This document shows, one piece after another, positions 1 through 64,000 of a DNA stretch of 64,000 nt; the stretch's first letter is position 1, and the number at the start of each line of letters is the position of its first letter. The stretch comes from Nitrososphaerota archaeon (GTDB lineage: Archaea > Thermoproteota > Nitrososphaeria_A > Caldarchaeales > Calditenuaceae). Position numbers and translations under genes: made by a program. A model generated the notes under the pieces. The model was given only the letters and a program-made list of their open reading frames with translations. It ran no database searches and was not told the DNA's origin. Location of the stretch: assembly GCA_038845265.1 (NCBI GenBank), contig JAWBQR010000004.1, forward strand, positions 45,978 to 109,977, in the 5' to 3' direction.

Positions 1-71
1 TATAGAGACTTCTCTCAAGTAAGTGATAGTGAAGTCATCAGATATCTTGCGAGTATAAGAGGCGGTGATAG

Positions 72-296
72 TTGAGAGATTTACTGATATCGCTTGGGAT
101 TTTCTTAATGATTCTCGGAGTTCTTCTAGTATTATTCGGAGTCATTAGTAGATTTGTACCGAGGCTTGAGGAGCTCCCCCCAATACTTTACGTACAAAAA
201 ACTTTTAATGGAGTTACTGTCGGTACTTCACCGATCTTGATTATTGCTTTTATCATTTTATATCTGGTGTTGTGGACGATAAAGTTGGGTAAATAA
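72..296 (+). CDS. small hypothetical membrane protein (2 predicted TM helices)
   Basis: 74-aa ORF with two hydrophobic stretches (LISLGIFLMILGVLLVLFGVI; ILIIAFIILYLVLW). No recognisable family. The window starts 71 nt upstream, so context is missing. Confidence 0.25.
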   Translation: MRDLLISLGIFLMILGVLLVLFGVISRFVPRLEELPPILYVQKTFNGVTVGTSPILIIAFIILYLVLWTIKLGK

Positions 297-368
297 AACT
301 TGTTTAAGCAATTGTACAGCCCTGATTCTTAGAAAATTCTTTTAGTCTTAATTGTAGTGGCTATTTTG

Positions 369-1256
369 TCAGCTGGCCTTTCTCTGAGAAATTATTATTC
401 CAATTATGACAAAGAGCGAGCCTATTAGAAACTGAGTAGTTATGACCTCTCCAAGAAAGATGACTGATAAAATGGTCGCTGTTAAAGGACTGATGAACAT
501 GAATACAGATGCCCGGGGAGCCTCTAACCGCCGCATAGCCGTGAAGAAGAGTAATGAGCCAAGTGCCTGCGCTACTGCCCAATAAATAACAAGATAAAGA
601 TGAGACAAATCAGCCCAGATGAGATTATTGATCCTATAAGTAAATAGAGATATTAACAATAGTATCAATGCGCCGAAAACAGCACCGATGGCCGACACTA
701 TAATTGGGTCATGATTCTTCATTAACTTTCTACCAATGATAGAGTAAATGGCTGTTATCAATGCTCCACCGAGTGAAAATAATGCGCCTGGGAATATCCC
801 TGCTGGTGCCGATATGTTTAATCCCTGTACTAATAGCGTTATTCCGATAAACGCAATTAGAATGCCGAAGTATCCCTGAAAACTTAGCCGCTCTTTTATC
901 ATAACGATGGATAAAAGAGCGACAAGAATTGGAGCAGCATTAATAATCATTGCATTAGTTGATGAGGGAATAAATGACAACGCAGTATAGGACAATATTG
1001 GATAGAGGCCAAATTGTAGGCTACCCGCTACTGCTGATAATAGGAACCAGCCACGACTTCTCCTAATTTTTATTCTTAAAGACTTAGTCATTAAGACAAA
1101 TACAAGTAAAAGAAAGCAACTAATGAGAGTGCTTAGAAAGGCTATCTGTATTGAGTCCATATGTGGATTAGAGCTCGTTAATATGCTTCTTATTACAGGA
1201 TGCCCAGAACCCCAAAAAAACCCAGCGATCATCATGAATATATACTCCTTGCGCAT
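369..1256 (-). CDS. DMT-superfamily (EamA-like) permease, 10 TM
   Basis: Polytopic ~295-aa protein with two EamA-like halves (FWGSGHPVIR...; repeated G-rich TM segments). Start taken at the internal Met (MRKEY...) so it does not overlap the divergent HAD gene. The ORF-track start at 1316 is probably too far upstream. Confidence 0.55.
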   Translation of the reverse strand: MRKEYIFMMIAGFFWGSGHPVIRSILTSSNPHMDSIQIAFLSTLISCFLLLVFVLMTKSLRIKIRRSRGWFLLSAVAGSLQFGLYPILSYTALSFIPSSTNAMIINAAPILVALLSIVMIKERLSFQGYFGILIAFIGITLLVQGLNISAPAGIFPGALFSLGGALITAIYSIIGRKLMKNHDPIIVSAIGAVFGALILLLISLFTYRINNLIWADLSHLYLVIYWAVAQALGSLLFFTAMRRLEAPRASVFMFISPLTATILSVIFLGEVITTQFLIGSLFVIIGIIISQRKAS

Positions 1257-1338
1257 CACGGCCGATAAAACAAATTCTTCGCAATTATTATATTGTTTCT
1301 GTAGATTTAAGAGCATGCAAACAAATTGTTATAGCAAG

Positions 1339-1998
1339 ATGGTCAGCATAAGGCTAATAATATTTGATATTGATGGTACGCTTTACTGTTCCAGAAAATA
1401 TGAGGTTGAGTTAGGAAAAACCATAATTGAACTTATCTCAAAGATTCTTGGAATTAGTTTTGAAGAAGCAAAAAAGCGATTAGAGGTGGAGAAGAAATAT
1501 TCACTCACTGTTAGTTCAAGTATTACAAAACTCGGAATCGATAGAAGATATTTTTACTCTCTACTAGCTGAAAGAATCGAGCCTTCATTATTTATTAGCC
1601 CCGAGACAACTTTAGCTGAAAAAATTAAGTCATTAAGGAACAGAGGACTGAAAGTAGCTGCCCATACAAACTCTGGAACTCAACTCGCAAGAAAAGTACT
1701 GTACGCTATCGGTCTATGTCCTGAAGATTTCGACATTTTAGTTACTAGCGATGAAGCTGAACCAAAGCCAAATCCAGACGGCTATATATTAATAACCCAA
1801 AAATTGCGTATACCTCCTAACGAGGCCGTCTATATAGGCGATCGGCCAATAGTTGAACTCAGGACGGCAAAGACGTTAGGGATGACCACAATTCTTATCA
1901 GCAGCCGAGGAAGTAGGTGGGCTGACTATACCGTACCAACAATCCATGAAGCCTTAGAACTTATAAATAAGCTGACTTCAAACCATTCGAGCCAATGA
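1339..1998 (+). CDS. HAD-superfamily hydrolase/phosphatase
   Basis: HAD motif I LIIFDIDGTL sits right after the ATG at 1339, with a conserved Lys and a C-terminal YIGDRPIVE (motif IV) later. The 1123 start in the ORF track would overlap the transporter gene and precede motif I by 72 residues, so it was rejected. Confidence 0.7.
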   Translation: MVSIRLIIFDIDGTLYCSRKYEVELGKTIIELISKILGISFEEAKKRLEVEKKYSLTVSSSITKLGIDRRYFYSLLAERIEPSLFISPETTLAEKIKSLRNRGLKVAAHTNSGTQLARKVLYAIGLCPEDFDILVTSDEAEPKPNPDGYILITQKLRIPPNEAVYIGDRPIVELRTAKTLGMTTILISSRGSRWADYTVPTIHEALELINKLTSNHSSQ

Positions 1999-2053
1999 TC
2001 TTAGGCATGATTAATTAAATACGTTTTTGAGTAATGTCTGATATGTATACTGT

Positions 2054-2599
2054 ATGGTTACTGGGAGGGGAGACAATGGCGAAACTGATTTACTTGGCGG
2101 CGTCAGGGTACATAAGTCACATCCTAGAATTGAATGCCTAGGCGAACTCGACGAGCTCTCCTCATTTATCGGATATTCAATATCATTGAGCAGGTCACGC
2201 TACCCTGAAATTACAAACATTTTACTCAGGATTCAAAACGACCTTTTTAGGATAGGCACTGAAATCGCATCTATGGATAAGATAAATCTATCAGTCACGC
2301 CCGTAAATGAGGAAGATATTAATAATCTCGAAAAATTGATTATGAATTATCAAGGCGAATTAACTGAACTAAAACAATTTGTTTATCCAGGGGGAAGCTT
2401 ACTAGGCGCATCAATACACATAGCAAGAGCTGTCGCAAGAAGGACGGAAAGAAGACTAGTTGCTTTAAAACTTAAAGAACAAATAAATCCCCTCATTATA
2501 AAATATTTAAATCGACTATCAACACTCTTATTTGTTTTAGCTAGATATATCAATAAGCTAGAAGAGGTTCAGGAAAATTTATGGAGCAGAAAGCAATAA
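2054..2599 (+). CDS. PduO-type ATP:cob(I)alamin adenosyltransferase family protein
   Basis: N-terminus MVTGRGDNGETDLLGGVRVHKSHPRIECLGELDELSSFIG matches the TRGGDxGxTSL...R..K....EA.G.DEL signature of the PduO/MMAB family. Length ~180 aa is typical. Confidence 0.75.
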   Translation: MVTGRGDNGETDLLGGVRVHKSHPRIECLGELDELSSFIGYSISLSRSRYPEITNILLRIQNDLFRIGTEIASMDKINLSVTPVNEEDINNLEKLIMNYQGELTELKQFVYPGGSLLGASIHIARAVARRTERRLVALKLKEQINPLIIKYLNRLSTLLFVLARYINKLEEVQENLWSRKQ

Positions 2600-2600
2600 A

Positions 2601-3242
2601 TTAAATGCGATACCTAGGAGTTGGTCTAGACTTATGCTTCAACAGATGCAGGACAAGTATTTCTGAAGCATCAACCAAGTCTTTAGCATTAAATGTTTCA
2701 ATGATATTATCGCTAAACATCATGTTTGTAACCGGAGTAGTATAAGTTTTACGATCACCTGGCCACAACTGCACTAAAATTTTGAATTGTGGGAAAAAAC
2801 TAAATGAAAAACTTATTCCACCAAGTTTCTCCTTAGTACCGTCTAGTAACTTACACGCCATCTCAAATAGTTGAGGTTCATATCCAAAATTTTCTATTAG
2901 GGGCCTATATGCCCTCTTATGCATATCTCCTGTTAACTGCTGTCCACCAGGCATTCTATCTATTCCTAACCACCCTGTTTTTCCTTTTACACGACCGGGA
3001 TAGGTTAAGTATTTCAAGATAAGCCTCGTAATCTTTTCGTCTACAATCTTTTCCGCCACTACATCAATTGCTTCACCGCTAGAGAGATTAAGTGAGTAAG
3101 ACTTTGTTAAGAGATTAATCAAAAATCTCTCGGGCTTTCCTTCTCTTGCTGGTAGGTATACAACTTGGCATGACTTAACTATTTCTTCAACAGGTCTTTC
3201 ACGAACTTTATTCAATAACCCCTCAAGCCCAATTCTCTCCAT
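2601..3242 (-). CDS. hypothetical protein (last gene of an RHH-led operon)
   Basis: 213-aa ORF with no Cys and no recognisable catalytic motif. It lies 40 nt downstream of the 3283-3723 gene on the same strand. Confidence 0.4.
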   Translation of the reverse strand: MERIGLEGLLNKVRERPVEEIVKSCQVVYLPAREGKPERFLINLLTKSYSLNLSSGEAIDVVAEKIVDEKITRLILKYLTYPGRVKGKTGWLGIDRMPGGQQLTGDMHKRAYRPLIENFGYEPQLFEMACKLLDGTKEKLGGISFSFSFFPQFKILVQLWPGDRKTYTTPVTNMMFSDNIIETFNAKDLVDASEILVLHLLKHKSRPTPRYRI

Positions 3243-3282
3243 GCTATCAGCTGATAATTCTAAAAAGTCAGTTAAATAAATT

Positions 3283-3723
3283 TCATTTCATTGTCCTAAG
3301 GCATTCTGAGGGCGTAAGTACTTTAACTGATATTCGGTTTTCTAAAGGTTTTTTCATCCAAGTAATATAGGCTTCAGCCTCCGGGGTCGAGTCAAGGACC
3401 ATAGCTATTAATGCATTTTTATAACTTAGACCTCTTGTAAGATATTCCATCATAGTGTCTATGTGAGATTCCCATGAATCTTGATATTCGGGAAAAAGCA
3501 CTATATGTTCCTTGCTCTTGAGATAAGATATGTATAATTCCCTGGCCTGTTTACTGCCAATCCTTGCAGCAATTATTCCAATCAAGTCTAATAATCCAAA
3601 TATCGTAATGCCTTTACTAATCCCTCTGAGCCTTTTTAATAATCCCTCATTATCATCAAACCGCTCGTCATCAGTCATCGAAAGATGGTGAATAGTCAAT
3701 ACGTCAGGGCCTAATACTAGCAC
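3283..3723 (-). CDS. hypothetical protein (middle gene of an RHH-led operon)
   Basis: 146-aa ORF. Its start is 2 nt from the stop of the RHH gene (3726), indicating translational coupling. No family recognised. Confidence 0.4.
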   Translation of the reverse strand: MLVLGPDVLTIHHLSMTDDERFDDNEGLLKRLRGISKGITIFGLLDLIGIIAARIGSKQARELYISYLKSKEHIVLFPEYQDSWESHIDTMMEYLTRGLSYKNALIAMVLDSTPEAEAYITWMKKPLENRISVKVLTPSECLRTMK

Positions 3724-3725
3724 TT

Positions 3726-4001
3726 CTAATCCTCACCTAACTCCTCTTCTAAGTTTAGATTTTTTCTGGAACCCTCGAAGATCAGTTCCTCCGGAGCCTC
3801 AGTCTTAGAGAGCCGCCCGCCAAGATATAGTGCGGTTGCCCTCGCCTCTGGGCTTGTTCTGGAATACCTCTGAACAAGCATCCTAATAGCATCTGTAACC
3901 GCCTCGCTTCGATTTCTGAAGATACCTTCACTGCATAGCTCATCTATCCTCCTCACTAAGGCGGCGCTTATCCTTACCTGGAGCAATACTGTATCGCTCA
4001 T
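3726..4001 (-). CDS. ribbon-helix-helix (CopG/Arc/MetJ-type) DNA-binding protein
   Basis: N-terminal VRISAALVRRIDELCSEGIFRNRSEAVTDAIRMLV fits the RHH beta-strand/helix/helix pattern. A ~45-aa acidic C-terminal tail follows. Confidence 0.6.
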   Translation of the reverse strand: MSDTVLLQVRISAALVRRIDELCSEGIFRNRSEAVTDAIRMLVQRYSRTSPEARATALYLGGRLSKTEAPEELIFEGSRKNLNLEEELGED

Positions 4002-4187
4002 ACTTTCTGCAAGATATAATCAGTAGTATGAAATAAATAAGCTTTGCAGTATATACAAAGTCAAAAACCATTAGTACAATTTTTTACAGTCCCCAAATTA
4101 TGTAAAAATTCATTAATATAATTAATTAATGTTTTTTGGTATTTGACAATAAAGTTATTAAAAGGAGTTAAATATTTATTATTCAGG

Positions 4188-4592
4188 ATGCAATCTTCTA
4201 AAATTAGTAAACTCGAAGAAAGAGCCCTTAAGCTTTTGCTTAAATATGAAGACAAGGGTCTTCTTCAGTCGGAGCTTTGGCATAAGCTTGGCGTTACGAG
4301 CAGGGATGGCTCCAGAATCGCTATTAAACTCGAGAAGAGAGGACTTATAAAAAGAGTAAAAGAATTCGCCAACGATAGATGGACAAGACGGCTGGTGCCG
4401 CTCGTTAAGCCATTTGACGTCGCCATACTGAAGGGTTCACCATGCCCCTCCTGTCAATATAATAATAATTGCGGAGCTGGACAGACATATTCGCCTACAA
4501 ACTGCGTCTTGATAGAGAACTGGCTACTCTCTGCTGCGATTAGCGAGGCAAGGGATGCACCTTCAATAAACATCCAAGACAAAAAGGCTTGA
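4188..4592 (+). CDS. winged-helix transcriptional regulator with C-terminal Cys cluster (putative Zn ribbon)
   Basis: LSKLEERALKLLLKYEDKGLLQSELWHKLGVTSRDGSRIAIKLEKRGLIKR is a wHTH-like core. C-terminal CPSC-x6-C-x9-C cluster. ATG at 4188 is preferred over the upstream TTG at 4143. Confidence 0.45.
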   Translation: MQSSKISKLEERALKLLLKYEDKGLLQSELWHKLGVTSRDGSRIAIKLEKRGLIKRVKEFANDRWTRRLVPLVKPFDVAILKGSPCPSCQYNNNCGAGQTYSPTNCVLIENWLLSAAISEARDAPSINIQDKKA

Positions 4593-4601
4593 GAGAACAA
4601 T

Positions 4602-4677
4602 TGGGGCCGGCCGGATTTGAACCGGCGACCTCCCGGGCCCGAGCCGGGCATCTTAGACCATGCTCGACCACGGCCCC
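4602..4677 (-). tRNA. tRNA-Pro (anticodon CGG)
   Basis: The reverse complement folds as a cloverleaf. Acceptor GGGGCCG/CGGCCCC, anticodon stem CCCGG/CCGGG with loop CUCGGGC (anticodon CGG), T-arm GCCGG-TTCAAAT-CCGGC, discriminator A. CCA is not encoded. The sequence is GC-rich against an AT-rich background. Confidence 0.85.
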
Positions 4678-4719
4678 GTTCTCCTGTAATATAAATGAGT
4701 ATCCTATATTTTATCTATT

Positions 4720-5412
4720 TCAATGAGTAACTTGAGCGCTTATGAGTCGCCTACAGCGTTGAATTAATTCAGTGACTGCGTCGAATGTTTTACCACCATC
4801 CTCGGCTTTTACTACTATTATAGTATCAGTGTTGCAGCTAATAATCTCCTCTACATTTATTCCTTTAATACTTAGTTGGGCTAGAATTAGTGATAGAACA
4901 CCTGGTGTTGATGTTATTTCGATAGGGCTGACAATCATTAGTGCTACTAATCCAACCGATTCATCAATTATTGAATGTCTCAGAAAATGTCTTTTAACAC
5001 TCAAATGGTATTTTACATCATAGATCAACGTTATTGAAGATAAACCTTCCAGAGCCTGGAAGAACCTTCTTCTATATTTAAATGTCAGATCTCTGACGAT
5101 CTGACGGTTTTTCACAGTCCTCTTAACTGACAGTCTGGACAAATCTGATTTGATGTTTAGTCTACTTCTAGCGACAACTCGGGCAACGGGGTATGATAAC
5201 TCTTCCTGACTTTTCCTGAGACGCTTTAATGAAGTCACTATCGCATCGGTTTTAATAGGTCTTTTAAGCATGTCTTCGACGGTGGGCTTTAATAACCTGG
5301 CTAGAGCTGAGAGGTTGACGAACCCCCTCGAAAGTCCGGACAGAATATAGGGATCCAACTCTACAAGTGTCTTCACTATACTAGATATTGACCAATTTTG
5401 GACTATATTCAT
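4720..5412 (-). CDS. ACT-domain-containing protein (putative amino-acid-responsive regulator)
   Basis: C-terminal ~70 aa look like an ACT fold (ITSTPGVLSLILAQLSIKGINVEEIISCNTDTIIVVKAEDGG). It is divergent from carA. The start is uncertain: the internal Met at 5412 avoids overlapping carA, whereas the longest ORF reaches 5511. Confidence 0.4.
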   Translation of the reverse strand: MNIVQNWSISSIVKTLVELDPYILSGLSRGFVNLSALARLLKPTVEDMLKRPIKTDAIVTSLKRLRKSQEELSYPVARVVARSRLNIKSDLSRLSVKRTVKNRQIVRDLTFKYRRRFFQALEGLSSITLIYDVKYHLSVKRHFLRHSIIDESVGLVALMIVSPIEITSTPGVLSLILAQLSIKGINVEEIISCNTDTIIVVKAEDGGKTFDAVTELIQRCRRLISAQVTH

Positions 5413-5469
5413 TTCTTTAGACCCATATTGGGCAATAGATATATTAAGTTTATCTTCTGCGCAAATTGA

Positions 5470-6609
5470 ATGATGGTATACAATGAGATAGAGTTTAACC
5501 AGCAGGGTCATTTAAGTGATGCTCCATATGCAGTAGTCATCCTCGAAGATGGCACACTTCTTTATGGCGTAGGATTCGGAGCAACAGGTCGAAGGACTGG
5601 AGAGATCGTCTTCTCAACTTCTATGAATGGATATACAGAATCACTCACAGATCCATCATATATGGGACAAATATTGGTGCTAACTCATCCGTTAGTGGGT
5701 AATTATGGAGTCCCCCCAGACTTTGAGTCAGAGAGGATACAAATAGAGGCCCTCATAGTATCAAGGGCAACTGATCCTAGTCATCCCAGATCAATTAAGT
5801 CATTATCAGAGTGGCTTGAGGAAAACAAAGTCCCCGGAATAATGGATATTGATACAAGGTTTCTAGTCAAGAAAATTAGGGAAAAAGGAGTAATGGGATG
5901 TGCTGTCGAAGTTACATATGACGTAGATTCAGTAAATCCATCAGAATTGCTTCAAGCGGCAAAAAACTTTAATTACGACTTAGCAAAGTTTAGGAACTCA
6001 TCAATCGATGAACTAAAGATCTTTGGTAACGGAGATCAAATAATAGTCATTATAGATCTCGGCGTGAAATTAGGCATAATAAGAAAGCTTCTAAAATATG
6101 GCTTCAAAATTATAGTTACTTCTCCGAAAAACCTCGATGAATTATTAAGATTAAAACCTGCAGGAATAGTAGTCAGTAATGGACCTGGAAACCCTGCGCT
6201 CATGCATGATGAGATAGATAAAGTGGCAACGATAGTTAACGAAGATATTCCGACACTCGGCATATGTCTTGGACATCAGCTCATCGCTCTAGCGTGTGGT
6301 GCCAAAACATTCAAGATGAAGTATGGGCACAGAGGAATTAACAAGCCATGCAGAGATCTCAGGTATGGTAAAAGGGTAATTACACTTCAGAATCATGGAT
6401 ACGCAGTTGATCATAATAGCCTCGAAGGGACAGGCCTTAAACCATGGTTTGTTAATTGTGACGATGGAACAATAGAGGGGCTTTATCATGAGGATGCACC
6501 GGTCATTACTGTTCAGTTCCACCCCGAGGGAGCGCCAGGTCCGCGAGATTCTGAATATGTTTTTGAGGAATTCGCAAGGTTAGTATCGGCCTATGGAAAG
6601 AATATCTAA
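5470..6609 (+). CDS. carA: carbamoyl-phosphate synthase small (glutamine amidotransferase) subunit
   Basis: N-terminal CarA domain (AVVILEDGT...GEIVFSTSMNGYTE) plus a class-I GATase triad region (GICLGHQLIALACGAKTFKMKYGHRG). It overlaps carB by 17 nt. Confidence 0.9.
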   Translation: MMVYNEIEFNQQGHLSDAPYAVVILEDGTLLYGVGFGATGRRTGEIVFSTSMNGYTESLTDPSYMGQILVLTHPLVGNYGVPPDFESERIQIEALIVSRATDPSHPRSIKSLSEWLEENKVPGIMDIDTRFLVKKIREKGVMGCAVEVTYDVDSVNPSELLQAAKNFNYDLAKFRNSSIDELKIFGNGDQIIVIIDLGVKLGIIRKLLKYGFKIIVTSPKNLDELLRLKPAGIVVSNGPGNPALMHDEIDKVATIVNEDIPTLGICLGHQLIALACGAKTFKMKYGHRGINKPCRDLRYGKRVITLQNHGYAVDHNSLEGTGLKPWFVNCDDGTIEGLYHEDAPVITVQFHPEGAPGPRDSEYVFEEFARLVSAYGKNI

Positions 6610-9600
6610 GGTTCTCGTTCTCGGGTCTGGAGGAATTAAGATAGCTGAAGCTGCCGAATTTGATTATAGTGGAAGCCAAGCATTGAAGGCATTAAAAGAG
6701 GAAGGGATCAAAACCGTATTGGTTAATCCTAATGTTGCTACTATTCAGACTTCCCATACACTCGCGGATAAAGTATATCTCCTGCCACTCACGTCAGATT
6801 TTGTTTCACGAGTTATTGAGAAGGAGCGTCCAGACGGCATATTAATTGGTTTCGGCGGCCAGTCAGCACTCTCGACCGGAGTAGAGCTTTATCGTAAAGG
6901 AGTACTTTCTGAGTACAGTGTTAAAGTTTTAGGCACACCCATTGAGGGAATAGAGGCCGCGCTTACACGACATATCTTCCGTGAAACTATGTTGCAGTCG
7001 GGGATACCAATACCGCCCTCCATGCCTGCGACAACAATTGATGGAGCGCTCGAAGCTGCTGAGGAAATAGGTTACCCCGTGATAGTAAGAGTTAGCTTCA
7101 ATCTTGGTGGAAGAGGCAGTTTTATAGCTCGTAGAAGGCAGGATCTCGAGTCAGAACTCTCTAGAGCTTTTTCTCATAGTCCTGTTAAGAGTCTTCTTGT
7201 TGAGAGGTATCTTGATAGATGGAAAGAGATAGAATATGAGATAGTTCGAGATAGGGATGGAAACTCAGTTGCGGTCGCATGTCTGGAAAACATTGAACCG
7301 ATGGGTGTACATACTGGCGAGTCACTAGTAGTCGCTCCGAGCCAGACGCTAACAGACACTGAATATCAATCAATGAGACGCGCGTCCATAAAGGTAGCTG
7401 AAGCAATAAATCTGATTGGTGAGTGTAACGTACAATTAGCGTTAGATCAAAAATCAGGAATGTACTATGTCATCGAGACAAATCCCAGAATGTCCCGAAG
7501 CAGTGCTCTCGCAAGCAAGGCGACAGGATATCCATTAGCATATGTCGCGGCTAAGCTTGCTCTTGGATATCTTCTCGATGAATTAATTAATAAAGTGACT
7601 GGAACCACAACTGCTTTTTTCGAACCGAGCCTTGACTACATTGTTTTGAAGGCGCCGAGATGGGACCTTGAAAAGTTCTGGCCAGTTGAAAATGTCCTGA
7701 ACTCTGAGATGAAGAGCGTCGGTGAGGTAATGGCGATAGGGAGAAACCTAGAAGAGGTCTATCAAAAAGCATTCAGGATGCTAGACATAGGAGTAACCGG
7801 CGTTGTAACCTCAAAAATGTTTGAAGACGAAGAAGCACTTGACAGCATATTATTGAGAATTGAGAATTTCAGGCCATACTGGCTATTAGATATCGCTAAG
7901 GCAATTATACGTGGAGCAACAGTAGAAGATATTTCCTCAAAAACTGGGGTTGACCCATTCTTTATTAGACCTGTGGAGAACATTGTAAAAATAGGAAGAA
8001 GACTCATCAATTTGAAAAAACTGGACGAAAAACAACGCAGATTGATTCTGCGAGAAGCAGTTAAAAATGGATTCTCTGCAGAACAGATAGCTGAACTTTC
8101 AAAATACACGACTAATGAAATAATGACGATGCTTAAGGAATGTTCAATCTTTCCAGTCGCCAAAAATATTGATACACTTGCTGGAGAACAACCCGCTAGA
8201 ACCAACTATCTTTACATGACTTTTAATGGTATCGAAGATGATACTAATCCTTCAGGCAAGGACTCAATTATCATTTTAGGCGCTGGAGGATTTAGAATAG
8301 GAGTGTCAGTCGAGTTTGACTGGGCTGTTGTTGGGATCTACAAGTCACTTAGAGACAAGGGTTGGAATGTCATCGTAATTAATTATAATCCAGAGACCGT
8401 ATCAACGGATTGGGACATTGTACATAGGCTCTACAATGCTGAACTCGCAACCTCTTCATTAATGTGGATTATGGAGAAAGTAAATACAAGGAGGGTAATA
8501 ATATCTGCTGGAGGACAGATTGGCAATAACTTGGCAGTCGAGCTGGCGAAAAACAATTTAGAAATCATAGGGACACCTTCATTATCAATCGATAGAGCAG
8601 AAGACCGGTCTAAATTTAGCAGAGTTGTCGAGGATCTTGGACTGAAACAGCCGCCATGGAACAGGGTAAATAATCTTGTAGACGCATTAGACTTTGCTGA
8701 TGAAGTGGGATATCCAGTAATTGTTAGACCGAGCTATATTCTTAGCGGTTCTTCGATATTCATTGCTTGGAACAAAAAAGAGTTGTCCTCCCTTATAGAG
8801 AAAGTGATTTCTATCTCTGATAAACCAATAGTAATCAGTAAATATTTCGAGGACGCTATAGAGTCAGAAGTCGATGGTGTCACAGACGGTGCCTCAACAT
8901 TAATCGTGCCTCTAGAGCACGTTGAGCCTGCAGGCGTACACAGTGGTGATGCAACGATACACACACCATTAAGAGAATTAGATGAAAGAATGCTTAGAAA
9001 GATGACCGAAACTGCACATTATTTAGTAAAGGAGCTGAAGATAAAGGGCCCTTTCAATGTTCAGTTCATTGTTAAAAATTCCGATCTCTATTTATTAGAA
9101 ATGAATTTGAGATGTAGTAGGTCCATGCCTTTCAGCAGTAAGGCATGCGGCATCAATTTAATGGACCTATGGGCATCAGTAATAACGACCTCGAAACTTA
9201 ATATCCCCAAAAATGCAATAGAAATAAGAAGTAATGTCTTCATACCCAACACTAATGCATGGGCAGTAAAGTCGCCCCAATTTTCTTGGGCACAGTTAAA
9301 GAGGAGTTATCCTTCTCTGAGCCCTGAGATGAGGAGCACAGGAGAGGTGGCGGCTTTAGGACTTACATTCCATGAAGCACTTCTAAAGAGTTGGATATCT
9401 GCGACACCTAATAAAATTCCGAGCAGTGACAAGCCCATATTAATATACACTGCGAATACTCGAGATGCTCACATAATGGAAATGGCTGCAAGGAAATTCA
9501 TGGAGGCGGATTTCGAGGTAGTCACACTAAGCGGTGGGATAATTGACCGATTAGATGCATTAACTGTTGAAGATGCTGTTCACGCAATTAAGAGAAACAC

Positions 9601-9799
9601 AATCGGATTAATCATAACTAGTGGTTACTCACCATCAATAGACTATGCGGTTAGGAGGACAGCAGTAGACCATAATGTACCACTCATTCTCGACGCTAAA
9701 CTAGGATATGAAATTGTAACAGCCATAAAGAAGCACAAAACCGGAGAGATAGAGATGGATGTTAAAGAAATTTCAGAATATTGGAACAATCATGTCTAA
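6593..9799 (+). CDS. carB: carbamoyl-phosphate synthase large subunit
   Basis: 1068 aa with duplicated ATP-grasp halves (KVLVLGSGGIKIAEAAEFDYSG...; IIILGAGGFRIGVSVEFDW...), an oligomerisation domain and an MGS-like domain. Confidence 0.95.
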   Translation: MERISKVLVLGSGGIKIAEAAEFDYSGSQALKALKEEGIKTVLVNPNVATIQTSHTLADKVYLLPLTSDFVSRVIEKERPDGILIGFGGQSALSTGVELYRKGVLSEYSVKVLGTPIEGIEAALTRHIFRETMLQSGIPIPPSMPATTIDGALEAAEEIGYPVIVRVSFNLGGRGSFIARRRQDLESELSRAFSHSPVKSLLVERYLDRWKEIEYEIVRDRDGNSVAVACLENIEPMGVHTGESLVVAPSQTLTDTEYQSMRRASIKVAEAINLIGECNVQLALDQKSGMYYVIETNPRMSRSSALASKATGYPLAYVAAKLALGYLLDELINKVTGTTTAFFEPSLDYIVLKAPRWDLEKFWPVENVLNSEMKSVGEVMAIGRNLEEVYQKAFRMLDIGVTGVVTSKMFEDEEALDSILLRIENFRPYWLLDIAKAIIRGATVEDISSKTGVDPFFIRPVENIVKIGRRLINLKKLDEKQRRLILREAVKNGFSAEQIAELSKYTTNEIMTMLKECSIFPVAKNIDTLAGEQPARTNYLYMTFNGIEDDTNPSGKDSIIILGAGGFRIGVSVEFDWAVVGIYKSLRDKGWNVIVINYNPETVSTDWDIVHRLYNAELATSSLMWIMEKVNTRRVIISAGGQIGNNLAVELAKNNLEIIGTPSLSIDRAEDRSKFSRVVEDLGLKQPPWNRVNNLVDALDFADEVGYPVIVRPSYILSGSSIFIAWNKKELSSLIEKVISISDKPIVISKYFEDAIESEVDGVTDGASTLIVPLEHVEPAGVHSGDATIHTPLRELDERMLRKMTETAHYLVKELKIKGPFNVQFIVKNSDLYLLEMNLRCSRSMPFSSKACGINLMDLWASVITTSKLNIPKNAIEIRSNVFIPNTNAWAVKSPQFSWAQLKRSYPSLSPEMRSTGEVAALGLTFHEALLKSWISATPNKIPSSDKPILIYTANTRDAHIMEMAARKFMEADFEVVTLSGGIIDRLDALTVEDAVHAIKRNTIGLIITSGYSPSIDYAVRRTAVDHNVPLILDAKLGYEIVTAIKKHKTGEIEMDVKEISEYWNNHV

Positions 9800-9821
9800 T
9801 CAATAAATACACCGATTATGA

Positions 9822-9895
9822 GAGCCCCGGGCGGGGGTCGAACCCGCGACCTGCCGCTTACAAGGCGGCCGCTCTACCACTGAGCTACCGGGGCC
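9822..9895 (-). tRNA. tRNA-Thr (anticodon UGU)
   Basis: Reverse complement: acceptor GCCCCGG/CCGGGGC, D-arm GCTC-AGTGGTA-GAGC, anticodon stem GCCGC/GCGGC with loop CUUGUAA (anticodon UGU), T-arm GCGGG-TTCGACC-CCCGC. No encoded CCA. Confidence 0.85.
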
Positions 9896-10942
9896 ATTAT
9901 TAAGAAATTAAAAAAGAACGATATTACTTTTTGTCTCTTCACTTACTCAGAGATAAAACCCAAATAATTACAATCCTTCAATCAGTGTTCTTTAGACAGC
10001 CATCATGGTCCTTATGTACATCAGAAAAGACTTGCTCAGCGCTCAAGATCATCTTCATTGACTCCGACTGGCCAGACACATCATCGCTGATATGAGTCTG
10101 TATCTTTTTGTTATTTATGTTTTCTGTTGCCTCTTATTAGTCAATCATCATTATCGATATCTTGCTTTTTGATAACTTTTTATTATTCCAGGCAAACCTA
10201 AGGGCTAGTACGTAGAGTAGAAACTACTGATTCATCTCTATGCCGACAAGAACTTGGAAAAAGGGCGTCCCATAAATTCAGGCGTTCTATTTAGACTATA
10301 AGCATGGATATAATCTGTGGAATCTATGCTGGTCTGCCGATAGAGAGGCTTACGAATTCTTTATATTCATCGACTTTGGCCGATATATTATGATGCTCAG
10401 AATTTTTTAATTGTTTCGCTAGTGTTTTCAGGGCTTCCAAACCTAGTATGGTCCCCACGTATGGAACTTAATCTTGGAGTGTGGGAAGCTAATCCTCCTA
10501 TAGACGTGTACGCCATGAGGACCGGTGAATGTGCGACTGAGTTAGAAGAATACTTAATAAATACTTTGCTAATTGCTTTTGAGATTCTAGACAGGCGGTG
10601 ATTCGTTTTATTTCAGAGATGGGAAATAAATATGATGGTTTATTCGCACTTCAGTTTAGAGAGACAAACAACGAGGACGAGGCGGACGTAATTTTTTTAT
10701 GCTGACCAACTAGGTATGGGGATTGGAGTGATAACATTTTTATCTAATACGCCTCCTTTTGAAGTAGTAGATTGTGAAGTCGGCATAGCAAACATATATG
10801 TGCGGTCTCTGGTTATACTTCATGAACTCTATCATACACTTGGAACCCATAAAACCATGAAAGAGGCTTCCTTTTGGGAATGAATGCAATTGGACAGGTT
10901 CATTATCGCAAATTCTAAATGCAGAATGACGGTTTTATATCT

Positions 10943-12127
10943 TTATTTTTGAGGAGTATCTGTTAGCTTCATTTTCAAAGGCAGTGGCATGTGTCTTCTG
11001 CTTGTCGAGATGTATATGATGTCTTCGTCTCTGATTCCTGCATCGATAAGTTTCTGGTCGTCATTCAGTCTTTTTGTGCCGTGGAGTATCTCTGGGTCTG
11101 GAAAGCTATATCTGAGGGCTATTATCTCTTTAAGAGTCTGGATAGTCCAGTCGGGATGAGCATTTATTGATTGTACCTGTTCTTCTACGTCCCCGCATAC
11201 TATGCATTCCTTCATTCTTGCGAGTTTTACTCTTGTTAATCTTGAATGTAATGCGTCATAGACAAACAACCCAGTATCGGGCTCGCCCAGTCTGCCTTTG
11301 TGTAAAAGTTTTATGACCTGAGTAGTCATGAGTCCTGCAATTGTGGCTGAGACGCTCTGAATTGCAGGCGACTTAGGTTTCAGCCTATCCCTCACTTCAA
11401 GGATTAATTTACTAAGTTCTGGAGCTAATTCATTAATAATATTCTCTAACTTACTATACTTTAGGTCGTATATCGTCTTAATATTTAATCTAAAAAGCTC
11501 TTCCGCTACTTCTCTGCTGATTACTATGCCTTGTTCCATCAGGTCCTTTACTAGCTCATCCGGACTCCTTCTCCTAAGCGTGCATTCAGCCAATCTCTCT
11601 TCACGTGATATGAGGTTTTCACCATGACATTCTAGACATGCAGTTCTTCCAGGAATCACTACTTGGACATTTCCATAAAATCCCTCAATGCTCCCATCGA
11701 CCATAGGCTTACCTAGCGAGACGCAGAGGGAATTTAACCATCTCCTAACACCCCAGCTATCAAGACACGAGCAGACTACGTCAGAATCCTCGAAGACTTT
11801 CTCAGGCAACTGTCTCACATCTGAATTGTAATACACAACGTCGACGAATCTATTCATACTTTTTATTTTTTGAGCAGCTACCTCACTTTTAGGCTTACCA
11901 ATATCATTCTCAGTGAATAGCATCTGTCTACTCAGGTTGCTTAACTCTACAACATCATTATCAATCAATACTAATTTTCCAATGCCCATTAATGCTAAGT
12001 TCTTAGCTACCTCGCAACCAAGTGCACCTACTCCCACAATAGCAACCGCACCATTCTGAACGGAGCTCTGATCCCATCCAGGAGTCCTTGCCTGCCTATC
12101 GTATCTTTCTTGAATTTCTGTGTCCAT
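10943..12127 (-). CDS. E1-like ubiquitin-activating enzyme (ThiF/MoeB adenylation domain + Zn motif + C-terminal possible ubiquitin-fold domain)
   Basis: RYDRQ...AIVGVGALGCEVAKNLALMGIGKLVLIDNDVVELSNLSRQ is the E1/MoeB nucleotide-binding fold. CLECHGEN and CIVCGD form the paired CxxC zinc motif. About 90 aa after the second CxxC could be a ubiquitin-fold/β-grasp domain like the C-terminal domain of eukaryotic E1s (inferred from position, not from a recognised motif). It is the last gene of the Ubl-E2-E1 operon. Confidence 0.85.
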   Translation of the reverse strand: MDTEIQERYDRQARTPGWDQSSVQNGAVAIVGVGALGCEVAKNLALMGIGKLVLIDNDVVELSNLSRQMLFTENDIGKPKSEVAAQKIKSMNRFVDVVYYNSDVRQLPEKVFEDSDVVCSCLDSWGVRRWLNSLCVSLGKPMVDGSIEGFYGNVQVVIPGRTACLECHGENLISREERLAECTLRRRSPDELVKDLMEQGIVISREVAEELFRLNIKTIYDLKYSKLENIINELAPELSKLILEVRDRLKPKSPAIQSVSATIAGLMTTQVIKLLHKGRLGEPDTGLFVYDALHSRLTRVKLARMKECIVCGDVEEQVQSINAHPDWTIQTLKEIIALRYSFPDPEILHGTKRLNDDQKLIDAGIRDEDIIYISTSRRHMPLPLKMKLTDTPQK

Positions 12128-12133
12128 GTTGTT

Positions 12134-12628
12134 TCAAAGATATACTGATGAGCTCTCAGGAGTGGCATAGAGATTTATGTATTGTCTAACCCTAGCAATG
12201 AATCGCTCTGGCCAATTCTTCATCTCGTGGGCTGCCCATGCATTTAGGGGATCGTCAGGGTTAGGGTTCGTCAATAGATTTTTCAAGGCTTCTATTACTG
12301 ATACAACATGCATATTGGGATACCAGTCCTTGTTAAGTATAGACTCACATATCCTAGCAGGAACCTCATCTGTAAAGTTTGGATGCCAGATCCTGGTGTG
12401 CCAAACTACCTGTGGAGGTGTGAATGGAAATGACCGCTGCAAAAAGATCTCAACGACGAATACTCCGCCCTCATATATCCCAGTACCAATTATTGTCCCC
12501 TTATAGTGTGTCAAATCTCCATATACAGCGTCGAAGGTAGGCTCATAGTTCCTGATTAACTGGTACTCTTGTGCTAGGCGCTTCTCCCACTTTGCCTGTG
12601 AGAGCATGCCTACCTCCGACGACTCCAT
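12134..12628 (-). CDS. E2-like ubiquitin-conjugating enzyme (UBC fold)
   Basis: Canonical UBC active-site block WHTRIWHPNFTDEVPARICESILNKDWYPNMHV (HPN motif, catalytic Cys, W-x-P). Length 164 aa. There is a 6-nt gap to the E1 gene and a 2-nt gap to the Ubl gene. Confidence 0.85.
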   Translation of the reverse strand: MESSEVGMLSQAKWEKRLAQEYQLIRNYEPTFDAVYGDLTHYKGTIIGTGIYEGGVFVVEIFLQRSFPFTPPQVVWHTRIWHPNFTDEVPARICESILNKDWYPNMHVVSVIEALKNLLTNPNPDDPLNAWAAHEMKNWPERFIARVRQYINLYATPESSSVYL

Positions 12629-12630
12629 GA

Positions 12631-12867
12631 CTATCCACCTACTGTCCTAGTGATCAGGACTAACTTGTCTCCTTCTGCTACGCCTGCTGAAGAAAGTGTT
12701 TCAGTGTCGTTCAGCGCACGGCCTTTATAGGTCAGACGAGTATCATCAGGCCTTAGCTTCTTCATAGCGCAGACACGCATCTTTATGGCGCCTATACTAG
12801 CTGTCGGAGGCACATCTAACTCAATTGGTGGGCCACCACCGACTGCCGGTACTATCCGGATCTTCAA
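12631..12867 (-). CDS. ubiquitin-like small modifier (beta-grasp), C-terminal Gly-Gly directly followed by stop
   Basis: 78-aa protein MKIRIVP...GDKLVLITRTVGG*. It starts with a beta-strand (K-I-R-I-V), has a hydrophobic patch region and ends in a GG C-terminus with no pro-peptide. It is the first gene of the operon with E2 and E1. Confidence 0.8.
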   Translation of the reverse strand: MKIRIVPAVGGGPPIELDVPPTASIGAIKMRVCAMKKLRPDDTRLTYKGRALNDTETLSSAGVAEGDKLVLITRTVGG

Positions 12868-13056
12868 ATCTACTCAACGGTTTTTTAGCCAGTGGCATAT
12901 AAAAATGTTAACTTAACTCCAGAAGCTAGTCATGGCTACATTATCGATGTAGCACACCACCATTGAGGTATTCTCTACAGAGTCTTAAGAAAATACATAT
13001 TTAGCAGTTAAAAAAGCCGAGTTTATAGGCAAGCTTAACATATATATTCCAAAGAA
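12868..13056. promoter_or_regulatory. divergent promoter region between Ubl-E2-E1 operon and JAMM gene
   Basis: A TATA-like element on the minus strand (complement of GCATATAAAAATG, 12895-12907) sits ~30 bp upstream of the Ubl start. TATA-like TTTATAGG (13022-13029) sits ~30 bp upstream of the JAMM start, implying near-leaderless mRNAs. Between them is the inverted repeat CTACAT-tatcg-ATGTAG (12936-12952). Confidence 0.4.
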
Positions 13057-13674
13057 TTGCGGGTTAGGATATTTCCCGTGGCGTTGGGTAAAGTTATCTA
13101 TCATGCATCAACTAGCCCTAATGTTGAGGTGGCAGGATTATTGCTGGGCAAAGAGACGAGAGGAATAGTTGAGGTGTGGGACGCTGTTACTGGGCCACAG
13201 GAGGGGCACGCTGGATATGTAAAATTAAATGAGGAAGTCATGGCGATTGTAGCAGAAAAATTAATGACGCTTGGATTAGATATTTACATAGTTGGTTGGT
13301 ATCATTCTCACCCTGGATATGGTCTCTTTCTCTCCGCAATAGATGTCCGCACCCAGCTTGCATATCAAGCCTTATATCCAAAATCAATAGCGTTAGTAAT
13401 CGATCCATCCAAGTTTATAGAGCATGGAGACATAACTGATGTTGCATTTAAAGTTTTTAGAGTAGACGGTAAATTAGGAGTAATCGAAGTACCGTCATCC
13501 ATAGGCATGGATAGGAAAAAGGTATTGGAGTCTACACTTGCCGCTCTTAAAGGGTTAAACATTGACAACTCATTTCTGCTTCAAGAGTCGCCCTTAATGT
13601 TTGACAGAGCTAAGAAAGCCCTAGTAGATGTCGGTAAGAAGATATTTAGACGTGAAGTGGTGAGCAAGAAATGA
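13057..13674 (+). CDS. JAMM/MPN+ metalloisopeptidase (Rpn11/deubiquitinase-like) with C-terminal extension
   Basis: JAMM motif E-x(n)-HSHPGYGLFLSAID (EVAGLLLGK ... WYHSHPGYGLFLSAIDV). The gene is divergent from the Ubl operon across 189 bp. The ORF begins at TTG 13057, with a TATA-like TTTATAGG about 31 bp upstream. About 70 extra C-terminal residues lie beyond the MPN core. Confidence 0.85.
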   Translation: MRVRIFPVALGKVIYHASTSPNVEVAGLLLGKETRGIVEVWDAVTGPQEGHAGYVKLNEEVMAIVAEKLMTLGLDIYIVGWYHSHPGYGLFLSAIDVRTQLAYQALYPKSIALVIDPSKFIEHGDITDVAFKVFRVDGKLGVIEVPSSIGMDRKKVLESTLAALKGLNIDNSFLLQESPLMFDRAKKALVDVGKKIFRREVVSKK

Positions 13675-14456
13675 GTGAACGAAAGAAGATAGTAATTAAA
13701 AGGCGTTTATTTGACCAGGCACCAGAAGGCACCTTGCCATTAGTTCCTGAGACTGAGAAACCCAAGGAGAGAGAAGAAGACTTGACTTCTCAGCAACAGC
13801 AACCATTTGAAAATCTGAGCAAACCTCATGATTTATCAATTATTGATGCAGCAATTGAAAGATTTAATGAATTAATGAATAAAATAACTGAAATTAGGAG
13901 TAGGGATAGAACTATGCAGAAAGTTTTCCATAGGCAAGACTTTGTAGATCTAAGAGTGATAAAAAAGAAGCTGGATGAGTTGACAAACATGAGGAGCGAG
14001 GTATTGGCTGATGCCGGGCCAGTCGAGAATCTTCTTAATGAAGCTGTCAGCGTACTGGAAGCAGAGATGGTGAAACTTGAAGAGCAGTTATTTGAAAAAT
14101 TAGTAGAGATTGAATCTATTAGGGATTCTAATAATAAGTTGGAAATAGATAAATCAATACTCGAAAAACTCGAGGAAGAAGCTGACCGTATACGTGAAAA
14201 TATTTCCTCCGTTCATGGAAGAATATCTGAACTCCAATCAAAGATAGAACAGTTGAAGTCATTACCTCAGTCTATTAATGAATTAACTACGAGTGATGAG
14301 ATAGCTGAACCTCTCCTTAGGGATCTTATTTCCAGATTCAAGGATGAGGCAAGGGTCAATTCTGCAATTGAGAAAGTAATGCAAGATGAAGCAGTTCCGA
14401 AGCAATATGCAATAATATATTTGTGGAAAAGGCTCTATAAACCGAAAGTATCATGA
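13671..14456 (+). CDS. coiled-coil protein of unknown function, translationally coupled to the JAMM gene
   Basis: 261 aa, Cys-free. Disordered acidic/Q-rich N-terminus, then long heptad-like helices (ELTNMRSEVLADAG...LEAEMVKLEEQLFEKLVEIESIRD...). Its ATG overlaps the JAMM stop (ATGA at 13671-13674). Confidence 0.55.
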   Translation: MSERKKIVIKRRLFDQAPEGTLPLVPETEKPKEREEDLTSQQQQPFENLSKPHDLSIIDAAIERFNELMNKITEIRSRDRTMQKVFHRQDFVDLRVIKKKLDELTNMRSEVLADAGPVENLLNEAVSVLEAEMVKLEEQLFEKLVEIESIRDSNNKLEIDKSILEKLEEEADRIRENISSVHGRISELQSKIEQLKSLPQSINELTTSDEIAEPLLRDLISRFKDEARVNSAIEKVMQDEAVPKQYAIIYLWKRLYKPKVS

Positions 14457-14513
14457 TCGTCTGTGGAAATATTAAAATAGTGTTTTATTATCTATGATTT
14501 TAAAGATCGGGGT

Positions 14514-15068
14514 TTGGCGTACGCGTTGCTGTTTTTAGGAATTGATAATTTCTTCTCATTGCTTATTAGTAATGTTCTTCATCTCGTCGCGCCATTCATG
14601 CTAATTCTGGGCTCGATTCTGGCTTTTACAGGGCGTAGGCTAATTAAGCTGCTTGTATTTTTTGCCGGTGGACTATTAGGCGGTGCGATGGCATATTTTC
14701 TTGCGTTGGATATATTTGGAGAGACTTGGGCATTAATAATAAGTATAGTTGGATTCGTAGGTATCGGATTGCTCTGTGTTGCTTTTATTCCAATTGTTTT
14801 TGGCATATCGATAGGGTTCTTGGCATATCATGCAGCGGGTGTATTTTTTGAAAATGTATTGATCTGTATTATTGTGGGAGTTGTTGCGTTTGTAATTGGT
14901 ATACTTCTCTACAATCACGTTCTTTCGATCATTACCGCAATTGTCGGTGGGTCATTAATACTTCAAGGTCTTGTCTCATTAGGGATACCTACATACACAT
15001 CAATTATAGTTACATTCTTATTAATAATCGCTGGAGTTGTATTTCAGTTTCGCCAACTTTCTAAATAG
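14514..15068 (+). CDS. small polytopic membrane protein (4-5 TM), unknown function
   Basis: 184 aa made almost entirely of hydrophobic helices with GG/GxxxG packing motifs. Same strand and 57 nt downstream of the coiled-coil gene. Confidence 0.5.
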   Translation: MAYALLFLGIDNFFSLLISNVLHLVAPFMLILGSILAFTGRRLIKLLVFFAGGLLGGAMAYFLALDIFGETWALIISIVGFVGIGLLCVAFIPIVFGISIGFLAYHAAGVFFENVLICIIVGVVAFVIGILLYNHVLSIITAIVGGSLILQGLVSLGIPTYTSIIVTFLLIIAGVVFQFRQLSK

Positions 15069-15112
15069 TTTATCATAGATGTATATTTAAATAGAGGGAG
15101 AATCTTCTCTAG

Positions 15113-17083
15113 ATGTCTGCCGCTACACGTGTTAGAAGGCAGTTTACTAAATTGATAGTTGTTGAAGCTGGGGAAGGAATAATGTTGAACAAGTTAAGGG
15201 ATGAGGTTTTCAACTACCTCGCAAGCATCGGCAAGGGCGAGAGAATAGCTACGAGAATAGACTTCGAAGGCCCACGTCTAGTGATATATACTGATAGGCC
15301 TGAAATCTTCGCTGAGAGAAATAAAGTAGCAAAAGAACTTGTAAACTTAATAAAGAAACGCGTAATCATAAGACCTGACGAATCGCTTAGGAAACCAAAA
15401 GACGAGGCGAAAAAAGTACTAGAGGAATTTTTGAGAGACATAGAATTCACTATATATTTTGATGATAATTTCGGCGAAGTGATAATAGAAGGAAAAGATC
15501 CACGCATCTACAAGATACTCGACCAGTCCTCAACCACTCCTTTAGAACAGAATATTGGATGGATAATAAATGTCTATAGAACCCCACTACTAGCATCCAA
15601 AACTGTTGAAAAATTGAAGCGATACATATTTGGAGATACGGAGAAACGAGTAGAAATACTTAGATCAATAGGAGAGAAAGTCTTTAGAGACCAGTTATTC
15701 GAGCCAGGCGAAGTAACTGTAACGGTCCTTGGATCTGGCATGCAGGTAGGTAGGTCAGCTCTACTCGTTAGGACGAGAGAAAGCACGGTCCTGCTAGACT
15801 GTGGAATTAATGCAGGTGCTTCAAAAAACATCGACATGCTACCGAGATTTGATGCCGTGCCAGACCTTATAGACTCGCTTGATGCAGTCGTGATTACTCA
15901 TTCACATATGGACCATCACGGCGCGTTGCCTCTCCTATTCAAATATGGTTACCGAGGCCCTGTTTACATGACGGAGCCCACACTTCCCCTCCTACTTATG
16001 GAACAACTCGACTACGTTAATTTAGCTGGAAAGGAAGGATTTTTCCCCCTCTACACAGAAAATGAGGTTAGGCTTTTAGCACAATATGCAGTGACATTAA
16101 AATACGGCGTGGTGACAAATATTACGCCTGACATTAGATTGACTTTCTATAATGCTGGGCATATAATGGGTTCGGCTATCGCTCATCTACATATTGGAGA
16201 GGGATTCCATAACTTGGTTTATACAGGCGACTTCAAATTTGAGAAGACACGTATGCTTGACGCTGCGGCATCTAAGTTCCTCAGATTGGAGTCCTTGATA
16301 ATAGAGAGCACGTACGGCGCAACGCCTGTTCCATACACACGTGAAGAGAGTGAAAAGCTGGTCGCTGAGTATATCGGGAAAACAATTGAGAGAGGAGGCG
16401 TTGTGATTATTCCGGTACCATCCGTTGGCAGGGCCCAAGAAATAATGTTGGTGATTAAAAATCTGTTTGAATCTAAAGAGATACCGGAGGCGCCCATATT
16501 CCTTGATGGACTACTAATAGAGGCTACGGCGATACATACAATGTATCCTGAATATCTATCAGAGGAGATTCAGAAAGAGATTGAAGAGCATGGAAATGTA
16601 TTTCTGTCTGACTATTTCACGATTGTGAAGAGTCACCAACATAGGGAGGAAATACTCGAAAGCAAAGAGCCGGCAATAATAATAGCCACTTCGGGCATGC
16701 TTGAAGGCGGGCCAATACTGAAGTACTTCAGAGAATTCGCTGGTGACGAAAAAAACTTACTTTTATTCGTCAGTTACCAAGTTGAAGGAACTCTGGGAAG
16801 AAAACTTTTGAAAAAAATAAATGAAGTCCAGCTATTGAACGAGGAAGGAAAGCAAGAGGTTATTAAGGTTAATCTTGAGATAGAGAAAGTCGATGGGTTC
16901 TCTGGACATTCAAGCAGACAGCAGATAATCAATTACATTAGAAGAATTTCTCCAAGGCCAAAGCAAATACTATTTGTTCATGGCGAGCCGGAGGCAACCA
17001 CGAATATTGCATCAAGTATTAAAAAGATGATGCCGGTAGAGATTTACACGCCAAAGAATCTAGAGACGATAACTCTTACGTAA
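15113..17083 (+). CDS. aCPSF1 (KH-KH-beta-CASP/metallo-beta-lactamase ribonuclease; archaeal transcription termination factor FttA-type)
   Basis: N-terminal KH region, MBL motif VITHSHMDHHGALP, beta-CASP motifs and C-terminal ...FSGHSSRQQIINYI...FVHGEP. The 656-aa length is typical. Confidence 0.9.
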   Translation: MSAATRVRRQFTKLIVVEAGEGIMLNKLRDEVFNYLASIGKGERIATRIDFEGPRLVIYTDRPEIFAERNKVAKELVNLIKKRVIIRPDESLRKPKDEAKKVLEEFLRDIEFTIYFDDNFGEVIIEGKDPRIYKILDQSSTTPLEQNIGWIINVYRTPLLASKTVEKLKRYIFGDTEKRVEILRSIGEKVFRDQLFEPGEVTVTVLGSGMQVGRSALLVRTRESTVLLDCGINAGASKNIDMLPRFDAVPDLIDSLDAVVITHSHMDHHGALPLLFKYGYRGPVYMTEPTLPLLLMEQLDYVNLAGKEGFFPLYTENEVRLLAQYAVTLKYGVVTNITPDIRLTFYNAGHIMGSAIAHLHIGEGFHNLVYTGDFKFEKTRMLDAAASKFLRLESLIIESTYGATPVPYTREESEKLVAEYIGKTIERGGVVIIPVPSVGRAQEIMLVIKNLFESKEIPEAPIFLDGLLIEATAIHTMYPEYLSEEIQKEIEEHGNVFLSDYFTIVKSHQHREEILESKEPAIIIATSGMLEGGPILKYFREFAGDEKNLLLFVSYQVEGTLGRKLLKKINEVQLLNEEGKQEVIKVNLEIEKVDGFSGHSSRQQIINYIRRISPRPKQILFVHGEPEATTNIASSIKKMMPVEIYTPKNLETITLT

Positions 17084-17124
17084 GGCAATTAACTTTAAAA
17101 TTCCTCGGTTAATTAAGATTAATT

Positions 17125-17838
17125 ATGCCGGCGCACATAAAGGCAAACAGAGGAGAAATAGCAGAAAGGGTAATCATTGCGGGTGATCCTGCTAGAGTTG
17201 AGCAACTATCCAGACTAATGGAGTGCTCCCGGTTAGTTAATGCTAATAGAGGTTTCATTACTTTTACTGGCAAGTATAAAAGTTTTGACATTTCAGTCGC
17301 TTGTCACGGAATAGGTGGCCCCTCAGCAGCAATAGTGTTCGAGGAGCTCGTATCCTTGGGTGCGAAATTAATCGTTAGGCTCGGAACCACAGGGGGTTTA
17401 AGGAGAGAGATTAAAAGGGGCGAATTCATAATTCCTACATTTGCAGGATATGTTTCAGGACCACTGGCACATTATTGCCGGGATTTTCCACCGTGTACTG
17501 CTCCCGACCTAGATTTGACCTTGGCCATAATTGGAGCAGTAAAGAAGCGAAATATACAGCCATATATTGGCCCCGTATTCTCAAACGATGCATTCTATGC
17601 AGAAAGTGAAAGTCTTGCAGAGCGACTTTCAGTCCTTGGATATATTGGAATCGAGATGGAATGCGCTACAATCTTCGGATTAGGAATGCTTCGAAATGTC
17701 AAAACAGCGTCTTTACTTGTAGTCTCTAACAATCTTATAGAGAAATCAGAACTAGCAGATGCTAGGGAGCTTCAACAATTTATTGAGATCGCAGGACTCT
17801 CGGTTATGGATGCATTGACGTCTATAAATGTAAAGTGA
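17125..17838 (+). CDS. purine/uridine nucleoside phosphorylase (PNP/UDP family 1)
   Basis: VIIAGDPARVE...FTGKYKSFDISVACHGIGGPSAAIVFEEL...VRLGTTGGL and a later IEMECATIF are hallmarks of the DeoD/Udp fold. Confidence 0.8.
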   Translation: MPAHIKANRGEIAERVIIAGDPARVEQLSRLMECSRLVNANRGFITFTGKYKSFDISVACHGIGGPSAAIVFEELVSLGAKLIVRLGTTGGLRREIKRGEFIIPTFAGYVSGPLAHYCRDFPPCTAPDLDLTLAIIGAVKKRNIQPYIGPVFSNDAFYAESESLAERLSVLGYIGIEMECATIFGLGMLRNVKTASLLVVSNNLIEKSELADARELQQFIEIAGLSVMDALTSINVK

Positions 17839-17855
17839 AAATTCCAAATCAATCA

Positions 17856-19160
17856 TCAAGCGAAATAATCCTCTAATTGATGGTCTGTGACATTCTTTCG
17901 ATGCTGTCTTGAATAGGCATTCTTCTCATTAATTATTAATTTGCCATAAACTCCATCAAATCCTGGAATAATTTTTAATTCATTACTTCTCATTTTTCTT
18001 ATTAACTCAGCAATTCCATGACCGCCGATGCTAGCAATCTCATTGAGGGGGATATTTAGTAATATTTCATACTCTGGTCCAAGTTTATTAACCAATTTTA
18101 TATAGATATCCCATATCTTCTTCGATTGTAATCTTGATTCAATGGTGTAGTCTATTCCCAATGAGAGCGCTATCAATTCTTGCAGGGGTAATATGTATTT
18201 GAAGTCTATTGCTCCTTTAGGCCTGTATCCCATCTCCCTGTCAGCAAGTTCTTCCACCCTATCCTCGACCCCCTTCGTTAATCTTCTTCCGCATTTTGGG
18301 CAGCGGTAGTTAAGTTTTTGTGCCTCAGAGGGCGGGATTGGACCTACACCGCATCTCCGATGCCCGGACCAATGATATTTTCCATAGCTTGGCGGAACCT
18401 CAAGGGTCATTAAAACTTTAGAAGCATCTCGATTGCGCATAGCTTCAATCATTTCTTGATAGTTTGGCCTTTTCAACTCGAAAACCACAGCCTCCCTTCC
18501 AAGCCTGAATGGATAAGGACTGTGAGAGTCAGAGGAGCTGAGAAGAATATATCTATCTAGCCAACTGATACGCCAGTTCATAGGAGGGTCACTGCTTAGA
18601 CCCGTCTCTATGGCGTATATGTATCGAGTCATATCTTCATAACATTCTTCTATTCTATTAACTCCACCAATAGCCCCAAAAATTGACCACCATGGCGTCC
18701 AGGCATGTGCTGGAAAGATGAAATTATATTTACTGAGACCCATAACGACCTCAACAGCCTCCGCCGGACTAATGTTTAAAACTGGTCTTCCATCTGCAGA
18801 GATGTCACCAAACTTGTTTAGAATTTCAGAGAGCTGCTCGGCGATCTCGAGACTAGGCATTAGAATTACGTGATGGATTCTTCGGGTCTTTTTATCATAT
18901 TCATGTACAGTGGCAATCTCTGTCTGGCATACAAATAGAGGCGTACTGGACTCGTCCCTGAGGGTATAGAAACCTGAATCAGCTAATTGAGTCAATTCTG
19001 TTTTTAGCTCTTTTAACCATCCTGGATGTAGGGCATCGCCAGTGCCTACAAGGTTAAGTCCCTTTAGCCTAGCAAAATAAGCAATCTCTCTGAGAGTCAT
19101 TTTTTCAGAAGTAGCGCCGCTAAATCTCGAATGTATCTGTAGGTCGGCGTATATCCTCAT
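17856..19160 (-). CDS. endonuclease Q (EndoQ)-like PHP-domain nuclease with Zn finger (deaminated/abasic base repair)
   Basis: MRIYADLQIHSRFS...KGLNLVGTGDALHP, PAHAWTPW, SSSDSHSP..RLGRE, GKYH, CPKCGRRLTKGVEDRVEELAD and a C-terminal PGFDGVYGKL follow the block order of Pyrococcus EndoQ as I remember it. Confidence 0.7.
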   Translation of the reverse strand: MRIYADLQIHSRFSGATSEKMTLREIAYFARLKGLNLVGTGDALHPGWLKELKTELTQLADSGFYTLRDESSTPLFVCQTEIATVHEYDKKTRRIHHVILMPSLEIAEQLSEILNKFGDISADGRPVLNISPAEAVEVVMGLSKYNFIFPAHAWTPWWSIFGAIGGVNRIEECYEDMTRYIYAIETGLSSDPPMNWRISWLDRYILLSSSDSHSPYPFRLGREAVVFELKRPNYQEMIEAMRNRDASKVLMTLEVPPSYGKYHWSGHRRCGVGPIPPSEAQKLNYRCPKCGRRLTKGVEDRVEELADREMGYRPKGAIDFKYILPLQELIALSLGIDYTIESRLQSKKIWDIYIKLVNKLGPEYEILLNIPLNEIASIGGHGIAELIRKMRSNELKIIPGFDGVYGKLIINEKNAYSRQHRKNVTDHQLEDYFA

Positions 19161-19263
19161 TGATCTCGCAAATCTACATCGCTTACTGGCTATATATGTA
19201 ATGCTTTGTTAAGAATCTTTCACTTGGGAGAAGGGTTTAAATGCAGATGGATTACTCCATAGT

Positions 19264-19524
19264 GTGAGAAACTTGTCAGTTGACATCTCGTTAAAAATAC
19301 TTGGAAAGTCGCTTGGAGGAACTGTATTAGTGAAGTTAAGGAACGGGAAATTGATCAGAGGGCTACTCCAAGGCTATGACCAGCATATGAATCTAGTCCT
19401 TGATGCCGCCGAGGAGATACTAAATAATGGAACATCAACAAAGCTTGGAATCATAATTGTCCGAGGAGACAACATAGTAATGGTATCACCTGCTGTATTA
19501 AAGAAGGAAGAACAGACAGGATGA
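19264..19524 (+). CDS. Sm-like archaeal protein (SmAP/LSm)
   Basis: Sm1 [39 protein letters not shown] and Sm2 [17 protein letters not shown] start at 19264; the true start may be slightly downstream. Confidence 0.85.
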
Positions 19525-19534
19525 GGCGAACAAC

Positions 19535-19708
19535 ATGAAGGGTACCCCTTCGATGGGAAAATTCAAGACACCCACTCATGGTAGATGTCGGAGATGCGGA
19601 CGACGCTCATTTAACTATCATAGGAGGAGATGTTCTCATTGTGGCTTCGGTGAGTCGAGGAGATGGAGAAGTTATAGATGGATGAAAAGTCTAAAAGAAA
19701 GAACGTAG
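19535..19708 (+). CDS. rpl37e: 50S ribosomal protein L37e (Zn-ribbon)
   Basis: 57-aa ORF missed by the 60-aa ORF track: [44 protein letters not shown]... The C4 zinc ribbon CRRCG...CSHCG and the KGTPS..GK..K.TH N-terminus are diagnostic of L37e. It sits immediately after the Sm gene, the classic archaeal Sm-L37e pair. Confidence 0.8.
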
Positions 19709-19713
19709 ACTGA

Positions 19714-22437
19714 TTAAGCATTCATTTTAAGTAATTGTCTTAAAACATATGGCAGCACTCCACCATTGTTGAAGTATTCTACCTCAGCATGATTGTTAAG
19801 CATAGCAGTCACGTTAAAGGTAATCTCTCCCTCATTATTCCTCGCTATCACTCTGAGCTTTTTCCTCGGAGAGAGCCCATCCGATATTCCCTGAATCTCG
19901 TAAAGCTCCTTTCCACTAAGTCCAAGCTCCCTCCACCCCTCGTTAGGCTCAAACTGAAGAGGAAGCACACCCATGCATATCAAGTTGCTTCGATGTATTC
20001 TTTCAAAGCTTTCTGCTATTACTGCCCTCACTCCTAGTAGCTTTACTCCTTTAGCCGCCCAATCCCTAGAGCTGCCAGCGCCATATTGTTTACCAGCGAT
20101 GATGATTAGGGGCGTACCCTCTTTTTTATACCTCTGGGCCGCGTCAAAAATTGTCATTTTCTCCCCGCTCGGCATATGAACCGTCCACCATCCCTCCGAG
20201 TCTGGCAAAAGGTAATTCTTCAGATGAATATTTGAAAATGTGCCTCTCTCCATTACTTCGTGGTTTCCTCTCCTTGCGCCGTAAGTATTGAAGTCCGTTG
20301 GATCGACTCCAAGGCTTCTTAAGTAAGCTCCCGCTGGACTGTCGATATGAATTGCCCCGGCTGGGGAGATATGATCTGTCGTTACCCTATCGCCCAACAA
20401 GACAAGTACTCTGGCACCTCTTATATCGCTCGGCCTATCTGTGGTTAGCTTAAATTCATCAAGAAATGGCGGTCTCTTAATGTAAGTTGATGTATCATCC
20501 CATTGAAATACTAGTCCAGTAGGTGCTGGAAGTGATTCCCATAGTTCATCACCCTTAAAGACGTCGCTATAGATTTTGATGAATTTCTCAGGTGAAACCA
20601 GATTTCTCTTTATTCTTTCAATCTCTTCTGGGCTAGGCCAGATGTCTCTCAGATAGACAGGCTTACTATCTATATAACTCAGCGGCTCGTTGAGCAGGTC
20701 GATATCTAGTTTTCCAGCAATTGCATACGCAACTACTAGGATAGGCGAGGCCAAGAAACAACCACGAACCTGGGGATGGATTCTCCCCTCGAAATTTCTA
20801 TTGCCACTAATCACTGCACAGGTGTAAAGCTTTTCCTTGTCAACTGCCTCAGCGACTTCTCTTATTAATGGTCCACTGTTGCCTATGCATGTCGTACATC
20901 CGTAACCAACTATGTGGAAACCTAGTTTTTCCAGGTATTGAAGCAGTCCGGAATGTCTGAGATATTCAGTCACTACTCTTGAGCCAGGAGCTAAGCTCGT
21001 CTTTACATGAGGTTTGACTGAAAGCCCCAATTCAAATGCTTTCTTCGCAATCAGTCCGGCACCAATCATCAATGATGGATTAGAGGTATTTGCACAGCTA
21101 GTTATAGCCGCAATCACTACTGCGCCATCATCTATTACTGACTCTCTTCCATCAATATTGATTTTTACTCCTCCTACACTTCTTGTACGTGGTTCCTTTA
21201 TCCGAGAGCGGTAATTCCTAATATGCTCTAAGATAATTTTCTTTACTTGACTTAGTGGAATTCTGTCCTCTGGATTTGCAGGACCAGAGACTGAAGGCTC
21301 AATGCTTGAAAGATCAATATCTATTATCTTACTATATGATATTGATTCAGAATCATGGTCATCTAGGAAAAAGCCTACCTCTCTACAGTAGATTTCGATA
21401 CTCTTGACAAGCTCTGGTGTTCTTCCAGTTTGTAGGAGATAGTCCATTGTGGAGCTGTCTATGGGGAAAAATCCAATCGTTGCACCATATTCTGGCGCCA
21501 TATTAGATATAGTTGTCCGATCAGGCACTCTTAGCGACTTAACTCCTGGACCAAAGAACTCCACGAATTTCCCTACTAGATCTTGACTTCTCAGGCTTTC
21601 TGTAATCGTTAAAGCAAGGTCTGTAGCAGTGACATTTTTAGGCATCTCTCCAACAAGCCTCACCCCAACAACCTCTGAGAATGATAATGGATATGGAAGG
21701 CCTAGTAATGCCGCTTCGGCCTCAATTCCGCCTACACCCCAGCCCAAAACACCCAGACCATTTACCATAGTAGTATGAGAATCAGTGCCTAGAACGATCT
21801 CGGGAAACATTATAAAGCCCCTTTCTGTTTGCCTAAAATCGATTACTTTGGCGAGGTGTTCAATGTTTACTTGATGAATTATTCCCTTGCCTGGTGGAAT
21901 TACTCTAAGATTATCGAATGCGGATTGTGCCCATTTTAGAAAGATGTATCTCTCCCTATTTCTTTTATACTCGACTTCGATATTATACCTATACGCATCA
22001 GGCGACCCGAAAAAATCAACACTTAGTGAGTGATCAATTACTAGGTGGGTAGGAATCTTCGGATTAATTATTGACGGGTTGATGCCAATTTTTTTGACAG
22101 CATCCCTCATTGCCGCTAAATCTACTATCAAGGGTATACCTGTAAAATCTTGGAGTAAAATTCTCGTAGGGAACAATGGTACTTCTATCCCAGATAAATC
22201 TCTATCGATGCGCCATTTATCAAAACTCCTAATAACAGAATCATCAATCAAGACACCATCATAATTCCTTACAACATTTTCAAGAAGCATCCTAACGCAG
22301 TAAGGCATTTTCCATAAATCCTTTACATATCCAATCTCTTCAAGCTCAGAAATGTCGTAGTATGACATAGTCCCAATGGGCGTATTCAAACTCTTAATGA
22401 CTTCAGTTACCCCTCTCTTTTCCATCCCTGATATCAA
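19714..22437 (-). CDS. acnA: aconitate hydratase (AcnA-type, 907 aa)
   Basis: Fe-S ligand regions (ITSCANTSNPS; GYGCTTCIGNSG), the SGNRNFEGR motif and a swivel domain. The length is typical of AcnA/IRP-type aconitases. Confidence 0.9.
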   Translation of the reverse strand: MISGMEKRGVTEVIKSLNTPIGTMSYYDISELEEIGYVKDLWKMPYCVRMLLENVVRNYDGVLIDDSVIRSFDKWRIDRDLSGIEVPLFPTRILLQDFTGIPLIVDLAAMRDAVKKIGINPSIINPKIPTHLVIDHSLSVDFFGSPDAYRYNIEVEYKRNRERYIFLKWAQSAFDNLRVIPPGKGIIHQVNIEHLAKVIDFRQTERGFIMFPEIVLGTDSHTTMVNGLGVLGWGVGGIEAEAALLGLPYPLSFSEVVGVRLVGEMPKNVTATDLALTITESLRSQDLVGKFVEFFGPGVKSLRVPDRTTISNMAPEYGATIGFFPIDSSTMDYLLQTGRTPELVKSIEIYCREVGFFLDDHDSESISYSKIIDIDLSSIEPSVSGPANPEDRIPLSQVKKIILEHIRNYRSRIKEPRTRSVGGVKINIDGRESVIDDGAVVIAAITSCANTSNPSLMIGAGLIAKKAFELGLSVKPHVKTSLAPGSRVVTEYLRHSGLLQYLEKLGFHIVGYGCTTCIGNSGPLIREVAEAVDKEKLYTCAVISGNRNFEGRIHPQVRGCFLASPILVVAYAIAGKLDIDLLNEPLSYIDSKPVYLRDIWPSPEEIERIKRNLVSPEKFIKIYSDVFKGDELWESLPAPTGLVFQWDDTSTYIKRPPFLDEFKLTTDRPSDIRGARVLVLLGDRVTTDHISPAGAIHIDSPAGAYLRSLGVDPTDFNTYGARRGNHEVMERGTFSNIHLKNYLLPDSEGWWTVHMPSGEKMTIFDAAQRYKKEGTPLIIIAGKQYGAGSSRDWAAKGVKLLGVRAVIAESFERIHRSNLICMGVLPLQFEPNEGWRELGLSGKELYEIQGISDGLSPRKKLRVIARNNEGEITFNVTAMLNNHAEVEYFNNGGVLPYVLRQLLKMNA

Positions 22438-22525
22438 TGCTGATTTTTTATAAGGAATAATTTAAACGATCACAAATAACCGCAATTAGTTACTTGACAT
22501 AAATTCATTATACCTAAATCTCGAG

Positions 22526-23047
22526 CTACGATGCTGCTATGTATACGAAATGGGGCAACTCCTTACCAAAGATCTCAATCGCCATTTTTACAGCGTCGGG
22601 CGAGCCTGGCAGCACCATTATTACTTTCTTATTTATCGTGCCTGCTGTGGCCCTCGTGAGAGCCGCGGCTGGGCCTATCTTTTTATAGCTTTCGAATCTA
22701 AGAATTTCTCCGAATCCCTCTATCTCCTTTTCAAGCAGTGGCTTTATGGCCTCGATTGTTAAGTCTCTTCTTGCCAGGCCTGTTCCGCCGGTCACTAATA
22801 CAATATCTGCATTATGGGATAGAGCCTCAAATAATTTATCCCTAATCATTGCGACATCGTCATTTACAACTCCGAGATACTCGACGCTATAGCCCAAATT
22901 TTTTAATAAATTTACGGCTATTGTTCCAGAATCGTCGACGACATCATTGCCCCTCTGGATTTTTGCATATCTAGAGGTGCTAGCCGTGAATACAGCAATT
23001 TTTAGCGTACTTGGAGCTCTTGACTTATGTTCCTCCACTGCGCCCAT
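22526..23047 (-). CDS. moaB: molybdopterin biosynthesis MoaB/MogA-family protein
   Basis: KIAVFTASTSR...VVDDSG, ADIVLVTGGTG and PGSP are hallmarks of the MogA/MoaB fold. Confidence 0.8.
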   Translation of the reverse strand: MGAVEEHKSRAPSTLKIAVFTASTSRYAKIQRGNDVVDDSGTIAVNLLKNLGYSVEYLGVVNDDVAMIRDKLFEALSHNADIVLVTGGTGLARRDLTIEAIKPLLEKEIEGFGEILRFESYKKIGPAAALTRATAGTINKKVIMVLPGSPDAVKMAIEIFGKELPHFVYIAAS

Positions 23048-23241
23048 ATCGAAAAGAGAGATATGCGTTAGATTTAATTCTTTGTAAACTTAAACCTTTG
23101 ATAAGAATATGTATGAAAGGGTTCTCTGACTTTTAGAAACAGGTTTATATTTTGAAATAGGACTCCATCAGATGGTGATAGGGGCTAAGCATAGAGGTAA
23201 GCCTCGTATGTCGTGAGTGCGGGACTGAGTATGGACATGTT

Positions 23242-24423
23242 TTGTCCCATGTCTGCCAGGAATGTTTCGGCGCATTAGAGACTATTTACAACTATGAAAA
23301 GATAAGGGTGGAGAGAAGCAAAATTGAGTCACGAGTAGCTTCGATGTGGCGGTATAGAGAACTCTTACCGATAATTGACAATAAACACATAGTAAGTTTA
23401 GGTGCAGGTTTTACTCCAATGATAAGGGCTGATAAGTTAGCCAGACTGATTGGTATCAGAAGGCTTTACATAAAAAACGATACCATAAATCCAACTTACA
23501 GCTTTAAAGATCGGCCGGCAAGTGTCGCCATATCTAAAGCCTCCGAATTCGGTGTAAAAATCGTCGGATGCGCCTCAACTGGGAACCTAGCAAGCGCAAC
23601 CGCTGCCCATGCGGCTGCATCCGGACTAGGATGCATAGTTTTTATGCCAAGCACTGTAGAGAGCGAAAAAATTAAGCAGGCATCAATCTATGGAGCCAAT
23701 GTAGTGCTGATTGAGGGGACATATGATGATGTAAATAGACTTGCTGCGCTGGCCGCTGACCGATTCGGTTTAGGAATCGTGAATGTCAATCTTAGACCAT
23801 ATTACGTTGAGGGATCGAAGACTATGGGATTGGAGATAATTGAGCAGTTAGGATGGAGGCTACCTGATAGGATAATTGTTCCTTCTGCCAGTGGAGCGCT
23901 CCTCTCAGCAATCTACAAAGGGATAGAAGAGGCTGAAAGAATAGGACTTATAAATAGCACTACAGTTGCCATGACTTGCGCTCAGCCTCTCGGCTGCTCA
24001 CCCATTGTAGACGCGTTTAAGAAGAAACTCAGTGAAATAGTACCTGTAAGAAAACCTACCACTATTGTGCAGAGTCTCGCAATTGGTGATCCAGGTGATG
24101 GATATGAAGTACTTAAAGTCGTAAGAAAAACAGGAGGCACATGCGAAGCAGTCAGTGATGAAGAAGCATTAATGGCGGTCAGAATGCTCGCTTCGGAGAC
24201 CGGAATATTTGCCGAGCCGGGCGGGGCGATATCTATAGCGGTCTTGAAAAAGTTGATTGACCAAGGCGAGATAGGCCATGACGAAGAAGTAGTTTGCTGT
24301 ATAACTGGAAGTGGACTCAAAACACTTGAGATAACACCGCCCGGACAGAATATTCACAAAACCGAGACGAAATTTGAATCTCTAAGCATACTATTAAACA
24401 ACATCACACAGCTTTACCGGTAA
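23242..24423 (+). CDS. thrC: threonine synthase (PLP fold-type II) with N-terminal Zn-ribbon
   Basis: PLP-lysine motif YSFKDRPAS plus GCASTGNLASATAAHAA and a C-terminal ITGSGLK. The coordinates follow the ORF track (TTG at 23242). The in-frame upstream sequence back to the stop at 23179 encodes the first CxxC of a C-x2-C-x10-C-x2-C ribbon (…SLVCRECGTEYGHVLSHVCQECFG), so the real start lies upstream (see findings). Confidence 0.8.
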   Translation: MSHVCQECFGALETIYNYEKIRVERSKIESRVASMWRYRELLPIIDNKHIVSLGAGFTPMIRADKLARLIGIRRLYIKNDTINPTYSFKDRPASVAISKASEFGVKIVGCASTGNLASATAAHAAASGLGCIVFMPSTVESEKIKQASIYGANVVLIEGTYDDVNRLAALAADRFGLGIVNVNLRPYYVEGSKTMGLEIIEQLGWRLPDRIIVPSASGALLSAIYKGIEEAERIGLINSTTVAMTCAQPLGCSPIVDAFKKKLSEIVPVRKPTTIVQSLAIGDPGDGYEVLKVVRKTGGTCEAVSDEEALMAVRMLASETGIFAEPGGAISIAVLKKLIDQGEIGHDEEVVCCITGSGLKTLEITPPGQNIHKTETKFESLSILLNNITQLYR

Positions 24424-24492
24424 GCTGTATTGAGCCATCATCCTCGATTAATTAAATCATTTATATAAATAACCTAATATGTTTTAAGAGAC

Positions 24493-24777
24493 ATGGCGAA
24501 GATAAGGGTACTAGTGACTGCTGCGCTCTCGACCTACATGAATGGCGACAGAGAGATAATCATCGAGGCAGAGACGGTTAGAGACCTGATCGATAAGCTC
24601 ATAACAAAGTATGGAAAGAACTTGGCATCAAGACTATTAGACGAGAACGGCAAGATTAGAAGATTCATAAATATCTATGTAAATGATAAGAATGTTCGTG
24701 TCGATGAGACGGAATTGAAGCTAAAAGACGGTGACCAAATACTGATCCTGCCCGCCGTAAGTGGTGGAAAATTCTAA
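24493..24777 (+). CDS. MoaD/ThiS-like small sulfur-carrier/ubiquitin-fold protein ending ...VSGG-KF
   Basis: 94-aa beta-grasp-like protein (MAKIRVLV...DGDQILILPAVSGGKF). A C-terminal Gly-Gly is followed by two extra residues before the stop. Confidence 0.6.
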   Translation: MAKIRVLVTAALSTYMNGDREIIIEAETVRDLIDKLITKYGKNLASRLLDENGKIRRFINIYVNDKNVRVDETELKLKDGDQILILPAVSGGKF

Positions 24778-24837
24778 AAGCTCCGGTAAGCCCTATAAAT
24801 CATAATTTATTAACTCCTACTCTTTAATTTGGATTAG

Positions 24838-25233
24838 ATGAGTAAGCCGGTAGACTTGGGCTCCATTAAGGAGGGAGGAAACATAATAATCGACGGCGAG
24901 CCATGCAGAGTCGTCGAGGTTGAAAAATCAAAGCCAGGAAAACACGGCTCAGCTAAAGTCAGACTAGTCGCTATAGGCATATTTGACGGAGTTAAGAGAA
25001 GTATGGTAGGCCCAGCTGATCAAAGGGTAGAAGTACCCATCATCGAGAAGAGGTCAGGCCAAGTCGTGTCAGTCGGAGAGACGGTAAGCGTAATGGACAA
25101 AGAAAGCCTAGAAATAGTTGAAGTGCCTCTTCCTGCCGATCAGTCATTGGCCACCAGGCTCGAGCCAGGAGTAACGGTTGAGTACTGGAAGGTTTTAGAC
25201 CGATACTTAATTAATCAAGTACGTTCTGAATAA
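24838..25233 (+). CDS. eif5a: translation initiation factor 5A (aIF-5A)
   Basis: Hypusination loop SKPGKHGSAKVR and a C-terminal OB domain; 131 aa. Confidence 0.9.
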   Translation: MSKPVDLGSIKEGGNIIIDGEPCRVVEVEKSKPGKHGSAKVRLVAIGIFDGVKRSMVGPADQRVEVPIIEKRSGQVVSVGETVSVMDKESLEIVEVPLPADQSLATRLEPGVTVEYWKVLDRYLINQVRSE

Positions 25234-25347
25234 ATATTTTTTGAAGTATGATAATTGAAGTAAACATTTTGATCTCTTAAATATAAGTATTATCTTGTCT
25301 TCAAAGAAAAATTTATATTTTAATAATTTCATACTATTAATTGAAGT

Positions 25348-25947
25348 ATGATGAATAAAACATACAAAAATAATAGTAAAAAAGGGCTGACCGGGTTAGA
25401 GACTGCAATAATACTGATAAGCTTCGTAATTGTCGCAGCTGCGTTTTCATTTGCTGTACTTAACTTGGGGCTCTTCACAACCCAGAAGAGCGGTGAAGTC
25501 CTACAGGCAGGACTCGAGGAGGCAACATCCGCGATTGAGACGGTAGGAGGCGTAATTGCTCAAAGCTCTGGCGATACAGTATCGAATGTTACTGTTTATT
25601 TCAAAGTGTCGGTCGGTAAAAGACCAATTGATATGAGGGTGGGACAACTTGTAATTAGTTATCATGACAGCAGAGCAAGTATACCGAATGTCTATACTTC
25701 GAACGCTACTTCTCTTCCACTAATATCAAGTTCAAGCCCAGGGGTGATGGTTAGACAGATAACTGGAGATGGTGATAATTTAATAGAGTATGGTGAGCTT
25801 TGGTCTGTCACCATCGCAATCGCAGAGCTTAAAGATCTTTCGCCAAACGAGGTCTTTGCTATCGAGTTAAAGCCACCTACCGGTTCTGTTCTAAAGGTTG
25901 AGAGAAGACTGCCGCCGGCGTTGGATCAAGTGATGGACCTAACCTAA
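25348..25947 (+). CDS. archaeal type IV pilin/archaellin-like protein (class III signal peptide)
   Basis: N-terminus KKGLTGLETAIILISFVIVAAAFSFAVLNLG is the archaeal prepilin/flagellin motif (the peptidase cleaves before the hydrophobic helix). The rest is Ser/Thr-rich and beta-like. Confidence 0.65.
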   Translation: MMNKTYKNNSKKGLTGLETAIILISFVIVAAAFSFAVLNLGLFTTQKSGEVLQAGLEEATSAIETVGGVIAQSSGDTVSNVTVYFKVSVGKRPIDMRVGQLVISYHDSRASIPNVYTSNATSLPLISSSSPGVMVRQITGDGDNLIEYGELWSVTIAIAELKDLSPNEVFAIELKPPTGSVLKVERRLPPALDQVMDLT

Positions 25948-25994
25948 ACTCACTAAACATTTTTTTATTTATTTTTTATTTTTTTATATGGACT

Positions 25995-27107
25995 TTGAGG
26001 ATATCGTTCACTGCGTCCGGTAATCATGTTGGCGGTGCAACTATGGCGATGTTTAATCTAATGATTGGACTACTGCGGCTGGGACATGAGCCTGTATTAA
26101 TTGCAACCACTCCGTCTAAGAAGTATGAAGATCATTTCGAAAGACTGAGAAAAATTGGAGTAGAAATGCATTTCACCGGCACAGCCCATTCAGGACTCAC
26201 TCATTGGCTACGCCTTGCAAGCCATGCCTTGACTAATTTAAATAGGTACAATATTGATTTGGTACATCTTCACCTTCCTAAAGAAGCTGCCTTTCTTTTT
26301 TACACTCTGAAATCACTTCATATACCTGTAGTTTCGACGTTTGAGGGGGACCCATTCTTGGAGGCGAGATTTGATGTTACGTTTGATAAGGGAATAATCA
26401 TTAAGGTTGGTAGTAACTTGATGGCTATGGCTGATGCGGTTACTGCTTGTTCGTCATGGCTTGCTGGGCGGCTGGGTAGAGTGTGGAATATTAATGTTTA
26501 TGCAGTTCCAAATCCAATTGATGTAGAAAGGTTTCTAGGAATAAAAGAATGGTGTGGAAGCGAGAAGATAGTTGTCGCGCTTGCTAGGCTTGTCCCCATA
26601 AAGGGAATAGATGTATTAGTCAAGGCGGCTAGACGAGTCTCATCTGAATGTAGAGATGTACGCTTCATAGTTGCGGGCGAGGGACCATCTAAGCAGGAAT
26701 TGATGGGCCTGATAAACAAGTATGGATTAAGAGAAGTTTTTAGCTTAGTCGGATTTATATCTTCACCGGAAAATCTGCTGTCCAAGTCTTACATGGTAGT
26801 CATGCCGTCGCTTTATGAGCCCTTTGGAATGCCGGCAGCCGAGGCCGGCGCTGCACTTAGACCAGTCGTGGCCTCCAATACTGGTGGACTTGCCGAGATT
26901 GTGATTGATGGTTACAATGGTTTTCTTGCTAGACCGGGAGATCCAGTCGACCTGGCCGACAAGATAATTTGGCTTCTTGAAAACGAAGATGTCTCAAAGG
27001 AAATGGGCCGTAGGGGCAGAGTTAGGGTTTTAGAGAACTATACACCAGTACTGGTTGCTAAGAAATATCTCGAGATCTATCAGCGGGCCCTTAACAATTC
27101 TAGGTAG
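25995..27107 (+). CDS. glycosyltransferase family 4 (GT-B, retaining)
   Basis: EX7E region EPFGMPAAEAGAALRPVVASNTGGLAEIV. The N-terminal domain has the GT4 layout. Confidence 0.85.
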   Translation: MRISFTASGNHVGGATMAMFNLMIGLLRLGHEPVLIATTPSKKYEDHFERLRKIGVEMHFTGTAHSGLTHWLRLASHALTNLNRYNIDLVHLHLPKEAAFLFYTLKSLHIPVVSTFEGDPFLEARFDVTFDKGIIIKVGSNLMAMADAVTACSSWLAGRLGRVWNINVYAVPNPIDVERFLGIKEWCGSEKIVVALARLVPIKGIDVLVKAARRVSSECRDVRFIVAGEGPSKQELMGLINKYGLREVFSLVGFISSPENLLSKSYMVVMPSLYEPFGMPAAEAGAALRPVVASNTGGLAEIVIDGYNGFLARPGDPVDLADKIIWLLENEDVSKEMGRRGRVRVLENYTPVLVAKKYLEIYQRALNNSR

Positions 27108-28078
27108 CATTTTGCGTATCGATCTACAGTTTTTCGCCACTCAAACTCTCTGACAGTTATTCTATATGCATTTTCCGCTATTTTCTTCCTCAGGGCATCG
27201 TCTTCAAGCATGGCGATTATTGATTCAGCTACAGATTCAGGCGTTGGTTTTGGAATCATGTAGACGCTCTCGAGGTGCTTAAAGACCTCTGGAATGAGCC
27301 CGACGGGGGTCGAGACTGACGGAGTCATGCAGGCAGCTGCCTCAAAAACTGTTCTTGGACCGCCCTCATAACTTGAAACGCATGCAAATAGACTCGCTCT
27401 ATTATATTCTTCAGCAAGTTCTTCATGACTAATCCATGAATACTTAATCTCTACATATTTCTCAAGGTCAAGCCTACTAACTAGGCTTCCTAAGTATTTT
27501 GCCATAGGTCCCCTTCCAATTATTTTCAGATATGCATCAGGCATATTCTTGACTACTATTTTCATTGCCTTCACAAGAATATCTGGGTTTTTCTGGCATT
27601 CCATCCTTCCAACGAAAAGTATCATGGGTTCTCTGTCTTCAATACGCATTCTCGGACTAAACTTATTCAGGTCTATGTATATCGATGGTATATAAACAAT
27701 CCTTGAGTCTGTGTATTTTTTAATCTTTGCCGCGATATGTCTATTTACAGCTCTAATAAGGATGGATCGTCTTAAGACAATTGGAAGCATTATTCTGTCT
27801 CTTAGTTTTAGTATATTTTCATCTATGTAGTCTCCGTGTATTTCAGATATTAGGGGGATATTCTTGGTTAATGAGATAATGTATGCGAGTCCTCCAATCG
27901 TTGATAGTGGTTCTTGAGCAATCACTAAGTCGTAGTGAGTCCTGCTCAGCAATGAGTGGAGAAGTGCTTTACAGAATGTTTTAGGATTCTTTATCTCGAT
28001 TAGATCTATTTTGCCCCAAGCTCTCTCGAGGTCTTTGTGGGCAATTGATCTTGCTCTTGAAACCATTAATACGTGCAA
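27080..28078 (-). CDS. glycosyltransferase family 4
   Basis: C-terminal FACVSSYEGGPRTVFEAAACMTPSVSTPVGLIPEV is the GT4 nucleotide-sugar binding block. Its 3' end overlaps the convergent GT4 gene by 28 nt. Confidence 0.8.
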   Translation of the reverse strand: MHVLMVSRARSIAHKDLERAWGKIDLIEIKNPKTFCKALLHSLLSRTHYDLVIAQEPLSTIGGLAYIISLTKNIPLISEIHGDYIDENILKLRDRIMLPIVLRRSILIRAVNRHIAAKIKKYTDSRIVYIPSIYIDLNKFSPRMRIEDREPMILFVGRMECQKNPDILVKAMKIVVKNMPDAYLKIIGRGPMAKYLGSLVSRLDLEKYVEIKYSWISHEELAEEYNRASLFACVSSYEGGPRTVFEAAACMTPSVSTPVGLIPEVFKHLESVYMIPKPTPESVAESIIAMLEDDALRKKIAENAYRITVREFEWRKTVDRYAKCYLELLRAR

Positions 28079-28099
28079 TTCTATTAATTATAGCGTGTT

Positions 28100-29056
28100 T
28101 TACGAGTTTTTAAGTCTCCACTCAATGTATTTCTTAACAATGGTTTTTATATCTACTTTTGGCTCCCACCCTAGGAGTTTTCTGGCCTTCGAATTGTCAG
28201 AATAGCTGTGAAGTGCTTCGTGTGGAGAGAGTTCAGCGTATTTTATCTCTGATTTGTCTCCTCCCATTTCTTCGATAACTCTCTCGGCTAGTTCGAGTAC
28301 TGATGTTGGTCTCCCAGCTCCTAGATTGATGACTTCAAACTGCCTGTCTAATTGCCCAGCGAGTATTGTTCCGTCCGCAATATCTCCTACGTAAGTAAAG
28401 TCCCTCGTCGCGGGCTGGAACCTGCCATCTAGCCACCTGCCGTTTACTATGAGTGGTTTACCATTTAGCACATTGTCCACAAAGATCTTTAGGACTATGT
28501 TTCCCCTGCATCTCTCTCCGACAACGTTGAAGTATCTTAGTATAATACATGAAACTCCATACAGTTCGTGGTATAGTTTGCATAGTTGTTCACCAAAGTA
28601 TTTGCTCAGTGCATATGGGCCAGAGGGGTTAGGCTTCATGTCCTCTTTTAAAGGTGGAGGTGAATTCCCGTAGACACTCGAACTTGACGAAAAAACTATC
28701 TTTGGCTTAACCCTGGCGGTACGGGCTGCCTCGAGAATATTTAATAAAGTAATTGTATTCTGCTCGACGTATGAATAGGGGTCATCGATTGATAATCTAT
28801 GCGACGCAAGAGCTGCTAAGTGATAGATTGTCGTTGGTTCATACTTGTTTATTAGATTCATAATGAATTGTTTATTCACCAAGTCTCCGTAAATTATTCT
28901 CTCTTCATTAAAGGCCGGACATCCTCTCAGCTCGTTTAATATTTTTTCGTTAATCTTTTTCTTGTCGACGATGATTATTTCTTCTTCTCCTTTGTTGTAG
29001 AGCCTCTCGACTACGTGTGAGCCAATAAAGCCCAGCCCGCCTGTAACTATAATCAA
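28100..29056 (-). CDS. NAD-dependent sugar-nucleotide epimerase/dehydratase (SDR family)
   Basis: Rossmann motif IIVTGGLGFIGSHVVERL and a YxxxK region (YALSKYFGEQLC). Confidence 0.85.
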   Translation of the reverse strand: MIIVTGGLGFIGSHVVERLYNKGEEEIIIVDKKKINEKILNELRGCPAFNEERIIYGDLVNKQFIMNLINKYEPTTIYHLAALASHRLSIDDPYSYVEQNTITLLNILEAARTARVKPKIVFSSSSSVYGNSPPPLKEDMKPNPSGPYALSKYFGEQLCKLYHELYGVSCIILRYFNVVGERCRGNIVLKIFVDNVLNGKPLIVNGRWLDGRFQPATRDFTYVGDIADGTILAGQLDRQFEVINLGAGRPTSVLELAERVIEEMGGDKSEIKYAELSPHEALHSYSDNSKARKLLGWEPKVDIKTIVKKYIEWRLKNS

Positions 29057-29299
29057 TCTACACCACTCATCGTTTAAATGTGGGATAATTTATTCCCTAA
29101 CTTAAGTAATGCAAAATGGATTGATATTTCCAAAGAATACTTATAAGGACCTAGGTTAATGATTAATTACGGAGCCCAGGGCTACAAGGCGGCGTCGCCC
29201 CAGAGACCAGAGTGAAGATCTGGGGCTATGAAGAGGGCGATCTCCAGCTCTGGGCAAAGAATGAGGACCCAAGTATTAACGAATGCTTGGGTCTAATGT

Positions 29300-29333
29300 G
29301 GGCCACGGTTCAGAGAAATGAACCCGCCACCCC
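29300..29333 (+). repeat. 5' half of 16S pre-rRNA processing stem (inverted repeat partner of 30843-30874)
   Basis: GGGCCACGG ... CCCGCCACCC just upstream of the 16S gene is complementary to GGGUGGCGG ... CCGUGGCCC just downstream. Internal AGAG/CUCU pairing suggests a bulge-helix-bulge-like processing site. Confidence 0.6.
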
Positions 29334-29339
29334 AGGCAG

Positions 29340-30831
<1,492 letters not shown>

Positions 30832-30842
30832 GAGAATGCCTA

Positions 30843-30874
30843 GGGTGGCGGAGCTCTCAGATGAGCCGTGGCCC
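30843..30874 (+). repeat. 3' half of 16S pre-rRNA processing stem
   Basis: See 29300-29333: GGGTGGCGG-agctctcagatga-GCCGTGGCCC is complementary to the upstream flank. Confidence 0.6.
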
Positions 30875-31039
30875 ATTTACAATAATGATTGCATTAATTT
30901 ATTTTATATTATTTTTATGAATAATATCGCATTGCCTCCGTTCTGTGGTAAATATTCATTCCTATTCGCCGAGCTGTGGCATGTCTTGCTGTGTAAGGAA
31001 TCATAAGTGCTGAGAGAGGCCAAGTCCAAGATATGCTGC

Positions 31040-32668
31040 TTATTTTTTATAGGTGGTCGTCAAAAAGTCTGGAAGCACTTTTTCAGTTGTTGTAATATGG
31101 GCGTCAAGTACGTTTACCCCTCCGTTCTTCAAGGCATTTTTGATAAACTCCCCTACTTCCTCTCTATTTGTGGCCACTGCTGAGTAGGCGCCATATGCTT
31201 TAGCAATCATCTCTATGCTTGGACTCTTATAATCACATGCGATGAGTCTGCCTCCGAAGCTGCGCTCCTGATAATCCCTGATCGATCCGTATCCTGAATC
31301 ATTCATGACGATTACTGTTAGGTCTATGCCAAGCTCGACTGCAGTGGCGAGTTCCTGACTCGACATGATAAAGCTTCCATCACCAACAAAGGCTAATACA
31401 TTCTTGTCTGGCCTCGCAAGTTTTGCACCAATTGCAGCAGGCAAGGCGAACCCCATCGCAGAGTTTCCTGCTGAGCAGAGATATCTCCTAGGCTCAGACA
31501 ATCTAACCCGCGTCACAGTGTGCCAAAATGAATAACCCGTATCTACTGAAATAATGCTATCACTAGGAATATGTCTCAGAACTTCATTGACAGTCATTGA
31601 GGCGGTAAGTTGGGAGGACGAGGAGTCAGAAATAACTGACTCTCTGCGACCCACGTATTTTTTATACCAATCCTTGTCTAAGCTTATCTCTGAAAGTCTC
31701 AACTCGAGAAGGGTTATCAACGATGTGAGGAAAGCCTTTGCATCAGAGTTGATTGCTAATGTAGGTTTATAATTTCTTCCCAGCTCCTCCGCGTCGATAT
31801 CCACATGTATTAACTGGTTTATTTTTAATCTCCAAGCACCTGTTGACCTCTCAGAGAACCTGCACCCAATAGCTAGTACAAGGTCAGCTTCTGAGACACA
31901 ATTCATCGCTTCTTCTGTAAATAGTAGGCCGATGAACTGGGGATCAAATTCATTAAATGACCCCTTCCCCATTATTGTCGTGCAGACCGGCGCTCCTAGC
32001 AGGTGGACCAGCTTTGAAGCTTCTCGACACGCACCAGATGATACAACACCCCCACCTAAGATTATTAAAATCTTAGAAGATTTTGAAATTAGTCTAAATG
32101 CTGCTTCGACTTCTTCACGAGATGGAGTAGGTATTGGCTTCTCTTCTCTTCTATATGGAAGCAGGTCCGACTCGGCTGAGAGATAATCAAAGGGCAGTTC
32201 AACGAATACAGGTCTCTTTCTCCCAGTCATAGAGAAATCATAGGCCTCCCAAACCACTTTGAGAACTTCTGATGCACTGGTAGGTCGGATTGATAGTTTA
32301 GTAATCGGCTTAAAGATAGATAACTGGTCATATTCATGTATTCCTCCCTTACCCCACGTGTTTGTCTTTAGCCCTCCTGCCAGTATCAAGACTGGCTGTG
32401 AGTCAAGATAAGCATTGGCAACAGCCGTCACTGCATTCGTGGCACCCGGACCAGCCGCTAACAGACAGACCCCCGGCTCGCCGCTGGCCCTTGCATATCC
32501 ATCAGCCATACTCGCAGCTCCAGCCTCGTGGCGCGCCAATACATGTCTTATCCTAATCGAGTCTCTTAACGCATCATATAATGGAAGCGTATGTACACCA
32601 GGGATTCCAAACACATATTTAACTCCTAGATCTTCTAAAAGACGAATCAATGCATCAGCAACCCTCAA
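31040..32668 (-). CDS. thiamine-pyrophosphate enzyme, acetolactate-synthase-large-subunit family
   Basis: N-terminal Pyr domain (GIPGVHTLPLYDAL...GYARASGEPGVCLLAAGPGATN), a central FAD-like domain and a C-terminal TPP motif GDGSF...N (VGDGSFIMSSQELATAVELGIDLTVIVMNDSGYG). Confidence 0.75.
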   Translation of the reverse strand: MRVADALIRLLEDLGVKYVFGIPGVHTLPLYDALRDSIRIRHVLARHEAGAASMADGYARASGEPGVCLLAAGPGATNAVTAVANAYLDSQPVLILAGGLKTNTWGKGGIHEYDQLSIFKPITKLSIRPTSASEVLKVVWEAYDFSMTGRKRPVFVELPFDYLSAESDLLPYRREEKPIPTPSREEVEAAFRLISKSSKILIILGGGVVSSGACREASKLVHLLGAPVCTTIMGKGSFNEFDPQFIGLLFTEEAMNCVSEADLVLAIGCRFSERSTGAWRLKINQLIHVDIDAEELGRNYKPTLAINSDAKAFLTSLITLLELRLSEISLDKDWYKKYVGRRESVISDSSSSQLTASMTVNEVLRHIPSDSIISVDTGYSFWHTVTRVRLSEPRRYLCSAGNSAMGFALPAAIGAKLARPDKNVLAFVGDGSFIMSSQELATAVELGIDLTVIVMNDSGYGSIRDYQERSFGGRLIACDYKSPSIEMIAKAYGAYSAVATNREEVGEFIKNALKNGGVNVLDAHITTTEKVLPDFLTTTYKK

Positions 32669-32792
32669 TGCCCATCACATGAAATAGTAAAAATTGACGT
32701 CGTAATAAATGGATAATCGATATACGTTTAGAGATTCCTGTTGTAATTATATAAAAAGTTAATTTTTAGCTCAGCATTCTTTAATGTAGCTG

Positions 32793-34052
32793 ATGGCATC
32801 ATTTGAGTCTTTGTGGATCTGGGATGACGAAAGAGTTAAAGAGAGGCTAAACTGGTACTTAGCCGTCTCCACAAACAGACTACCTGCAAAGAATCTTATC
32901 TGTCGTAGAATACCTGCCGAATTTGATCCGACAGATGAAGAAAATGAGCTTTGGAAGATCCATCAAAGATGTGCTGAAAAATTCCAAGAAGTATTGAAGG
33001 CTATTAGGGATGAAGATTTAAGGCTAGAGGAGCTAGAAATCCCGACGCAGAGCCTTCTAGATTTAAAGTTAGAATTAGTCAGGAGAATGCTTAGACACTG
33101 CAATTTTTGTAGATGGAAATGTGGGGTCGATAGAGTTCTAGAAAAGAAGGTAGGTACGTGCCAGCTTGGAAAAGACAGTCGCGTATCGACCTACTTTCAT
33201 CACATGGGAGAAGAAATACCGATCCGTGGCAGAAGAGGTTCCGGCACAATATTCTTCACTTCCTGTAACTTGAGGTGTGGATTCTGTCAAAATGGCGACA
33301 TTAGTAAGGATAAGGATAATGGAATTATCGTTACACCGAGACAATTAGCAATAATGATGTGGGAGCTAAGGATGGAGGGGTGCCACAATGTAAATCTTGT
33401 AGGAGGAGAACCGACAATGCATCTACACACAATAATTGAAGCCGTTACCCAACTCGAAAATATCAAGCCGACCAATGAAGAGCTTCAATACATATGGAGC
33501 GTTAAGTCAGACTATTTCTTTTCATATAGGAGAAACGCGTCTGAGGCTACATACCATGGAATACTGAACGTGCCAATTCTTTGGAATAGTAATATGTTCA
33601 TGAGCCAAGAGTCAATGAATATACTTAGGGAGATAGTTGATATCTGGCTGCCGGACTTTAAGTTCGGAAATGATAGATGCTCGGTTAGATTAGCGAAGAC
33701 TCCGTGGTATTGGGAGACAGTGACTCGTAATCATAGGTTAATCTACGATTGGGGCGAGGACATAATCATCAGGCACTTAGTAATGCCAAATCATGTTGAA
33801 TGCTGCACAAAACCGGTTTTAGGCTGGATATCTAAAAATATGCCCGGCGTCCTCATCAACATAATGGATCAATATCACCCAGATTGTTTTGCCGACCCCT
33901 CCTCACCAAATTATGATCCAAGGCTGTCAGACATTGCTAGAAGACCAACTCCTCAAGAATTATTGGAGGCATATAGCTATGCGAAAAAGCTAGGACTTAA
34001 TTTCGAAACCATTAGCTGGGAGAAAAATACCACGAGGCTACGATTATTATAA
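32793..34052 (+). CDS. radical SAM protein, PflX-like (pyruvate-formate-lyase-activase-related, COG1313-type)
   Basis: Radical SAM cluster CNLRCGFCQN (Cx3Cx2C). An additional upstream Cys cluster HCNFCRWKCG...GTC. The C-terminal half resembles PflA-family activases. Confidence 0.6.
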   Translation: MASFESLWIWDDERVKERLNWYLAVSTNRLPAKNLICRRIPAEFDPTDEENELWKIHQRCAEKFQEVLKAIRDEDLRLEELEIPTQSLLDLKLELVRRMLRHCNFCRWKCGVDRVLEKKVGTCQLGKDSRVSTYFHHMGEEIPIRGRRGSGTIFFTSCNLRCGFCQNGDISKDKDNGIIVTPRQLAIMMWELRMEGCHNVNLVGGEPTMHLHTIIEAVTQLENIKPTNEELQYIWSVKSDYFFSYRRNASEATYHGILNVPILWNSNMFMSQESMNILREIVDIWLPDFKFGNDRCSVRLAKTPWYWETVTRNHRLIYDWGEDIIIRHLVMPNHVECCTKPVLGWISKNMPGVLINIMDQYHPDCFADPSSPNYDPRLSDIARRPTPQELLEAYSYAKKLGLNFETISWEKNTTRLRLL

Positions 34053-34057
34053 ATCAA

Positions 34058-34519
34058 TTATCTCTTCTTCGCTAATCGTAAATTCCTTGCTTTATTTATC
34101 AATTGAGTAGTGCTATATTTTTTTCTCGATGAGAAAACAGGCGCCCTAACTATTCTTATATCCCATTTATGCTTTCTTGCCTCATCTTTGAAACTACTCA
34201 TTACTTCTTCTTGATCATATCCAAAAACTACGATGTTTGGTCTATATTTCTCAATAATTTTTTTAAAGCTCATAGGTTTGAATCCAAGTACTGCCTTGTC
34301 GACGTATCGAATTGAATTAACGACCTTTAATCTATCGGATTCTGATAAGATTGGTTTTCTTCCTTTTCTTTTTAGAACGGTGATGTCTCGTGCGATTACT
34401 ACTATTAGTTTTCCTTTATTGCCTGCTAGTTTTTTTGCATATCTCAGTAGGAATATATGTCCTGGATGGATAAGGTCAAATGCACCGCTTGTGATGACTA
34501 CTCTAGGACTACTCACCAT
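34058..34519 (-). CDS. cytidylyltransferase-fold nucleotidyltransferase, archaeal FAD synthetase (RibL)-like
   Basis: (H/T)xGH-type motif SGAFDLIHPGHIFLL...LIVVIARD. 153 aa. It overlaps the downstream diphthine synthase gene, so they form an operon. Confidence 0.7.
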   Translation of the reverse strand: MVSSPRVVITSGAFDLIHPGHIFLLRYAKKLAGNKGKLIVVIARDITVLKRKGRKPILSESDRLKVVNSIRYVDKAVLGFKPMSFKKIIEKYRPNIVVFGYDQEEVMSSFKDEARKHKWDIRIVRAPVFSSRKKYSTTQLINKARNLRLAKKR

Positions 34520-35559
34520 TTAAACGACACCTTTCCAAGCATCCTTAAGCAGTCTAACAGTCCTTCAGCATAGGATATAGCTATCAATGAGTCCTCAGTC
34601 CTGCCGGACAATAAAAAACTTTGCGAGTCATAAACATATGTCGAGGCAAGTTCTACAACTTCTTGGGCTTCTAAATCTACGGGTTCTTTTCTTATTTTTC
34701 CCAAGACACCCTGAGTCTTATCGATGTATTTTTTAGCTCTCTGCCTTGAAGTGCTTATTGGGTGATGATTATCAATCATTTTGTAATCGCAGTACGCAAT
34801 CATTTTCAATGACTCCTTCTCTACGAAGTTTAACTCTCCTGGAAGTATCATTACGTGTGGTGGGGGAGGCAGGCTTAGTTCTTTTAGATCTTTTATTGCG
34901 TAGCACTTCTTAGATGCTGTTCGCATGCCGACGTGTAGTAGAACAACTGCGATTCTGTCATCCCTGAAGAGCCCCCATCCTAATTTTTCCTCGATCCTTG
35001 ATAGGTACTCTGCCGCCTCTTGAGCCGTCACTCCTCCGTCCGCAGTGTCTAGAAGAACCAATGTGTGAAGCCCGTGTTCCTGATTATTAGCAATGACTCG
35101 GTAAATGCCCTCCATTATCTCCATCGATGCTGCTCTAGGAACCGTTACTATCCTGCCGAATTTATAGGCAGAGAGCCCTGAGTAACTCGCGGCAGCTGAG
35201 ATTATTGAGACACCGTGAATTACTTTTACACATATTCCCCTCTTGACTGCCTCTAGAAGTATGGCTATATGCGTCGTAGCAATGAATGGATCCCCCGAAG
35301 TGGCGATTGCTATCTTGTTTCTACTAGCCTCATCTATGATTTTGTACAAGTTATTTTCAATGGTTGTCCTCTCTGCGAAGATTAGACGATCCTTTAATAA
35401 CTCTCTCAAATAATCAATTAACTCGCTTGAAATATGGCCGGTGTACATATCTAGATAGACTTTTTCAGACTCGAGAAGTGCTTCTTCTGCTGCCCTTGTT
35501 AGATAGTCCTTTGAGCCTAGGCCTAATCCTACAAAATTAATGGTCATCCCTTGAGGCAT
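34513..35559 (-). CDS. dph5: diphthine synthase (Dph5, tetrapyrrole-methylase fold) with ~85-aa C-terminal extension
   Basis: MTINFVGLGLGSKDYLT...YLDMYT, GLHTLVLLD and HVMILPGELNFVEKE follow Dph5 block order. Dph5 is usually ~260 aa; this one is 348 aa. Confidence 0.7.
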   Translation of the reverse strand: MPQGMTINFVGLGLGSKDYLTRAAEEALLESEKVYLDMYTGHISSELIDYLRELLKDRLIFAERTTIENNLYKIIDEASRNKIAIATSGDPFIATTHIAILLEAVKRGICVKVIHGVSIISAAASYSGLSAYKFGRIVTVPRAASMEIMEGIYRVIANNQEHGLHTLVLLDTADGGVTAQEAAEYLSRIEEKLGWGLFRDDRIAVVLLHVGMRTASKKCYAIKDLKELSLPPPPHVMILPGELNFVEKESLKMIAYCDYKMIDNHHPISTSRQRAKKYIDKTQGVLGKIRKEPVDLEAQEVVELASTYVYDSQSFLLSGRTEDSLIAISYAEGLLDCLRMLGKVSFKW

Positions 35560-35636
35560 TTAACCTGAAAATCAATAATTATATCTATCTTTTTCGATAT
35601 AAAATATTTTAGTAGTTGAGTTGGGGCTTTGTGTTG

Positions 35637-36635
35637 ATGAAAGGGGTGATTCTTGCTGCTGGCCGTGGAAAACGACTTAACCCCCTAACATCTCGGAGAC
35701 CAAAGCATCTATTACCAATAATTGATAAGCCACTCATCAGAAAAGTCGTTGAAGCAGTAGCAGAGACAGGAATCAATGATATATGCATCGTAGTAGGTTA
35801 TGGCTCTGAGAAGATAATAGAAGCCCTCAAGAATTTCACCAAAATAAATATTACCTTTGCAGTCCAGAGAGAGCAGCTCGGGACTGCTGATGCGCTCCTC
35901 TCCGCAGAAAGCTTTTTGAAAGATGCAGATAAATTCTTAGTGGTTTACGGAGACCTCACACTTGAACCTCAGCCTCTGAAAGAGTTGATTAAAATTGTTG
36001 ATTTAGGCTACGATGGAGGAATTATTGGCATTAAACATAGTGAGGGAAAAAGATTCGGCGTCATATCGCTGAAAAATGGAATGTTGGAGAGGATAGTTGA
36101 AAAGCCTGATACGGTTGTATCTACAGCGTTGATTAATTCGGGAATATATGTCTTGCCCCGAGAAGTGCTCGAGGCTGCTAGGAGGATTAGTAAGTCAATA
36201 AGGGGCGAGTATGAATTAACTGATGCAGTAACAAAGCTAGTTGAGGATGAGTATAGAATAGCTGTACATGTAGTAGAAGGAGAGTGGTGGCTCGACGTGG
36301 GACGACCGAGCGATTTATTAATAGCAAATTTAAGAAATCTATCAAATTCTTATATTCATAATGATGCAAAGATATCTAATGAAGCAGTTATACAATCTTC
36401 AGTTATAATGAAAGATGTAAAAGTAGACCAAAGAGCAAATATTAAATCATCACTAGTATTAGAAAATGCTTATATCCGTCCGAGTGTTTTGCTAAATTAT
36501 TGTATTATTGGCGAAGATGCTGAAATTGGAGATTATTCATGTCTGAATGGAGAATTGTCACAACCCATTGTTGTGGGCCCCGGAGTGAGGGTGCCTCCTA
36601 AAACACAGGCACCTCCAGGAACTATTTTTCAGTAA
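35637..36635 (+). CDS. sugar-phosphate nucleotidyltransferase (G1P thymidylyl/uridylyl-transferase-like) with C-terminal left-handed beta-helix
   Basis: MKGVILAAGRGKRLNPLTSRRPKHLLPI is the NTP-transferase signature. Hexapeptide-like repeats lie in the last ~90 aa. ATG 35637 is preferred over TTG 35616. Confidence 0.85.
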   Translation: MKGVILAAGRGKRLNPLTSRRPKHLLPIIDKPLIRKVVEAVAETGINDICIVVGYGSEKIIEALKNFTKINITFAVQREQLGTADALLSAESFLKDADKFLVVYGDLTLEPQPLKELIKIVDLGYDGGIIGIKHSEGKRFGVISLKNGMLERIVEKPDTVVSTALINSGIYVLPREVLEAARRISKSIRGEYELTDAVTKLVEDEYRIAVHVVEGEWWLDVGRPSDLLIANLRNLSNSYIHNDAKISNEAVIQSSVIMKDVKVDQRANIKSSLVLENAYIRPSVLLNYCIIGEDAEIGDYSCLNGELSQPIVVGPGVRVPPKTQAPPGTIFQ

Positions 36636-37212
36636 CGCAGAGAAAATTACTCATTTCCTTAGCTAAAAGCTTAGCGACTCTTATTGGTTCCGGAACCTTC
36701 CCACTAATTGTTAATTTATTAAGTATTGTCTTTGCTTCCTTCATTGTGATTCCTATTCTTCTTATGTAAATCGTATGATTTGTCCATATCTTGACTTCCT
36801 CTCTCGGTCCGTTCGCCTCATATACTGCTAATCGTTTCTCCCAATCAGCTGGAAATCTTCTCTTAATATTCTCAGATAGTCCTTCAGATGGGTTATAAGT
36901 AAGGCATAATAGTGGGAGATTAACGGCCTGGGAGACGGCGTTTAAGTCAATTATATTGAAGAGACTGATTATGCATCCGTTTAACAATATTATGTTTATG
37001 TCATTTCTGTTTAGAGATTTAAACATTTTTATGATGGCATCTGTGGAATCCATGCCCATCACGGTGCATGTTCCAAGTGTAAAGCCATCAATTATTCCGT
37101 CTGCCCTCATCACTACGCCCGCTAATGCAGCACGAGGCGAAACTTTCTCTTTGAAGCTCTCAGCTATTCCTAAGACTCGATAAGCCTTCTTGTAAGGTGT
37201 AAACTTTTTCAT
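36622..37212 (-). CDS. DUF99/UPF0215-family protein (predicted EndoV-like fold nuclease)
   Basis: 196 aa with the N-terminal block RVLGIAESF...AALAGVVMRADGIIDGF typical of archaeal UPF0215 proteins. The assignment is from memory and is of low reliability. Confidence 0.35.
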   Translation of the reverse strand: MKKFTPYKKAYRVLGIAESFKEKVSPRAALAGVVMRADGIIDGFTLGTCTVMGMDSTDAIIKMFKSLNRNDINIILLNGCIISLFNIIDLNAVSQAVNLPLLCLTYNPSEGLSENIKRRFPADWEKRLAVYEANGPREEVKIWTNHTIYIRRIGITMKEAKTILNKLTISGKVPEPIRVAKLLAKEMSNFLCVTEK

Positions 37213-37263
37213 CCTAGATTCATTGCTCCTTTTACGGTAATAAGCATATAAAGGGTCTTTAAT

Positions 37264-38217
37264 CTATTCTGTCAATGCTTTAACTACATTTAGCCATGCA
37301 TTTGCCACGTTGTTAGGATTATATCCACCCCCGCCCATCGCTACAATCCTACTATCACATTTCTTTTCAGCCAATTCCCTTAACTTTTTAGCGGCATAAT
37401 AGTGAGAACTCGGAGAATATTCAAGCCTAGTGAGGGGGTCATCCTCAAGGCAGTCGGCACCACACTGAAAGAAGATTATATCGAATTCGTGATTCAATAA
37501 AAATTGTTCTCCTTTTCTGAATGCTTCTTTGAAGGAATCGTCGCCGGATCCTGGGGGTAGCGGTATGTTTAATTTTGTATTCTCGGCTTTGCCTCTTCCT
37601 CTTTCATATTCATACCCCGTGCCTGGATATAATGTTCGTCCATCTTGATGTATATCGAGAAAAATTACTCGTGGGTCGTCCTCAAATTCATAGTAAACCC
37701 CATCACCATGATGCGCATCAATATCTACATATGCCACCGAACGGCAATTTCCCTTCGATAACGCATAAGCAATGGCAACTGCTGCGTCATTAAATATGCA
37801 GAAACCGCCCGCACGGTCACGTCTAGCATGGTGAAGTCCACCCATCGGGTTAAATCCAGAATAAAACTCTCCATTCAATACTTCTTTAAGGATCATTAGG
37901 GTAGCTCCGACGGTGTAGGATGCCGCTTCAAAACATCCAGGATATGCTGGGGTGTCTCCATAATCCAAGTATCCAATTCCTTGACGACACTTCTTCTCAA
38001 CATACTCAATATATTCAGGATAATGAAAAAGAGCTATCTCATCCTTGCTTGCGAGTACCGGCTCCATAAATCTAATCTTATCTTTGAATTGCTCAATATT
38101 CATATCTAAGAGTTCGAAAAACCTGACGATTCTCTCTTTATTCATTGGATGACTTCCTGGAAAACTATATGTCAAGAGTTGAGGACCCCTAGCTATTACG
38201 AACACTTTGTTTCTCAT
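37264..38217 (-). CDS. histone-deacetylase-family amidohydrolase (AcuC/HDAC class)
   Basis: Zinc-site motifs GFCIFNDAAVA, DIDAHHGDGV and a C-terminal GGGGY. Confidence 0.85.
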   Translation of the reverse strand: MRNKVFVIARGPQLLTYSFPGSHPMNKERIVRFFELLDMNIEQFKDKIRFMEPVLASKDEIALFHYPEYIEYVEKKCRQGIGYLDYGDTPAYPGCFEAASYTVGATLMILKEVLNGEFYSGFNPMGGLHHARRDRAGGFCIFNDAAVAIAYALSKGNCRSVAYVDIDAHHGDGVYYEFEDDPRVIFLDIHQDGRTLYPGTGYEYERGRGKAENTKLNIPLPPGSGDDSFKEAFRKGEQFLLNHEFDIIFFQCGADCLEDDPLTRLEYSPSSHYYAAKKLRELAEKKCDSRIVAMGGGGYNPNNVANAWLNVVKALTE

Positions 38218-38293
38218 TTCTTGCTAAAAATCATTTAATGGCTCCCTAAAAATGCTTTTAATTTACACTTCCAAACTACCAAGATGGATGCTG

Positions 38294-39139
38294 ATGATGG
38301 AGTATAGACGGCTGGGTAAGACTGATGAAAAAATACCTGTAATAGGTATAGGGACATGGAAAATAGGTGGCGGCATGACTCCTGATTATAGTCGAGATGA
38401 AGAAGCAGTTGAGGCGTTAAAGTACGCGGTTTCAATAGGCTTGACGCATATAGATACTGCTGAGATCTATGGAGGTGGACATTCTGAAGAGCTTGTAGGT
38501 AAGGCCATAAGAGGCTTCGAGAGAGAAAAACTCTTCATAGCGACAAAAGTCTGGTATACAAACCTAAGATATAATGATGTATTGAATGCGTGCGAAAACA
38601 GTCTCAAGAGACTCAACACCGAGTATATTGATCTTTACATAATTCATTGGCCAAATGAATCTATACCTCTTAGAGAGACTATGAAGGCAATGGAGAAGCT
38701 GTATCGAGATGGAAAAATAAGATACATAGGAGTAAGTAACTTTAACTTGAGACAACTCGAGGAAGCCAGACAATGTCTATCCATTACGGACGTAGTGTCT
38801 AACCAAGTTGAGTATAGCCTATATAAGAGAGACATTGAAAAAGAGATATTACCGTATTGTATGAGGAATGGAATAACGATCACTGCCTATAGACCATTGG
38901 GATTAGGCAATATATCCAGAGAGGTAAATGATCCTAACAGCAAAATAGGCGAAGCACTGAAGAAGATGTCCATTAAATATGGCAAGACGCCGGTGCAAGT
39001 AGCCCTTAACTGGGTCATATGGAATGAATGTGTAGTTACAATTCCTAAAGCAGTTCAAAAAACTCATATTGCGGAGAATGCTGGAGCCTCAGGTTGGAGG
39101 CTTGATGTAGAGGATTATAGATTCTTGTCCAATATATAA
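38294..39139 (+). CDS. aldo/keto reductase
   Basis: YRRLGKTDEKIPVIGIGTW, IDTAEIYGGGHSEELVG and IGVSNF are AKR signatures. Start set at the ATG preceding MEYRRLG. Confidence 0.85.
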   Translation: MMEYRRLGKTDEKIPVIGIGTWKIGGGMTPDYSRDEEAVEALKYAVSIGLTHIDTAEIYGGGHSEELVGKAIRGFEREKLFIATKVWYTNLRYNDVLNACENSLKRLNTEYIDLYIIHWPNESIPLRETMKAMEKLYRDGKIRYIGVSNFNLRQLEEARQCLSITDVVSNQVEYSLYKRDIEKEILPYCMRNGITITAYRPLGLGNISREVNDPNSKIGEALKKMSIKYGKTPVQVALNWVIWNECVVTIPKAVQKTHIAENAGASGWRLDVEDYRFLSNI

Positions 39140-39205
39140 AGATAGATTTATAAAATTTAATTAGTAGCCCGGTAGAGTTTAAATAATCGTTACCAAGTTT
39201 AACCC

Positions 39206-39721
39206 TTGCTGAATAGGATAATGAAGTCCAAGATTGATTCGAGAGATTTAGAGATTCTACAGACTTTACAGAATGATGGAAGGGCTACTTACTCTAGTAT
39301 GGCTCGACAGCTAAAGATAAGCGAAGCCGCAGTCTATACCAGAGTAAATAGGCTACTCTCGTCCGGATACATAAAAAAGTTCACAGCGATTCTTGATGAA
39401 AACAAGCTTAATTTTAGCATTGGTGCATTTATTGGGATTAAGGTTAGTCCAAGCAAATACGAGGCTGTGCTTAAGCAATTAGCACTATACCCAGAGATCT
39501 TAGAGATACATGACGTCACGGGTGATTACTACGCATTGCTGAAGGTTAGGACTAGAGATAAAGAATCTCTCGCTACCTTATTGGACAAGATCGGTAAGCT
39601 AGATGGAGTGATATCGACCGAGACAAAAATAATACTTAGAACAATCAAAGAATCAACAGCACTCCCATTACAATTATTGTCAGGAATGAAAGTAGCTCAT
39701 TCTCTGCAGACAAAAGTTTGA
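39206..39721 (+). CDS. Lrp/AsnC-family transcriptional regulator
   Basis: HTH DSRDLEILQTLQNDGRATYSSMARQLKISEAAVYTRVNRL plus a C-terminal RAM domain. Confidence 0.85.
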   Translation: MLNRIMKSKIDSRDLEILQTLQNDGRATYSSMARQLKISEAAVYTRVNRLLSSGYIKKFTAILDENKLNFSIGAFIGIKVSPSKYEAVLKQLALYPEILEIHDVTGDYYALLKVRTRDKESLATLLDKIGKLDGVISTETKIILRTIKESTALPLQLLSGMKVAHSLQTKV

Positions 39722-39766
39722 CGAAAATTATATTATGGTACATCCTCATTATACGGCAGTTATGCA

Positions 39767-42292
39767 TCACGCAAAGAACTGTTCAAGGCTCCCTATTCCA
39801 ACTATCTTATCAAAGTCTAAGTCGAGACTATCTAGTACTTGCTCGAATGTTGAACGCATATATTCTATATATTTATCGATATCTATCTGTTCCTTCCTTA
39901 CTGGATATTTAGGGTGTAGTGGAGCAACACCAATACTATCTTTTGTCTTAACATAGCTGATAATGTCTCCGGAGGTTACATTTACATTAACTTGTTTTAA
40001 AAGCCTAGCTGCCTTGACGTGGGGAGGCGTAGTCTTTACATAGCTTTCTGGAAGCTTTGATAACATTACATTAAAAGCAAGATCTTCAAGGTTGAATTCC
40101 CTATTCTTAAGTTTCTGATACCAATTCTTTATCAATGCTGATATATGTTCCTTTGCGACTTCTAAATCTTGAGGAGACTTAATGTTCTGTAGTTCTGAAA
40201 GCATCGAGTTAAAAGCAGCTCTTATAAATTCTGGAATATGTCGCTTCTTTCCTGTCAATCCTTTAACATCCACTACTCCCTTCGTCGTAAGCCCGAGATA
40301 GTTTTTCTTCCTCATGGAGAACACTATGTAAACGTACTCTTTGTCTACTTCGAGGTCAAGTCCGAGAATCATGCTTGCCCATTTGATTAGATCCTCAAGT
40401 AATTTTTCATCCGCATACTTGAGGAAAAGGGAGTCTGTATCGCCATAAATTACTATGCCACCCATAGATTTTACCTTATTGATTGTTTCTTTGAAGACAT
40501 ATCTGCCGATCGCCGCAGTGCTCTCTGCGAGTGGGGGGCAGTATAGTGGAAATTCTTCAAATCCAAACACTCCATAACTAGCGTTGAGAAATACTTTGAT
40601 AGCTTTCTGGACTACATCGTACCAAATCCTCTGCTCTGATGATAATGTCTTATCACTGCTCTTCGGCTTATAAAAACCAACCCTAACATCACGTAATGCT
40701 CCTACAATTAGGCTCTGTAGGCCCTTCACCTTAGTGCAGACCCAATGCTCTGTCTCAGGAACCTTATTATTTTTACATTCTTCATGTGGGCATCTTATGG
40801 TCTCATAGCTAAGGTTCCACCTCTTTAATGCTGAAGGATACAAAGAGGCAAAGTCTAGGACTTTAACGTCAAAATGTATTCCTGGTACCGGCTCGTAAAC
40901 GATTGCACCTCTGTACTTTTTTCCCTCTATAACTGCTTTTGTCGTTGTCCCTCCCTTAGCAGACAAAATATCTTCTGGTCTTGGAATAAGCCAATTTCTT
41001 CTTCTGTGCTCATAGTACAACAGGTTCTTTATCCACCCGGAGACTCCGTGACGACACAAGTCCTCCAAAGGTAACCTACTTATCCTAGCAAGAACGAAGA
41101 TCAGCCTAAGAAGAAGCTTGTTATTTACAGTCAAGAAGCTGTACACTAACTCGGCGTCTCCAAAGCTATATTCAGCAAGTTCAGTATTACTCAGCTCCGA
41201 TATGGGTTTTTCAAGCCTCACTTTTCCTTTACCAAGTAATGATTGGGCAATTGCTTCAAGAGTATGCTCACGGTACTTATTATCAAAAGCATAGACTTGA
41301 ACTGACTTGTTTATGAAGAAGCTGTAGAGGTCAATGTGTGCGCCAGTTACGAATGTTGCGCCCTCCCTGCCAATAATGATGGGGTTCTTCTCTTGAGGAA
41401 CTCCGAGCCTATTGGCCCGGTTATGGAGATATGGAAGGTCAAACTCATCTCCATTGAACGTTGCTATAATCGCATAATTGGTAAGAATTTCAAAGACATC
41501 CTCTAACATTTTTTTCTCTGACTCATAAAATATTAAATCAAAGTTTTGTGACTGTGAAACATCATTTCCCGGCTCTCTACGCAGCATGAATACACTTCTC
41601 CTACCATCTGAGCCACATATTGATACTGCTATTACTTTGTCCTCAGCTTTACTAGGGCTGGGAACCCTAGTTGCTACTGGGCTTAAGACCTCTATGTCAA
41701 GTGCTGCATAAGGTGGATCTGGCTGCTGAGCCTCGAGCAGCCTTATCCAGTATGCTGCCTCTTCATATTCCTCTGGTCTCAGATTCTTAATTCTCTTCGC
41801 AATCATCATTGCTTCATCCATGCTTAGAGTAACAGGTTCAAGCCCTTTAGGAGTGACTTGGTATGGTAATCCAACTATGAGCGAGTTATCATATAGATAA
41901 TTTATGTGATAGGGTATATCAGCCTCCCAACAAGGGACTTTCTCTCTAATCGACTCGGCTTTTCCACCAATTGTAAGGGGATCCTTAGCGACTATTTTTG
42001 TCATCTCAATATATTCTTGCTTAATGGCATCAAATTTTTTTACTATTTCAAACCTAACAATGCTTGAAATCATTGAGAAAAGCATCTTTTCTGCTTCACT
42101 TGGCGAGAGATTAGTTAGACAATAAGGAAGATGCCCTGACTCATCATATATTTGTACTACACGCCTGATTTTCGGGTCGTACATTTTTAGATATGCCTTA
42201 CCTTTCGACCCATCGTAACCACACGATATCAGAAACAGTAAGTTACTTGAATCATTCTTGATTTCATCATCGAGCCTGAGCTGCATAATCAA
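39767..42292 (-). CDS. polB: family-B DNA polymerase
   Basis: Exonuclease motifs in the N-terminal half, polymerase motif A (DFASLYPS), motif C YGDTDS, and KILLNSLYG-like NASYGVFG; 841 aa. Confidence 0.9.
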   Translation of the reverse strand: MIMQLRLDDEIKNDSSNLLFLISCGYDGSKGKAYLKMYDPKIRRVVQIYDESGHLPYCLTNLSPSEAEKMLFSMISSIVRFEIVKKFDAIKQEYIEMTKIVAKDPLTIGGKAESIREKVPCWEADIPYHINYLYDNSLIVGLPYQVTPKGLEPVTLSMDEAMMIAKRIKNLRPEEYEEAAYWIRLLEAQQPDPPYAALDIEVLSPVATRVPSPSKAEDKVIAVSICGSDGRRSVFMLRREPGNDVSQSQNFDLIFYESEKKMLEDVFEILTNYAIIATFNGDEFDLPYLHNRANRLGVPQEKNPIIIGREGATFVTGAHIDLYSFFINKSVQVYAFDNKYREHTLEAIAQSLLGKGKVRLEKPISELSNTELAEYSFGDAELVYSFLTVNNKLLLRLIFVLARISRLPLEDLCRHGVSGWIKNLLYYEHRRRNWLIPRPEDILSAKGGTTTKAVIEGKKYRGAIVYEPVPGIHFDVKVLDFASLYPSALKRWNLSYETIRCPHEECKNNKVPETEHWVCTKVKGLQSLIVGALRDVRVGFYKPKSSDKTLSSEQRIWYDVVQKAIKVFLNASYGVFGFEEFPLYCPPLAESTAAIGRYVFKETINKVKSMGGIVIYGDTDSLFLKYADEKLLEDLIKWASMILGLDLEVDKEYVYIVFSMRKKNYLGLTTKGVVDVKGLTGKKRHIPEFIRAAFNSMLSELQNIKSPQDLEVAKEHISALIKNWYQKLKNREFNLEDLAFNVMLSKLPESYVKTTPPHVKAARLLKQVNVNVTSGDIISYVKTKDSIGVAPLHPKYPVRKEQIDIDKYIEYMRSTFEQVLDSLDLDFDKIVGIGSLEQFFA

Positions 42293-42412
42293 CTATGAGA
42301 ATACACGTCAGAACTCTCTATAAACCTTTACTGAGTCAAACTCGCATTTTTTCAGCAACATTAATACATAGATAAGTTATATACATCTCGTTATGTATCA
42401 AAAATAGAAATA

Positions 42413-44689
42413 ATGAGAAAAAAATTATTGATTGCGACGATAGCTGCAGTTGGGCTCGCTTCTAGGCTATCAATAGCTCCTTTCACTGGCCATGCTTGGG
42501 ACATGTATGTCTGGCTTAAAAGCGGCGAACTATTCCTTCATGAGAATTACAATATTTATATGGTATCGGACATCACAGGTTTTCCCTGGGGTTTCTATGC
42601 ATATCCACCAATATGGCTCTATTGGCTCGCAATCACTCAATTCATAAAAATTAAACTGGGGCTGAATATTTCTCAACAGGTAGTCCTTATTAAGCTTCCC
42701 ATTATAATCTCGGACATAATTATTGGATTATTGCTTTACAAGTTAGGTAAAAAATATGATCTTGATGAGAAGACCTGCATTGTACTTGCCGCTTCGTTTA
42801 TTCTTAATCCACTTGTAGTGTTTATCTCATCTGTTTGGGGAATGTTTGACTCTATTGCTACATTGTTTGTAATGTTATCAATATTATTATTGTCGAGAAG
42901 GCAGGAATACCTGTCACTGTTATCATTAGGTATTGGAACTGCTATCAAGATTTATCCGGCTTTATTCTATCCAGCATTAATGGTATATCTGTATAAAAAT
43001 AAAAAATCTCTAAAGAAGTTATTAATTACGGGGAACTTACTCTTCTTCTCCCCATTATTAATATCCTCTATTCCGTACTTATCATCATTAAATGAATATA
43101 TCTCTAAGATGGTTTTTCACATATCAAATATTGGTCAATTTAATATCTGGACCCTACTATCACCACTTATAAGCACAGAATTAATATCAATAATAAGCAT
43201 GTCATTATTGTTTTGCTTTTATGTAAATTTTCTTTTAAAGCATCTAAAAAATTTTTCAAGTAGAGGATCCCACATAAGAATGTTTACGGCGATTCTGGTA
43301 ATTTTCCTTGCCACGTCCTTGAAGGTCAATGTACAGTATACGGTATGGTTAATTCCACTTCTTCTGTTAGATATTGCTATAAGTGAGAATAGAAGATTTG
43401 ATGATGTTGTATCACTAGTAATCATAAATGCTGCAGGAATTGTTTTTGTTGTCGCATTTGGACAATTAATAAGTTTTGATATTAATTCCTTAGGACGGGT
43501 AAACATTCTTGCAGTATCTGAAAACTTCATCTTTGGCGGGATTATTCTTTTATCCGCAGCTGTGGCTGGATGGAGGTTTATATTAATGATGTTCAATTAC
43601 CTTGAATTCTTTCGAATAAAAAAAATTATGATTGGAAAAGTAGGCCTCTCTTTGATACTAATTGTCTTGATTCTTTCTCTCTCATTATTTCCATCCCCAG
43701 CTGGTATCGAACTGCCTCAAAGCCAAATCAGGATAGCTGTTCCAGAAAGTGTACACTCAATATTTACAAATGGTAAGACAAGCATCAATAATGATGATCT
43801 TGACAGGATTGCTAGACCGAATATAATGGTCCTATCTTTTTCACTTGATTTCTTTAACCTATACGATGGATACCAAAGCGACTCATCTTTAAATAAGTAT
43901 ATGAAATTTAGAATAGATGCATCAGACCTTACTGCTGGAAAATTGCGTGAAATTATAACAAATCTTAAAAATGAAAGAATTAAAGTTCTTGTCGGTGTCT
44001 TTGTCTCGCCTCAGCAGAAATATATTAGCTATGGTATTCATGGATATTCGTCAAATTGGCTCCTTAGTAATTATCCGGAGATTCTAAAAAATGGAAAAGT
44101 AAATTTCGATGAATACATAATTATTAATAACGAAAAAACGCAGTATAGTTATTATCTCGCAAAAAAGATAAGCAGAGTAGTCAATGACTTCAATTTTGAC
44201 GGTGTGTATATTCTGACTGAGCCAGACGGCATAAAAACAGTTAATGATGTGGAATCCATTTTAGGACTATTAATCAATGTTAGACGGGAGATAAGTAGGG
44301 ATAAAATCTTGATTGTTGACCGGGTTGATCCATTCTTATCTATAGACTTATTGAGAATTATTTTGAACCACACTGACTATGTTGTCCTCCATACATCTCC
44401 CTGGATCGATGGAATGCTCTATGGGGCGAGGGCTAATAGAACTGTTGAAACATATCGACAATGCATCCGACATATTAAAAGCGAACTTAAGAATAATGAA
44501 TGGCATAAACTACTCTTTTCGATTTATACATTAGATATGGCTAGAGGTTGGTTAACACCAGCACTTGCAGTGCAACTTGAAGTAGATTCGTACAGTAGCT
44601 TACTTGATAATGGATATGCAATTTACTATGTTTCCAATTATTTACCTTATAGACTTAAACTTAGACAGCAGGTTGAGTCTTTTTCATAA
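42413..44689 (+). CDS. GT-C-fold membrane glycosyltransferase-like protein (PMT/ArnT/DUF2029-like), multi-TM N-terminus + soluble C-terminal domain
   Basis: About 11 TM helices in the first 430 aa, with aromatic/acidic loop motifs (FTGHAWDMYVW). A C-terminal ~330-aa soluble domain follows. No WWDYG motif, so it is not a canonical AglB. Confidence 0.45.
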   Translation: MRKKLLIATIAAVGLASRLSIAPFTGHAWDMYVWLKSGELFLHENYNIYMVSDITGFPWGFYAYPPIWLYWLAITQFIKIKLGLNISQQVVLIKLPIIISDIIIGLLLYKLGKKYDLDEKTCIVLAASFILNPLVVFISSVWGMFDSIATLFVMLSILLLSRRQEYLSLLSLGIGTAIKIYPALFYPALMVYLYKNKKSLKKLLITGNLLFFSPLLISSIPYLSSLNEYISKMVFHISNIGQFNIWTLLSPLISTELISIISMSLLFCFYVNFLLKHLKNFSSRGSHIRMFTAILVIFLATSLKVNVQYTVWLIPLLLLDIAISENRRFDDVVSLVIINAAGIVFVVAFGQLISFDINSLGRVNILAVSENFIFGGIILLSAAVAGWRFILMMFNYLEFFRIKKIMIGKVGLSLILIVLILSLSLFPSPAGIELPQSQIRIAVPESVHSIFTNGKTSINNDDLDRIARPNIMVLSFSLDFFNLYDGYQSDSSLNKYMKFRIDASDLTAGKLREIITNLKNERIKVLVGVFVSPQQKYISYGIHGYSSNWLLSNYPEILKNGKVNFDEYIIINNEKTQYSYYLAKKISRVVNDFNFDGVYILTEPDGIKTVNDVESILGLLINVRREISRDKILIVDRVDPFLSIDLLRIILNHTDYVVLHTSPWIDGMLYGARANRTVETYRQCIRHIKSELKNNEWHKLLFSIYTLDMARGWLTPALAVQLEVDSYSSLLDNGYAIYYVSNYLPYRLKLRQQVESFS

Positions 44690-45701
44690 ATAAGGGCAGA
44701 GAGAACATAAGGAAAACAAATGAAATTATTAGCGTTGTTATATGTGTAGCTAATCTCCACGCAACTACCGCGGCTCCGGCCCACTCTCCTTTTAAGGAAT
44801 GAATGTATAGAGAGATTCCTAACTCGGTTGTTCCTGAACCTCCTAGTGTGATGGGTAATACTCCTAATGCTACTCCCGAGTATGCAGCCAGTAGGGATTC
44901 GAAAAATTCAAGCCTCACTCCACCCGCATCATAGATAATAAGTACGGTTAGTCCATAGATAATTGAGAGGACCATCGTCAAAAATACGTTCAAAAGAATC
45001 ACGTATTTATTGAGTGACGAGTGATAAAGTCTAAGGGATGAAGAAAAAGAGCTGTATGTTTCTTTTAGCCAATTTATCATTTTTCCAAGGAGGGATGAAC
45101 GTCCTACTTTATCATGAAAATACTCGAAGGTGTGCGAGAATGTTCTGCCAGTCAGTCCTGTATAGAAGATGAACAAATAAAAGAACAGTATGGGAAGAGT
45201 TATCATTAATAATATGGACCCAAGAGTTATGTCGCCAATCATTAATATAATATATAATGCAGCAATTATCGTAATTGAAGTTCCCATGAAGACGTCGTAG
45301 AATGTTTCAGAATAAGAAATCCATAACGCTTTTCCGCTATCCAATCCACGCATTATGAGATAACCCGCACGGACTAACTCATCCCCTATGTAGGATAAAG
45401 AGGTTGCTGCTACGAACTCGCTTCCAATCCTAACAAGAATGCACTCACGAATCTTAGGATTAAAATTAACATGTGAGCCCTTAATAAAAGTGTAAAACCT
45501 CAGTCCCTGGATCAAGAGCCTAATAATTATTAATGACGAAGTAAGCATTATCGGAGCAATCCCTATCTTTATTACATCTTCTAGATTTACCATCAGAAAC
45601 GTGAAGTAGATCCATGGAGATGCTAATCCTAGGAGCACCCCAATTATCAGTAATCTCCAGGGAATTCTTTGAGTACCGGACTCTACGATCCTAGGCATTG
45701 T
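44661..45701 (-). CDS. flippase-like/lysylphosphatidylglycerol-synthase-TM (UPF0104) family membrane protein
   Basis: 8-TM protein with the LPG_synthase_TM-like pattern. It is typically encoded beside GT2 dolichyl-phosphate sugar synthases. Start taken at the MPRIV Met. Confidence 0.5.
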   Translation of the reverse strand, partial: TMPRIVESGTQRIPWRLLIIGVLLGLASPWIYFTFLMVNLEDVIKIGIAPIMLTSSLIIIRLLIQGLRFYTFIKGSHVNFNPKIRECILVRIGSEFVAATSLSYIGDELVRAGYLIMRGLDSGKALWISYSETFYDVFMGTSITIIAALYIILMIGDITLGSILLMITLPILFFYLFIFYTGLTGRTFSHTFEYFHDKVGRSSLLGKMINWLKETYSSFSSSLRLYHSSLNKYVILLNVFLTMVLSIIYGLTVLIIYDAGGVRLEFFESLLAAYSGVALGVLPITLGGSGTTELGISLYIHSLKGEWAGAAVVAWRLATHITTLIISFVFLMFSLPLFMKKTQPAV

Positions 45702-45749
45702 TCGAGCAGAGAAAAATAATTTAATTGTCACTAAATAATTTTTATAGTC

Positions 45750-46637
45750 ATGCATAGCGTATCGTTTGGTATACCGTCATTTAATGAGCCTAAAAACGTT
45801 TTGAGACTTATAAACATGATTGCTCATCAAGTTCTTCCACCCTCAATTAATGTGGAAGAAATAATAATTATTGATGATAGTGATTATGAAAGATATAATG
45901 AACTCATTAATGGGCTAAACCATTTTTCAGCCCTGCCGATACAAGTTATTCATAACTCATCGAGACAAGGAGTTGCGGCTGCATGGAACAATATCTTTTC
46001 AAGATCGAGAGGCGATGTCCTTGTGTTGTATGATGCTGATGTATTCATTAGACCCGAAACTACATGGAGACTGGTCAATCCATTACTGATTGATAATGAG
46101 TTGGGACTTGTTGCGGCTTATGTTAAGGCTTTGTCTAATTCATCAATTGCGGGCATGATGTCTACTTTTATTGCTGATTGGCTTAACGAGATAAGGACTA
46201 GCTATCCTAACTCAAAGTACCTCGCGATGGGTAGGGGGCTCGCAGTCAGGACATCAATTGTCAAAAAAATTTGCATTCCAAAACATGTGATATCAATAGA
46301 TCTTTATCTCCAATTATATACATTGAGGTCTGGTTATAAGGTGCATTTTGCATCTGATGCAGTAGTTGAATTTAAGGCTCCGAGTCTTCTGAGAGAATCA
46401 ATCTCACAGGTTATCAGGGGATATTTTGGTCATAAACAATTAAAAATGATTACCAATAAGTTATTAATTAACCCAAAATTTACTGAGGAGATATTTTGTG
46501 CAGTTAAGACTGCAAAACATGATCCACGTGGGGCTTTTGCCACCATTATTGGATTCATATATTTATTCTTCTTATTTTCAAAACTTTTCAGGGGTTCCAG
46601 TAATTATTTATGGGACGTGGCATTGACTTCTAAATGA
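45750..46637 (+). CDS. glycosyltransferase family 2 (GT-A)
   Basis: SFGIPSFNEP...IIIIDDSD...LYDADV (DxD). It is divergent from the flippase-like gene. Confidence 0.75.
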   Translation: MHSVSFGIPSFNEPKNVLRLINMIAHQVLPPSINVEEIIIIDDSDYERYNELINGLNHFSALPIQVIHNSSRQGVAAAWNNIFSRSRGDVLVLYDADVFIRPETTWRLVNPLLIDNELGLVAAYVKALSNSSIAGMMSTFIADWLNEIRTSYPNSKYLAMGRGLAVRTSIVKKICIPKHVISIDLYLQLYTLRSGYKVHFASDAVVEFKAPSLLRESISQVIRGYFGHKQLKMITNKLLINPKFTEEIFCAVKTAKHDPRGAFATIIGFIYLFFLFSKLFRGSSNYLWDVALTSK

Positions 46638-46705
46638 AGACCCAGGTCGTTATAGGGACCGAGAATATAGTTAATTAGGGGTACGTCAATATTGGTTGCT
46701 GCTGA

Positions 46706-47332
46706 ATGAGTACTGAGTGGCAGCCTCGGACAACGGTAGGAAGGCTAGTTAAGGAAGGAAAGATAACCTCTATAGAGGAGCTTTTTGCTCAAAATCTGAG
46801 GATAACTGAGCCAGAAATCGTTGACGTCTTAATACCTACGCTTGAGCAAGAAGTGATTGATGTCAAGCTTGTGCAAAGACAAACAGACGCTGGGGAGAAA
46901 TCTAGGTTTAAAGCGATAGTCGCAGTGGGTAACAGGGACGGCTTTGTAGGTCTAGGAACTGGAAAATCACCCCACGTCGTTATGGCGATCGAGAGCGCAG
47001 TATCGAAGGCCAAGATGAATCTCACATATGTAAGAAGAGGATGTGGTAGCTGGGAGTGTGCATGCGGAGACCCCCATAGCATAGAGTCAGTCGTGGAGGG
47101 AAAATGGGGTAGTGTTAGGGTAATTGTTCTTCCAGGACCAAGAGGACTTGGGCTAGTGGCTGGAGAAGTGGCTAAAATAATACTGAGACTGGCAGGTGTA
47201 AATGATTGTTGGACAAGAAGCTTTGGAGAGACGAGGACGACGCTGAGCATGGCTGGTGCCGTTTTTCAGGCATTAAAGAACACGAATAGAATAGTTCTAC
47301 CCACTTTCTGGAGAGGGCAGGGCTCGGTATGA
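46706..47332 (+). CDS. rps5: 30S ribosomal protein S5 (uS5)
   Basis: dsRBD-like N-domain (KLVQRQTDAGEKSRFKAIVAVGNRDGFVGLGTGKS) and the C-terminal S5 domain. Confidence 0.9.
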   Translation: MSTEWQPRTTVGRLVKEGKITSIEELFAQNLRITEPEIVDVLIPTLEQEVIDVKLVQRQTDAGEKSRFKAIVAVGNRDGFVGLGTGKSPHVVMAIESAVSKAKMNLTYVRRGCGSWECACGDPHSIESVVEGKWGSVRVIVLPGPRGLGLVAGEVAKIILRLAGVNDCWTRSFGETRTTLSMAGAVFQALKNTNRIVLPTFWRGQGSV

Positions 47333-47811
47333 GTAGTCATGACGCCGCATGCCTACTCGTAGTTAGGTTAAGAGGACCATCTGGCTTAAGCGCTGCTATC
47401 AACAATACGTTGGAGATGTTGAACTTGAAGCGTTCATGCTGGGCGACAATAATTCCTAACACGTCGTCGATGGTAGGTATGCTTAAAAAAGTTGAGAGAT
47501 ATGTAACATGGGGCGATCCTAATGAACAGTTATTGACTTTACTGATTAATACGAAAGGAGAGGTACTGCATGGAGTGAATATTGAGGAGGAGCTAAAGTC
47601 GCTAGGTGCATCTTCAATAGAAGAACTCGTTAAGCTTATCGTCGAAGGAAAGTGCGAATCAAAGGTTCTATGGAGATTCTATAAGCCCTATTTTAGACTT
47701 CATCCGCCCAAGGGAGGATTCAAAAGGAGCACTAAGAGACCGTTTAAGGAGGGGGGCGAATATGGCTATAGAGGAGTGGAGATTTCAGAACTCGTTAAGC
47801 GCATGATATAG
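47329..47811 (+). CDS. rpl30: 50S ribosomal protein L30 (uL30)
   Basis: LVVRLRGPSGLSAAINNTLEMLNLKR...; archaeal L30/L7 type. Overlaps the S5 stop. Confidence 0.85.
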   Translation: MSSHDAACLLVVRLRGPSGLSAAINNTLEMLNLKRSCWATIIPNTSSMVGMLKKVERYVTWGDPNEQLLTLLINTKGEVLHGVNIEEELKSLGASSIEELVKLIVEGKCESKVLWRFYKPYFRLHPPKGGFKRSTKRPFKEGGEYGYRGVEISELVKRMI

Positions 47812-47868
47812 CCTGCGACTACAGCTATAAATATGTCCTTGCCCCAATGGATTCTCGGTTAGATAACT

Positions 47869-48312
47869 ATGCCAACGAGGCTTAGAAAAGTGAGGAAACT
47901 CCGCGGCTCAAGGTACCATGGCTGGGGACAGATTGGTCAACATAGAAAGCATGGTGCAAAAGGAGGTAGAGGGATGGCTGGAGCACATAAGCATAAGTGG
48001 ACCTGGATATTGAAGTACTATCCAGAATACTTCGGCAAGTCAGGCATGGTTCCGCCCAGAAGAAGAATCAGTAGAGCCATAAATCTTAACCAAATATCGC
48101 TGATTGCAGAGCAGTTATTAAACTCGAAAGATGCTACTTTTGAAGATGACAAGTTGGTAATTGACTTGACAAAGCTTAACTATGATAAGGTTTTGGCGAC
48201 TGGTACTCTGTATCGTCCCGTCAAGATTATTGCTAAGTCCTGGTCAGAAAAGGCCGAGAAGAAAATTAAGGAGCTCGGTTCTCTAATAATTGGTCCAGAG
48301 ACCTCCAAGTGA
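47869..48312 (+). CDS. rpl15: 50S ribosomal protein L15 (uL15)
   Basis: RKVRKLRGSRYHGWGQIGQHRKHGAKGGRGMAG. Confidence 0.85.
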   Translation: MPTRLRKVRKLRGSRYHGWGQIGQHRKHGAKGGRGMAGAHKHKWTWILKYYPEYFGKSGMVPPRRRISRAINLNQISLIAEQLLNSKDATFEDDKLVIDLTKLNYDKVLATGTLYRPVKIIAKSWSEKAEKKIKELGSLIIGPETSK

Positions 48313-56489: not shown

Positions 56490-58646
56490 TTGAGGCTAAG
56501 CGATACAGGCATAAGTGAGCGGCTGATAGCCGCTCTAAAAAGAGAGGGAATCGATACATTATATCCACACCAAGTAGAGGCTATCAAGAGAGGATTACTT
56601 GATGGTCGTAACATGGTTATTTCGGCACCGACTGCCTCCGGAAAGACCCTTCTAGCAACGCTTGCTGCCCATCACCAGTTGGCGATGGGTAGAAAAATCC
56701 TCTACCTCACGCCATTGAGAGCATTGACATCAGAGAAATACCAAGACTTCAAGCGTGTTTTTGAAAACTCAGACAGAGAAGTCAGTATTGCGGCCGTCTC
56801 TGGAGACTACGACGACCCCGGTGATTGGCTCGGTAGACGAGACTTCATAGTGTCTACATATGAAAAAGCCGACAGTCTCGTTAGGCATAAGGCTAGCTGG
56901 CTCAGCGAGGTGGGGCTAATCGTGGTTGACGAGATACATATGATAGGTGAAAAAGAAAGAGGCCCCACACTCGAGATGACAATTTCAAAATTAACAGAGA
57001 TTATCAAGGAGGCGCAGATCCTATGCCTCAGCGCGACTATTAGGAATGTTGATGAAATAGCGGAGTGGCTGGACGCCGTACCGATAGTGAGTAACTTTAG
57101 GCCCGTGCCCTTGATCGAGGGAGTAATGAGGGGGGAAATAGTCACTTTGAGTGACGGAACTAAGAAGAAGGTTAGAGCGACGGGAGATCCATTGACTGCG
57201 ATTGTATCAGAAGGACTCATCGACGGAGGTCAAGTACTTGTCTTCGCATTGACTAGGCGTAAGGCAGAAAGCTATGCCTCTAAGCTCGCAGAAGTTGTTC
57301 CCTATGTTGTACAGTTAAGCGGTGAGACAAGAACTCTACTAGAAAAAACCGCTGAAGCCATCCTTGAATCCGAGCCCGAATCACCCTTCTCAGAGAAGCT
57401 GAATGCCCTAGTCGAGAGAGGAGTTGCTTTTCATCACGCCGGGCTTGGAGCAAATCATAGAAGAATGATAGAAGAAGCCTTTAGGTCGAGGATTCTGCCG
57501 GTACTCTGCGCAACTCCAACACTGGCAGCCGGCGTGAATCTTCCTGCTAGATTTGTAATCATTCCTGAATTGAGAAGATATGATTCTCATTATGGTGCAT
57601 CCTCAATATCCGTGATGGAGTATAAGCAATTATGCGGACGCGCTGGAAGACCACTATACGACAAAGTCGGCTATGCGATACTTATAGCGAAGAATAAGGA
57701 AGAAGAGGAGTATTTCTTGGAGAAGTATGTAAAGGGTGAGCCAGAAAAGATATACTCTTGCCTCGGCAGCGAGAGACATCTTAGATCTCACCTTCTCTCC
57801 CTGATAGCCTCAGAACTGGTGAGTTCAGAGCTAGGACTAAGAAGAATTTTAAGCAGAACCTTCTATGCATATCAATTCGGAGCTAGAGTAATTGAGGAGA
57901 AAGTCGACTCGGTACTGGAGTTCTTGGAGGAGAACAACATGATTAGGAGAGATGAAGGAATATCTGCAACGCCTCTGGGGCGTCGAGTCTCACAGCTCTA
58001 TATCGACCCTCTATCAGCAGTCAGGATTGTACAATACATATCCAGTGATAAACATTTGACTTTGACGGGTATGCTGCAGATAATTTGTCTGACTCCGGAT
58101 TTAACAGAGTACGGCATGCCAAGGATGAGGAGGCAAAAGATCGAGAGATATATTGAGTCATTGATCGATGAGCTGGTTGAGCCGCCTCCTGACCCAACTG
58201 AAGATCCAGAAGGGTACGAATTCTTCTTAGACGTAATGAAGAATCTATCAGTCTTGAGGGAATGGATAAACGAGACGCCCGAGAGAAATATCTATGATGG
58301 GTTCAACATCGAGCCGGGAGATTTCGCCGCACTTCGGGAGAGAGCCGAGTGGCTGAGCTATGCAGCTTCCCAACTATGCCTAACCCTCGGTAGAAAATCA
58401 CTATTCAAGGCATATGAAAACCTGACTTTACGAATAAAGCACGGCGTGAAAAACGAGCTCTTAGAACTTGTATCGATACCGGGAGTCGGAAGAGTTAGGG
58501 GGAGGAGCCTATGGAATCATGGATTAAGAACCATTGAAGATGTAAAGAATGCATCAATCGATGAGTTAGCTAGGGTTCCGGGCATAGGTAGAAAGCTAGC
58601 TGACAAAATCAAGAAGAGCGTCTCTCGAGAATCTTCCGACACCTAG
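56490..58646 (+). CDS. hel308: Hel308/Hjm (Ski2-like) DNA helicase
   Basis: Motif I SAPTASGKT, motif II DEIHMIGE, motif VI QLCGRAGR, followed by the WH, ratchet and C-terminal HhH domains (GIGRKLADKI). It begins 11 nt after the MCM stop. Confidence 0.85.
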   Translation: MRLSDTGISERLIAALKREGIDTLYPHQVEAIKRGLLDGRNMVISAPTASGKTLLATLAAHHQLAMGRKILYLTPLRALTSEKYQDFKRVFENSDREVSIAAVSGDYDDPGDWLGRRDFIVSTYEKADSLVRHKASWLSEVGLIVVDEIHMIGEKERGPTLEMTISKLTEIIKEAQILCLSATIRNVDEIAEWLDAVPIVSNFRPVPLIEGVMRGEIVTLSDGTKKKVRATGDPLTAIVSEGLIDGGQVLVFALTRRKAESYASKLAEVVPYVVQLSGETRTLLEKTAEAILESEPESPFSEKLNALVERGVAFHHAGLGANHRRMIEEAFRSRILPVLCATPTLAAGVNLPARFVIIPELRRYDSHYGASSISVMEYKQLCGRAGRPLYDKVGYAILIAKNKEEEEYFLEKYVKGEPEKIYSCLGSERHLRSHLLSLIASELVSSELGLRRILSRTFYAYQFGARVIEEKVDSVLEFLEENNMIRRDEGISATPLGRRVSQLYIDPLSAVRIVQYISSDKHLTLTGMLQIICLTPDLTEYGMPRMRRQKIERYIESLIDELVEPPPDPTEDPEGYEFFLDVMKNLSVLREWINETPERNIYDGFNIEPGDFAALRERAEWLSYAASQLCLTLGRKSLFKAYENLTLRIKHGVKNELLELVSIPGVGRVRGRSLWNHGLRTIEDVKNASIDELARVPGIGRKLADKIKKSVSRESSDT

Positions 58647-59552
58647 GAAGAAAATGGCCAGTGTTGCATCAAGTATATCTGCCGAGGCTCCTGGCCTGAT
58701 GTCATTACTTCTTAAATATTCATCTAAGATGGACAGTCTTTTTCGACCCTCTTTCGTCGCTACTCCGCCCAGTCTTAATACCTTAGACGCAATAGACATA
58801 ACTATTCTTGCCTTATCGATCCCCTTCCTCCGAGAGATGTGTGTGTCAGGCCTTTTCGACATTACTGCCAGTAATGCATTGACGGCTGAAACTTCGAGAT
58901 CATTCGTTCTCTTCAACCACAACTTAAATGTCTTTAGAGAAACATCAAAAGTTAAAGAATAATTACTTAGATATTCATCAATAATCATGTCCCTTCCGCG
59001 ATAATTCCCAAATACTTCTATTATTGATGCCTTCCTGCTCTTTATTAGCTCGTATGTATGCGGTTTCTTTACGTCTAGGAATGAAACGTTTCCTAGTCCT
59101 CCGGGACTGGCCATCGAGATTGACTTGAGAATGTATATGCAGTCTCGCCAAACAGTTCTTTCCAGCACCTCCCTTATTGCTCTCCTGAGCTTCACATCGC
59201 TCTGCCAGTTTTTCCTAGACCCTAATAGTCCTGCAGCGCATGAAATTGGAAAAAGCAGTAGCAGCGCACCAAGATGTGTATTCCCACCACCCTGAACATT
59301 GAGCATGTCTTCAACTGCATGTGAGATATATTTTCCAAGTCTCCCGCTCCATGCTTTCCTTGCACCGCTAATGGCGGCCAGTCTGAGCCAACGATAAAAT
59401 GCAACTGAGGCTGTTTGAAGATTTATTATGTCAAGCTCTGGAAGTCTGTTTATACGGTCAACTAACCCGGGCTTTGGATAGACTGCAGACTCAACAAGAA
59501 GAGCTGTTACGAGACATCTCGCAACTTCATCACCGAGGGGGTCATGCATCAC
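58596..59552 (-). CDS. CitG/MdcB-family protein (triphosphoribosyl-dephospho-CoA synthase homolog)
   Basis: N-terminal ALLVESAVYPKPGLVDR is the CitG family signature; 318 aa. Confidence 0.6.
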   Translation of the reverse strand: MMHDPLGDEVARCLVTALLVESAVYPKPGLVDRINRLPELDIINLQTASVAFYRWLRLAAISGARKAWSGRLGKYISHAVEDMLNVQGGGNTHLGALLLLFPISCAAGLLGSRKNWQSDVKLRRAIREVLERTVWRDCIYILKSISMASPGGLGNVSFLDVKKPHTYELIKSRKASIIEVFGNYRGRDMIIDEYLSNYSLTFDVSLKTFKLWLKRTNDLEVSAVNALLAVMSKRPDTHISRRKGIDKARIVMSIASKVLRLGGVATKEGRKRLSILDEYLRSNDIRPGASADILDATLAIFFLGVGRFSRDALLDFVS

Positions 59553-59558
59553 TTTTTA

Positions 59559-60431
59559 TCATGTTACTGCAGCCTTATATCCATAGACACACTCTGTTAA
59601 TTCATCCCAGTAAACCCTGAAGCCAGCCGCCCTCATCCTGTTCATAACGCCTATATGAATTCTTTTTGCACTGTGCTTTCCTGGGCTGCCGACATAATGC
59701 ACTATGCGTCCACAGGGCTTAAGTATTCTACAGAGTTCGTGATAAAAATCTGAGGAGTATAACTCTCCGGCTAACGATATTCTTGGCGGGTCATGAATAA
59801 TCACATCAAAACTATTATCATCTAACTTGGAGACAAATTCTGCGACATCGCTGATGACTGTTACTACTTTGTCGTTCTTTAGAGCCCATGACCATGGGTT
59901 TATCCTGGCCAGTCCGTATACGTTTTCATCCCTCTCCACAGTTATTACCTGTTTAGCCTTCATCTTGATCGCCGAGATCGCGGTGTATCCTAATCCCATA
60001 CAAGTATCGATAACCAACTTGTTCTTCAAGCTGCCAACAAGCCTAACCTTCGCTTCAGCGTCTTTTTCAGGAAATGTGCCAAATATTCTATGCATATGTA
60101 TGCCATCTATCTCAAGAGTCGGCGCATGGCCTCTCTCGGTCCGGACTAGTTTGTAATAATGCTCCGCCCGAATCTCAACAATTGATAAAGAGTTATTTTG
60201 AAGCAGGTAGATTGATCTTTCATCATCCTTAATCTCTTCGAGATCATCGATTTTTAATTCATCACCATTTATCAGGACATATCCATCCTTTATCAAGCAT
60301 TCCGTCGTTGATAACTGGAGATCAAACGAAGTTTTAACACTCCTTAACCCATTATGATATGCATTCAGTATATCCTTTGCCGAGTCACAGGTAAGTAGTT
60401 TGGCGATAATTGGTTCAAATCTCCTCTCCAT
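59559..60431 (-). CDS. class-I SAM-dependent methyltransferase (archaeal COG2521-like, DPP motif)
   Basis: SAM-binding VIDTCMGLGYTAI, acidic loop VERDE, and motif IV-like DVIIHDPPR. A ~120-aa N-terminal domain is of unknown type. It lies 6 nt downstream of the CitG-like gene. Confidence 0.5.
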   Translation of the reverse strand: MERRFEPIIAKLLTCDSAKDILNAYHNGLRSVKTSFDLQLSTTECLIKDGYVLINGDELKIDDLEEIKDDERSIYLLQNNSLSIVEIRAEHYYKLVRTERGHAPTLEIDGIHMHRIFGTFPEKDAEAKVRLVGSLKNKLVIDTCMGLGYTAISAIKMKAKQVITVERDENVYGLARINPWSWALKNDKVVTVISDVAEFVSKLDDNSFDVIIHDPPRISLAGELYSSDFYHELCRILKPCGRIVHYVGSPGKHSAKRIHIGVMNRMRAAGFRVYWDELTECVYGYKAAVT

Positions 60432-60574
60432 TCAGTATTATTATTTTAAAACGAATTCATAACCATGCTCCTGGCATAGCATTGCGTCGAGATACTTGTG
60501 ATAAAATTATTGAAGCGTTATTAAGCGAGGTATACTACTGATTTTTGTGTTGGGAAAGGCTAGGTGTTGAATTG

Positions 60575-61093
60575 ATGGATAGGCTTTGGGCTCCTTGGAG
60601 AATGGCCTATATAGGTGGGCAGAAGACCCAGGGATGCATCTTCTGCAGAAAGCCTAAAGAGAGGAATGATAGGGCAAACCTAATAATAATGCGGGGCGAG
60701 ACATGCTTCGTAATGCTGAATGCATACCCATACAATAATGGACACCTCATGACTGCTCCATATAGACATGTAGGAGACATCAGAAGACTCTCAATGAGAG
60801 AGTCATCCGAGTTAATGATGTTGTCGATTCTTAGTATCGATCTATTGATGAGGGCTCTCAACCCTATGGGATTCAATATTGGTATGAATCTTGGAAGAAT
60901 TGCAGGCGCCGGAATAGCCGACCATGTACATATGCACATTGTGCCAAGGTGGGCGGGCGACACTAACTACATGCCTGTCATTGCCGATACAAAGGTTCTT
61001 CCAGAATATCTAGATGAGACTTACTCAAAATTGCTGGAGCATCTTCCGCAAAACATGAAAGCAAAACTACAATTGACGGATAATTCTAGATGA
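60575..61093 (+). CDS. HIT-family protein (GalT/Ap4A-phosphorylase-like branch)
   Basis: Histidine triad HVHMHIVPR, N-terminal WAPWRMAYI, and a Zn-site CxxC-like GCIFC. Start set at the internal Met (MDRLWAPW). Confidence 0.7.
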   Translation: MDRLWAPWRMAYIGGQKTQGCIFCRKPKERNDRANLIIMRGETCFVMLNAYPYNNGHLMTAPYRHVGDIRRLSMRESSELMMLSILSIDLLMRALNPMGFNIGMNLGRIAGAGIADHVHMHIVPRWAGDTNYMPVIADTKVLPEYLDETYSKLLEHLPQNMKAKLQLTDNSR

Positions 61094-61127
61094 GGGCCTA
61101 GCCTCTAAATATAAGTTATTTTTTAAT

Positions 61128-61805
61128 TTGCTCGTGAAAAAAATCAGGGCTATTCTCACAGACGTGGACGCAACAATCATGGATAATAGAGAAAGGCGAA
61201 TCAAAGCAGTTGAAATGGTCCTAGGAGTTAAGATTGAAGATGACCAAAGAGCCAAGGCATATAACGCGCTGACGGTAGAGGACGTTGCGAGGATAGCTGG
61301 TGTCGATCCCTCCGACAGGGTTTTAGAGGATATAATTAACATTTTCCTAGACGATATAGAGCTCTACGAATTAGACACTCCTGCCGAAGGCGCAGTAGAA
61401 ATTTTTAACGATCTTGCCAGGAATGGTATAAAAATAATATATGTCACTGGGCGTCCCGGAGTTAACTACATTAGACCGTTCATAGAAAAGATGGGGTTTC
61501 CGCTGGGCCCGATGTATTATGAAAGGATTACCGGCGTAGGCGCCGCCGAGATTAAGAAAAGCCTCTTCAAAAAAGCACTAATAGAGAATAAACTAAAACC
61601 GAGTGAAGTGGTCTCGCTTGGTGATATGCCTCATGACGGCGCGGCGTCACGTTGTCTAAATATTTACAGCATAGGCACGACCCAGATTTCAGGTGTCTCT
61701 CCAGAAGTCTTGAAGCCATACTTCGACGAAGTCATCATGCATATCTCTTCACTACCGACCCTCATAAGGAAGCTTGAAAAGGAGAGTAGCCAGCGTAAGA
61801 CCTAA
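61128..61805 (+). CDS. HAD-superfamily phosphatase
   Basis: Motif I ILTDVDATIMD, motif II-like IIYVTGR, motif IV SLGDMPHDGAAS. Confidence 0.6.
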   Translation: MLVKKIRAILTDVDATIMDNRERRIKAVEMVLGVKIEDDQRAKAYNALTVEDVARIAGVDPSDRVLEDIINIFLDDIELYELDTPAEGAVEIFNDLARNGIKIIYVTGRPGVNYIRPFIEKMGFPLGPMYYERITGVGAAEIKKSLFKKALIENKLKPSEVVSLGDMPHDGAASRCLNIYSIGTTQISGVSPEVLKPYFDEVIMHISSLPTLIRKLEKESSQRKT

Positions 61806-61869
61806 TTCTGGGAATTTCAATTATTTATAAAAAGGCGGTGTAATATATTATATTTAGACATAGGCGCTG

Positions 61870-62904
61870 ATGAGTGGGATGGAGATAGCTAAATATTCAG
61901 TTGAAAGGATGCAGAGATATTTGGCTGCTGGCTATAGACTGCTAGGAAGAGAGAGACATTCTGGTATCGAGATATGTAGGTGGACCAGGTCGAGATTAAG
62001 AGGCGAGAGGAATTGCTACAAATCCATCTATGGAATTGACTCGAGGAGATGTATACAGATGTCGCCTACGATTGATTTCTGCAATTTTGCCTGTCCCTGG
62101 TGCTGGAGACCATTCGGCCCACATAGAAACAAAGCCCATGGCTCGAAATGGGATACTCCAAAAATAATCGTTGATGAGATGATAAAGGCGCAGAGAGAAC
62201 TACTCTCAGGATTTGGAGGCAACCCAATGACGAGTAAGGAATCATTCAAGAAGGCAATGAGACCAGCACACGTCGCAATTTCTCTAGACGGCGAGCCAAC
62301 TCTATATCCCGAATTAGCCGGGCTCATAAAGGAGATACATAGTAGAGGCATGACGAGCTTCCTTGTAAGTAATGGATCACTCCCGAAAAGACTTGAAGAA
62401 TTACTAAAGGAAAACGCTACTCCAACCAATCTTTACATAAGCGTCTACGCGACAAATGAAAAAAAATACGACGAGTTGACGAGGTCGTCTTTCCCGAAAG
62501 TATTCAGAAAAGTGCTAGAGAGTCTAAATCTCTTCTATAAATTTAATGAGAGGGGGTGCAGAACAGTATTTAGAATGACGGTTGCGAAGGGGCTAAACAT
62601 GGAAGACCCTGAAGGTTATGCCTCATTGATAAGGATGTCTGAACCACATTTCATAGAAGTAAAAGGATACGCTTGGCTTGGAGAATCAAGGCTCAGGATT
62701 CCCAGGACAGCTTCTCCAACCTATGGGGAATTAAAAGACTTCGCAGAAAAAGTGATAGACAAAGCCGGCTACAAGGTCAAGATGTGGGACAAAATAAGCA
62801 ACATAATAGTCGCCGTAAGAGATGAGGATACATGGAGATGGAACCTTCAACTCGTCAAGAAAATCACCAAACTCGAAGGTGTTGATGCGGACAAATATAA
62901 ATAA
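61870..62904 (+). CDS. taw1: radical SAM tRNA 4-demethylwyosine synthase (Taw1/TYW1-like)
   Basis: Radical SAM motif CNFACPWCWRP (Cx3Cx2C followed by the WR characteristic of Taw1) and the extra N-terminal Cys (EICRWT). ~340 aa. Confidence 0.65.
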   Translation: MSGMEIAKYSVERMQRYLAAGYRLLGRERHSGIEICRWTRSRLRGERNCYKSIYGIDSRRCIQMSPTIDFCNFACPWCWRPFGPHRNKAHGSKWDTPKIIVDEMIKAQRELLSGFGGNPMTSKESFKKAMRPAHVAISLDGEPTLYPELAGLIKEIHSRGMTSFLVSNGSLPKRLEELLKENATPTNLYISVYATNEKKYDELTRSSFPKVFRKVLESLNLFYKFNERGCRTVFRMTVAKGLNMEDPEGYASLIRMSEPHFIEVKGYAWLGESRLRIPRTASPTYGELKDFAEKVIDKAGYKVKMWDKISNIIVAVRDEDTWRWNLQLVKKITKLEGVDADKYK

Positions 62905-62967
62905 ATTATTAAAGTCTGCAAACTAATATCTATAAAAAATAGTTTTATTTTGTTTTATCGTTAAAGA

Positions 62968-64000
62968 ATGAGAGTAGTCTTTAAGTTCGGCGGCACATCT
63001 CTCGCAAATGGCGAAAGAATTAGACACGCTGCAGAACTTGTAAAAAACTACCTTCCCGATAACAAGATAGTAGTTGTCTGCTCGGCAATGGGTGATACTA
63101 CAGATAATCTACTTGAGGCAATAGATGCTGCCGTTAACGGAGATAAGAAGAGAGTCGACGATGTTTTATCAGAGCTAAGCAGCCTACACCTTGAAGCAAT
63201 TGACAAGGCCGTAAGTGTTGATTCTATTAAAAGAGAGATTTACTCCAGAATCTCGGAAAACATTGGGAATCTAAGTCAGGTGCTGCATAGTATCTATTTT
63301 CTAAGAGAGGCAACTCCGAGGACGCGTGATTATGTCTTGTCCTTCGGTGAAAGGATGTCCAGCAGGATAATGTATGGAGCTCTCATGAGTCTGAGAATTG
63401 AGGCAAAGTATCTCGAGGGCGGAGAGGCAGGCATAATAACTGATTCCTCATTCGGAGAGGCCCAACCAATAATGGAAGTTACTCAGAAACAAGTAAGAGA
63501 AAGGGTGGGAGGACTTTTAGAGAGGAATATCACGCCTGTCGTAACCGGCTTCATAGGCACGACTGTAGACGGCGCAGTAACGACGTTGGGGAGGGGTGGT
63601 TCAGATTATACCGCCACGATCATTGCATATGCCATCAATGCTGAGGAGGTGTGGCTATGGTCTGATGTCGATGGACTGATGACGACTGACCCAAGAATAG
63701 TCAATGATGCACGGGTGCTTCCTGAGATATCATTCGAAGAAGCCATGGAAATGGCATTGTTTGGAGCGAAGGGGCTACATCCGAGGGCCCTAGAGCCCGC
63801 CCAAATGGGCAACATCAGGGTGAGGATAAAAAATACTTTCAACCCATCGGCCCCTGGTACACTGATATCTGAGTCTGCTAGAGGCATAGACAGCGTCGTC
63901 AAGGCTGTCCTGCTCGTTAGAGACGTAGCCATGATAACGCTGAGAGGAGCGTCGGTAGTAGGCAGGGCCGGGACAGCTGGAAGAATTCTCAGCACGTTGG
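62968..64000 (+). CDS. lysC: aspartate kinase (partial, 3' end beyond window)
   Basis: MRVVFKFGGTSLANGERI...VVVCSAMGDTTDNLLEA, GRGGSDYTA, and ALFGAKGLHPRA. The frame stays open to the end of the window. Confidence 0.85.
   Translation, partial: MRVVFKFGGTSLANGERIRHAAELVKNYLPDNKIVVVCSAMGDTTDNLLEAIDAAVNGDKKRVDDVLSELSSLHLEAIDKAVSVDSIKREIYSRISENIGNLSQVLHSIYFLREATPRTRDYVLSFGERMSSRIMYGALMSLRIEAKYLEGGEAGIITDSSFGEAQPIMEVTQKQVRERVGGLLERNITPVVTGFIGTTVDGAVTTLGRGGSDYTATIIAYAINAEEVWLWSDVDGLMTTDPRIVNDARVLPEISFEEAMEMALFGAKGLHPRALEPAQMGNIRVRIKNTFNPSAPGTLISESARGIDSVVKAVLLVRDVAMITLRGASVVGRAGTAGRILSTL

Follow-up and report, generated by a model that had tools for sequence, protein, structure and literature searches.

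A metzincin-like protease gene fragment and a predicted C/D box sRNA gene probably occupy an ORF-poor interval beside an archaeal ubiquitin-like cassette

What occupies the kilobase or so of DNA between the E1-like gene of an archaeal ubiquitin-like cassette and the neighbouring tRNA-Thr gene, where no long ORF can be read on either strand? In Candidatus Caldiarchaeum subterraneum the corresponding operon comprises genes for Ub, an E1-like protein, an E2-like protein and a RING E3 (srfp), with Rpn11 encoded divergently (PMC3082918, PMC5654768). The RING gene lies directly after E1 in this canonical Caldiarchaeum arrangement, and srfp is needed for modification of a substrate (Rad50) in vitro (PMC5654768). 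We analysed the interval within a 64 kb stretch of DNA, referred to throughout as the window, and consider it very probable that the interval is mosaic, combining a fragment of a dead MMP-like gene with a predicted C/D box sRNA gene and promoter or spacer DNA, and that it lies in a rearrangement hotspot.

The ORF-poor interval and the missing RING gene

The window resembles C. subterraneum in having a single operon of Ub-like, E2-like and E1-like genes beside a divergently transcribed Rpn11/JAMM gene, and in the C-terminal UBL-like region of its E1. It differs in two respects: the window and six close relatives alike have no srfp gene after E1, and the window Ub terminates at Gly-Gly and so lacks the propeptide described from C. 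subterraneum. The cassette and the two borders of the interval are as follows.

9822–9894, minus strand: tRNA-Thr(UGU), the lower boundary (ARAGORN; Rfam, 73 bits)
10943–12127, minus strand: upper boundary, an E1-like (ThiF) gene whose product has a UBL-like C-terminal tail (Pfam ThiF, E = 5e-62)
12134–12628: E2 gene, in an operon with Ub and E1
12631–12867: Ub gene, in an operon with E2 and E1
13057–13674: JAMM/Rpn11 gene, divergent from the Ub–E2–E1 operon

A preliminary description of this DNA had reported an ORF-free stretch of approximately 1 kb in a sequence otherwise more than 90% genic, and both observations hold. ORFs of at least 60 aa cover 93% of the window, and 9800–10942 (1143 bp, tRNA included) is the longest stretch with none on either strand, the runner-up being 62905–63605 (701 bp). 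Between the carB stop (9799) and the E1 stop codon, which begins at 10943, the longest ORF on either strand encodes only 59 aa (10422–10601, plus strand). The stretch does abut a tRNA gene, as had been stated, and by sequence comparison this tRNA-Thr(UGU) equals the tRNA-Thr(CGU) of one close relative (L002) save for a C34 to T change in the anticodon. The E1 gene at the other border appears intact, with full-length identity of 80–82% to the two nearest relatives (L001 and L002). The stretch had also been called AT-rich; the direction of this statement is right and its degree overstated, because a GC content of 37.6%, compared with a window mean of 42.2%, lies at the 9th percentile of equal-sized windows and is only mildly low.

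Syntenic loci were collected by scanning with the E1 protein. A scan of one genome per species gave L001, L002 and L003, with E1 identities of 82, 80 and 55% respectively, all from Nitrososphaeria or Nitrososphaerales MAGs, and a metagenome scan added L018–L022. The gene orders seen at this position are given below.

L001, L002, L018, L019: E1, sRNA, approximately 4 kb (ABC transporter operon plus MBL), tRNA-Thr(CGU), carB
L020, L021: E1, sRNA, tRNA-Thr, a 368-aa LAGLIDADG-like ORF plus a 157-aa ORF, carB
L003/L022, L030–L035: E1, then an 86–96-aa RING (zf-RING_2) gene on the same strand

The expectation of a RING gene after E1, drawn from Caldiarchaeum-type cassettes, is therefore borne out by the last, more distant group, and because these relatives have RING directly downstream of E1, the slot is the right one for an srfp gene that has decayed in the window. 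Nothing in the DNA itself, however, speaks for such a remnant. The suggested tblastn search for RING remnants, run at word size 2, a Cys/His pattern scan and a profile built from eight srfp sequences found no similarity on either strand of the stretch, and the best matches in the window (E of 2 or above) lie elsewhere. Nor was a RING E3 found anywhere in the 64 kb by tblastn, regular expression, the profile of eight archaeal srfp sequences or a larger RING protein, as the preliminary description had proposed from the letters alone; the positive controls, L003/L022, scored E = 1e-52. The defining features of srfp, i.e. the cross-brace Cys/His pattern and similarity to PF13639/PF14446, had no match in the stretch or the window. 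In addition, no RING gene was found within the flanks of the closer relatives L001, L002 and L018–L021, where the gap between E1 and the sRNA promoter is only approximately 30–60 nt.

Fragments of a metzincin-like protease gene

Compared with L001, L002 and L021, the window has approximately 800 extra bp separating the E1 stop from the sRNA promoter, and within this segment lie consecutive short plus-strand ORFs in alternating frames that include an HExxH motif. A search of 1.84e9 representative proteins by phmmer with the frame-corrected 178-aa translation returned 28 matches, two of which (P0001 and P0002) are these same fragments, called as genes in other assemblies. The 26 non-self matches are proteins of 220–410 aa, headed by P0003 (374 aa, E = 9e-17, 41% identity), P0004 (E = 3e-15) and P0005 (E = 1e-13), and these best alignments cross both frame junctions. 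No intact ortholog with more than 41% identity to the window sequence was found among the same representatives. Only this exhaustive HMMER search succeeded; a word-indexed homolog search with the frame-corrected translation gave no match, and Pfam run on the raw fragments gave nothing beyond Peptidase_M57 at E = 0.12–0.25. A family profile (26 members, approximately 377 positions) run against all six-frame fragments of the window then matched exactly three pieces, colinear, in alternating frames and all on the plus strand.

10390–10883, plus strand: metzincin (MMP-like) membrane-protein pseudogene, a 5′ fragment of approximately 40% (phmmer and profile search)
10344–10598, plus strand: piece 1, profile positions 6–67, E = 6e-6
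10583–10702, plus strand: piece 2, profile positions 68–103, E = 3e-13
10692–10880, plus strand: piece 3, profile positions 103–158, E = 2e-10

The sole further match in the window, at 13656–14453 (E = 4e-5), is a high-bias coiled-coil match. Profile positions 159 to approximately 377 have no counterpart in the six-frame search of the window, and homology stops at approximately 10850, so that approximately 60% of the protease gene has been deleted at the 3′ end. This deletion took the Met-turn, the coiled coil and the C-terminal membrane anchor, and reaches up to 59 bp from the E1 stop.

The second frameshift lies between 10583 and 10599 and the third in the T7 run 10691–10697. The original start was probably the ATGATG at 10390, because family N-termini begin MMQP... 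and a TATA-like TTTATATT (10360–10367) lies 30 nt upstream, and the first frameshift would fall in the T6 run 10404–10409; both of these placements rest on a low-complexity match to the signal peptide. The zinc motif of the window copy, HELYHTLG at 10821–10844, is altered as well, its third His coming one residue early (HELYHTLG-TH compared with HELYHTLGxGH in the family). The window copy thus departs from an intact metzincin in its zinc motif, in the absence of the Met-turn and in a reading frame that is broken at two defined places and probably at a third, and its homology to intact proteins continues across the frame changes while essential parts are lost, as expected of a pseudogene. Since everything beyond the zinc-binding helix is deleted, it cannot make an active protease. 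We interpret 10390–10883 as the 5′ remnant of a dead gene whose product would have been an MMP-like zinc protease, either secreted or anchored in the membrane; the frame of this remnant has two or three breaks, of which two fall in T homopolymers.

The intact homologs clarify what kind of protein this was. They are Nitrososphaerota proteins of approximately 330–410 aa, annotated only as hypothetical, in which a signal peptide is followed by a domain of approximately 190 aa, then by a long coiled coil and, at the C-terminus, by a hydrophobic/transmembrane anchor. The HExxHxxGxxH motif (H143, E144, H147, G150 and H153) is invariant both in 20 and in 17 aligned members, as is M163, ten residues past H153, which from its position would be the Met-turn of metzincins; the domain also has two invariant Cys residues. 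Pfam returned sub-threshold matches to Peptidase_M10, Reprolysin_5, Astacin and DUF4953. Whole-protein searches of PDB and NCBIfam were dominated by coiled-coil matches, and the PDB profile search was redone on the N-terminal domain only, whereupon every top match was a metzincin, each of them weak. An AF2 model of the domain of one intact member (P0029, residues 1–215) had a pLDDT of 90.8, and Foldseek matched it to the catalytic domains of MMP-9, -2, -13 and -7 and of karilysin at E values of approximately 3e-5 with a probability of 1.00. The top 50 PDB matches were MMPs, karilysin and one adamalysin (E from 3e-5 to 3e-4; target-normalised TM 0.5–0.64).

On its zinc motif, its downstream Met and the modelled catalytic-domain fold, the intact family can be classed as metzincin. 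It shares with the matrixins (MMP, MEROPS M10A; human MMP-9/-2/-13 and bacterial karilysin) the HExxHxxGxxH motif, the Met downstream of it and a predicted fold closest to MMP catalytic domains. It differs in its own architecture, in which a signal peptide and the protease domain precede a long coiled coil and an anchoring transmembrane segment at the C-terminus, and in scoring below the Pfam M10 gathering cut-off, its best member (P0004) reaching 20.0 bits against the 24 of Peptidase_M10; by sequence it therefore does not belong to the matrixins and stands as a separate, as yet uncurated family of metzincins. The window copy differs further from the matrixins in being a broken 5′ fragment. 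In two loci (L028/L029) intact family genes lie in a conserved, tightly packed cluster of approximately ten genes of unknown function, which includes an Rce1-like protein, and no trace of the neighbours of intact family genes (L027–L029) was found in the window.

The lesions are not peculiar to one assembly. Contigs from many samples, 23 in all, encode an identical E1 protein, and nine near-identical assemblies of the same species align over 9800–11000 with six variable sites. All nine independent assemblies have the truncation and the first two frame breaks, which rules out a one-off assembly error. The T run at 10691–10697 is variable: seven of the nine carry T7, and two (L008 and L011) carry T6, which makes a single 94-aa ORF of the 35- and 55-aa pieces and is accompanied by a linked SNP at 10684, synonymous in the 94-aa frame. 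One population SNP lies at 10895, in the 59-bp tail between pseudogene and E1. Diversity is approximately 2–6 variable sites per kb everywhere, which is too low for a selection test.

This polymorphism bears on the reading that takes the short plus-strand ORFs (46–59 aa at 10422–10601, and 94 aa at 10598–10883 in the T6 allele) for genuine small genes, possibly phase-variable via slippage in the T run. The two alleles do coexist, with the synonymous SNP beside them, but the allele in seven of the nine assemblies is the broken one. Codon-usage scores fall inside the range of true genes, but do not tell these ORFs from an antisense ORF. A GTGA stop/start overlap at 10598–10601 resembles translational coupling; the pieces, however, line up in order along a single metzincin domain, and no free-standing small homologs were found beyond the same fragments called elsewhere (P0001 and P0002). 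The products would be missing the signal peptide or the Met-turn, and the third zinc ligand is displaced; the fold of the intact relatives is therefore impossible for them. The preliminary description had raised small unannotated proteins as one explanation, and this misses on both words, in that the ORFs are pseudogene fragments and gene callers did annotate products of 46, 55 and 94 aa here in other assemblies, a point that counts in favour of small genes. On balance we judge genuine small genes very unlikely and favour the short ORFs as probable fragments of the dead protease gene. The fragments still have gene-like codon usage, which is consistent with recent decay and does not discriminate between the readings; with this codon usage and the 94-aa ORF kept by the T6 allele, some residual expression of fragments may persist.

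The pseudogene also decides the question of a decayed gene left open above. The suggestion of gene decay was correct in that approximately 490 bp of the stretch are a frameshifted, truncated pseudogene, and wrong in its candidate, the lost E3. The recognisable coding remnant lies on the strand opposite to that of the srfp genes and belongs to another family, with homology to MMP-like metzincins. A RING E3 remnant at 10390–10883 is effectively refuted by this metzincin homology, by the plus-strand orientation and by the lack of any RING signal, and for the stretch as a whole we regard a decayed srfp gene as highly improbable.

A conserved, predicted C/D box sRNA gene and the spacers

The remainder of the interval, between the tRNA and the pseudogene and beyond the pseudogene, was resolved into the following features.

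9895–9930, minus strand: tRNA upstream flank, presumed promoter, conserved with L002
9931–10032: lineage-specific spacer, not alignable to relatives
10033–10088, minus strand: predicted C/D box sRNA, 56 nt, 52% GC (sub-threshold Rfam matches and conservation across seven loci)
10084–10078, minus strand: C box, AUGAUGU
10066–10063, minus strand: D′ box, CGGA (CUGA in relatives)
10057–10052, minus strand: C′ box, UGAAGA
10039–10036, minus strand: D box, CUGA
10089–10135, minus strand: putative sRNA promoter region, with a TATA-like AAAACATAAATAA at approximately 10111–10123, centred approximately 29 nt upstream of the sRNA 5′ end
10136–10389: spacer between the divergent sRNA and pseudogene, absent from relatives
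10884–10942: 59-bp tail, from the pseudogene's present stop codon to the convergent E1 stop codon

The sRNA was located by blastn, in which the 61–93 nt directly after E1 in L001 and L002 matched window positions 10032–10123 with 92 and 80% identity. Its 56-nt size and its C, D′, C′, D box order are those of Rfam snoPyro_CD (RF00095) and Sulfolobus sR1 (RF01152), and guides of 11 nt (GUCUGGCCAGU) and 12 nt (UGAUCUUGAGCG), with conservation confined to boxes and guides, are likewise features of archaeal C/D box sRNAs. A C box (RUGAUGA) towards the 5′ end, a D box (CUGA) towards the 3′ end, D′ and C′ boxes between them, guides of approximately 12 nt and a length of approximately 50–60 nt are all as expected of the class, with one deviation each in the C, C′ and D′ boxes; compared with the Rfam archaeal families, the C box ends in U and D′ reads CGGA. 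Five archaeal C/D families of Rfam aligned to it over its full length, led by snoPyro_CD (25 bits, E = 0.012) and sR1 (E = 0.019), and every score lay below the gathering threshold, which for snoPyro_CD is 45 bits. The archaeal sRNA models of Rfam are largely specific to individual guides, and a sub-gathering score therefore bears little on membership of the C/D class.

Across seven loci (the window, L001, L002 and L018–L021) the boxes and guides are near-invariant and the flanks divergent, and in all seven of these aligned loci a TATA-like AAAATATAAA element lies at the same distance upstream, which suggests that 10089–10135 functions as a promoter. The exact sRNA pattern recurs in 16 of 16 loci of the clade and in none of the RING-bearing loci. 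We read 10033–10088 as a C/D box guide RNA gene that is probably live and has a putative promoter to itself. The predicted sRNA would direct 2′-O-methylation, most likely of 23S rRNA, a gene that lies outside the window; complementarity of the guides to the window's 16S rRNA and three tRNAs was not above chance. Guides of this class pair with rRNA or tRNA such that the target lies 5 nt upstream of D/D′. The earlier opinion that a thermostable ncRNA was unlikely here does not survive this result, the sRNA being conserved and 52% GC.

The surrounding spacers are plainer. In the blastn alignment the match to L002 extends from the tRNA to window position 9930 (88% over 109 nt), and 9895–9930 may act as the tRNA promoter. 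Immediately 3′ of the sRNA, in the spacer 9931–10032, lies a T-rich tract, CTTTTCT on the minus strand, presumed to be the sRNA terminator. A weak C/D-like match at 9987–10047 (E = 9.8) was also noted; it is not conserved. Homology to the relatives restarts approximately 10 nt past the E1 stop. The lineage-specific spacers 9931–10032, 10136–10389 and 10884–10942 had no Rfam match and no meaningful repeats, and folding found no excess RNA structure in 9931–10032 (z = +1.17) or on the two strands of 10136–10389 (z = −1.09 and +0.14). The latter spacer had no homology to the neighbours of intact family members either. Approximately 410 bp of spacer carry no positive assignment, and the remaining sequence would serve the tRNA-Thr gene, the sRNA gene and the former protease gene as promoter or spacer.

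A mildly AT-rich, non-coding stretch in which two ORB-like words had been noted could be read as a replication origin or another regulatory region. In archaeal origins, repeated ORB or mini-ORB elements flank an AT-rich unwinding element, usually next to orc1/cdc6. The words claimed earlier are present, yet each is a single copy, with no repeated or inverted ORB-type elements, and TTCCAAACC (10437) lies inside the part of the pseudogene that encoded the signal peptide. The second lies near 10188, in the spacer 10136–10389. The flanking genes are carB and E1, neither of them orc1/cdc6 (the preliminary description had likewise seen none in the vicinity), cumulative GC skew has no local inflection, and most of the segment is missing in close relatives, which is not expected of an origin. 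We give this origin-like reading practically no weight.

Variable cargo in the E1–carB interval

Alignment with the syntenic regions of related genomes, a check proposed in the preliminary description, found the sRNA conserved at this position, but approximately 800 bp of the stretch absent from the close relatives. Because these relatives carry other insertions there, the E1–carB interval is a rearrangement hotspot. In L001, L002, L018 and L019 the cargo of approximately 4 kb encodes an ABC substrate-binding protein, two permeases and an MBL-fold hydrolase, remnants of which were sought in the window by tblastn with nothing below E of approximately 0.07; no remnant of the L021 insertion genes was found there either. 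Close relatives show at least three cargo states, and different lineages carry different cargo in the E1–sRNA–tRNA-Thr–carB interval. The direction of change, either gain followed by decay here or loss in the other lineages, is a matter of inference.

Alternatively, a mobile element carrying the protease gene could have inserted beside tRNA-Thr, and the stretch would be its scar. The lineage-specific cargo between E1 and carB fits this, as does the LAGLIDADG-like ORF of L021, which lies exactly at the tRNA-Thr 3′ end; in the window, however, it is E1 and the sRNA that flank the extra DNA, which does not adjoin the tRNA. The approximately 800 bp missing from all close relatives (10136 to 10932) would suit an insertion, but neither a piece of an integrase gene nor an att duplication derived from the tRNA is present, and direct repeats at the flanks are lacking too, the search for them giving short chance-level matches only. 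Comparison with phage and plasmid records gave no similarity, and the conserved chromosomal cluster in which intact members of the protease family reside contains no recognisable mobility genes. A mobile-element scar is in our view unlikely. The mosaic reading, with a pseudogene and a predicted sRNA gene, accounts for the stretch as ordinary genome decay; it is neither a lost E3 ligase nor a replication origin.

For the ubiquitin-like cassette, the srfp/RING E3 of the more distant relatives would simply be absent from the locus in this clade. One could go further and propose that the eukaryote-like Ub–E2–E1/Rpn11 cassette of this Nitrososphaeria clade (the window species, L001, L002 and L018–L021) truly lost its dedicated RING E3 and works without one, for example by E2-driven conjugation, and that the vacated slot became a hotspot which captured and degraded unrelated cargo. 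We hold this to be possible but doubtful: the absence of RING on which it draws covers 64 kb here and the flanks of six related loci, and a relocated or divergent E3 may lie elsewhere in the genome.

For annotation, the 46-, 55- and 94-aa ‘hypothetical proteins’ in public records are pieces of one pseudogene, beside which the sRNA gene is unannotated. The locus documents archaeal ubiquitin-like cassettes without srfp at its canonical position, which is relevant to the evolution of E3-dependence if the absence is genome-wide. It also points to an uncharacterised archaeal family of MMP-like, coiled-coil-stalked membrane proteases in Nitrososphaerota.

tRNA-Thr and its surroundings

Two features lie close together on the minus strand of the window:
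9822-9894, minus strand: tRNA-Thr, anticodon UGU
9987-10047, minus strand: AUGAUGG ... CUGA, a second C/D-like pattern (very weak; E = 9.8 and 12 bits with Rfam sR4)

The tRNA-Thr carries a UGU anticodon, which is fixed in every one of the nine assemblies of the window species that were aligned, whereas the syntenic tRNA-Thr has a CGU anticodon at five loci of close relatives lacking a RING gene after E1 (L001, L002, L018, L020 and L021). Sequence comparison with the tRNA-Thr of L002 showed a sole difference, C34->T, which is located in the anticodon itself, and it looks as if a point mutation switched the anticodon between CGU and UGU.

At L021, an insertion containing two ORFs is found between tRNA-Thr and carB, exactly at the 3' end of the tRNA-Thr gene, and may represent an integrated element with the tRNA as its target:
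L021 7426-8532, minus strand: 368-aa ORF, GC-rich, with LAGLIDADG-like motifs (LGDGY..., GFADSEGC)
L021 8616-9089, plus strand: 157-aa ORF

The C/D-like pattern is situated directly downstream of the conserved C/D box sRNA; an alignment of related loci revealed no conservation of this pattern in relatives, and it is probably a chance match.

Ubiquitin-like protein and E1

The ubiquitin-like protein is encoded as follows:
window 12631-12867, minus strand: ubiquitin-like protein, 78 aa, C-terminus ...RTVGG

Its last residues are exactly ...RTVGG with no C-terminal propeptide, and the same was seen in the ubiquitin-like proteins of L001 and L002. In contrast with the pro-ubiquitin of C. subterraneum, for which cleavage by Rpn11 is required (PMC5654768), the window protein ends directly in GG. 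Residues 322-376 of the E1-like protein (window 10943-12127, minus strand) gave a weak ubiquitin-fold match (Pfam ubiquitin, E = 0.0014), in agreement with the C-terminal UBL domain noted in archaeal E1-like proteins (PMC5654768).

At L033 (2646-3923), a locus of a RING-bearing, more distant relative, gene calling divided E1 into a ThiF piece of 261 aa and a second piece of 131 aa; in sister assemblies it is a single 392-aa gene, and the split in E1 stems from a frameshift or, alternatively, from an assembly error.

Other RNA genes and a second ORF-free stretch

Rfam searches of the window located two further RNA features:
29340-30831, plus strand: archaeal 16S rRNA gene, complete
52508-52607, plus strand: tRNA match, 100 nt (47 bits)

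The 16S rRNA gene is followed by an ORF of 542 aa that runs on the other strand, no 23S rRNA gene was detected by an Rfam gathering scan of the whole 64-kb window, and the two rRNA genes appear to be unlinked. Despite the Rfam match, ARAGORN reported no tRNA at 52508-52607, which is probably an intron-containing tRNA. The second-longest stretch without an ORF of at least 60 aa on either strand (62905-63605, 701 bp) returned a single, insignificant Rfam match.

Genes around the intact metzincin-family homologues

At L028 and L029, intact homologues of the window's metzincin pseudogene belong to a cluster of approximately ten genes:
L028 1486-11110: cluster including the intact metzincin-family gene
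L029 1402-11125: the corresponding cluster

This cluster is conserved and tightly packed, is almost devoid of Pfam matches with the exception of one Rce1-like protein, and ends with a gene encoding a protein of approximately 1000-1100 aa. It may constitute an uncharacterised cell-surface system of the Nitrososphaerota.

Follow-up and report, generated by a model that had tools for sequence, protein, structure and literature searches.

The cassette analysed here lies in a 64-kb stretch of archaeal DNA (hereafter, the window) and is, by sequence and structure comparison, a genuine eukaryote-type ubiquitin tagging system made up of ubiquitin (Ubl), E2, E1 and an Rpn11-like remover (Table 1). Very probably, it represents a derived orthologue of the Caldiarchaeum subterraneum ubiquitylation system, with a RING-less locus, in a Calditenuaceae-like member of the Caldarchaeales. 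An earlier note on this DNA had already identified a eukaryote-type system of the Caldiarchaeum kind, which Pfam, matches to solved structures and synteny now bear out. Its layout of three minus-strand genes with spacers of 2–6 nt, facing a divergent JAMM gene across 189 bp, agrees exactly with the re-read ORF coordinates: 2 nt separate the Ubl stop from the E2 ATG and 6 nt the E2 stop from the E1 ATG. The Gly-Gly codons of Ubl (GGT GGA) form an AGGTG Shine-Dalgarno-like match 8–12 nt upstream of the E2 ATG, for which the 16S 3' end (...GGATCACCTCCT) was read for comparison. A strain-variable segment lies directly downstream of E1, and a MoCF_biosynth gene is found 10 kb from the cassette.

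Table 1. Features of the cassette, in positions of the window.
Feature	Position	Strand	Description
Ubl	12631-12867	-	78 aa; TTG start; end ...TRTVGG-stop; first gene of Ub-E2-E1 operon
E2	12134-12628	-	164 aa; UBC fold; ATG start
E1	10943-12127	-	394 aa; ThiF core; ATG start
E1 C-terminal ubiquitin-fold domain (UFD/UBL)	10946-11191	-	E1 aa 313-394
Divergent intergenic region	12868-13056	none	189 bp between Ubl and JAMM starts
JAMM, Rpn11-like JAMM/MPN+ metalloprotease	13057-13674	+	205 aa; TTG start
CC261 coiled-coil protein	13671-14456	+	261 aa; 4-nt ATGA overlap with JAMM

In Pfam profile searches, which the earlier note had proposed, the four proteins matched ubiquitin, UQ_con, ThiF and JAB far above chance. 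Ubl, expected to be a pre-matured beta-grasp protein, matches the ubiquitin family PF00240 (E=1.7e-12, 47 bits; cutoff 25) and, over residues 1–78, the crystal structure of C. subterraneum ubiquitin (CsUb, 6fj7; E=2.5e-35); human ubiquitin was matched too. Its gene indeed ends at Gly77-Gly78-stop, whereas the Ub of the Ca. Caldarchaeum subterraneum MAG has nine extra residues after the Gly-Gly; since this propeptide is missing, Rpn11 would not be needed for maturation here. An adjacent Ub gene is present in 16/17 species-representative loci of the window's clade, and all of these end at Gly-Gly. The UBC fold of E2 is confirmed by UQ_con (PF00179; E=6e-29, profile positions 1–139 of 140), its best solved relatives being eukaryotic UBC4/5 and E2D enzymes (E ~1e-22), and the predicted active-site block (H82-P-N84, catalytic C94, W102-x-P104) is invariant in 18 homologs. 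Ubl and E2 are under very strong purifying selection: pN amounts to 0.012–0.035 for Ubl (against loci L007 and L008, pS being saturated) and to 0.013–0.027 for E2 at saturated synonymous sites, both below the 0.05–0.08 of aCPSF1, which shows that the system is maintained.

E1 matches ThiF (PF00899) with E=5e-62. It is laid out as a ThiF/Rossmann adenylation core with a G32xGxxG motif, a Zn site made up of the C164xxC167 and C308xxC311 pairs, a short helical insert with the putative catalytic Cys182, and a UFD; all motif cysteines, including the two CxxC pairs pointed out before, are invariant in 40 homologs. The best solved relatives are the active adenylation domains of yeast and human Uba1 (E ~1e-42), and the alignment stops at C182 of 'CTLR' (in 'ECTLRR'), which faces 'PLCTLRS' of Uba1. 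With the AlphaFold model of E1 (pLDDT 87, pTM 0.81), the Foldseek top matches were UBA3, the catalytic subunit of the NEDD8 E1 (TM ~0.70, ~420–450 alignment columns); full-length UBA3, the best match, carries a UFD. The ~82 extra C-terminal residues (aa 313–394), suspected earlier to be a ubiquitin-fold domain, form a ubiquitin-like beta-grasp and are presumed to recruit E2. Comparing 63 E1 C-termini with 56 Ubls of the cassette family by hhalign gave a probability of 98.2% (E=2.8e-14), the model has a beta-alpha-beta-beta-beta pattern (pLDDT ~88–92), Pfam ubiquitin weakly matches aa 322–376 (E=0.0014), and over half of the E1 homologs listed carry a precomputed PF00240 annotation. A C-terminal UBL domain of E1 was already published in 2017 for this cluster type (PMC5654768 and supplement). 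The E2 and E1 genes in deposited MAGs bear generic automatic names only, an identical E1 being deposited as 'ThiF family adenylyltransferase [Nitrososphaerota archaeon]'.

The Rpn11-like nature of the divergent JAMM/MPN+ protein was confirmed by JAB (PF01398; E=6e-17), with motif residues E24, H83-S-H85 and S93-x-x-D96, and by its match to the CsRpn11 structure 6fju (E=1.3e-49, aa 1–169), followed by eukaryotic CSN5 and Rpn11 (~1e-20). A TTTATA hexamer lies ~30 nt upstream of each TTG start (12898–12903, minus strand, for Ubl; 13022–13027, plus strand, for JAMM), and we infer that these are archaeal TATA boxes for leaderless or short-leader transcripts; a promoter scan of the region, using models of sigma-70 and not archaeal promoters, found none above shuffled expectation. 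JAMM is translationally coupled to CC261, a candidate cofactor or adaptor of Rpn11 that combines a KKIVIK motif at its N-terminus with a Pro/Glu-rich linker, a ~150-aa helical bundle and a conserved C-terminal segment. In Pfam, NCBIfam and PADLOC, CC261 matched no family except coiled-coil noise, and Foldseek with its single-sequence model (pLDDT 65) gave no match below E=0.06. Contrary to the earlier assumption, the JAMM partner is not novel: CC261 homologs adjoin JAMM in 32 Caldarchaeales loci, Caldarchaeum among them, and the family HMM matches the window with E=2e-89.

The order Ub-E2-E1 with a divergent JAMM is common to ~60 Caldarchaeales loci, and across the order the cassette is syntenic with the housekeeping genes carAB, aCPSF1 and a purine/uridine phosphorylase-family (PNP_UDP_1) gene. 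By sequence and synteny, it is to be regarded as orthologous and collinear with 'Cluster I' of Hennell James et al. 2017, the C. subterraneum operon encoding Rpn11 (CSUB_C1473), Ub (C1474), E2 (C1475), E1 (C1476) and the RING protein srfp (C1477) (Nunoura 2011; Hennell James 2017; Fuchs 2018). Full-length collinear identities to the Ca. C. subterraneum MAG are 76% for Ub, 61% for E2 (locus L066; 63% against a C. subterraneum-labelled database E2), 51% for E1 and 47% for Rpn11 (over 198 aa). The two loci share gene order, a divergent Rpn11 with a coiled-coil gene behind it, catalytic residues, the E1 C-terminal UBL domain and a 78-residue mature Ub ending in TRTVGG. The C. subterraneum system has been reconstituted biochemically, with E1/E2 thioester formation and auto-ubiquitylation with Ub-GG (PMC5654768), CsRpn11 cleaves pro-Ub and conjugates (PMC6043591), and part of the system has been crystallised.

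The closest relatives of E2 and E1 carry the labels Calditenuaceae, Caldarchaeales or Aigarchaeota, and the host, a hot-spring archaeon, is a Calditenuaceae-like member of the Caldarchaeales (Aigarchaeota), the order to which Caldiarchaeum also belongs. The assertion that low G+C, introns and split rRNA genes mark a lineage clearly outside Caldiarchaeum is not supported: G+C does differ (~42% here, 51.6% in C. subterraneum), but the other traits do not separate the host from the order, and the rRNA genes of C. subterraneum are also unlinked (PMC3082918). An E2+E1 neighbour-joining tree with an Asgard outgroup recovers the window's clade as monophyletic. Nor is this an undescribed occurrence, given the collinear characterised locus and an identical E2 on at least 23 public contigs; at least six NCBI MAG loci match the cassette exactly in Ubl, E2 and JAMM, and in E1 either exactly or at 99% identity. 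Assemblies GCA_038855195.1 and GCA_038872595.1 carry the identical cassette. The novelty claim thus mostly fails with the existence of the C. subterraneum orthologue, while the identification stands. As to an undescribed variant, the system and its E1 UBL domain were known; what stays new is a clade-level variant without locus-linked RING E3 genes, which we did not find described in a limited literature search.

Among further relatives, Wolframiiraptor-type Caldarchaeales loci (e.g. L040, Ca. W. gerlachensis, and L035, Ca. W. sinensis) resemble the window in their mature Ub with Gly-Gly-stop and their Ub-E2-E1 order with divergent JAMM (identity ~54–57% for E1, 65–67% for E2), but keep both RING E3 genes and a loop 7 of WSP[ST] in E2 and have no BLAST-detectable CC261 homolog beside JAMM. 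Asgard clusters (Heimdallarchaeota, Jordarchaeum and others) encode a eukaryote-type E2 of 46–50% identity, and where their genes are clustered, Ub, E2 and E1 occur with RING proteins (L074), yet they belong to another phylum and diverge far more, and their genes are often scattered: in most of the Heimdall loci retrieved, no Ubl, E1 or JAMM adjoins E2. With the eukaryotic NEDD8 and ubiquitin cascades (UBA3 or Uba1, UbcH5/E2D, Rpn11/CSN5), the cassette shares the UBA3 fold and domain order of E1, the 'CTLR' context of Uba1, the HPN-Cys core of E2 and the JAMM type. The window E1, however, consists of one 394-aa chain that presumably homodimerises, and a minimal Cys-bearing insert takes the place of the large Cys domain found in eukaryotic E1s; the genes of the cassette form an operon, and its Rpn11 is stand-alone, not in a lid complex.

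The main departure from C. subterraneum concerns the RING proteins, whose absence had been remarked upon before. Four genes are absent together from locus and window: srfp, the following ~103-aa ORF (p103), an opposite-strand ORF of ~300 aa (p302) and a second ORF encoding a RING, whose hydrophobic N-terminal part probably spans the membrane. Across all six translated frames of the 64-kb window, an HMM of 39 srfp sequences found no srfp (best E=0.017, inside an unrelated ORF), and a RING hit was obtained in 0/17 loci of the clade, counting species representatives whose downstream flank, in 12-kb loci, measured 400 nt or more. In sister clades, an srfp-type RING follows E1 in 41/41 informative loci, in most of them with the second RING-bearing ORF ~1.5 kb further downstream, and the Asgard outgroup locus on the tree also holds RING genes. 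The common ancestor of the clade therefore appears to have lost both locus-linked RING genes, namely the small srfp that follows E1 and the membrane-anchored RING protein further downstream. This loss goes along with a change in E2 loop 7, a RING-contact loop, which reads W[YFHE]PN in 16/16 RING-less and 0/41 RING-bearing loci (WYPN in the window; WSPS in C. subterraneum; WSP[STA] or similar in other clades). Since all RING-less loci fall into one clade, this correlation reflects one or few events; moreover, loop 7 varies among RING-bearing clades too (WRPG, WKPP).

How ubiquitin would reach its targets admits two readings. First, the cascade could be the canonical one of three enzymes, working as in C. 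subterraneum with its RING E3 gene or genes moved elsewhere in the genome, a serious possibility that falls a little short of an even chance. Substrate modification in C. subterraneum needed srfp (PMC5654768), E2 loop 4 was essential for srfp binding in vitro, and this loop ('FP[FY]'; 'FPF' in the window) is fully conserved in the RING-less clade; E3-like genes occur in all six Aigarchaeota bins analysed by Hua et al. (PMC6053391); the searchable part of the host genome is 64 kb; and other parts of the locus are mobile, as seen in Calditenuis loci without an adjacent JAMM. On the other hand, the four genes are absent together from locus and window, and loop 7, in which a Ser-to-Gln change impaired the srfp-dependent reaction in vitro (PMC5654768), is altered throughout the clade. 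In addition, a RING profile run against 5.8 billion proteins, a search insensitive for a ~45-residue domain, retrieved only srfps of RING-bearing clades and no srfp-like protein from contigs of the window's clade, e.g. those of 1,550,299, 857,045 and 733,637 bp. We slightly favour a genuine loss of the srfp-type E3.

Second, and more tentatively, the cascade may be minimal and E3-independent, E2 transferring ubiquitin autonomously, as SUMO's Ubc9 does, or through a non-RING adaptor such as the Rpn11-coupled CC261. The clade-wide absence of both RING genes from the locus, the loop-7 change at the RING interface and the strong selection on Ubl and E2 despite the missing RING are consistent with this, and C. 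subterraneum E1 and E2 auto-ubiquitylate without E3 (PMC5654768). However, substrate targeting without E3 has no positive support, and gene absence from 64 kb weighs little. As for CC261, Pfam and Foldseek link it to no ligase or adaptor, and since RING-bearing clades have it too, it did not originate as a substitute for the RING.

A horizontally acquired anti-phage operon of the bacterial type (Bil, CBASS Cap2/Cap3 or 6A-MBL-like) would have the same component set (Ubl, E2, E1, JAB) and could accommodate the strain-variable segment after E1, and PADLOC 'E1-E2' (Cap2) models match the E1 core with up to E=2.8e-21 and JAB weakly (E=2.4e-4). This is nonetheless very improbable: PADLOC gave nothing for Ubl and E2, its E1 match is to the generic adenylation core and much weaker than those to Uba1 or ThiF, E1 and E2 are separate, unfused proteins, the locus is vertically conserved beside housekeeping genes across the order, and its G+C equals that of the surrounding genome. 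A prokaryote-type sulfur-carrier/SAMP system, in which a MoaD/ThiS-like protein and a MoeB/ThiF/UbaA-like E1 serve cofactor or tRNA thiolation and E2-independent sampylation, is scarcely credible and refuted by the presence and conservation of E2 and of eukaryote-type E1 features: although the E1 core is of the ThiF family, NCBIfam ThiF, MoeB and UbaA models match it (E=1e-32 to 1e-39), the MoCF_biosynth gene is nearby, and the Haloferax SAMP/UbaA/HvJAMM1 system shares a Gly-Gly Ubl, ThiF-family activation and removal by a JAMM protease, these scores are far under curated cutoffs (UbaA 113 vs 450 bits), Ubl has no ThiS/MoaD models among its Pfam matches, a bona fide UBC E2 sits between Ubl and an E1 with Uba1-type Cys motif and UFD, Haloferax has a MoaD/ThiS-type Ubl, no E2 and an E1 without UFD, and C. 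subterraneum SAMPs are not processed by CsRpn11 (PMC6043591).

Altogether, from C. subterraneum biochemistry we infer a thioester cascade with a deconjugation step for the RING-less orthologue. Ubiquitin, being translated already ending in Gly-Gly, would need no precursor processing; E1 and ATP would adenylate its Gly78 and load it onto Cys182 as a thioester, whereupon the ubiquitin-fold domain of E1 would recruit E2 and ubiquitin pass to Cys94. From the E2~Ub thioester, ubiquitin would be placed on lysines, either in targets or in the cascade's own enzymes, a last transfer that could be E2-autonomous, adaptor-mediated or due to an unlinked E3, and the Rpn11-like JAMM, probably helped by the coupled coiled-coil protein, would strip it from conjugates. 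Because in vitro ubiquitylation of the substrate Rad50 required srfp in C. subterraneum (PMC5654768), the RING-less cascade of this clade might only auto-modify, or depend on an E3 encoded elsewhere.

The four genes of the cassette were recovered by ORF calling at the positions, lengths and spacings reported in the earlier note, with spacers of 2 nt and 6 nt inside the ubiquitin-like modifier (Ubl)-E2-E1 operon, 189 bp separating the operon from the divergent JAMM gene, and a Ubl that ends in Gly-Gly-stop. Profile searches, which that note had proposed as a check, assign all four proteins well over the curated Pfam cutoffs: the Ubl to ubiquitin (PF00240, E=1.7e-12), the E2 to UQ_con (PF00179, E=6e-29, 139 of 140 profile positions covered), the E1 to ThiF (E=5e-62) and the JAMM to JAB (E=6e-17). 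Among solved structures, the Ubl matches over residues 1-78 the crystal structure of C. subterraneum ubiquitin (CsUb, 6fj7, E=2.5e-35) and also human ubiquitin, the JAMM matches CsRpn11 (6fju, E=1.3e-49) followed by eukaryotic CSN5 and Rpn11 (~1e-20), and the nearest relatives of the E2 are eukaryotic UBC4/5 and E2D enzymes (~1e-22). Furthermore, the catalytic residues are invariant: H82-P-N84, C94 and W102xP104 in the E2 (H82-P-N84 and C94 checked in 18 homologs), and, among the homologs of each, G32xGxxG, C164xxC167, C182 and C308xxC311 in the E1 and E24, H83xH85 and S93xxD96 in the JAMM. The 164-aa protein is thus a UBC fold, the 78-aa protein a ubiquitin-family β-grasp and the E1 has its catalytic cysteine, so that the identification as Ubl, E2 and E1 with an Rpn11-like JAMM stands. 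The C-terminal Gly-Gly of the Ubl, the UBC-fold E2, the E1 features and the gene order are all those of a Cluster I-type operon, and the layout of a tight Ub-E2-E1 operon with an opposite-strand Rpn11-like JAMM is common to ~60 Caldarchaeales loci.

Features of the window discussed in the text (positions in the window)
Feature	Position	Strand	Description
tRNA-Thr	9822-9894		
Small RNA candidate	10033-10088	-	candidate C/D-box sRNA
Variable segment	10124-10933		~810 bp, ORF-free, strain-specific, right after the E1 stop
E1	10943-12127	-	394 aa
E2	12134-12628	-	164 aa
Ub end/E2 signal	12629-12645	-	Gly-Gly codons GGT GGA, then TAG; Shine-Dalgarno-like AGGTG
Ubl	12631-12867	-	78 aa, terminus TRTVGG-stop
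JAMM (Rpn11-like)	13057-13674	+	205 aa
Coiled-coil protein	13671-14456	+	261 aa
TM184	14514-15068	+	184-aa hydrophobic protein, between the coiled-coil gene and aCPSF1; probably multi-pass membrane
16S rRNA gene	29340-30831	+	complete, archaeal
tRNA candidate	52508-52607	+	100-nt Rfam match; probably intron-containing

The E1 is of eukaryotic type in its core and in its tail. Its nearest solved structures are Uba1 active adenylation domains (~1e-42), and the alignment reaches C182 in 'ECTLRR', opposite 'PLCTLRS' of yeast Uba1; the 'CTLR' motif houses the catalytic cysteine of Uba1. In the tail, a weak Pfam ubiquitin match covers aa 322-376, a precomputed PF00240 match is present on more than half of the E1 homologs listed, and a profile of E1 C-termini (n=63) aligns to the Ubl family of the cassette with 98.2% probability (hhalign, E=2.8e-14). 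The full-length AlphaFold model (40 homologs; pLDDT 87, pTM 0.81) is closest to UBA3, the catalytic subunit of the NEDD8 E1 (TM ~0.70), which consists of an adenylation domain, a Cys-domain and a ubiquitin-fold domain (UFD). The suspicion of a ubiquitin fold in the E1 tail was therefore right. The UFD is not new, as a C-terminal UBL domain has already been recorded in 'Cluster I/II' archaeal E1s (Hennell James et al. 2017, PMC5654768).

The earlier note had placed the organism clearly outside Caldiarchaeum for its low G+C content, its intron and its split rRNA genes. The window is archaeal, with an intron-sized tRNA, missed by ARAGORN, and a lone 16S gene; no 23S gene lies within the 64 kb. 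These traits fail to exclude the order, since C. subterraneum likewise has unlinked rRNA genes (PMC3082918), and only the G+C content differs among the traits invoked (~42% in the window vs 51.6% in C. subterraneum). In an E2 scan with each species represented by one genome, the nearest genes belonged to uncultured Nitrososphaeria (95-97% identity), followed by 'Candidatus Calditenuaceae', 'Caldarchaeales' and 'Calditenuis' (74-81%), by Wolframiiraptor, Terraquivivens and Caldarchaeum (59-69%) and lastly by Asgard archaea (43-50%). Because the relatives grade in this way from Calditenuaceae and Calditenuis to Caldarchaeum, with Asgard last, the organism is a Calditenuaceae-like member of the Caldarchaeales (Aigarchaeota), the same order as Caldiarchaeum subterraneum. 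The proteins are collinear and full-length with those of a Ca. C. subterraneum MAG locus (L066), at 76% identity for Ub, 61% for E2, 51% for E1 and 47% for Rpn11; by these alignments the window locus is the orthologue of CSUB_C1473-C1476. Identical copies of the E2 occur on at least 23 public contigs, and in six NCBI MAG loci the Ubl, E2 and JAMM are identical and the E1 is identical or 99%-identical, with carAB, aCPSF1 and a purine/uridine phosphorylase-family (PNP_UDP_1) gene as common neighbours. An identical E1 is deposited under 'ThiF family adenylyltransferase [Nitrososphaerota archaeon]'. The idea of an undescribed occurrence thus largely fails, given a published and biochemically reconstituted system in the same order and copies in public MAGs; with a well-described orthologue at hand, the novelty falls and the identification is unaffected.

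What remains of interest is the set of RING genes. ORFs were called in 80 species-representative loci (L007-L086), with six extra strain copies of the window cassette (L001-L006), and all 86 loci were searched, the queries being the window proteins and HMMs made from the loci. The general Caldarchaeales order comprises a leftward coiled-coil protein and Rpn11 and a rightward Ub, E2 and E1, then srfp, a small RING-finger E3 gene (75-90 aa, Cys7-8/His2), p103 (a ~103-aa ORF), p302 (a ~300-aa ORF on the opposite strand) and a second RING-bearing ORF (~240-270 aa, C-terminal RING). In most RING-bearing loci (L026-L072) this second E3 candidate lies ~1.5 kb past srfp (9063-9863 in L066), with p103 and p302 in between. 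Its long, strongly hydrophobic N-terminal part is probably membrane-spanning, and it most likely corresponds to the 'second E3' of Fuchs et al. (PMC6043591). Outside the window's clade, a srfp-type RING follows E1 in 41 of 41 informative loci, and the second RING ORF is present in most. Within the clade, the 17 informative loci that represent species (L007-L025) all lack a RING within 6 kb, as do the six strain copies.

The window itself gives the same picture. No Cys/His-rich ORF is present among all ORFs of at least 20 aa in the 1 kb after E1, and a srfp HMM (39 proteins) detected no RING in the six-frame translation of the 64 kb; its best match (E=0.017) sits inside an unrelated ORF and was rejected as chance. 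HMMs of p103, p302, the membrane RING E3 and a 187-aa Calditenuis protein likewise had no match in the window. By the 1-kb ORF list, the window and the loci of the clade, srfp is therefore missing from the operon after E1. When 5.8 billion proteins were searched with a RING profile, all 22 matches were srfps of RING-bearing clades, which is weak negative evidence on an E3 in the clade, the domain being short and genomic context not being returned. A neighbour-joining tree of E2 and E1 groups the RING-less loci in a single clade, and the RING-bearing Caldarchaeales as a whole are its sister group. Since this clade is monophyletic, the Asgard outgroup locus has RING genes and srfps have been reported in Asgard clusters (PMC5654768), the parsimonious reading is a single loss of the RING genes at the base of the window's clade. 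TM184 was considered as a RING-less relic of the membrane RING E3 and rejected: the membrane-RING HMM misses the window, and homologs of TM184 occur only in L001-L006 and in the closest relatives L007 and L008 (61-67% identity in the latter two), with no Pfam family assigned. Elsewhere in the clade the surroundings vary: Calditenuis and relatives (L017-L022, L025) have Ub-E2-E1 without adjacent JAMM or coiled-coil gene and with a conserved ~187-aa gene after E1, and L023 (Aigarchaeota SKYB10) has E2-E1 without adjacent Ub, JAMM or coiled-coil gene and an E2 loop 7 of WYAN.

Loop 7 of the E2 reads W[YFHE]PN in 16 of 16 RING-less loci, as against WSP[STA] (n=32), WRPG (n=6) or W[KR]PP (n=3) in RING-bearing loci, while loop 4 ('FP[FY]') is the same in the RING-less clade. 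Loop 7 is in contact with the RING, and replacing a Ser in it by Gln weakened the in-vitro reaction of the C. subterraneum system (PMC5654768). As the RING-less loci are a single clade, the co-occurrence of altered loop 7 and RING absence counts as one event or a few at most in evolution and is no more than suggestive. The Ub terminus is distributed differently. All 16 window-clade loci with an adjacent Ub encode GG-stop, and RING-bearing loci are divided between 15 with GG-stop and 26 with a tail, those of Caldarchaeum, Terraquivivens, Pelearchaeum and Geocrenenecus carrying 4-20 residues after Gly-Gly. A Ub precursor with an Rpn11-cleaved tail, as in C. subterraneum, is therefore absent from the window and variable within the family, and pre-maturation is not unique to the window's lineage, because Wolframiiraptor-like loci have GG-stop as well, together with RING genes.

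For the C. subterraneum orthologues, thioesters of Ub with E1 and with E2 that depend on ATP, isopeptide conjugates and JAMM-dependent deconjugation have all been shown (PMC5654768, PMC6043591). By analogy, E1 would adenylate Gly78 of the ready-made Ub and form a thioester on Cys182, the UFD (aa 313-394) would bring in the E2, Ub would be moved to Cys94 of the E2, and Rpn11 would strip Ub from conjugates, precursor processing not being needed here. How the last transfer is achieved may be read in several ways. An E3 encoded elsewhere in the genome, unlinked to the cassette, is quite possible if short of probable; a genuinely E3-independent cascade has almost the same probability. The same experiments bear on both, since C. 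subterraneum E1 and E2 auto-ubiquitylate in vitro without E3, yet modification of the substrate Rad50 needed srfp (PMC5654768). Less likely than not in our view is that the Calditenuaceae-like clade runs a cascade of Ub(GG), E1, E2 and Rpn11 only, without RING E3s or Ub-precursor processing, in which an E2 with remodelled loop 7 transfers Ub autonomously or via a non-RING adaptor; were it true, nature would here offer a minimal ubiquitin system of E1, E2 and DUB, on which to test what the ancestor of eukaryotic ubiquitylation was capable of before E3s. A bacterial anti-phage Ubl system (Bil, CBASS Cap2/Cap3, 6A-MBL) was rejected, as PADLOC matched the E1 over its generic adenylation core only (best E=2.8e-21) and the JAB (E=2.4e-4), with no Ubl or E2 match, and order-wide vertical conservation and synteny with housekeeping genes speak against a defence operon. 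A sulfur-carrier or SAMP system is dismissed by the presence of an E2, a ubiquitin-family Ubl without ThiS or MoaD match and the eukaryote-type features of the E1, which scores far under the NCBIfam cutoffs for ThiF, MoeB and UbaA (e.g. 134.6 vs 275, 113 vs 450).

One possible non-RING adaptor in a RING-less cascade is the coiled-coil protein coupled to Rpn11. Its gene overlaps the JAMM stop codon via ATGA and adjoins Rpn11 in 32 loci, Caldarchaeum included, the coupling being found in the lineages of Caldarchaeum and Terraquivivens as well as in the clade of the window; the 'novel partners' of the JAMM in the earlier note thus bring no novelty here. Members of the family share the motif KKIV[IL][KR] at the N-terminus, and their C-terminal segment is conserved. 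The motif resembles the srfp N-terminus M[KR]IV[IV][KR]E, which may reflect a shared short docking strand or coincidence. Searches of Pfam, NCBIfam and PADLOC with the window protein gave coiled-coil noise only (Rad50, SMC, LmuB), hhalign against other locus-linked families 37% probability at most, and Foldseek of its single-sequence AlphaFold model (pLDDT 65) against the PDB no match below E=0.06. We regard the protein as a candidate Rpn11 cofactor.

The window was compared with its nearest distinct relatives L007 and L008, for which pS is 0.6-0.9 and saturated, so that pN and pS are given in place of dN/dS. pN is 0.012-0.035 for the Ubl and 0.013-0.027 for the E2, as against 0.05-0.08 for aCPSF1 as a housekeeping comparison, 0.08-0.12 for Rpn11, ~0.12 for E1 and 0.13-0.16 for the coiled-coil protein. 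The cassette is clearly maintained, decay being ruled out by these values, and few genes of the region are as strongly conserved as those for the modifier and the E2. A TTTATA hexamer lies ~30 nt upstream of both divergent TTG starts, and we take these to be putative TATA boxes. The AGGTG 8-12 nt before the E2 ATG matches the 16S 3' end (...CACCTCC); because the Gly-Gly codons provide it, the reactive terminus of Ub and the translation signal of the E2 are the same nucleotides. No Shine-Dalgarno sequence is obvious ahead of E1, which starts 6 nt past the E2 stop; this suggests E2-E1 translational coupling. Altogether, hexamers, AGGTG and spacing fit tight co-expression. A scan for sigma-70 promoters and terminators, with models not applicable to archaea, stayed at shuffled expectation.

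The variable segment next to the E1 stop is a hotspot near tRNA-Thr. In strains L002 and L006, otherwise 99%-identical, it is replaced by ~2.75 kb with a 620-aa methyltransferase/ATP-grasp fusion gene, and E1 is 400 aa long instead of 394; L007 and L008 have a ~500-aa gene at the same position. A decayed gene was rejected, as tblastn with the strain-variant genes of that position found no remnant inside. The sRNA candidate matches Rfam snoPyro_CD at 25 bits (E=0.033, under the gathering score), with sR1 and sR23 weak; its ~61-nt stretch recurs with 92% conservation right behind E1 in L007 (7718-7777), where the flanks do not align. A genuine small RNA is probably encoded here, between E1 and tRNA-Thr.

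In summary, novelty is largely absent, the window locus being an orthologous member of a published, reconstituted system, and it adds no new kind of system. Of residual interest is that the whole clade has lost both RING genes linked to the locus, encodes Ub in mature form and has a changed E2 loop 7; the searchable literature yielded no description of this combination. The RING loss would matter only if whole-genome searches confirm the absence of any E3. The coiled-coil protein was brought out by locus comparison, and in-vitro work on the C. subterraneum system is already feasible. For the pre-eukaryotic origin of ubiquitylation, the Aigarchaeota provide a reference in their eukaryote-type ubiquitin system, which has been well characterised in C. 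subterraneum. If no E3 is encoded elsewhere, the window's clade would provide a natural experiment on E3-independent Ub transfer and on an archaeal Rpn11 that acts as deconjugase only.

Follow-up and report, generated by a model that had tools for sequence, protein, structure and literature searches.

A directly encoded Gly-Gly terminus in a Caldarchaeales ubiquitin operon and its place among related loci with and without a pro-peptide

An operon of ubiquitin, E2 and E1 genes accompanied by a divergent Rpn11-like gene was first described in Caldiarchaeum subterraneum (Nunoura 2011, PMC3082918). This Caldiarchaeum operon serves as the chief experimental model for how eukaryotic ubiquitylation arose from prokaryotes. 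The C. subterraneum system (Nunoura 2011, Hennell James 2017, Fuchs 2018) consists of CsRpn11 (C1473), CsUb (Csub_C1474), an E2 (C1475), an E1 (C1476) and the RING E3 srfp (C1477). CsUb is an 87-aa precursor, from which CsRpn11 cuts a 9-aa tail precisely after Gly78 (PMC6043591, PMC5654768). Uncut CsUb is refractory to E1; CsUb that has been cut by Rpn11, or that carries a stop engineered after the di-glycine, is activated and loaded onto E1 and E2 (PMC5654768). Isopeptide conjugates and linear ubiquitin fusions are further substrates of CsRpn11 (PMC6043591, PMC5654768). The pro-peptide of Caldiarchaeum ubiquitin was presented as a eukaryote-like trait (PMC3082918), and aigarchaeal pro-ubiquitin has been described in general as being first cut by Rpn11 (Hua 2018, PMC6053391). 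An earlier note on the DNA analyzed here had stated that Caldiarchaeum pro-ubiquitin needs Rpn11-like processing, and this is correct (PMC6043591, PMC5654768).

We analyzed a related locus in a 64-kb stretch of DNA, referred to as the window, in which the ubiquitin gene encodes its Gly-Gly end directly. The gene was identified from its sequence and homology at 12631..12867 on the minus strand, where the earlier note had placed it with the same terminus. Its 78 codons, beginning with a TTG start (12867-12865), read MKIRIVPAVGGGPPIELDV...GDKLVLITRTVGG and end in ...LVLITRTVGG. The stop codon directly after Gly77-Gly78 had been given as TAA, and the sequence reads TAG (12633-12631). The end of the gene on the reverse strand is ACA GTA GGT GGA TAG TC ATG GAG, in which the two bases TC separate the stop from the E2 start codon, an ATG at 12628. 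The Pfam family PF00240 (ubiquitin) matches the ORF with E=1.7e-12, and identity to CsUb is 76% over all 78 residues. Among PDB entries, those of CsUb (6fj7, 2mqj, 6fnn) match with E~1e-35. In a HMMER alignment to polyubiquitin, G78 pairs with G76 of human ubiquitin, so that the di-glycine of ...TRTVGG corresponds to Gly75-Gly76 of ubiquitin. No ThiS/MoaD family was found among the Pfam matches, the best family being ubiquitin. Judged by the Pfam match, the identity to CsUb and the PDB matches, which rule out a chance ORF, the reading frame is a real gene. Upstream of it lies the divergent intergenic region (12868..13056, no strand assigned). Read directly from the sequence, this region contains an AT-rich TATA-like element on the minus strand (TTTTTATAT, ~12905-12897), which is a putative promoter of the ubiquitin gene about 34 nt upstream of the TTG.

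The ubiquitin gene opens a compact operon, in which E2 and E1 follow. The E2-like ubiquitin-conjugating enzyme (164 aa; 12134..12628, minus strand; Pfam UQ_con, E=6e-29) begins with an ATG 2 nt after the ubiquitin stop. Its HPN motif and catalytic Cys94 are invariant in the alignment with the C. subterraneum E2, and its E3-contacting loop 4 keeps P-[YF]. The E1-like activating enzyme (394 aa; 10943..12127, minus strand; ThiF, E=5e-62) is 46-82% identical to the E1 of related operons, and its C-terminus shows a weak, sub-threshold Pfam match to a ubiquitin fold at residues 322-376. The Rpn11-like JAMM metalloprotease (205 aa, TTG start; 13057..13674; JAB, E=6e-17) is encoded divergently on the plus strand. 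It matches CsRpn11 (PDB 6fju) with E=1.3e-49; its catalytic motif EVAG...HSHPGYGLFLSAID is intact, and the metal site HSHPG...S..D is conserved. The start of the next gene on the plus strand (13671..14456) overlaps the JAMM stop (ATGA). It encodes a conserved coiled-coil protein of 261 aa, whose Pfam matches, to coiled-coil or helical families, all stay below threshold. A homologue of this protein is found downstream of the JAMM gene in two of the clades described below, A and B; the C. subterraneum counterpart lies at L026:3426-4220.

The Val-Gly-Gly codons of ubiquitin, GTAGGTGGA, provide a Shine-Dalgarno-like AGGTG ahead of the E2 gene, and this motif is complementary to the 3' end of the 16S rRNA (...GGATCACCTCC). 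The potential pairing would fit a coupling of E2 translation to that of ubiquitin. We additionally noted two candidate E2 starts, both of which are used in public annotations: the ATG at 12628, giving 164 aa and an N-terminus MESSEVG that is conserved with relatives, versus the ATG at 12607, giving 157 aa and preceded by a perfect GGAGGT. A complete archaeal 16S rRNA gene is located at 29340-30831 (plus strand), and about 200 nt downstream of it an ORF of protein length begins on the other strand. No Rfam match to 23S (LSU) rRNA at the gathering threshold was found anywhere in the 64-kb window; the rRNA genes may be unlinked. A 100-nt tRNA match at 52508-52607 (plus strand; 47 bits, Rfam) is not called by ARAGORN and may be an intron-containing archaeal tRNA. 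Between E1 and a tRNA-Thr gene, about 1 kb (9895-10942) is without an ORF of at least 60 aa. Of the six public assemblies with the identical ubiquitin, four have the matching stretch mostly without a gene call, and one assembly calls a 94-aa ORF. This interval contains an ORF fragment (10716-10883, plus strand) with the metzincin-like motif HELYHTLGTH (HExxHxxGxxH; weak Pfam metallopeptidase match, E=0.12) and a sub-threshold C/D-box sRNA candidate (10033-10088, minus strand; 25 bits versus a gathering score of 45).

In order to compare the C-terminus with those of orthologues, we followed the ubiquitin frame in translation up to the stop codon in 65 species-level loci from species-representative genomes, all of which belong to MAGs of the Caldarchaeales/"Aigarchaeota". 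The frame ends exactly at Gly-Gly in 34 of the 65 loci and continues into tails of 1-20 residues in the other 31. The wider protein database likewise holds a mixture of GG-ending and tailed forms. When the ubiquitin was run by HMMER against 1.84 billion representatives, eukaryotic polyubiquitins dominated the matches, and only three more distant single-domain relatives were added, ending in TVGG (P0143), TTGGG (P0150) and GG followed by AALFQ (P0081). The GG end is thus an ordinary variant, and the earlier claim that it marks a functional departure from the described systems was overstated. As 34 of 65 loci end at Gly-Gly, the tail of Caldiarchaeum ubiquitin is a lineage-specific state, and the generalisation that aigarchaeal ubiquitin is first cut by Rpn11 (PMC6053391) fails for about half of the order. 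A literature search found no earlier description of GG-ending aigarchaeal ubiquitins, although one may still exist. The window locus has a ubiquitin fold, the TRTVGG end, the operon with E2 and E1, and a divergent, intact JAMM gene, as is typical of the CsUb family, and lacks two further traits, srfp downstream of E1 and the C-terminal pro-peptide. The latter is no family-defining trait, being absent from the same 34 of 65 loci.

The distribution of the two forms was examined on a midpoint-rooted and therefore unpolarized NJ tree of E2 and E1. Clade A comprises the window and L001-L018, and every member on the tree is GG-ending; identities within it are 78-99% for the ubiquitin-like protein and 74-97% for E2. 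Clade B (Caldarchaeum, Pelearchaeum, HR01) is tailed throughout, and clade C (Wolframiiraptor, Geocrenenecus, Terraquivivens) is a mixture of both forms. According to Fitch parsimony, the tail state changed at least five times on this tree. One locus, L007, is without E2 and E1 and therefore off the tree. Its ubiquitin (L007:5001-5240) ends in GG-R-stop and is adjoined by the JAMM and coiled-coil genes; as neither E2 nor E1 occurs in the 5 kb downstream, it looks split or orphaned.

Inspection of the ubiquitin/E2 junctions points to the origin of the tails. An E2 start was mapped in 29 tail-bearing loci, and in 25 of these the codons of the tail fall within the E2 ORF. E2 begins 1-7 nt after the Gly-Gly codons in 24 of the 25 loci and 8 nt before them in L029. 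In the overlapping loci the ubiquitin frame enters the E2 gene by 11-35 nt, and the tail ends at a TGA embedded in the conserved E-L-P-E codons of E2 (GAG CTx CCT GAx); an example from C. subterraneum is L026:5235-5264. Where ubiquitin and E2 do not overlap, the ubiquitin almost always ends at Gly-Gly, the exceptions being L019, L045, L052 and L007. In the clade of the window the E2 start is equally near (5-7 nt), but a stop codon follows immediately after Gly-Gly. The two states are only a few bases apart: in C. subterraneum GGA is followed by T ATG GAG, and in the window by TAG TC ATG GAG. Read from these junctions, the pro-peptide in most tail-bearing species, among L020-L065, is the overlapped 5' end of the E2 gene translated in a different frame. 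We regard as a modest new point that the pro-peptide results from the overlap between the ubiquitin and E2 genes and is labile in evolution.

A broader reading goes beyond this and is at present tentative, having in our estimate considerably less than an even chance of being right. It holds that the pro-peptide is a by-product of the overlap that was gained or lost at least five times and is no ancestral, eukaryote-like step of maturation, and that the window clade has a streamlined system consisting of a ready ubiquitin, E2, E1 and a JAMM acting only as deubiquitinase, with no dedicated RING E3. If so, conjugation in this clade would proceed without proteolytic maturation as a gate and without srfp to direct it.

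The relation of the protease to the tail bears on its function. Among loci with enough upstream sequence, the JAMM gene adjoins ubiquitin in 24 of 31 GG-ending loci versus 26 of 29 tailed ones (Fisher's exact test, p=0.30); JAMM adjacency is independent of the presence of a tail. The full motif E...HxHx7Sx2D is present in all 53 adjacent JAMM proteins, including all 26 that are encoded beside GG-ending ubiquitins, the window among them. No JAMM gene was detected within 5 kb in a Calditenuis sub-clade (L011-L013, L015-L018, all GG-ending); these loci contain the trio of GG-ending ubiquitin, E2 and E1, but neither the coiled-coil gene nor srfp within 5 kb. The Rpn11-like protease is kept with or without a tail, so that its two activities are separated in nature, which suggests that deconjugation is the conserved activity. 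The suggestion of the earlier note that the adjacent JAMM would serve deconjugation only fits both the intact motif in 26 of 26 GG-ending loci and the tail-independent adjacency.

These observations, together with the biochemistry of the C. subterraneum proteins, suggest the following mechanism. Translation would directly yield mature ubiquitin of 78 residues, whose C-terminal Gly-Gly is free. E1 would adenylate Gly78 and form the thioester without prior proteolysis, and the ubiquitin would then pass to Cys94 of E2 and from there to lysines of target proteins. The divergent Rpn11-like JAMM would have no role in maturation and would act as a deconjugating, that is recycling, enzyme. We consider this scheme as a whole likely, on the basis of an orthologous system that is 76% identical in ubiquitin and roughly 46-50% identical in JAMM. 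The first part, conjugation readiness of the translated product as proposed earlier, is well supported by inference, since the window gene corresponds, as a natural gene, to the engineered construct Ubq-GG, in which a stop was placed after the di-glycine (Hennell James et al. 2017). The two differ by 24% sequence divergence.

A different division of labour would leave the ubiquitin ready-made but assign the JAMM mainly to another task, such as the processing of tailed Ubl or SAMP precursors or of linear fusions. C. subterraneum encodes tailed SAMP-type Ubls (PMC3082918), and the cleavage of linear ubiquitin fusions by CsRpn11 mentioned above would fit such a role; the window JAMM could have other substrates encoded elsewhere in the genome. 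Against this, CsRpn11 is specific for CsUb and leaves SAMP precursors uncut, which are handled by a separate CsJAMM (PMC6043591), and the protease still stands beside ubiquitin in most GG-ending loci (the 24 of 31 given above). We therefore regard a mainly different task of the JAMM as unlikely and retain deconjugation as its probable function.

The window locus also differs in its E3 gene content. In C. subterraneum, srfp follows E1 (L026:6910-7134; zf-RING_2, 6.5e-10). We searched for srfp by tblastn with the C. subterraneum protein, with a RING regular expression and with an HMM built from 33 srfp sequences. No credible match to srfp or any RING was obtained in the 64 kb of the window or, up to 5 kb from the operon, in L001-L018, the 18 closest species loci; the best srfp match in the window (E=0.12) falls within the aconitase gene, on the strand opposite to it. 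Of the clade B and C loci whose sequence extends past E1, nearly all score 1e-16 to 1e-34 for srfp. An srfp profile search of 5.8 billion proteins gave no match on long clade A contigs. The JAMM control of this search missed a gene known on the 1.55-Mb contig of L004, where it is clear by tblastn, and the negative result of the profile search therefore carries little weight. Overall, the ubiquitin of the window clade is GG-ended and srfp was not detected close to the operon; this combination is again a modest new point. As a separate observation, many clade B and C loci encode a second RING protein of roughly 270 aa with a C-terminal RING-H2, about 1.5 kb past srfp. It is found for example at L026:8286-9095 (zf-RING_2, 2e-9), recurs among L022-L065 and is absent from the window.

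In the reconstituted C. subterraneum system, modification of a substrate (Rad50) in vitro required srfp. This requirement and the lack of an srfp or RING match in the window and within 5 kb in L001-L018 could be taken to mean that the system is a reduced remnant, which, without pro-peptide and RING E3, would be confined to E1/E2 auto-modification or would have a role other than conjugation. On the other side, ubiquitin, E2, E1 and JAMM are intact and highly conserved across clade A, the catalytic Cys and HPN of E2, the JAMM motifs and the P-[YF] of E2 loop 4 are all kept, and an E3 may be encoded elsewhere in the genome. A remnant is thus, in our judgement, quite improbable, and an active conjugation system with ready-made ubiquitin is preferred.

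The proposed mechanism presupposes that translation ends at the TAG. This codon terminates 10 of the 49 long ORFs in the window and is an ordinary stop in this DNA. The nearest species (L001 and L002; 97% and 95% identical) use TAG too, more distant members of the clade stop at the equal position via TGA or TAA, and all 17 E2-linked loci of the clade stop right after Gly-Gly with one of the three codons. The exact 78-aa ubiquitin is found on at least 24 public contigs. In six independent NCBI MAG assemblies (L066-L071) the junction ...GGT GGA TAG TC ATG... is identical, as are the TTG start and the upstream TTTTTATAT stretch.

Read-through or recoding of the TAG would add a short tail, X-SWSRRR, for removal by the JAMM, and a second in-frame TAG is indeed present 7 codons downstream. 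This is very unlikely: besides the use of TAG as a stop in other window ORFs, relatives place TGA or TAA at the site, the downstream in-frame peptide is not conserved, and the bases 3' of the stop encode E2 in a different frame. A non-stop reading of TAG was accordingly rejected on the basis of the 10 of 49 long ORFs and the other stops in relatives. A sequencing or assembly error that hides a longer CsUb-like precursor, named beforehand as a possible refutation, has a negligible probability and is ruled out by the six identical independent assemblies, in addition to the exact product on at least 24 contigs and the three different stop codons at 17 of 17 E2-linked clade loci.

The pro-peptide is therefore an optional feature, with about half of the species being without one. 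In practice this matters little. Annotation pipelines and models should not presume Rpn11-dependent maturation, and a simpler system for reconstitution is available in the GG-ending, srfp-less clade.

Directly encoded Gly-Gly ends are usual for Urm1, the Haloferax SAMPs (SAMP1-3) and MoaD/ThiS, for which no maturation protease is required. Systems of this type use only an E1-like enzyme, of the MoeB/UbaA type, without an E2, and their Ubls double as sulfur carriers. The window ubiquitin resembles them in its directly encoded terminus, which has also been noted for archaeal MoaD-type Ubls (Nunoura 2011, PMC3082918), but differs in that a eukaryote-type E2 gene follows and in that its sequence is much closer to eukaryotic ubiquitin.

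Among bacterial systems, type II BilABCD (Chambers et al., bioRxiv 10.1101/2023.09.26.559546) is similar in comprising an operon with Ubl, E2, E1 and a JAB deubiquitinase. BilABCD homologues differ in how many residues, up to nine, extend past the reactive glycine, and the JAB pre-processes the tailed Ubl (bioRxiv 10.1101/2023.09.26.559546). Compared by description, BilABCD differs from the window in its E1, which is a pseudo-dimer of IAD and AAD without a UFD, in the E2 family and in its function in antiviral defence.

The closest counterpart is the C. subterraneum operon. Gene order and orientation are the same, with a divergent JAMM gene followed by ubiquitin, E2 and E1; the coiled-coil gene adjoins the JAMM gene in both, and both ubiquitins have the mature C-terminus LITRTVGG. 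Identities are 76% for ubiquitin, ~60% for E2, ~51% for E1 and ~46% for JAMM. The window differs in that the stop directly after Gly-Gly replaces the 9-residue pro-peptide, in that a 2-nt gap separates ubiquitin and E2, compared to a 29-nt overlap in C. subterraneum, and in that no srfp was found after E1 or anywhere in the 64 kb. Overall, the locus is a modest variant of the Caldarchaeales ubiquitin system already described.

Follow-up and report, generated by a model that had tools for sequence, protein, structure and literature searches.

The Rpn11-like JAMM deubiquitinase gene in the window (the whole 64,000-nucleotide stretch of archaeal DNA analysed here) raises the question of whether the two genes downstream of it, encoding a coiled-coil protein (CC) and a membrane protein (TM184), belong to the ubiquitin system encoded beside it. 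A preliminary description of the locus had treated all three as one unit. The present analysis leads to a narrower answer, in which JAMM and CC would form a bicistronic module and CC, judging by gene context, would assist the deubiquitinase as a partner or adaptor without catalytic activity of its own. We hold this reading with about even confidence. The features of the locus are listed in Table 1.

Table 1. Features of the ubiquitin cassette and adjoining genes (window positions; aa, amino acids).
Feature	Position	Strand	Supporting evidence
E1-like ubiquitin-activating enzyme, 394 aa; ends the Ub-E2-E1 operon	10943..12127	-	Pfam ThiF 5e-62
E2-like ubiquitin-conjugating enzyme, 164 aa	12134..12628	-	Pfam UQ_con 6e-29; HPN...C motif in translation
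Eukaryote-type ubiquitin (Ub), 78 aa, mature form (...TRTVGG-stop)	12631..12867	-	Pfam ubiquitin 1.7e-12
Ub/JAMM divergent intergenic region, TATA-like boxes in both directions	12868..13056	.	Pattern matching only
Rpn11-like JAMM/MPN+ deubiquitinase, 205 aa, TTG start, CsRpn11 ortholog	13057..13674	+	PDB 6FJU E 1.3e-49, residues 1-169; Pfam JAB 6e-17
JAMM C-terminal region, aa 149-205 (~57 aa): H4 (RKKVLESTL), linker, basic amphipathic terminal helix (FDRAKKALVDVGKKIFRR)	13501..13674	+	Matches CsRpn11 149-202
Shine-Dalgarno-like GGTGA in JAMM 3′ end, 7 nt before CC start codon	13659..13663	+	Pattern matching
ATGA overlap: JAMM stop TGA 13672-13674, CC start ATG 13671-13673	13671..13674	+	
CC, 261-aa Cys-free helical protein; undescribed Caldarchaeales-restricted family	13671..14456	+	
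CC N-terminal basic strand-like motif MSERKKIVIKRRL	13671..13709	+	Consensus M-[PS]-x-[KR][KR]-[IV]-[IV]-[ILV]-[KR]
CC acidic P/E/Q-rich disordered linker, aa 14-52	13710..13826	+	pLDDT below 50
CC three long helices, aa 56-88, 94-154, 161-196, elongated bundle	13836..14258	+	
CC C-terminal small helical domain, aa 198-256; best-conserved motifs LPxxI...T[TS] and E.[IV]P..YA.I.LWK	14262..14438	+	
AT-rich 57-nt CC/TM184 spacer, TATA-like ATTAAAAT (14471-14478) and T-rich run	14457..14513	.	Pattern matching only
TM184, 184-aa Gly-rich polytopic membrane protein, TTG start, about 6-7 TM segments	14514..15068	+	
FttA/aCPSF1 gene, own TATA-like box at -28; context, outside the module	15113..17083	+	Pfam KH_TffA, Lactamase_B, Beta-Casp, RMMBL

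The locus is best explained as a reduced Caldiarchaeum-type ubiquitin cassette, with Ub-E2-E1 on the minus strand and JAMM-CC running divergently on the plus strand. A GG-ending beta-grasp ubiquitin, a UBC-fold E2 and a ThiF-type E1 are contiguous at 10943-12867, and the Rpn11-like gene is juxtaposed on the opposite strand. The E1-like protein gives a weak additional ubiquitin-like Pfam match at its C-terminus, and its orthologs occupy the same position in 50+ loci. A ubiquitin propeptide is absent throughout the window's clade and present in Candidatus Caldiarchaeum subterraneum; among the compared loci, propeptides do not correlate with the presence of CC. The divergent intergenic region contains TTTATA at -35 of the JAMM TTG and TTTTTATA at -38 of the ubiquitin start, although these and all other promoter and Shine-Dalgarno calls come from simple pattern matching and are indicative only. 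Searches by phmmer with C. subterraneum queries found the small RING-finger E3 (srfp) and TM-RING in 31-34 related loci; neither the 64-kb window nor any locus of its wider clade yielded srfp, and homologs of TM-RING, CC302 and smallCC were likewise undetectable there. Caldarchaeum-type cassettes contain at least three further conserved unannotated neighbours, which include a TM-RING protein and, besides CC, two coiled-coil proteins. In the window's lineage, all recognisable E3s are gone from the neighbourhood and JAMM-CC is retained. FttA is found downstream of CC solely in the window's wider clade.

By sequence comparison, the JAMM protein is an ortholog of CsRpn11, with which it shares about 50% identity, and its catalytic motif is intact. 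The residues E24...H83-S-H85...S93..D96 are invariant in an alignment that includes CsRpn11, which is also the nearest PDB relative (6FJU, 1.3e-49), followed by CSN5 and RPN11 at ~1e-20. A SAMP-type desampylase was rejected, the NCBIfam model giving 20.5 bits against a cutoff of 130. An extension of some 70 aa beyond the MPN core had been singled out earlier as a special feature of this enzyme. It measures roughly 57 aa and corresponds to helices H4/H5 of CsRpn11, a protein of 202 aa that does not need this region (149-202) for catalysis and whose crystal structure leaves H5 unresolved (PMC6043591). The 6FJU alignment reaches residue 169, in H4, as expected of an enzyme with these C-terminal helices. 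The terminal helix, basic and amphipathic, has a muH of 0.83, and conservation of the tail that carries it extends across 60 orthologs. In the lineages L031 and L036, the Rpn11-like tail is replaced by a hydrophobic TM-like segment.

The JAMM stop codon overlaps the start of CC, as had been described, and the Shine-Dalgarno-like GGTGA shortly before it is complementary to the 3′ end of the window's own 16S rRNA (...GGATCACCTCCT). Pattern matching located no TATA-like box upstream of CC; JAMM, TM184 and FttA have one each. Start/stop overlaps are common in prokaryotic operons and are no proof of a functional link. Of 60 GTDB species loci, 38 have CC as the next gene after JAMM in the same orientation, 20 lack CC and two are uninformative. 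The pair is thus kept in 38 of 58 informative species-level genomes from several Caldarchaeales genera; the CC-bearing loci are labelled Caldarchaeum (including C. subterraneum), Terraquivivens, Pelearchaeum, Calditenuis and Calditenuaceae, or belong to other MAGs, including those of the window's clade. Among the 37 GTDB junctions scored, 14 overlap (-4 or -8 nt), eight have spacers of 0-20 nt and 15 have spacers of 21-50 nt; the overlap is present in L001-L004 as well. The gene beyond CC depends on the lineage (FttA, TM184, Lrp/AsnC, DUF35-OB/thiolase, a class II aaRS or uS7), and the adjacency of JAMM and CC has therefore outlived repeated rearrangement. The cassettes of 20 informative genomes (Wolframiiraptor, Geocrenenecus, Benthortus, AUK and other MAGs) retain Ub-E2-E1 and JAMM, the latter mostly followed by L21e and Rpb4/RpoF, without CC, which is therefore dispensable for the ubiquitin system. 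Since the sampling covers a single order, common descent rather than selection could account for some of the synteny. With a pair kept this widely, a variable gene on its far side and a distribution restricted to an order, the suggestion that CC is a new accessory component of the archaeal cassette is plausible.

CC is a small, previously undescribed protein family, seen in Caldarchaeales only. Its most invariant feature is the basic motif, which occurs at the extreme N-terminus in 38 of 38 distinct family members; the linker that follows varies in length and sequence. The AF2 model of the window's protein (pLDDT 78, pTM 0.64) is all-helical, without strands, and its disordered residues 1-52 and helices 56-196 agree with the disordered acidic N-terminus and long helices reported previously. 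Fused or longer versions were not found by a CC profile search, family members being 259-270 aa in size (197-283 aa in a wider search). Among 1.84 billion representatives, the family comprises 14 clusters at E<1e-10, found in the hot-spring archaea of the Caldarchaeales ("Aigarchaeota") only. Their genomic contexts were assigned by mapping representative clusters onto JAMM-adjacent genes, plus two direct context look-ups, and all 14 have their best match (34-100% identity) among JAMM-adjacent genes. One additional context (L071) again shows Ub-E2 beside JAMM-CC, and one divergent member (L070) has no JAMM upstream. Measured against the L006 and L004 orthologs, pN/pS is 0.09-0.16 for JAMM, 0.13-0.18 for CC and 0.27-0.34 for TM184; all three are real genes, each under purifying selection.

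Remote relatives of CC, for which a search had been suggested, were not recovered from Pfam, PDB sequences or fold searches, where matches were only compositional coiled-coil or generic helical-bundle ones; the C-terminal domain has no Pfam match even at E<=10. The family is neither prefoldin nor SMC, and the ESCRT-like character suggested earlier finds no support in profile searches. For ESCRT-III/Snf7/PspA, neither Snf7 nor PspA_IM30 is among the best 25 of 28 Pfam matches of the window's protein (E<=1), and 16 family members gave no such match at E<=0.01. The JGI label of one family member is "phage shock protein A". Prefoldins have about 110-150 aa, with two helices linked by beta-hairpins; CC has 261 aa and a strand-free model, no Pfam prefoldin match and a coiled-coil-level PDB match (E 0.006). 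Its SMC/Rad50 matches reach 15-23 bits against cutoffs of 567-1000 and cover coiled coil only, and 261 aa leave no space for heads. An MPN- partner of the Rpn8, CSN6 or Abraxas type was rejected on the basis of an all-helical model and the lack of a JAB/MPN match, and paralogy with CC302 or smallCC on the basis of hhalign probabilities of 16% and 2%, weak HMM matches to smallCC being coiled-coil noise. Pfam searches of the window's protein and of family members detected no UBA, CUE, UIM, RING or other ubiquitin-related domain.

TM184 is a young insertion between CC and FttA, limited to the window's close clade. Its strand and its distance of 57 nt from CC are as first described; its hydrophobic segments number about 6-7 rather than 4-5. 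The intervening spacer is probably a terminator/promoter boundary, and TM184 probably has its own promoter and stands outside the JAMM-CC module. The AF2 model is modest (pLDDT 72.6, pTM 0.45), and a fold search with it returned no match. A TM7S3/TM198-like (DUF4203) identity was rejected (PF13886 E 0.22, 11.6 bits vs a cutoff of 29.2). The proposal of a three-part module, in which TM184 anchors (de)ubiquitylation at the membrane, could draw on the close, same-strand spacing of the three genes, which is conserved in L004-L006, and on membrane hints in relatives, namely the TM-RING E3 of Caldarchaeum-type cassettes, the TM-like JAMM tails of L031 and L036 and the basic amphipathic JAMM C-terminus generally. 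However, the TM184 gene is absent from the locus in all other lineages, including a clade with a CC 45% identical to that of the window; the family comprises eight clusters only, each >=61% identical; the protein evolves 2-3 times faster than JAMM or CC and lacks a domain hinting at protein docking; and an AT-rich spacer, in which a TATA-like box and a T-run occur, sets the gene apart. The phyletic pattern largely refutes such a module, to which we assign a very low probability. The preliminary description had held that its proposal would fall if the genes were not conserved together in related genomes; from the distribution of TM184, this is therefore the case for the third gene. The idea of ubiquitylation and deubiquitylation at the membrane retains some independent support from the TM-RING E3 and the TM-like tails, and receives none from TM184.

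CC could also act in the ubiquitin system by a route other than the deubiquitinase, as a ubiquitin receptor, an E2 substrate adaptor or scaffold, or a major substrate. The family is confined to cassette-bearing genomes and located inside the cassette, the predicted layout resembles that of an adaptor, with its N-terminal motif on a tether and a domain at the C-terminus, and an adaptor role would be vacant in the window, since neither a RING E3 nor srfp, TM-RING, CC302 or smallCC was detected near its cassette. Yet CC is coupled specifically to the JAMM gene and not to the Ub-E2-E1 operon, it contains no detectable ubiquitin-related domain, and Caldarchaeum-type genomes carry RING E3s as well as CC, which therefore is no substitute for an E3. 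On balance, such a role is unlikely, if worth keeping in mind. Slightly less probable still is that CC is a generic structural coiled-coil protein unrelated to ubiquitin, its place next to JAMM reflecting synteny inherited within one order. The purely compositional matches to known families (Rad50/SMC at 15-23 bits, prefoldin at E 0.006) would fit, as would the cassettes that lack CC, the L070 member without JAMM and the sampling of a single order. Against this, the adjacency holds even where identity to the window's CC falls to 24-28% and in six or more different downstream contexts, the junction keeps overlaps or very short spacers, the family was not found outside cassette-bearing lineages among the representatives searched, and the modelled protein has neither ATPase heads nor prefoldin beta-hairpins. 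Were CC nevertheless unrelated to ubiquitin, the outcome would reduce to a corrected annotation.

A further possibility is that CC regulates the enzyme as a pseudo-substrate, its basic N-terminal strand mimicking the beta5/tail of ubiquitin, filling the JAMM groove and gating the enzyme. The eukaryotic ubiquitin tail reads ...LVLRLRGG. The strands KKIVIKRRL (window) and KKIVLRIK (Caldarchaeum) can be likened, by reading the sequences only, to ...KLVLITRTVGG of the window's ubiquitin, and the motif combines the highest invariance in the family with a flexible tether. The ubiquitin tail binds CsRpn11 through beta-strand pairing with Ins-1 (CsRpn11 literature), which would suit such a mimic. The similarity is, however, short and was judged by eye, and the motif fits the cognate archaeal tail less well than that of eukaryotic ubiquitin. 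We regard pseudo-substrate regulation as very improbable.

If CC is instead a partner of the deubiquitinase, the two proteins would be produced from one mRNA in coupled amounts and act together, CC serving as a non-catalytic scaffold, adaptor or regulator. Its bundle or C-terminal domain could bind the enzyme, perhaps at the H4/H5 helices that catalysis does not need, and the tethered N-terminal motif could extend to the substrate groove of the enzyme or to a second partner, a role akin to the helical-partner dependence of eukaryotic Rpn11-family enzymes. There would be space for a partner on JAMM, because residues 149-202 of CsRpn11 are unneeded for catalysis and eukaryotic Rpn11 requires partners (PMC6043591; PMC5654768). 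CC would not be required for catalysis, since CsRpn11, which cleaves ubiquitin precursors and ubiquitin conjugates, is monomeric and "highly active on its own" in vitro (PMC6043591; PMC5654768). The tail is equally conserved in CC-bearing and CC-free lineages, which argues against its serving solely for CC binding. We also count against the partnership the genomes without CC, the L070 member, the single-order sampling and the ordinary nature of start/stop overlaps. A bolder version, which we consider doubtful at best, would have the archaeal Rpn11-like deubiquitinase rely obligately on CC in vivo and make CC a primitive counterpart of the helical scaffolds holding eukaryotic Rpn11, CSN5 and BRCC36. 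Here, too, the bundle or C-terminal domain would bind the enzyme. The tethered N-terminal motif would serve either as a mimic of the ubiquitin tail that gates the active site or as a means of bringing the enzyme to a second machine (for example the proteasome, an AAA unfoldase or a membrane RING E3). In that case, the shift from free to partner-dependent JAMM enzymes would predate eukaryotes, and following CC could reveal which proteins archaeal ubiquitylation targets physiologically.

Among prokaryotic models for how eukaryotic ubiquitylation arose, the Caldiarchaeum-type cassette has been studied best. In-vitro reconstitution has been achieved for its E1, E2, RING E3 and Rpn11, and crystallisation for Rpn11; published work treats CsRpn11 as stand-alone. 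CC, encoded in an apparent operon with Rpn11 in two thirds of the species sampled, stands out as a candidate for supplying the cellular context that is missing. In C. subterraneum, the cassette consists of Ubl (CSUB_C1474), E2l (C1475), E1l (C1476) and srfp (C1477), with a divergent Rpn11l (C1473), which is CsRpn11 (PDB 6FJU/6FJV). The window shares its gene order, divergent layout and C-terminal JAMM helices. It had been supposed that the Rpn11-like gene of described archaeal cassettes lacks a partner of this kind, but the C. subterraneum MAG (L039) encodes a CC homolog of 264 aa 31 nt downstream of its Rpn11 gene. Judged from the sequences, then, neither the JAMM extension nor the JAMM-CC pairing is novel to the window, and the existing recombinant system is applicable to CC. 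Nunoura 2011 (Fig. 3) labels only rpn11l, ubl, e2l, e1l and srfp, the remaining CDSs being hypothetical proteins; no discussion of the CC gene was found in the papers on the cassette that were consulted, nor, in the library searched, any mention of CSUB_C1472, its tag as guessed from position. The window differs from C. subterraneum in that JAMM and CC overlap instead of being spaced, in having the TM184 gene and FttA after CC, and in the lack of the srfp RING E3, TM-RING E3, CC302 and smallCC in the vicinity of the cassette.

A one-chain version of the pairing occurs in a Bathyarchaeota MAG (L065), from a different phylum-level group than the window's organism, where a protein of 684 aa has a JAMM core that falls in the same Rpn11-like subfamily (38% identical across residues 3-153) and is fused to ~480 aa of helical sequence; CC profiles gave no match to this helical region. 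Among eukaryotes, Rpn11-Rpn8 of the proteasome lid, CSN5-CSN6 and BRCC36-Abraxas/KIAA0157 each combine an MPN+ enzyme, which carries helices on the C-terminal side of its catalytic core, with a dedicated non-catalytic helical partner, as is proposed here for JAMM-CC. An MPN- domain is found in the eukaryotic partners and is lacking in CC, and CsRpn11 is active alone, unlike eukaryotic Rpn11. The likeness of JAMM-CC to the eukaryotic complexes is one of analogy in a possible mode of action rather than of membership.

The ubiquitin cassette and its JAMM gene, which encodes a 205-aa Rpn11-like deubiquitinase, belong to an already known system (Nunoura 2011; PMC6043591, PMC5654768). Directly downstream of JAMM lies CC, the gene for a helical protein that appears to be an unrecognised conserved accessory component of this system. 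ORF prediction and translation return the ATGA at 13671–13674 that joins JAMM to CC, the 57-nt spacer before the membrane-protein gene TM184 and the lack of Cys in CC, all as in the preliminary description. JAMM, CC and TM184 are each under purifying selection relative to their orthologs in two closely related loci, L006 and L004, with pN/pS of 0.09–0.16, 0.13–0.18 and 0.27–0.34, respectively, at saturated synonymous sites.

Features around the ubiquitin cassette of the window
Feature	Position	Strand
tRNA-Thr	9822–9894	-
ORF-poor stretch, ~1 kb	about 9895–10942	
E1-like	10943–12127	-
E2-like	12134–12628	-
Ubiquitin	12631–12867	-
JAMM	13057–13674	+
CC, 261-aa protein	13671–14456	+
TM184, 184-aa hydrophobic protein	14514–15068	+
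FttA/aCPSF1	15113–17083	+

The part of the ORF-poor stretch 3′ of E1 (10124–10942, ~820 nt, GC 0.38) contains no ORF of at least 60 aa on either strand and no similarity to the ABC-transporter genes at the equivalent position in L004. Next to it, at 10033–10088 (-), is a C/D-box sRNA-like element with visible C, D′, C′ and D boxes. Its match to Rfam snoPyro_CD (25 bits, E 0.01) does not reach the gathering score of 45, and it shares 80–92% nucleotide identity with short stretches in L006, L004, L008 and L001 that lie between other genes. The element is probably a genuine guide RNA, conserved but missed by Rfam at threshold. A complete archaeal SSU rRNA gene is found at 29340–30831 (+) and no LSU rRNA match across the whole 64-kb window; in this genome the SSU and LSU genes seem not to be linked, or more than 30 kb lies between them. 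In line with an archaeal source, proteins identical to those of the window are deposited from “Nitrososphaerota archaeon” MAGs.

Residues 1–169 of the window JAMM match the Caldiarchaeum subterraneum Rpn11 homolog (CsRpn11, PDB 6FJU) at E 1.3e-49, followed by eukaryotic CSN5 and Rpn11 at about 1e-20, and the E...HSH...S..D motif is intact. By sequence, the protein is an ordinary member of the characterised family and an ortholog of an active deubiquitinase. The extension of about 70 aa noted in the preliminary description proves to be a family trait, because it corresponds to helices H4 and H5 (residues 149–202) of the 202-aa CsRpn11, of which H5 is not resolved in the crystal (PMC6043591), and because Nunoura et al. 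(2011) had noted a C-terminal extension of the Rpn11-like protein. Removal of residues 149–202 leaves the kinetics of CsRpn11 unchanged (PMC6043591). The plan of the tail is constant over 60 orthologs, in lineages with or without CC: H4 (RKKLLESTL) leads through an acidic linker to a terminal helix that is short, basic and amphipathic, for example LLGKAKKLFG, FDRAKKALVDVGKKIFRR or VIKKFKEKL. In the JAMMs of L031 (5989–6795) and L036 (5932–6783), the terminal helix is replaced by a hydrophobic TM-like segment (...LFLLIIALIIAFIIIIIKSFIIGIP and ...GLIAMALAAVAIMVLVAFIFAIG, respectively), which hints at a deubiquitinase that may act at the membrane.

When a single genome for each GTDB species was scanned with aligned Rpn11-like JAMMs, 65 loci came up, 60 of them with a clear ortholog and almost all labelled Caldarchaeales or “Aigarchaeota”. 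A CC profile was then run over all six-frame ORFs at these loci. In 38 of the 60, CC lies directly downstream of JAMM and on its strand; 20 loci of sufficient length had no CC, and two ended too early. The CC-bearing loci are labelled Caldarchaeum (including two C. subterraneum MAGs), Terraquivivens, Pelearchaeum, Calditenuis, Calditenuaceae and other MAGs, among them those of the window clade. In 14 loci the two genes overlap, by 1, 4 or 8 nt; the gap is 0–20 nt in eight and 21–50 nt in 15. The gene beyond CC changes with lineage (FttA, TM184, an Lrp/AsnC regulator, a convergent DUF35-OB/thiolase pair, a class II aminoacyl-tRNA synthetase or a convergent uS7), and in lineages without CC, which include Wolframiiraptor, Geocrenenecus and Benthortus, JAMM is directly followed by L21e and Rpb4/RpoF, or by a methyltransferase or a V4R protein. 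The pair is retained through rearrangements in most of the order. One further Ub-E2/JAMM–CC locus (L071) came from one of two additional context look-ups.

In one C. subterraneum MAG (L039), JAMM (6001–6609) differs from crystallised CsRpn11 by five substitutions across 169 residues and is followed by a 264-aa CC at 6641–7435. By position, this CC is expected to be the gene left without a label beside CSUB_C1473 in Figure 3 of Nunoura 2011, where only rpn11l, ubl, e2l, e1l and srfp are labelled and the other CDSs are called hypothetical proteins. CSUB_C1472, its presumed locus tag by position, is named nowhere in the non-subscription literature searched, nor did searches there combining Aigarchaeota or Caldarchaeales, ubiquitin, Rpn11 and a coiled-coil or partner return a relevant account of CC.

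On sequence criteria, CC is a real, narrow and apparently undescribed family. Among 5.8 billion proteins searched there were 11 clusters, eight at 72–100% identity and three at about 45%. When 1.84 billion representatives were searched exhaustively with a profile, 14 clusters scored E<1e-10, and the only other hit was one repeat-protein artefact; in the databases these proteins are entered as “hypothetical protein” or under spurious coiled-coil labels. All representative clusters from the exhaustive search have their best match (34–100% identity) among JAMM-adjacent genes. From the family alignment, AF2 gives a confident model (pLDDT 78, pTM 0.64) with an adaptor-like architecture, with 52 disordered N-terminal residues, helices at 56–88, 94–154 and 161–196, and a compact helical domain at 198–256. 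Across the 38 distinct members recovered from genomes, the extreme N-terminus carries an invariant motif, M-[PS]-x-[KR][KR]-[IV]-[IV]-[ILV]-[KR] (MSERKKIVIKRRL in the window, MPKKIVLRIK in Caldarchaeum), and the acidic P/E/Q-rich tether varies; conservation peaks where helix 3 ends (LPxxI...T[TS]) and within the C-terminal domain (E.[IV]P..YA.I.LWK). Pfam and NCBIfam gave only sub-threshold coiled-coil matches, PDB sequence profiles no match below E 0.004, and Foldseek of the model against the PDB no match at E<=0.001. By none of these searches is CC a prefoldin, SMC/Rad50 or ESCRT-III protein. CC is also no paralog of the 302-aa or 103-aa coiled-coil proteins of Caldarchaeum-type cassettes (hhalign 16% and 2%).

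Beyond E1, these Caldarchaeum-type loci carry four further conserved genes. One is the known srfp RING gene, and the gene directly after it encodes the coiled-coil protein of 103 aa, which has a YLETPKG motif. The other two encode the coiled-coil protein of 302 aa, which is divergent, and a polytopic membrane protein of 266 aa with a RING at its C-terminus, presumably the “second E3” of Fuchs et al. The four genes are found in 31–34 loci, the three other than srfp at L039 1763–3951 and equivalent positions; those three are unnamed in the published cassette accounts examined, and homologs of the four are undetectable in the 64-kb window and its wider-clade loci. Most Caldarchaeum and Terraquivivens loci encode ubiquitin with propeptides of 1–19 aa, and CsRpn11 has two demonstrated activities, of which precursor processing is one (PMC6043591, PMC5654768). 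Among the ubiquitin genes of the window and L001–L064, those of the window clade and of most loci without CC encode the mature form (GG-stop). Precursor processing is therefore unnecessary in the window clade, where JAMM would have to serve deconjugation or another role.

Pattern matching finds no TATA-like box upstream of CC, and such a box 28–43 nt upstream of the starts of JAMM, TM184 and FttA. GGTGA, whose complement occurs at the 3′-end of the 16S rRNA encoded in the window, lies 7 nt before the CC ATG within the JAMM coding sequence. The arrangement fits a predicted bicistron of JAMM and CC, with TM184 and FttA behind it under promoters of their own. FttA directly follows JAMM–CC in the window's wider clade with few exceptions (after the pair in L001, L008, L010, L012–L014, L016, L017 and L049; ~2 kb from CC in L012; behind TM184 in the window's own subclade; not found at the L007 locus). 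Since FttA carries a TATA-like box of its own, the shared gene order probably reflects synteny with no functional tie.

Gene neighbourhood suggests, with moderate confidence, that CC is a partner of the deubiquitinase. The junction is tight and SD-equipped; the two proteins would be co-translated from one mRNA, and CC would scaffold, target or regulate the enzyme through a physical or functional partnership. Strict dependence of JAMM on CC is argued against by CsRpn11, which is monomeric and fully active alone (PMC6043591, PMC5654768), by the 20 genomes that keep the ubiquitin cassette without CC, and by the conservation of the JAMM tail whether CC is present or not. CC is restricted to cassette-bearing lineages. 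The alternative that it is a ubiquitin-system component acting elsewhere than on JAMM has a modest chance of being right. A passenger unrelated to ubiquitin is unlikely in view of the retained pairing; the other context look-up gave one exception, L070, where the most divergent CC member sits after a divergently oriented Fe-ADH-type gene and has no JAMM before it. A speculative elaboration of the partner reading, in which the invariant N-terminal strand of CC mimics a ubiquitin tail and gates the enzyme, is very unlikely.

Least credible is the three-gene membrane-anchor module of JAMM, CC and TM184 proposed from their adjacency in the window. The TM184 family amounts to just eight clusters, none below 61% identity, and is confined to L004–L006, the window's nearest relatives; the clade with 45%-identical CC has FttA directly after CC, and the CC–TM184 spacer holds a T-run besides its TATA-like box. 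The pair is conserved without TM184, and the membrane-protein part of the proposal does not hold. The conserved JAMM–CC pair itself is a concrete, cheap lead for a field missing the cellular context of archaeal ubiquitylation, and constructs and assays for CsRpn11 are available (PMC6043591, PMC5654768).

Two single-chain proteins were also encountered. A Bathyarchaeota MAG (L065, WJJB01000114, 5956–8010 (+)) encodes a 684-aa Rpn11-like JAMM fused to ~480 aa of helical sequence with an internal duplication, the same kind of pairing as JAMM–CC but in one chain; CC profiles detect no similarity to the helical part. An uncultured archaeon (L067, CAZYEE010000176, 907–2538 (+)) encodes a single 543-aa chain in which TPR repeats are combined with a JAB/MPN+ domain that appears active (HSHP present) and a PCI domain (PF01399, 30.3 bits vs. 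a cutoff of 22). In eukaryotes the lid, CSN and eIF3 complexes are built from just these two domains, MPN and PCI, which makes an archaeal fusion of both noteworthy in its own right. Eukaryotic Rpn11-family enzymes work only together with partners (PMC6043591, PMC5654768). The partners in these assemblies are helical, and it is by analogy with them that CC may be paired with JAMM.
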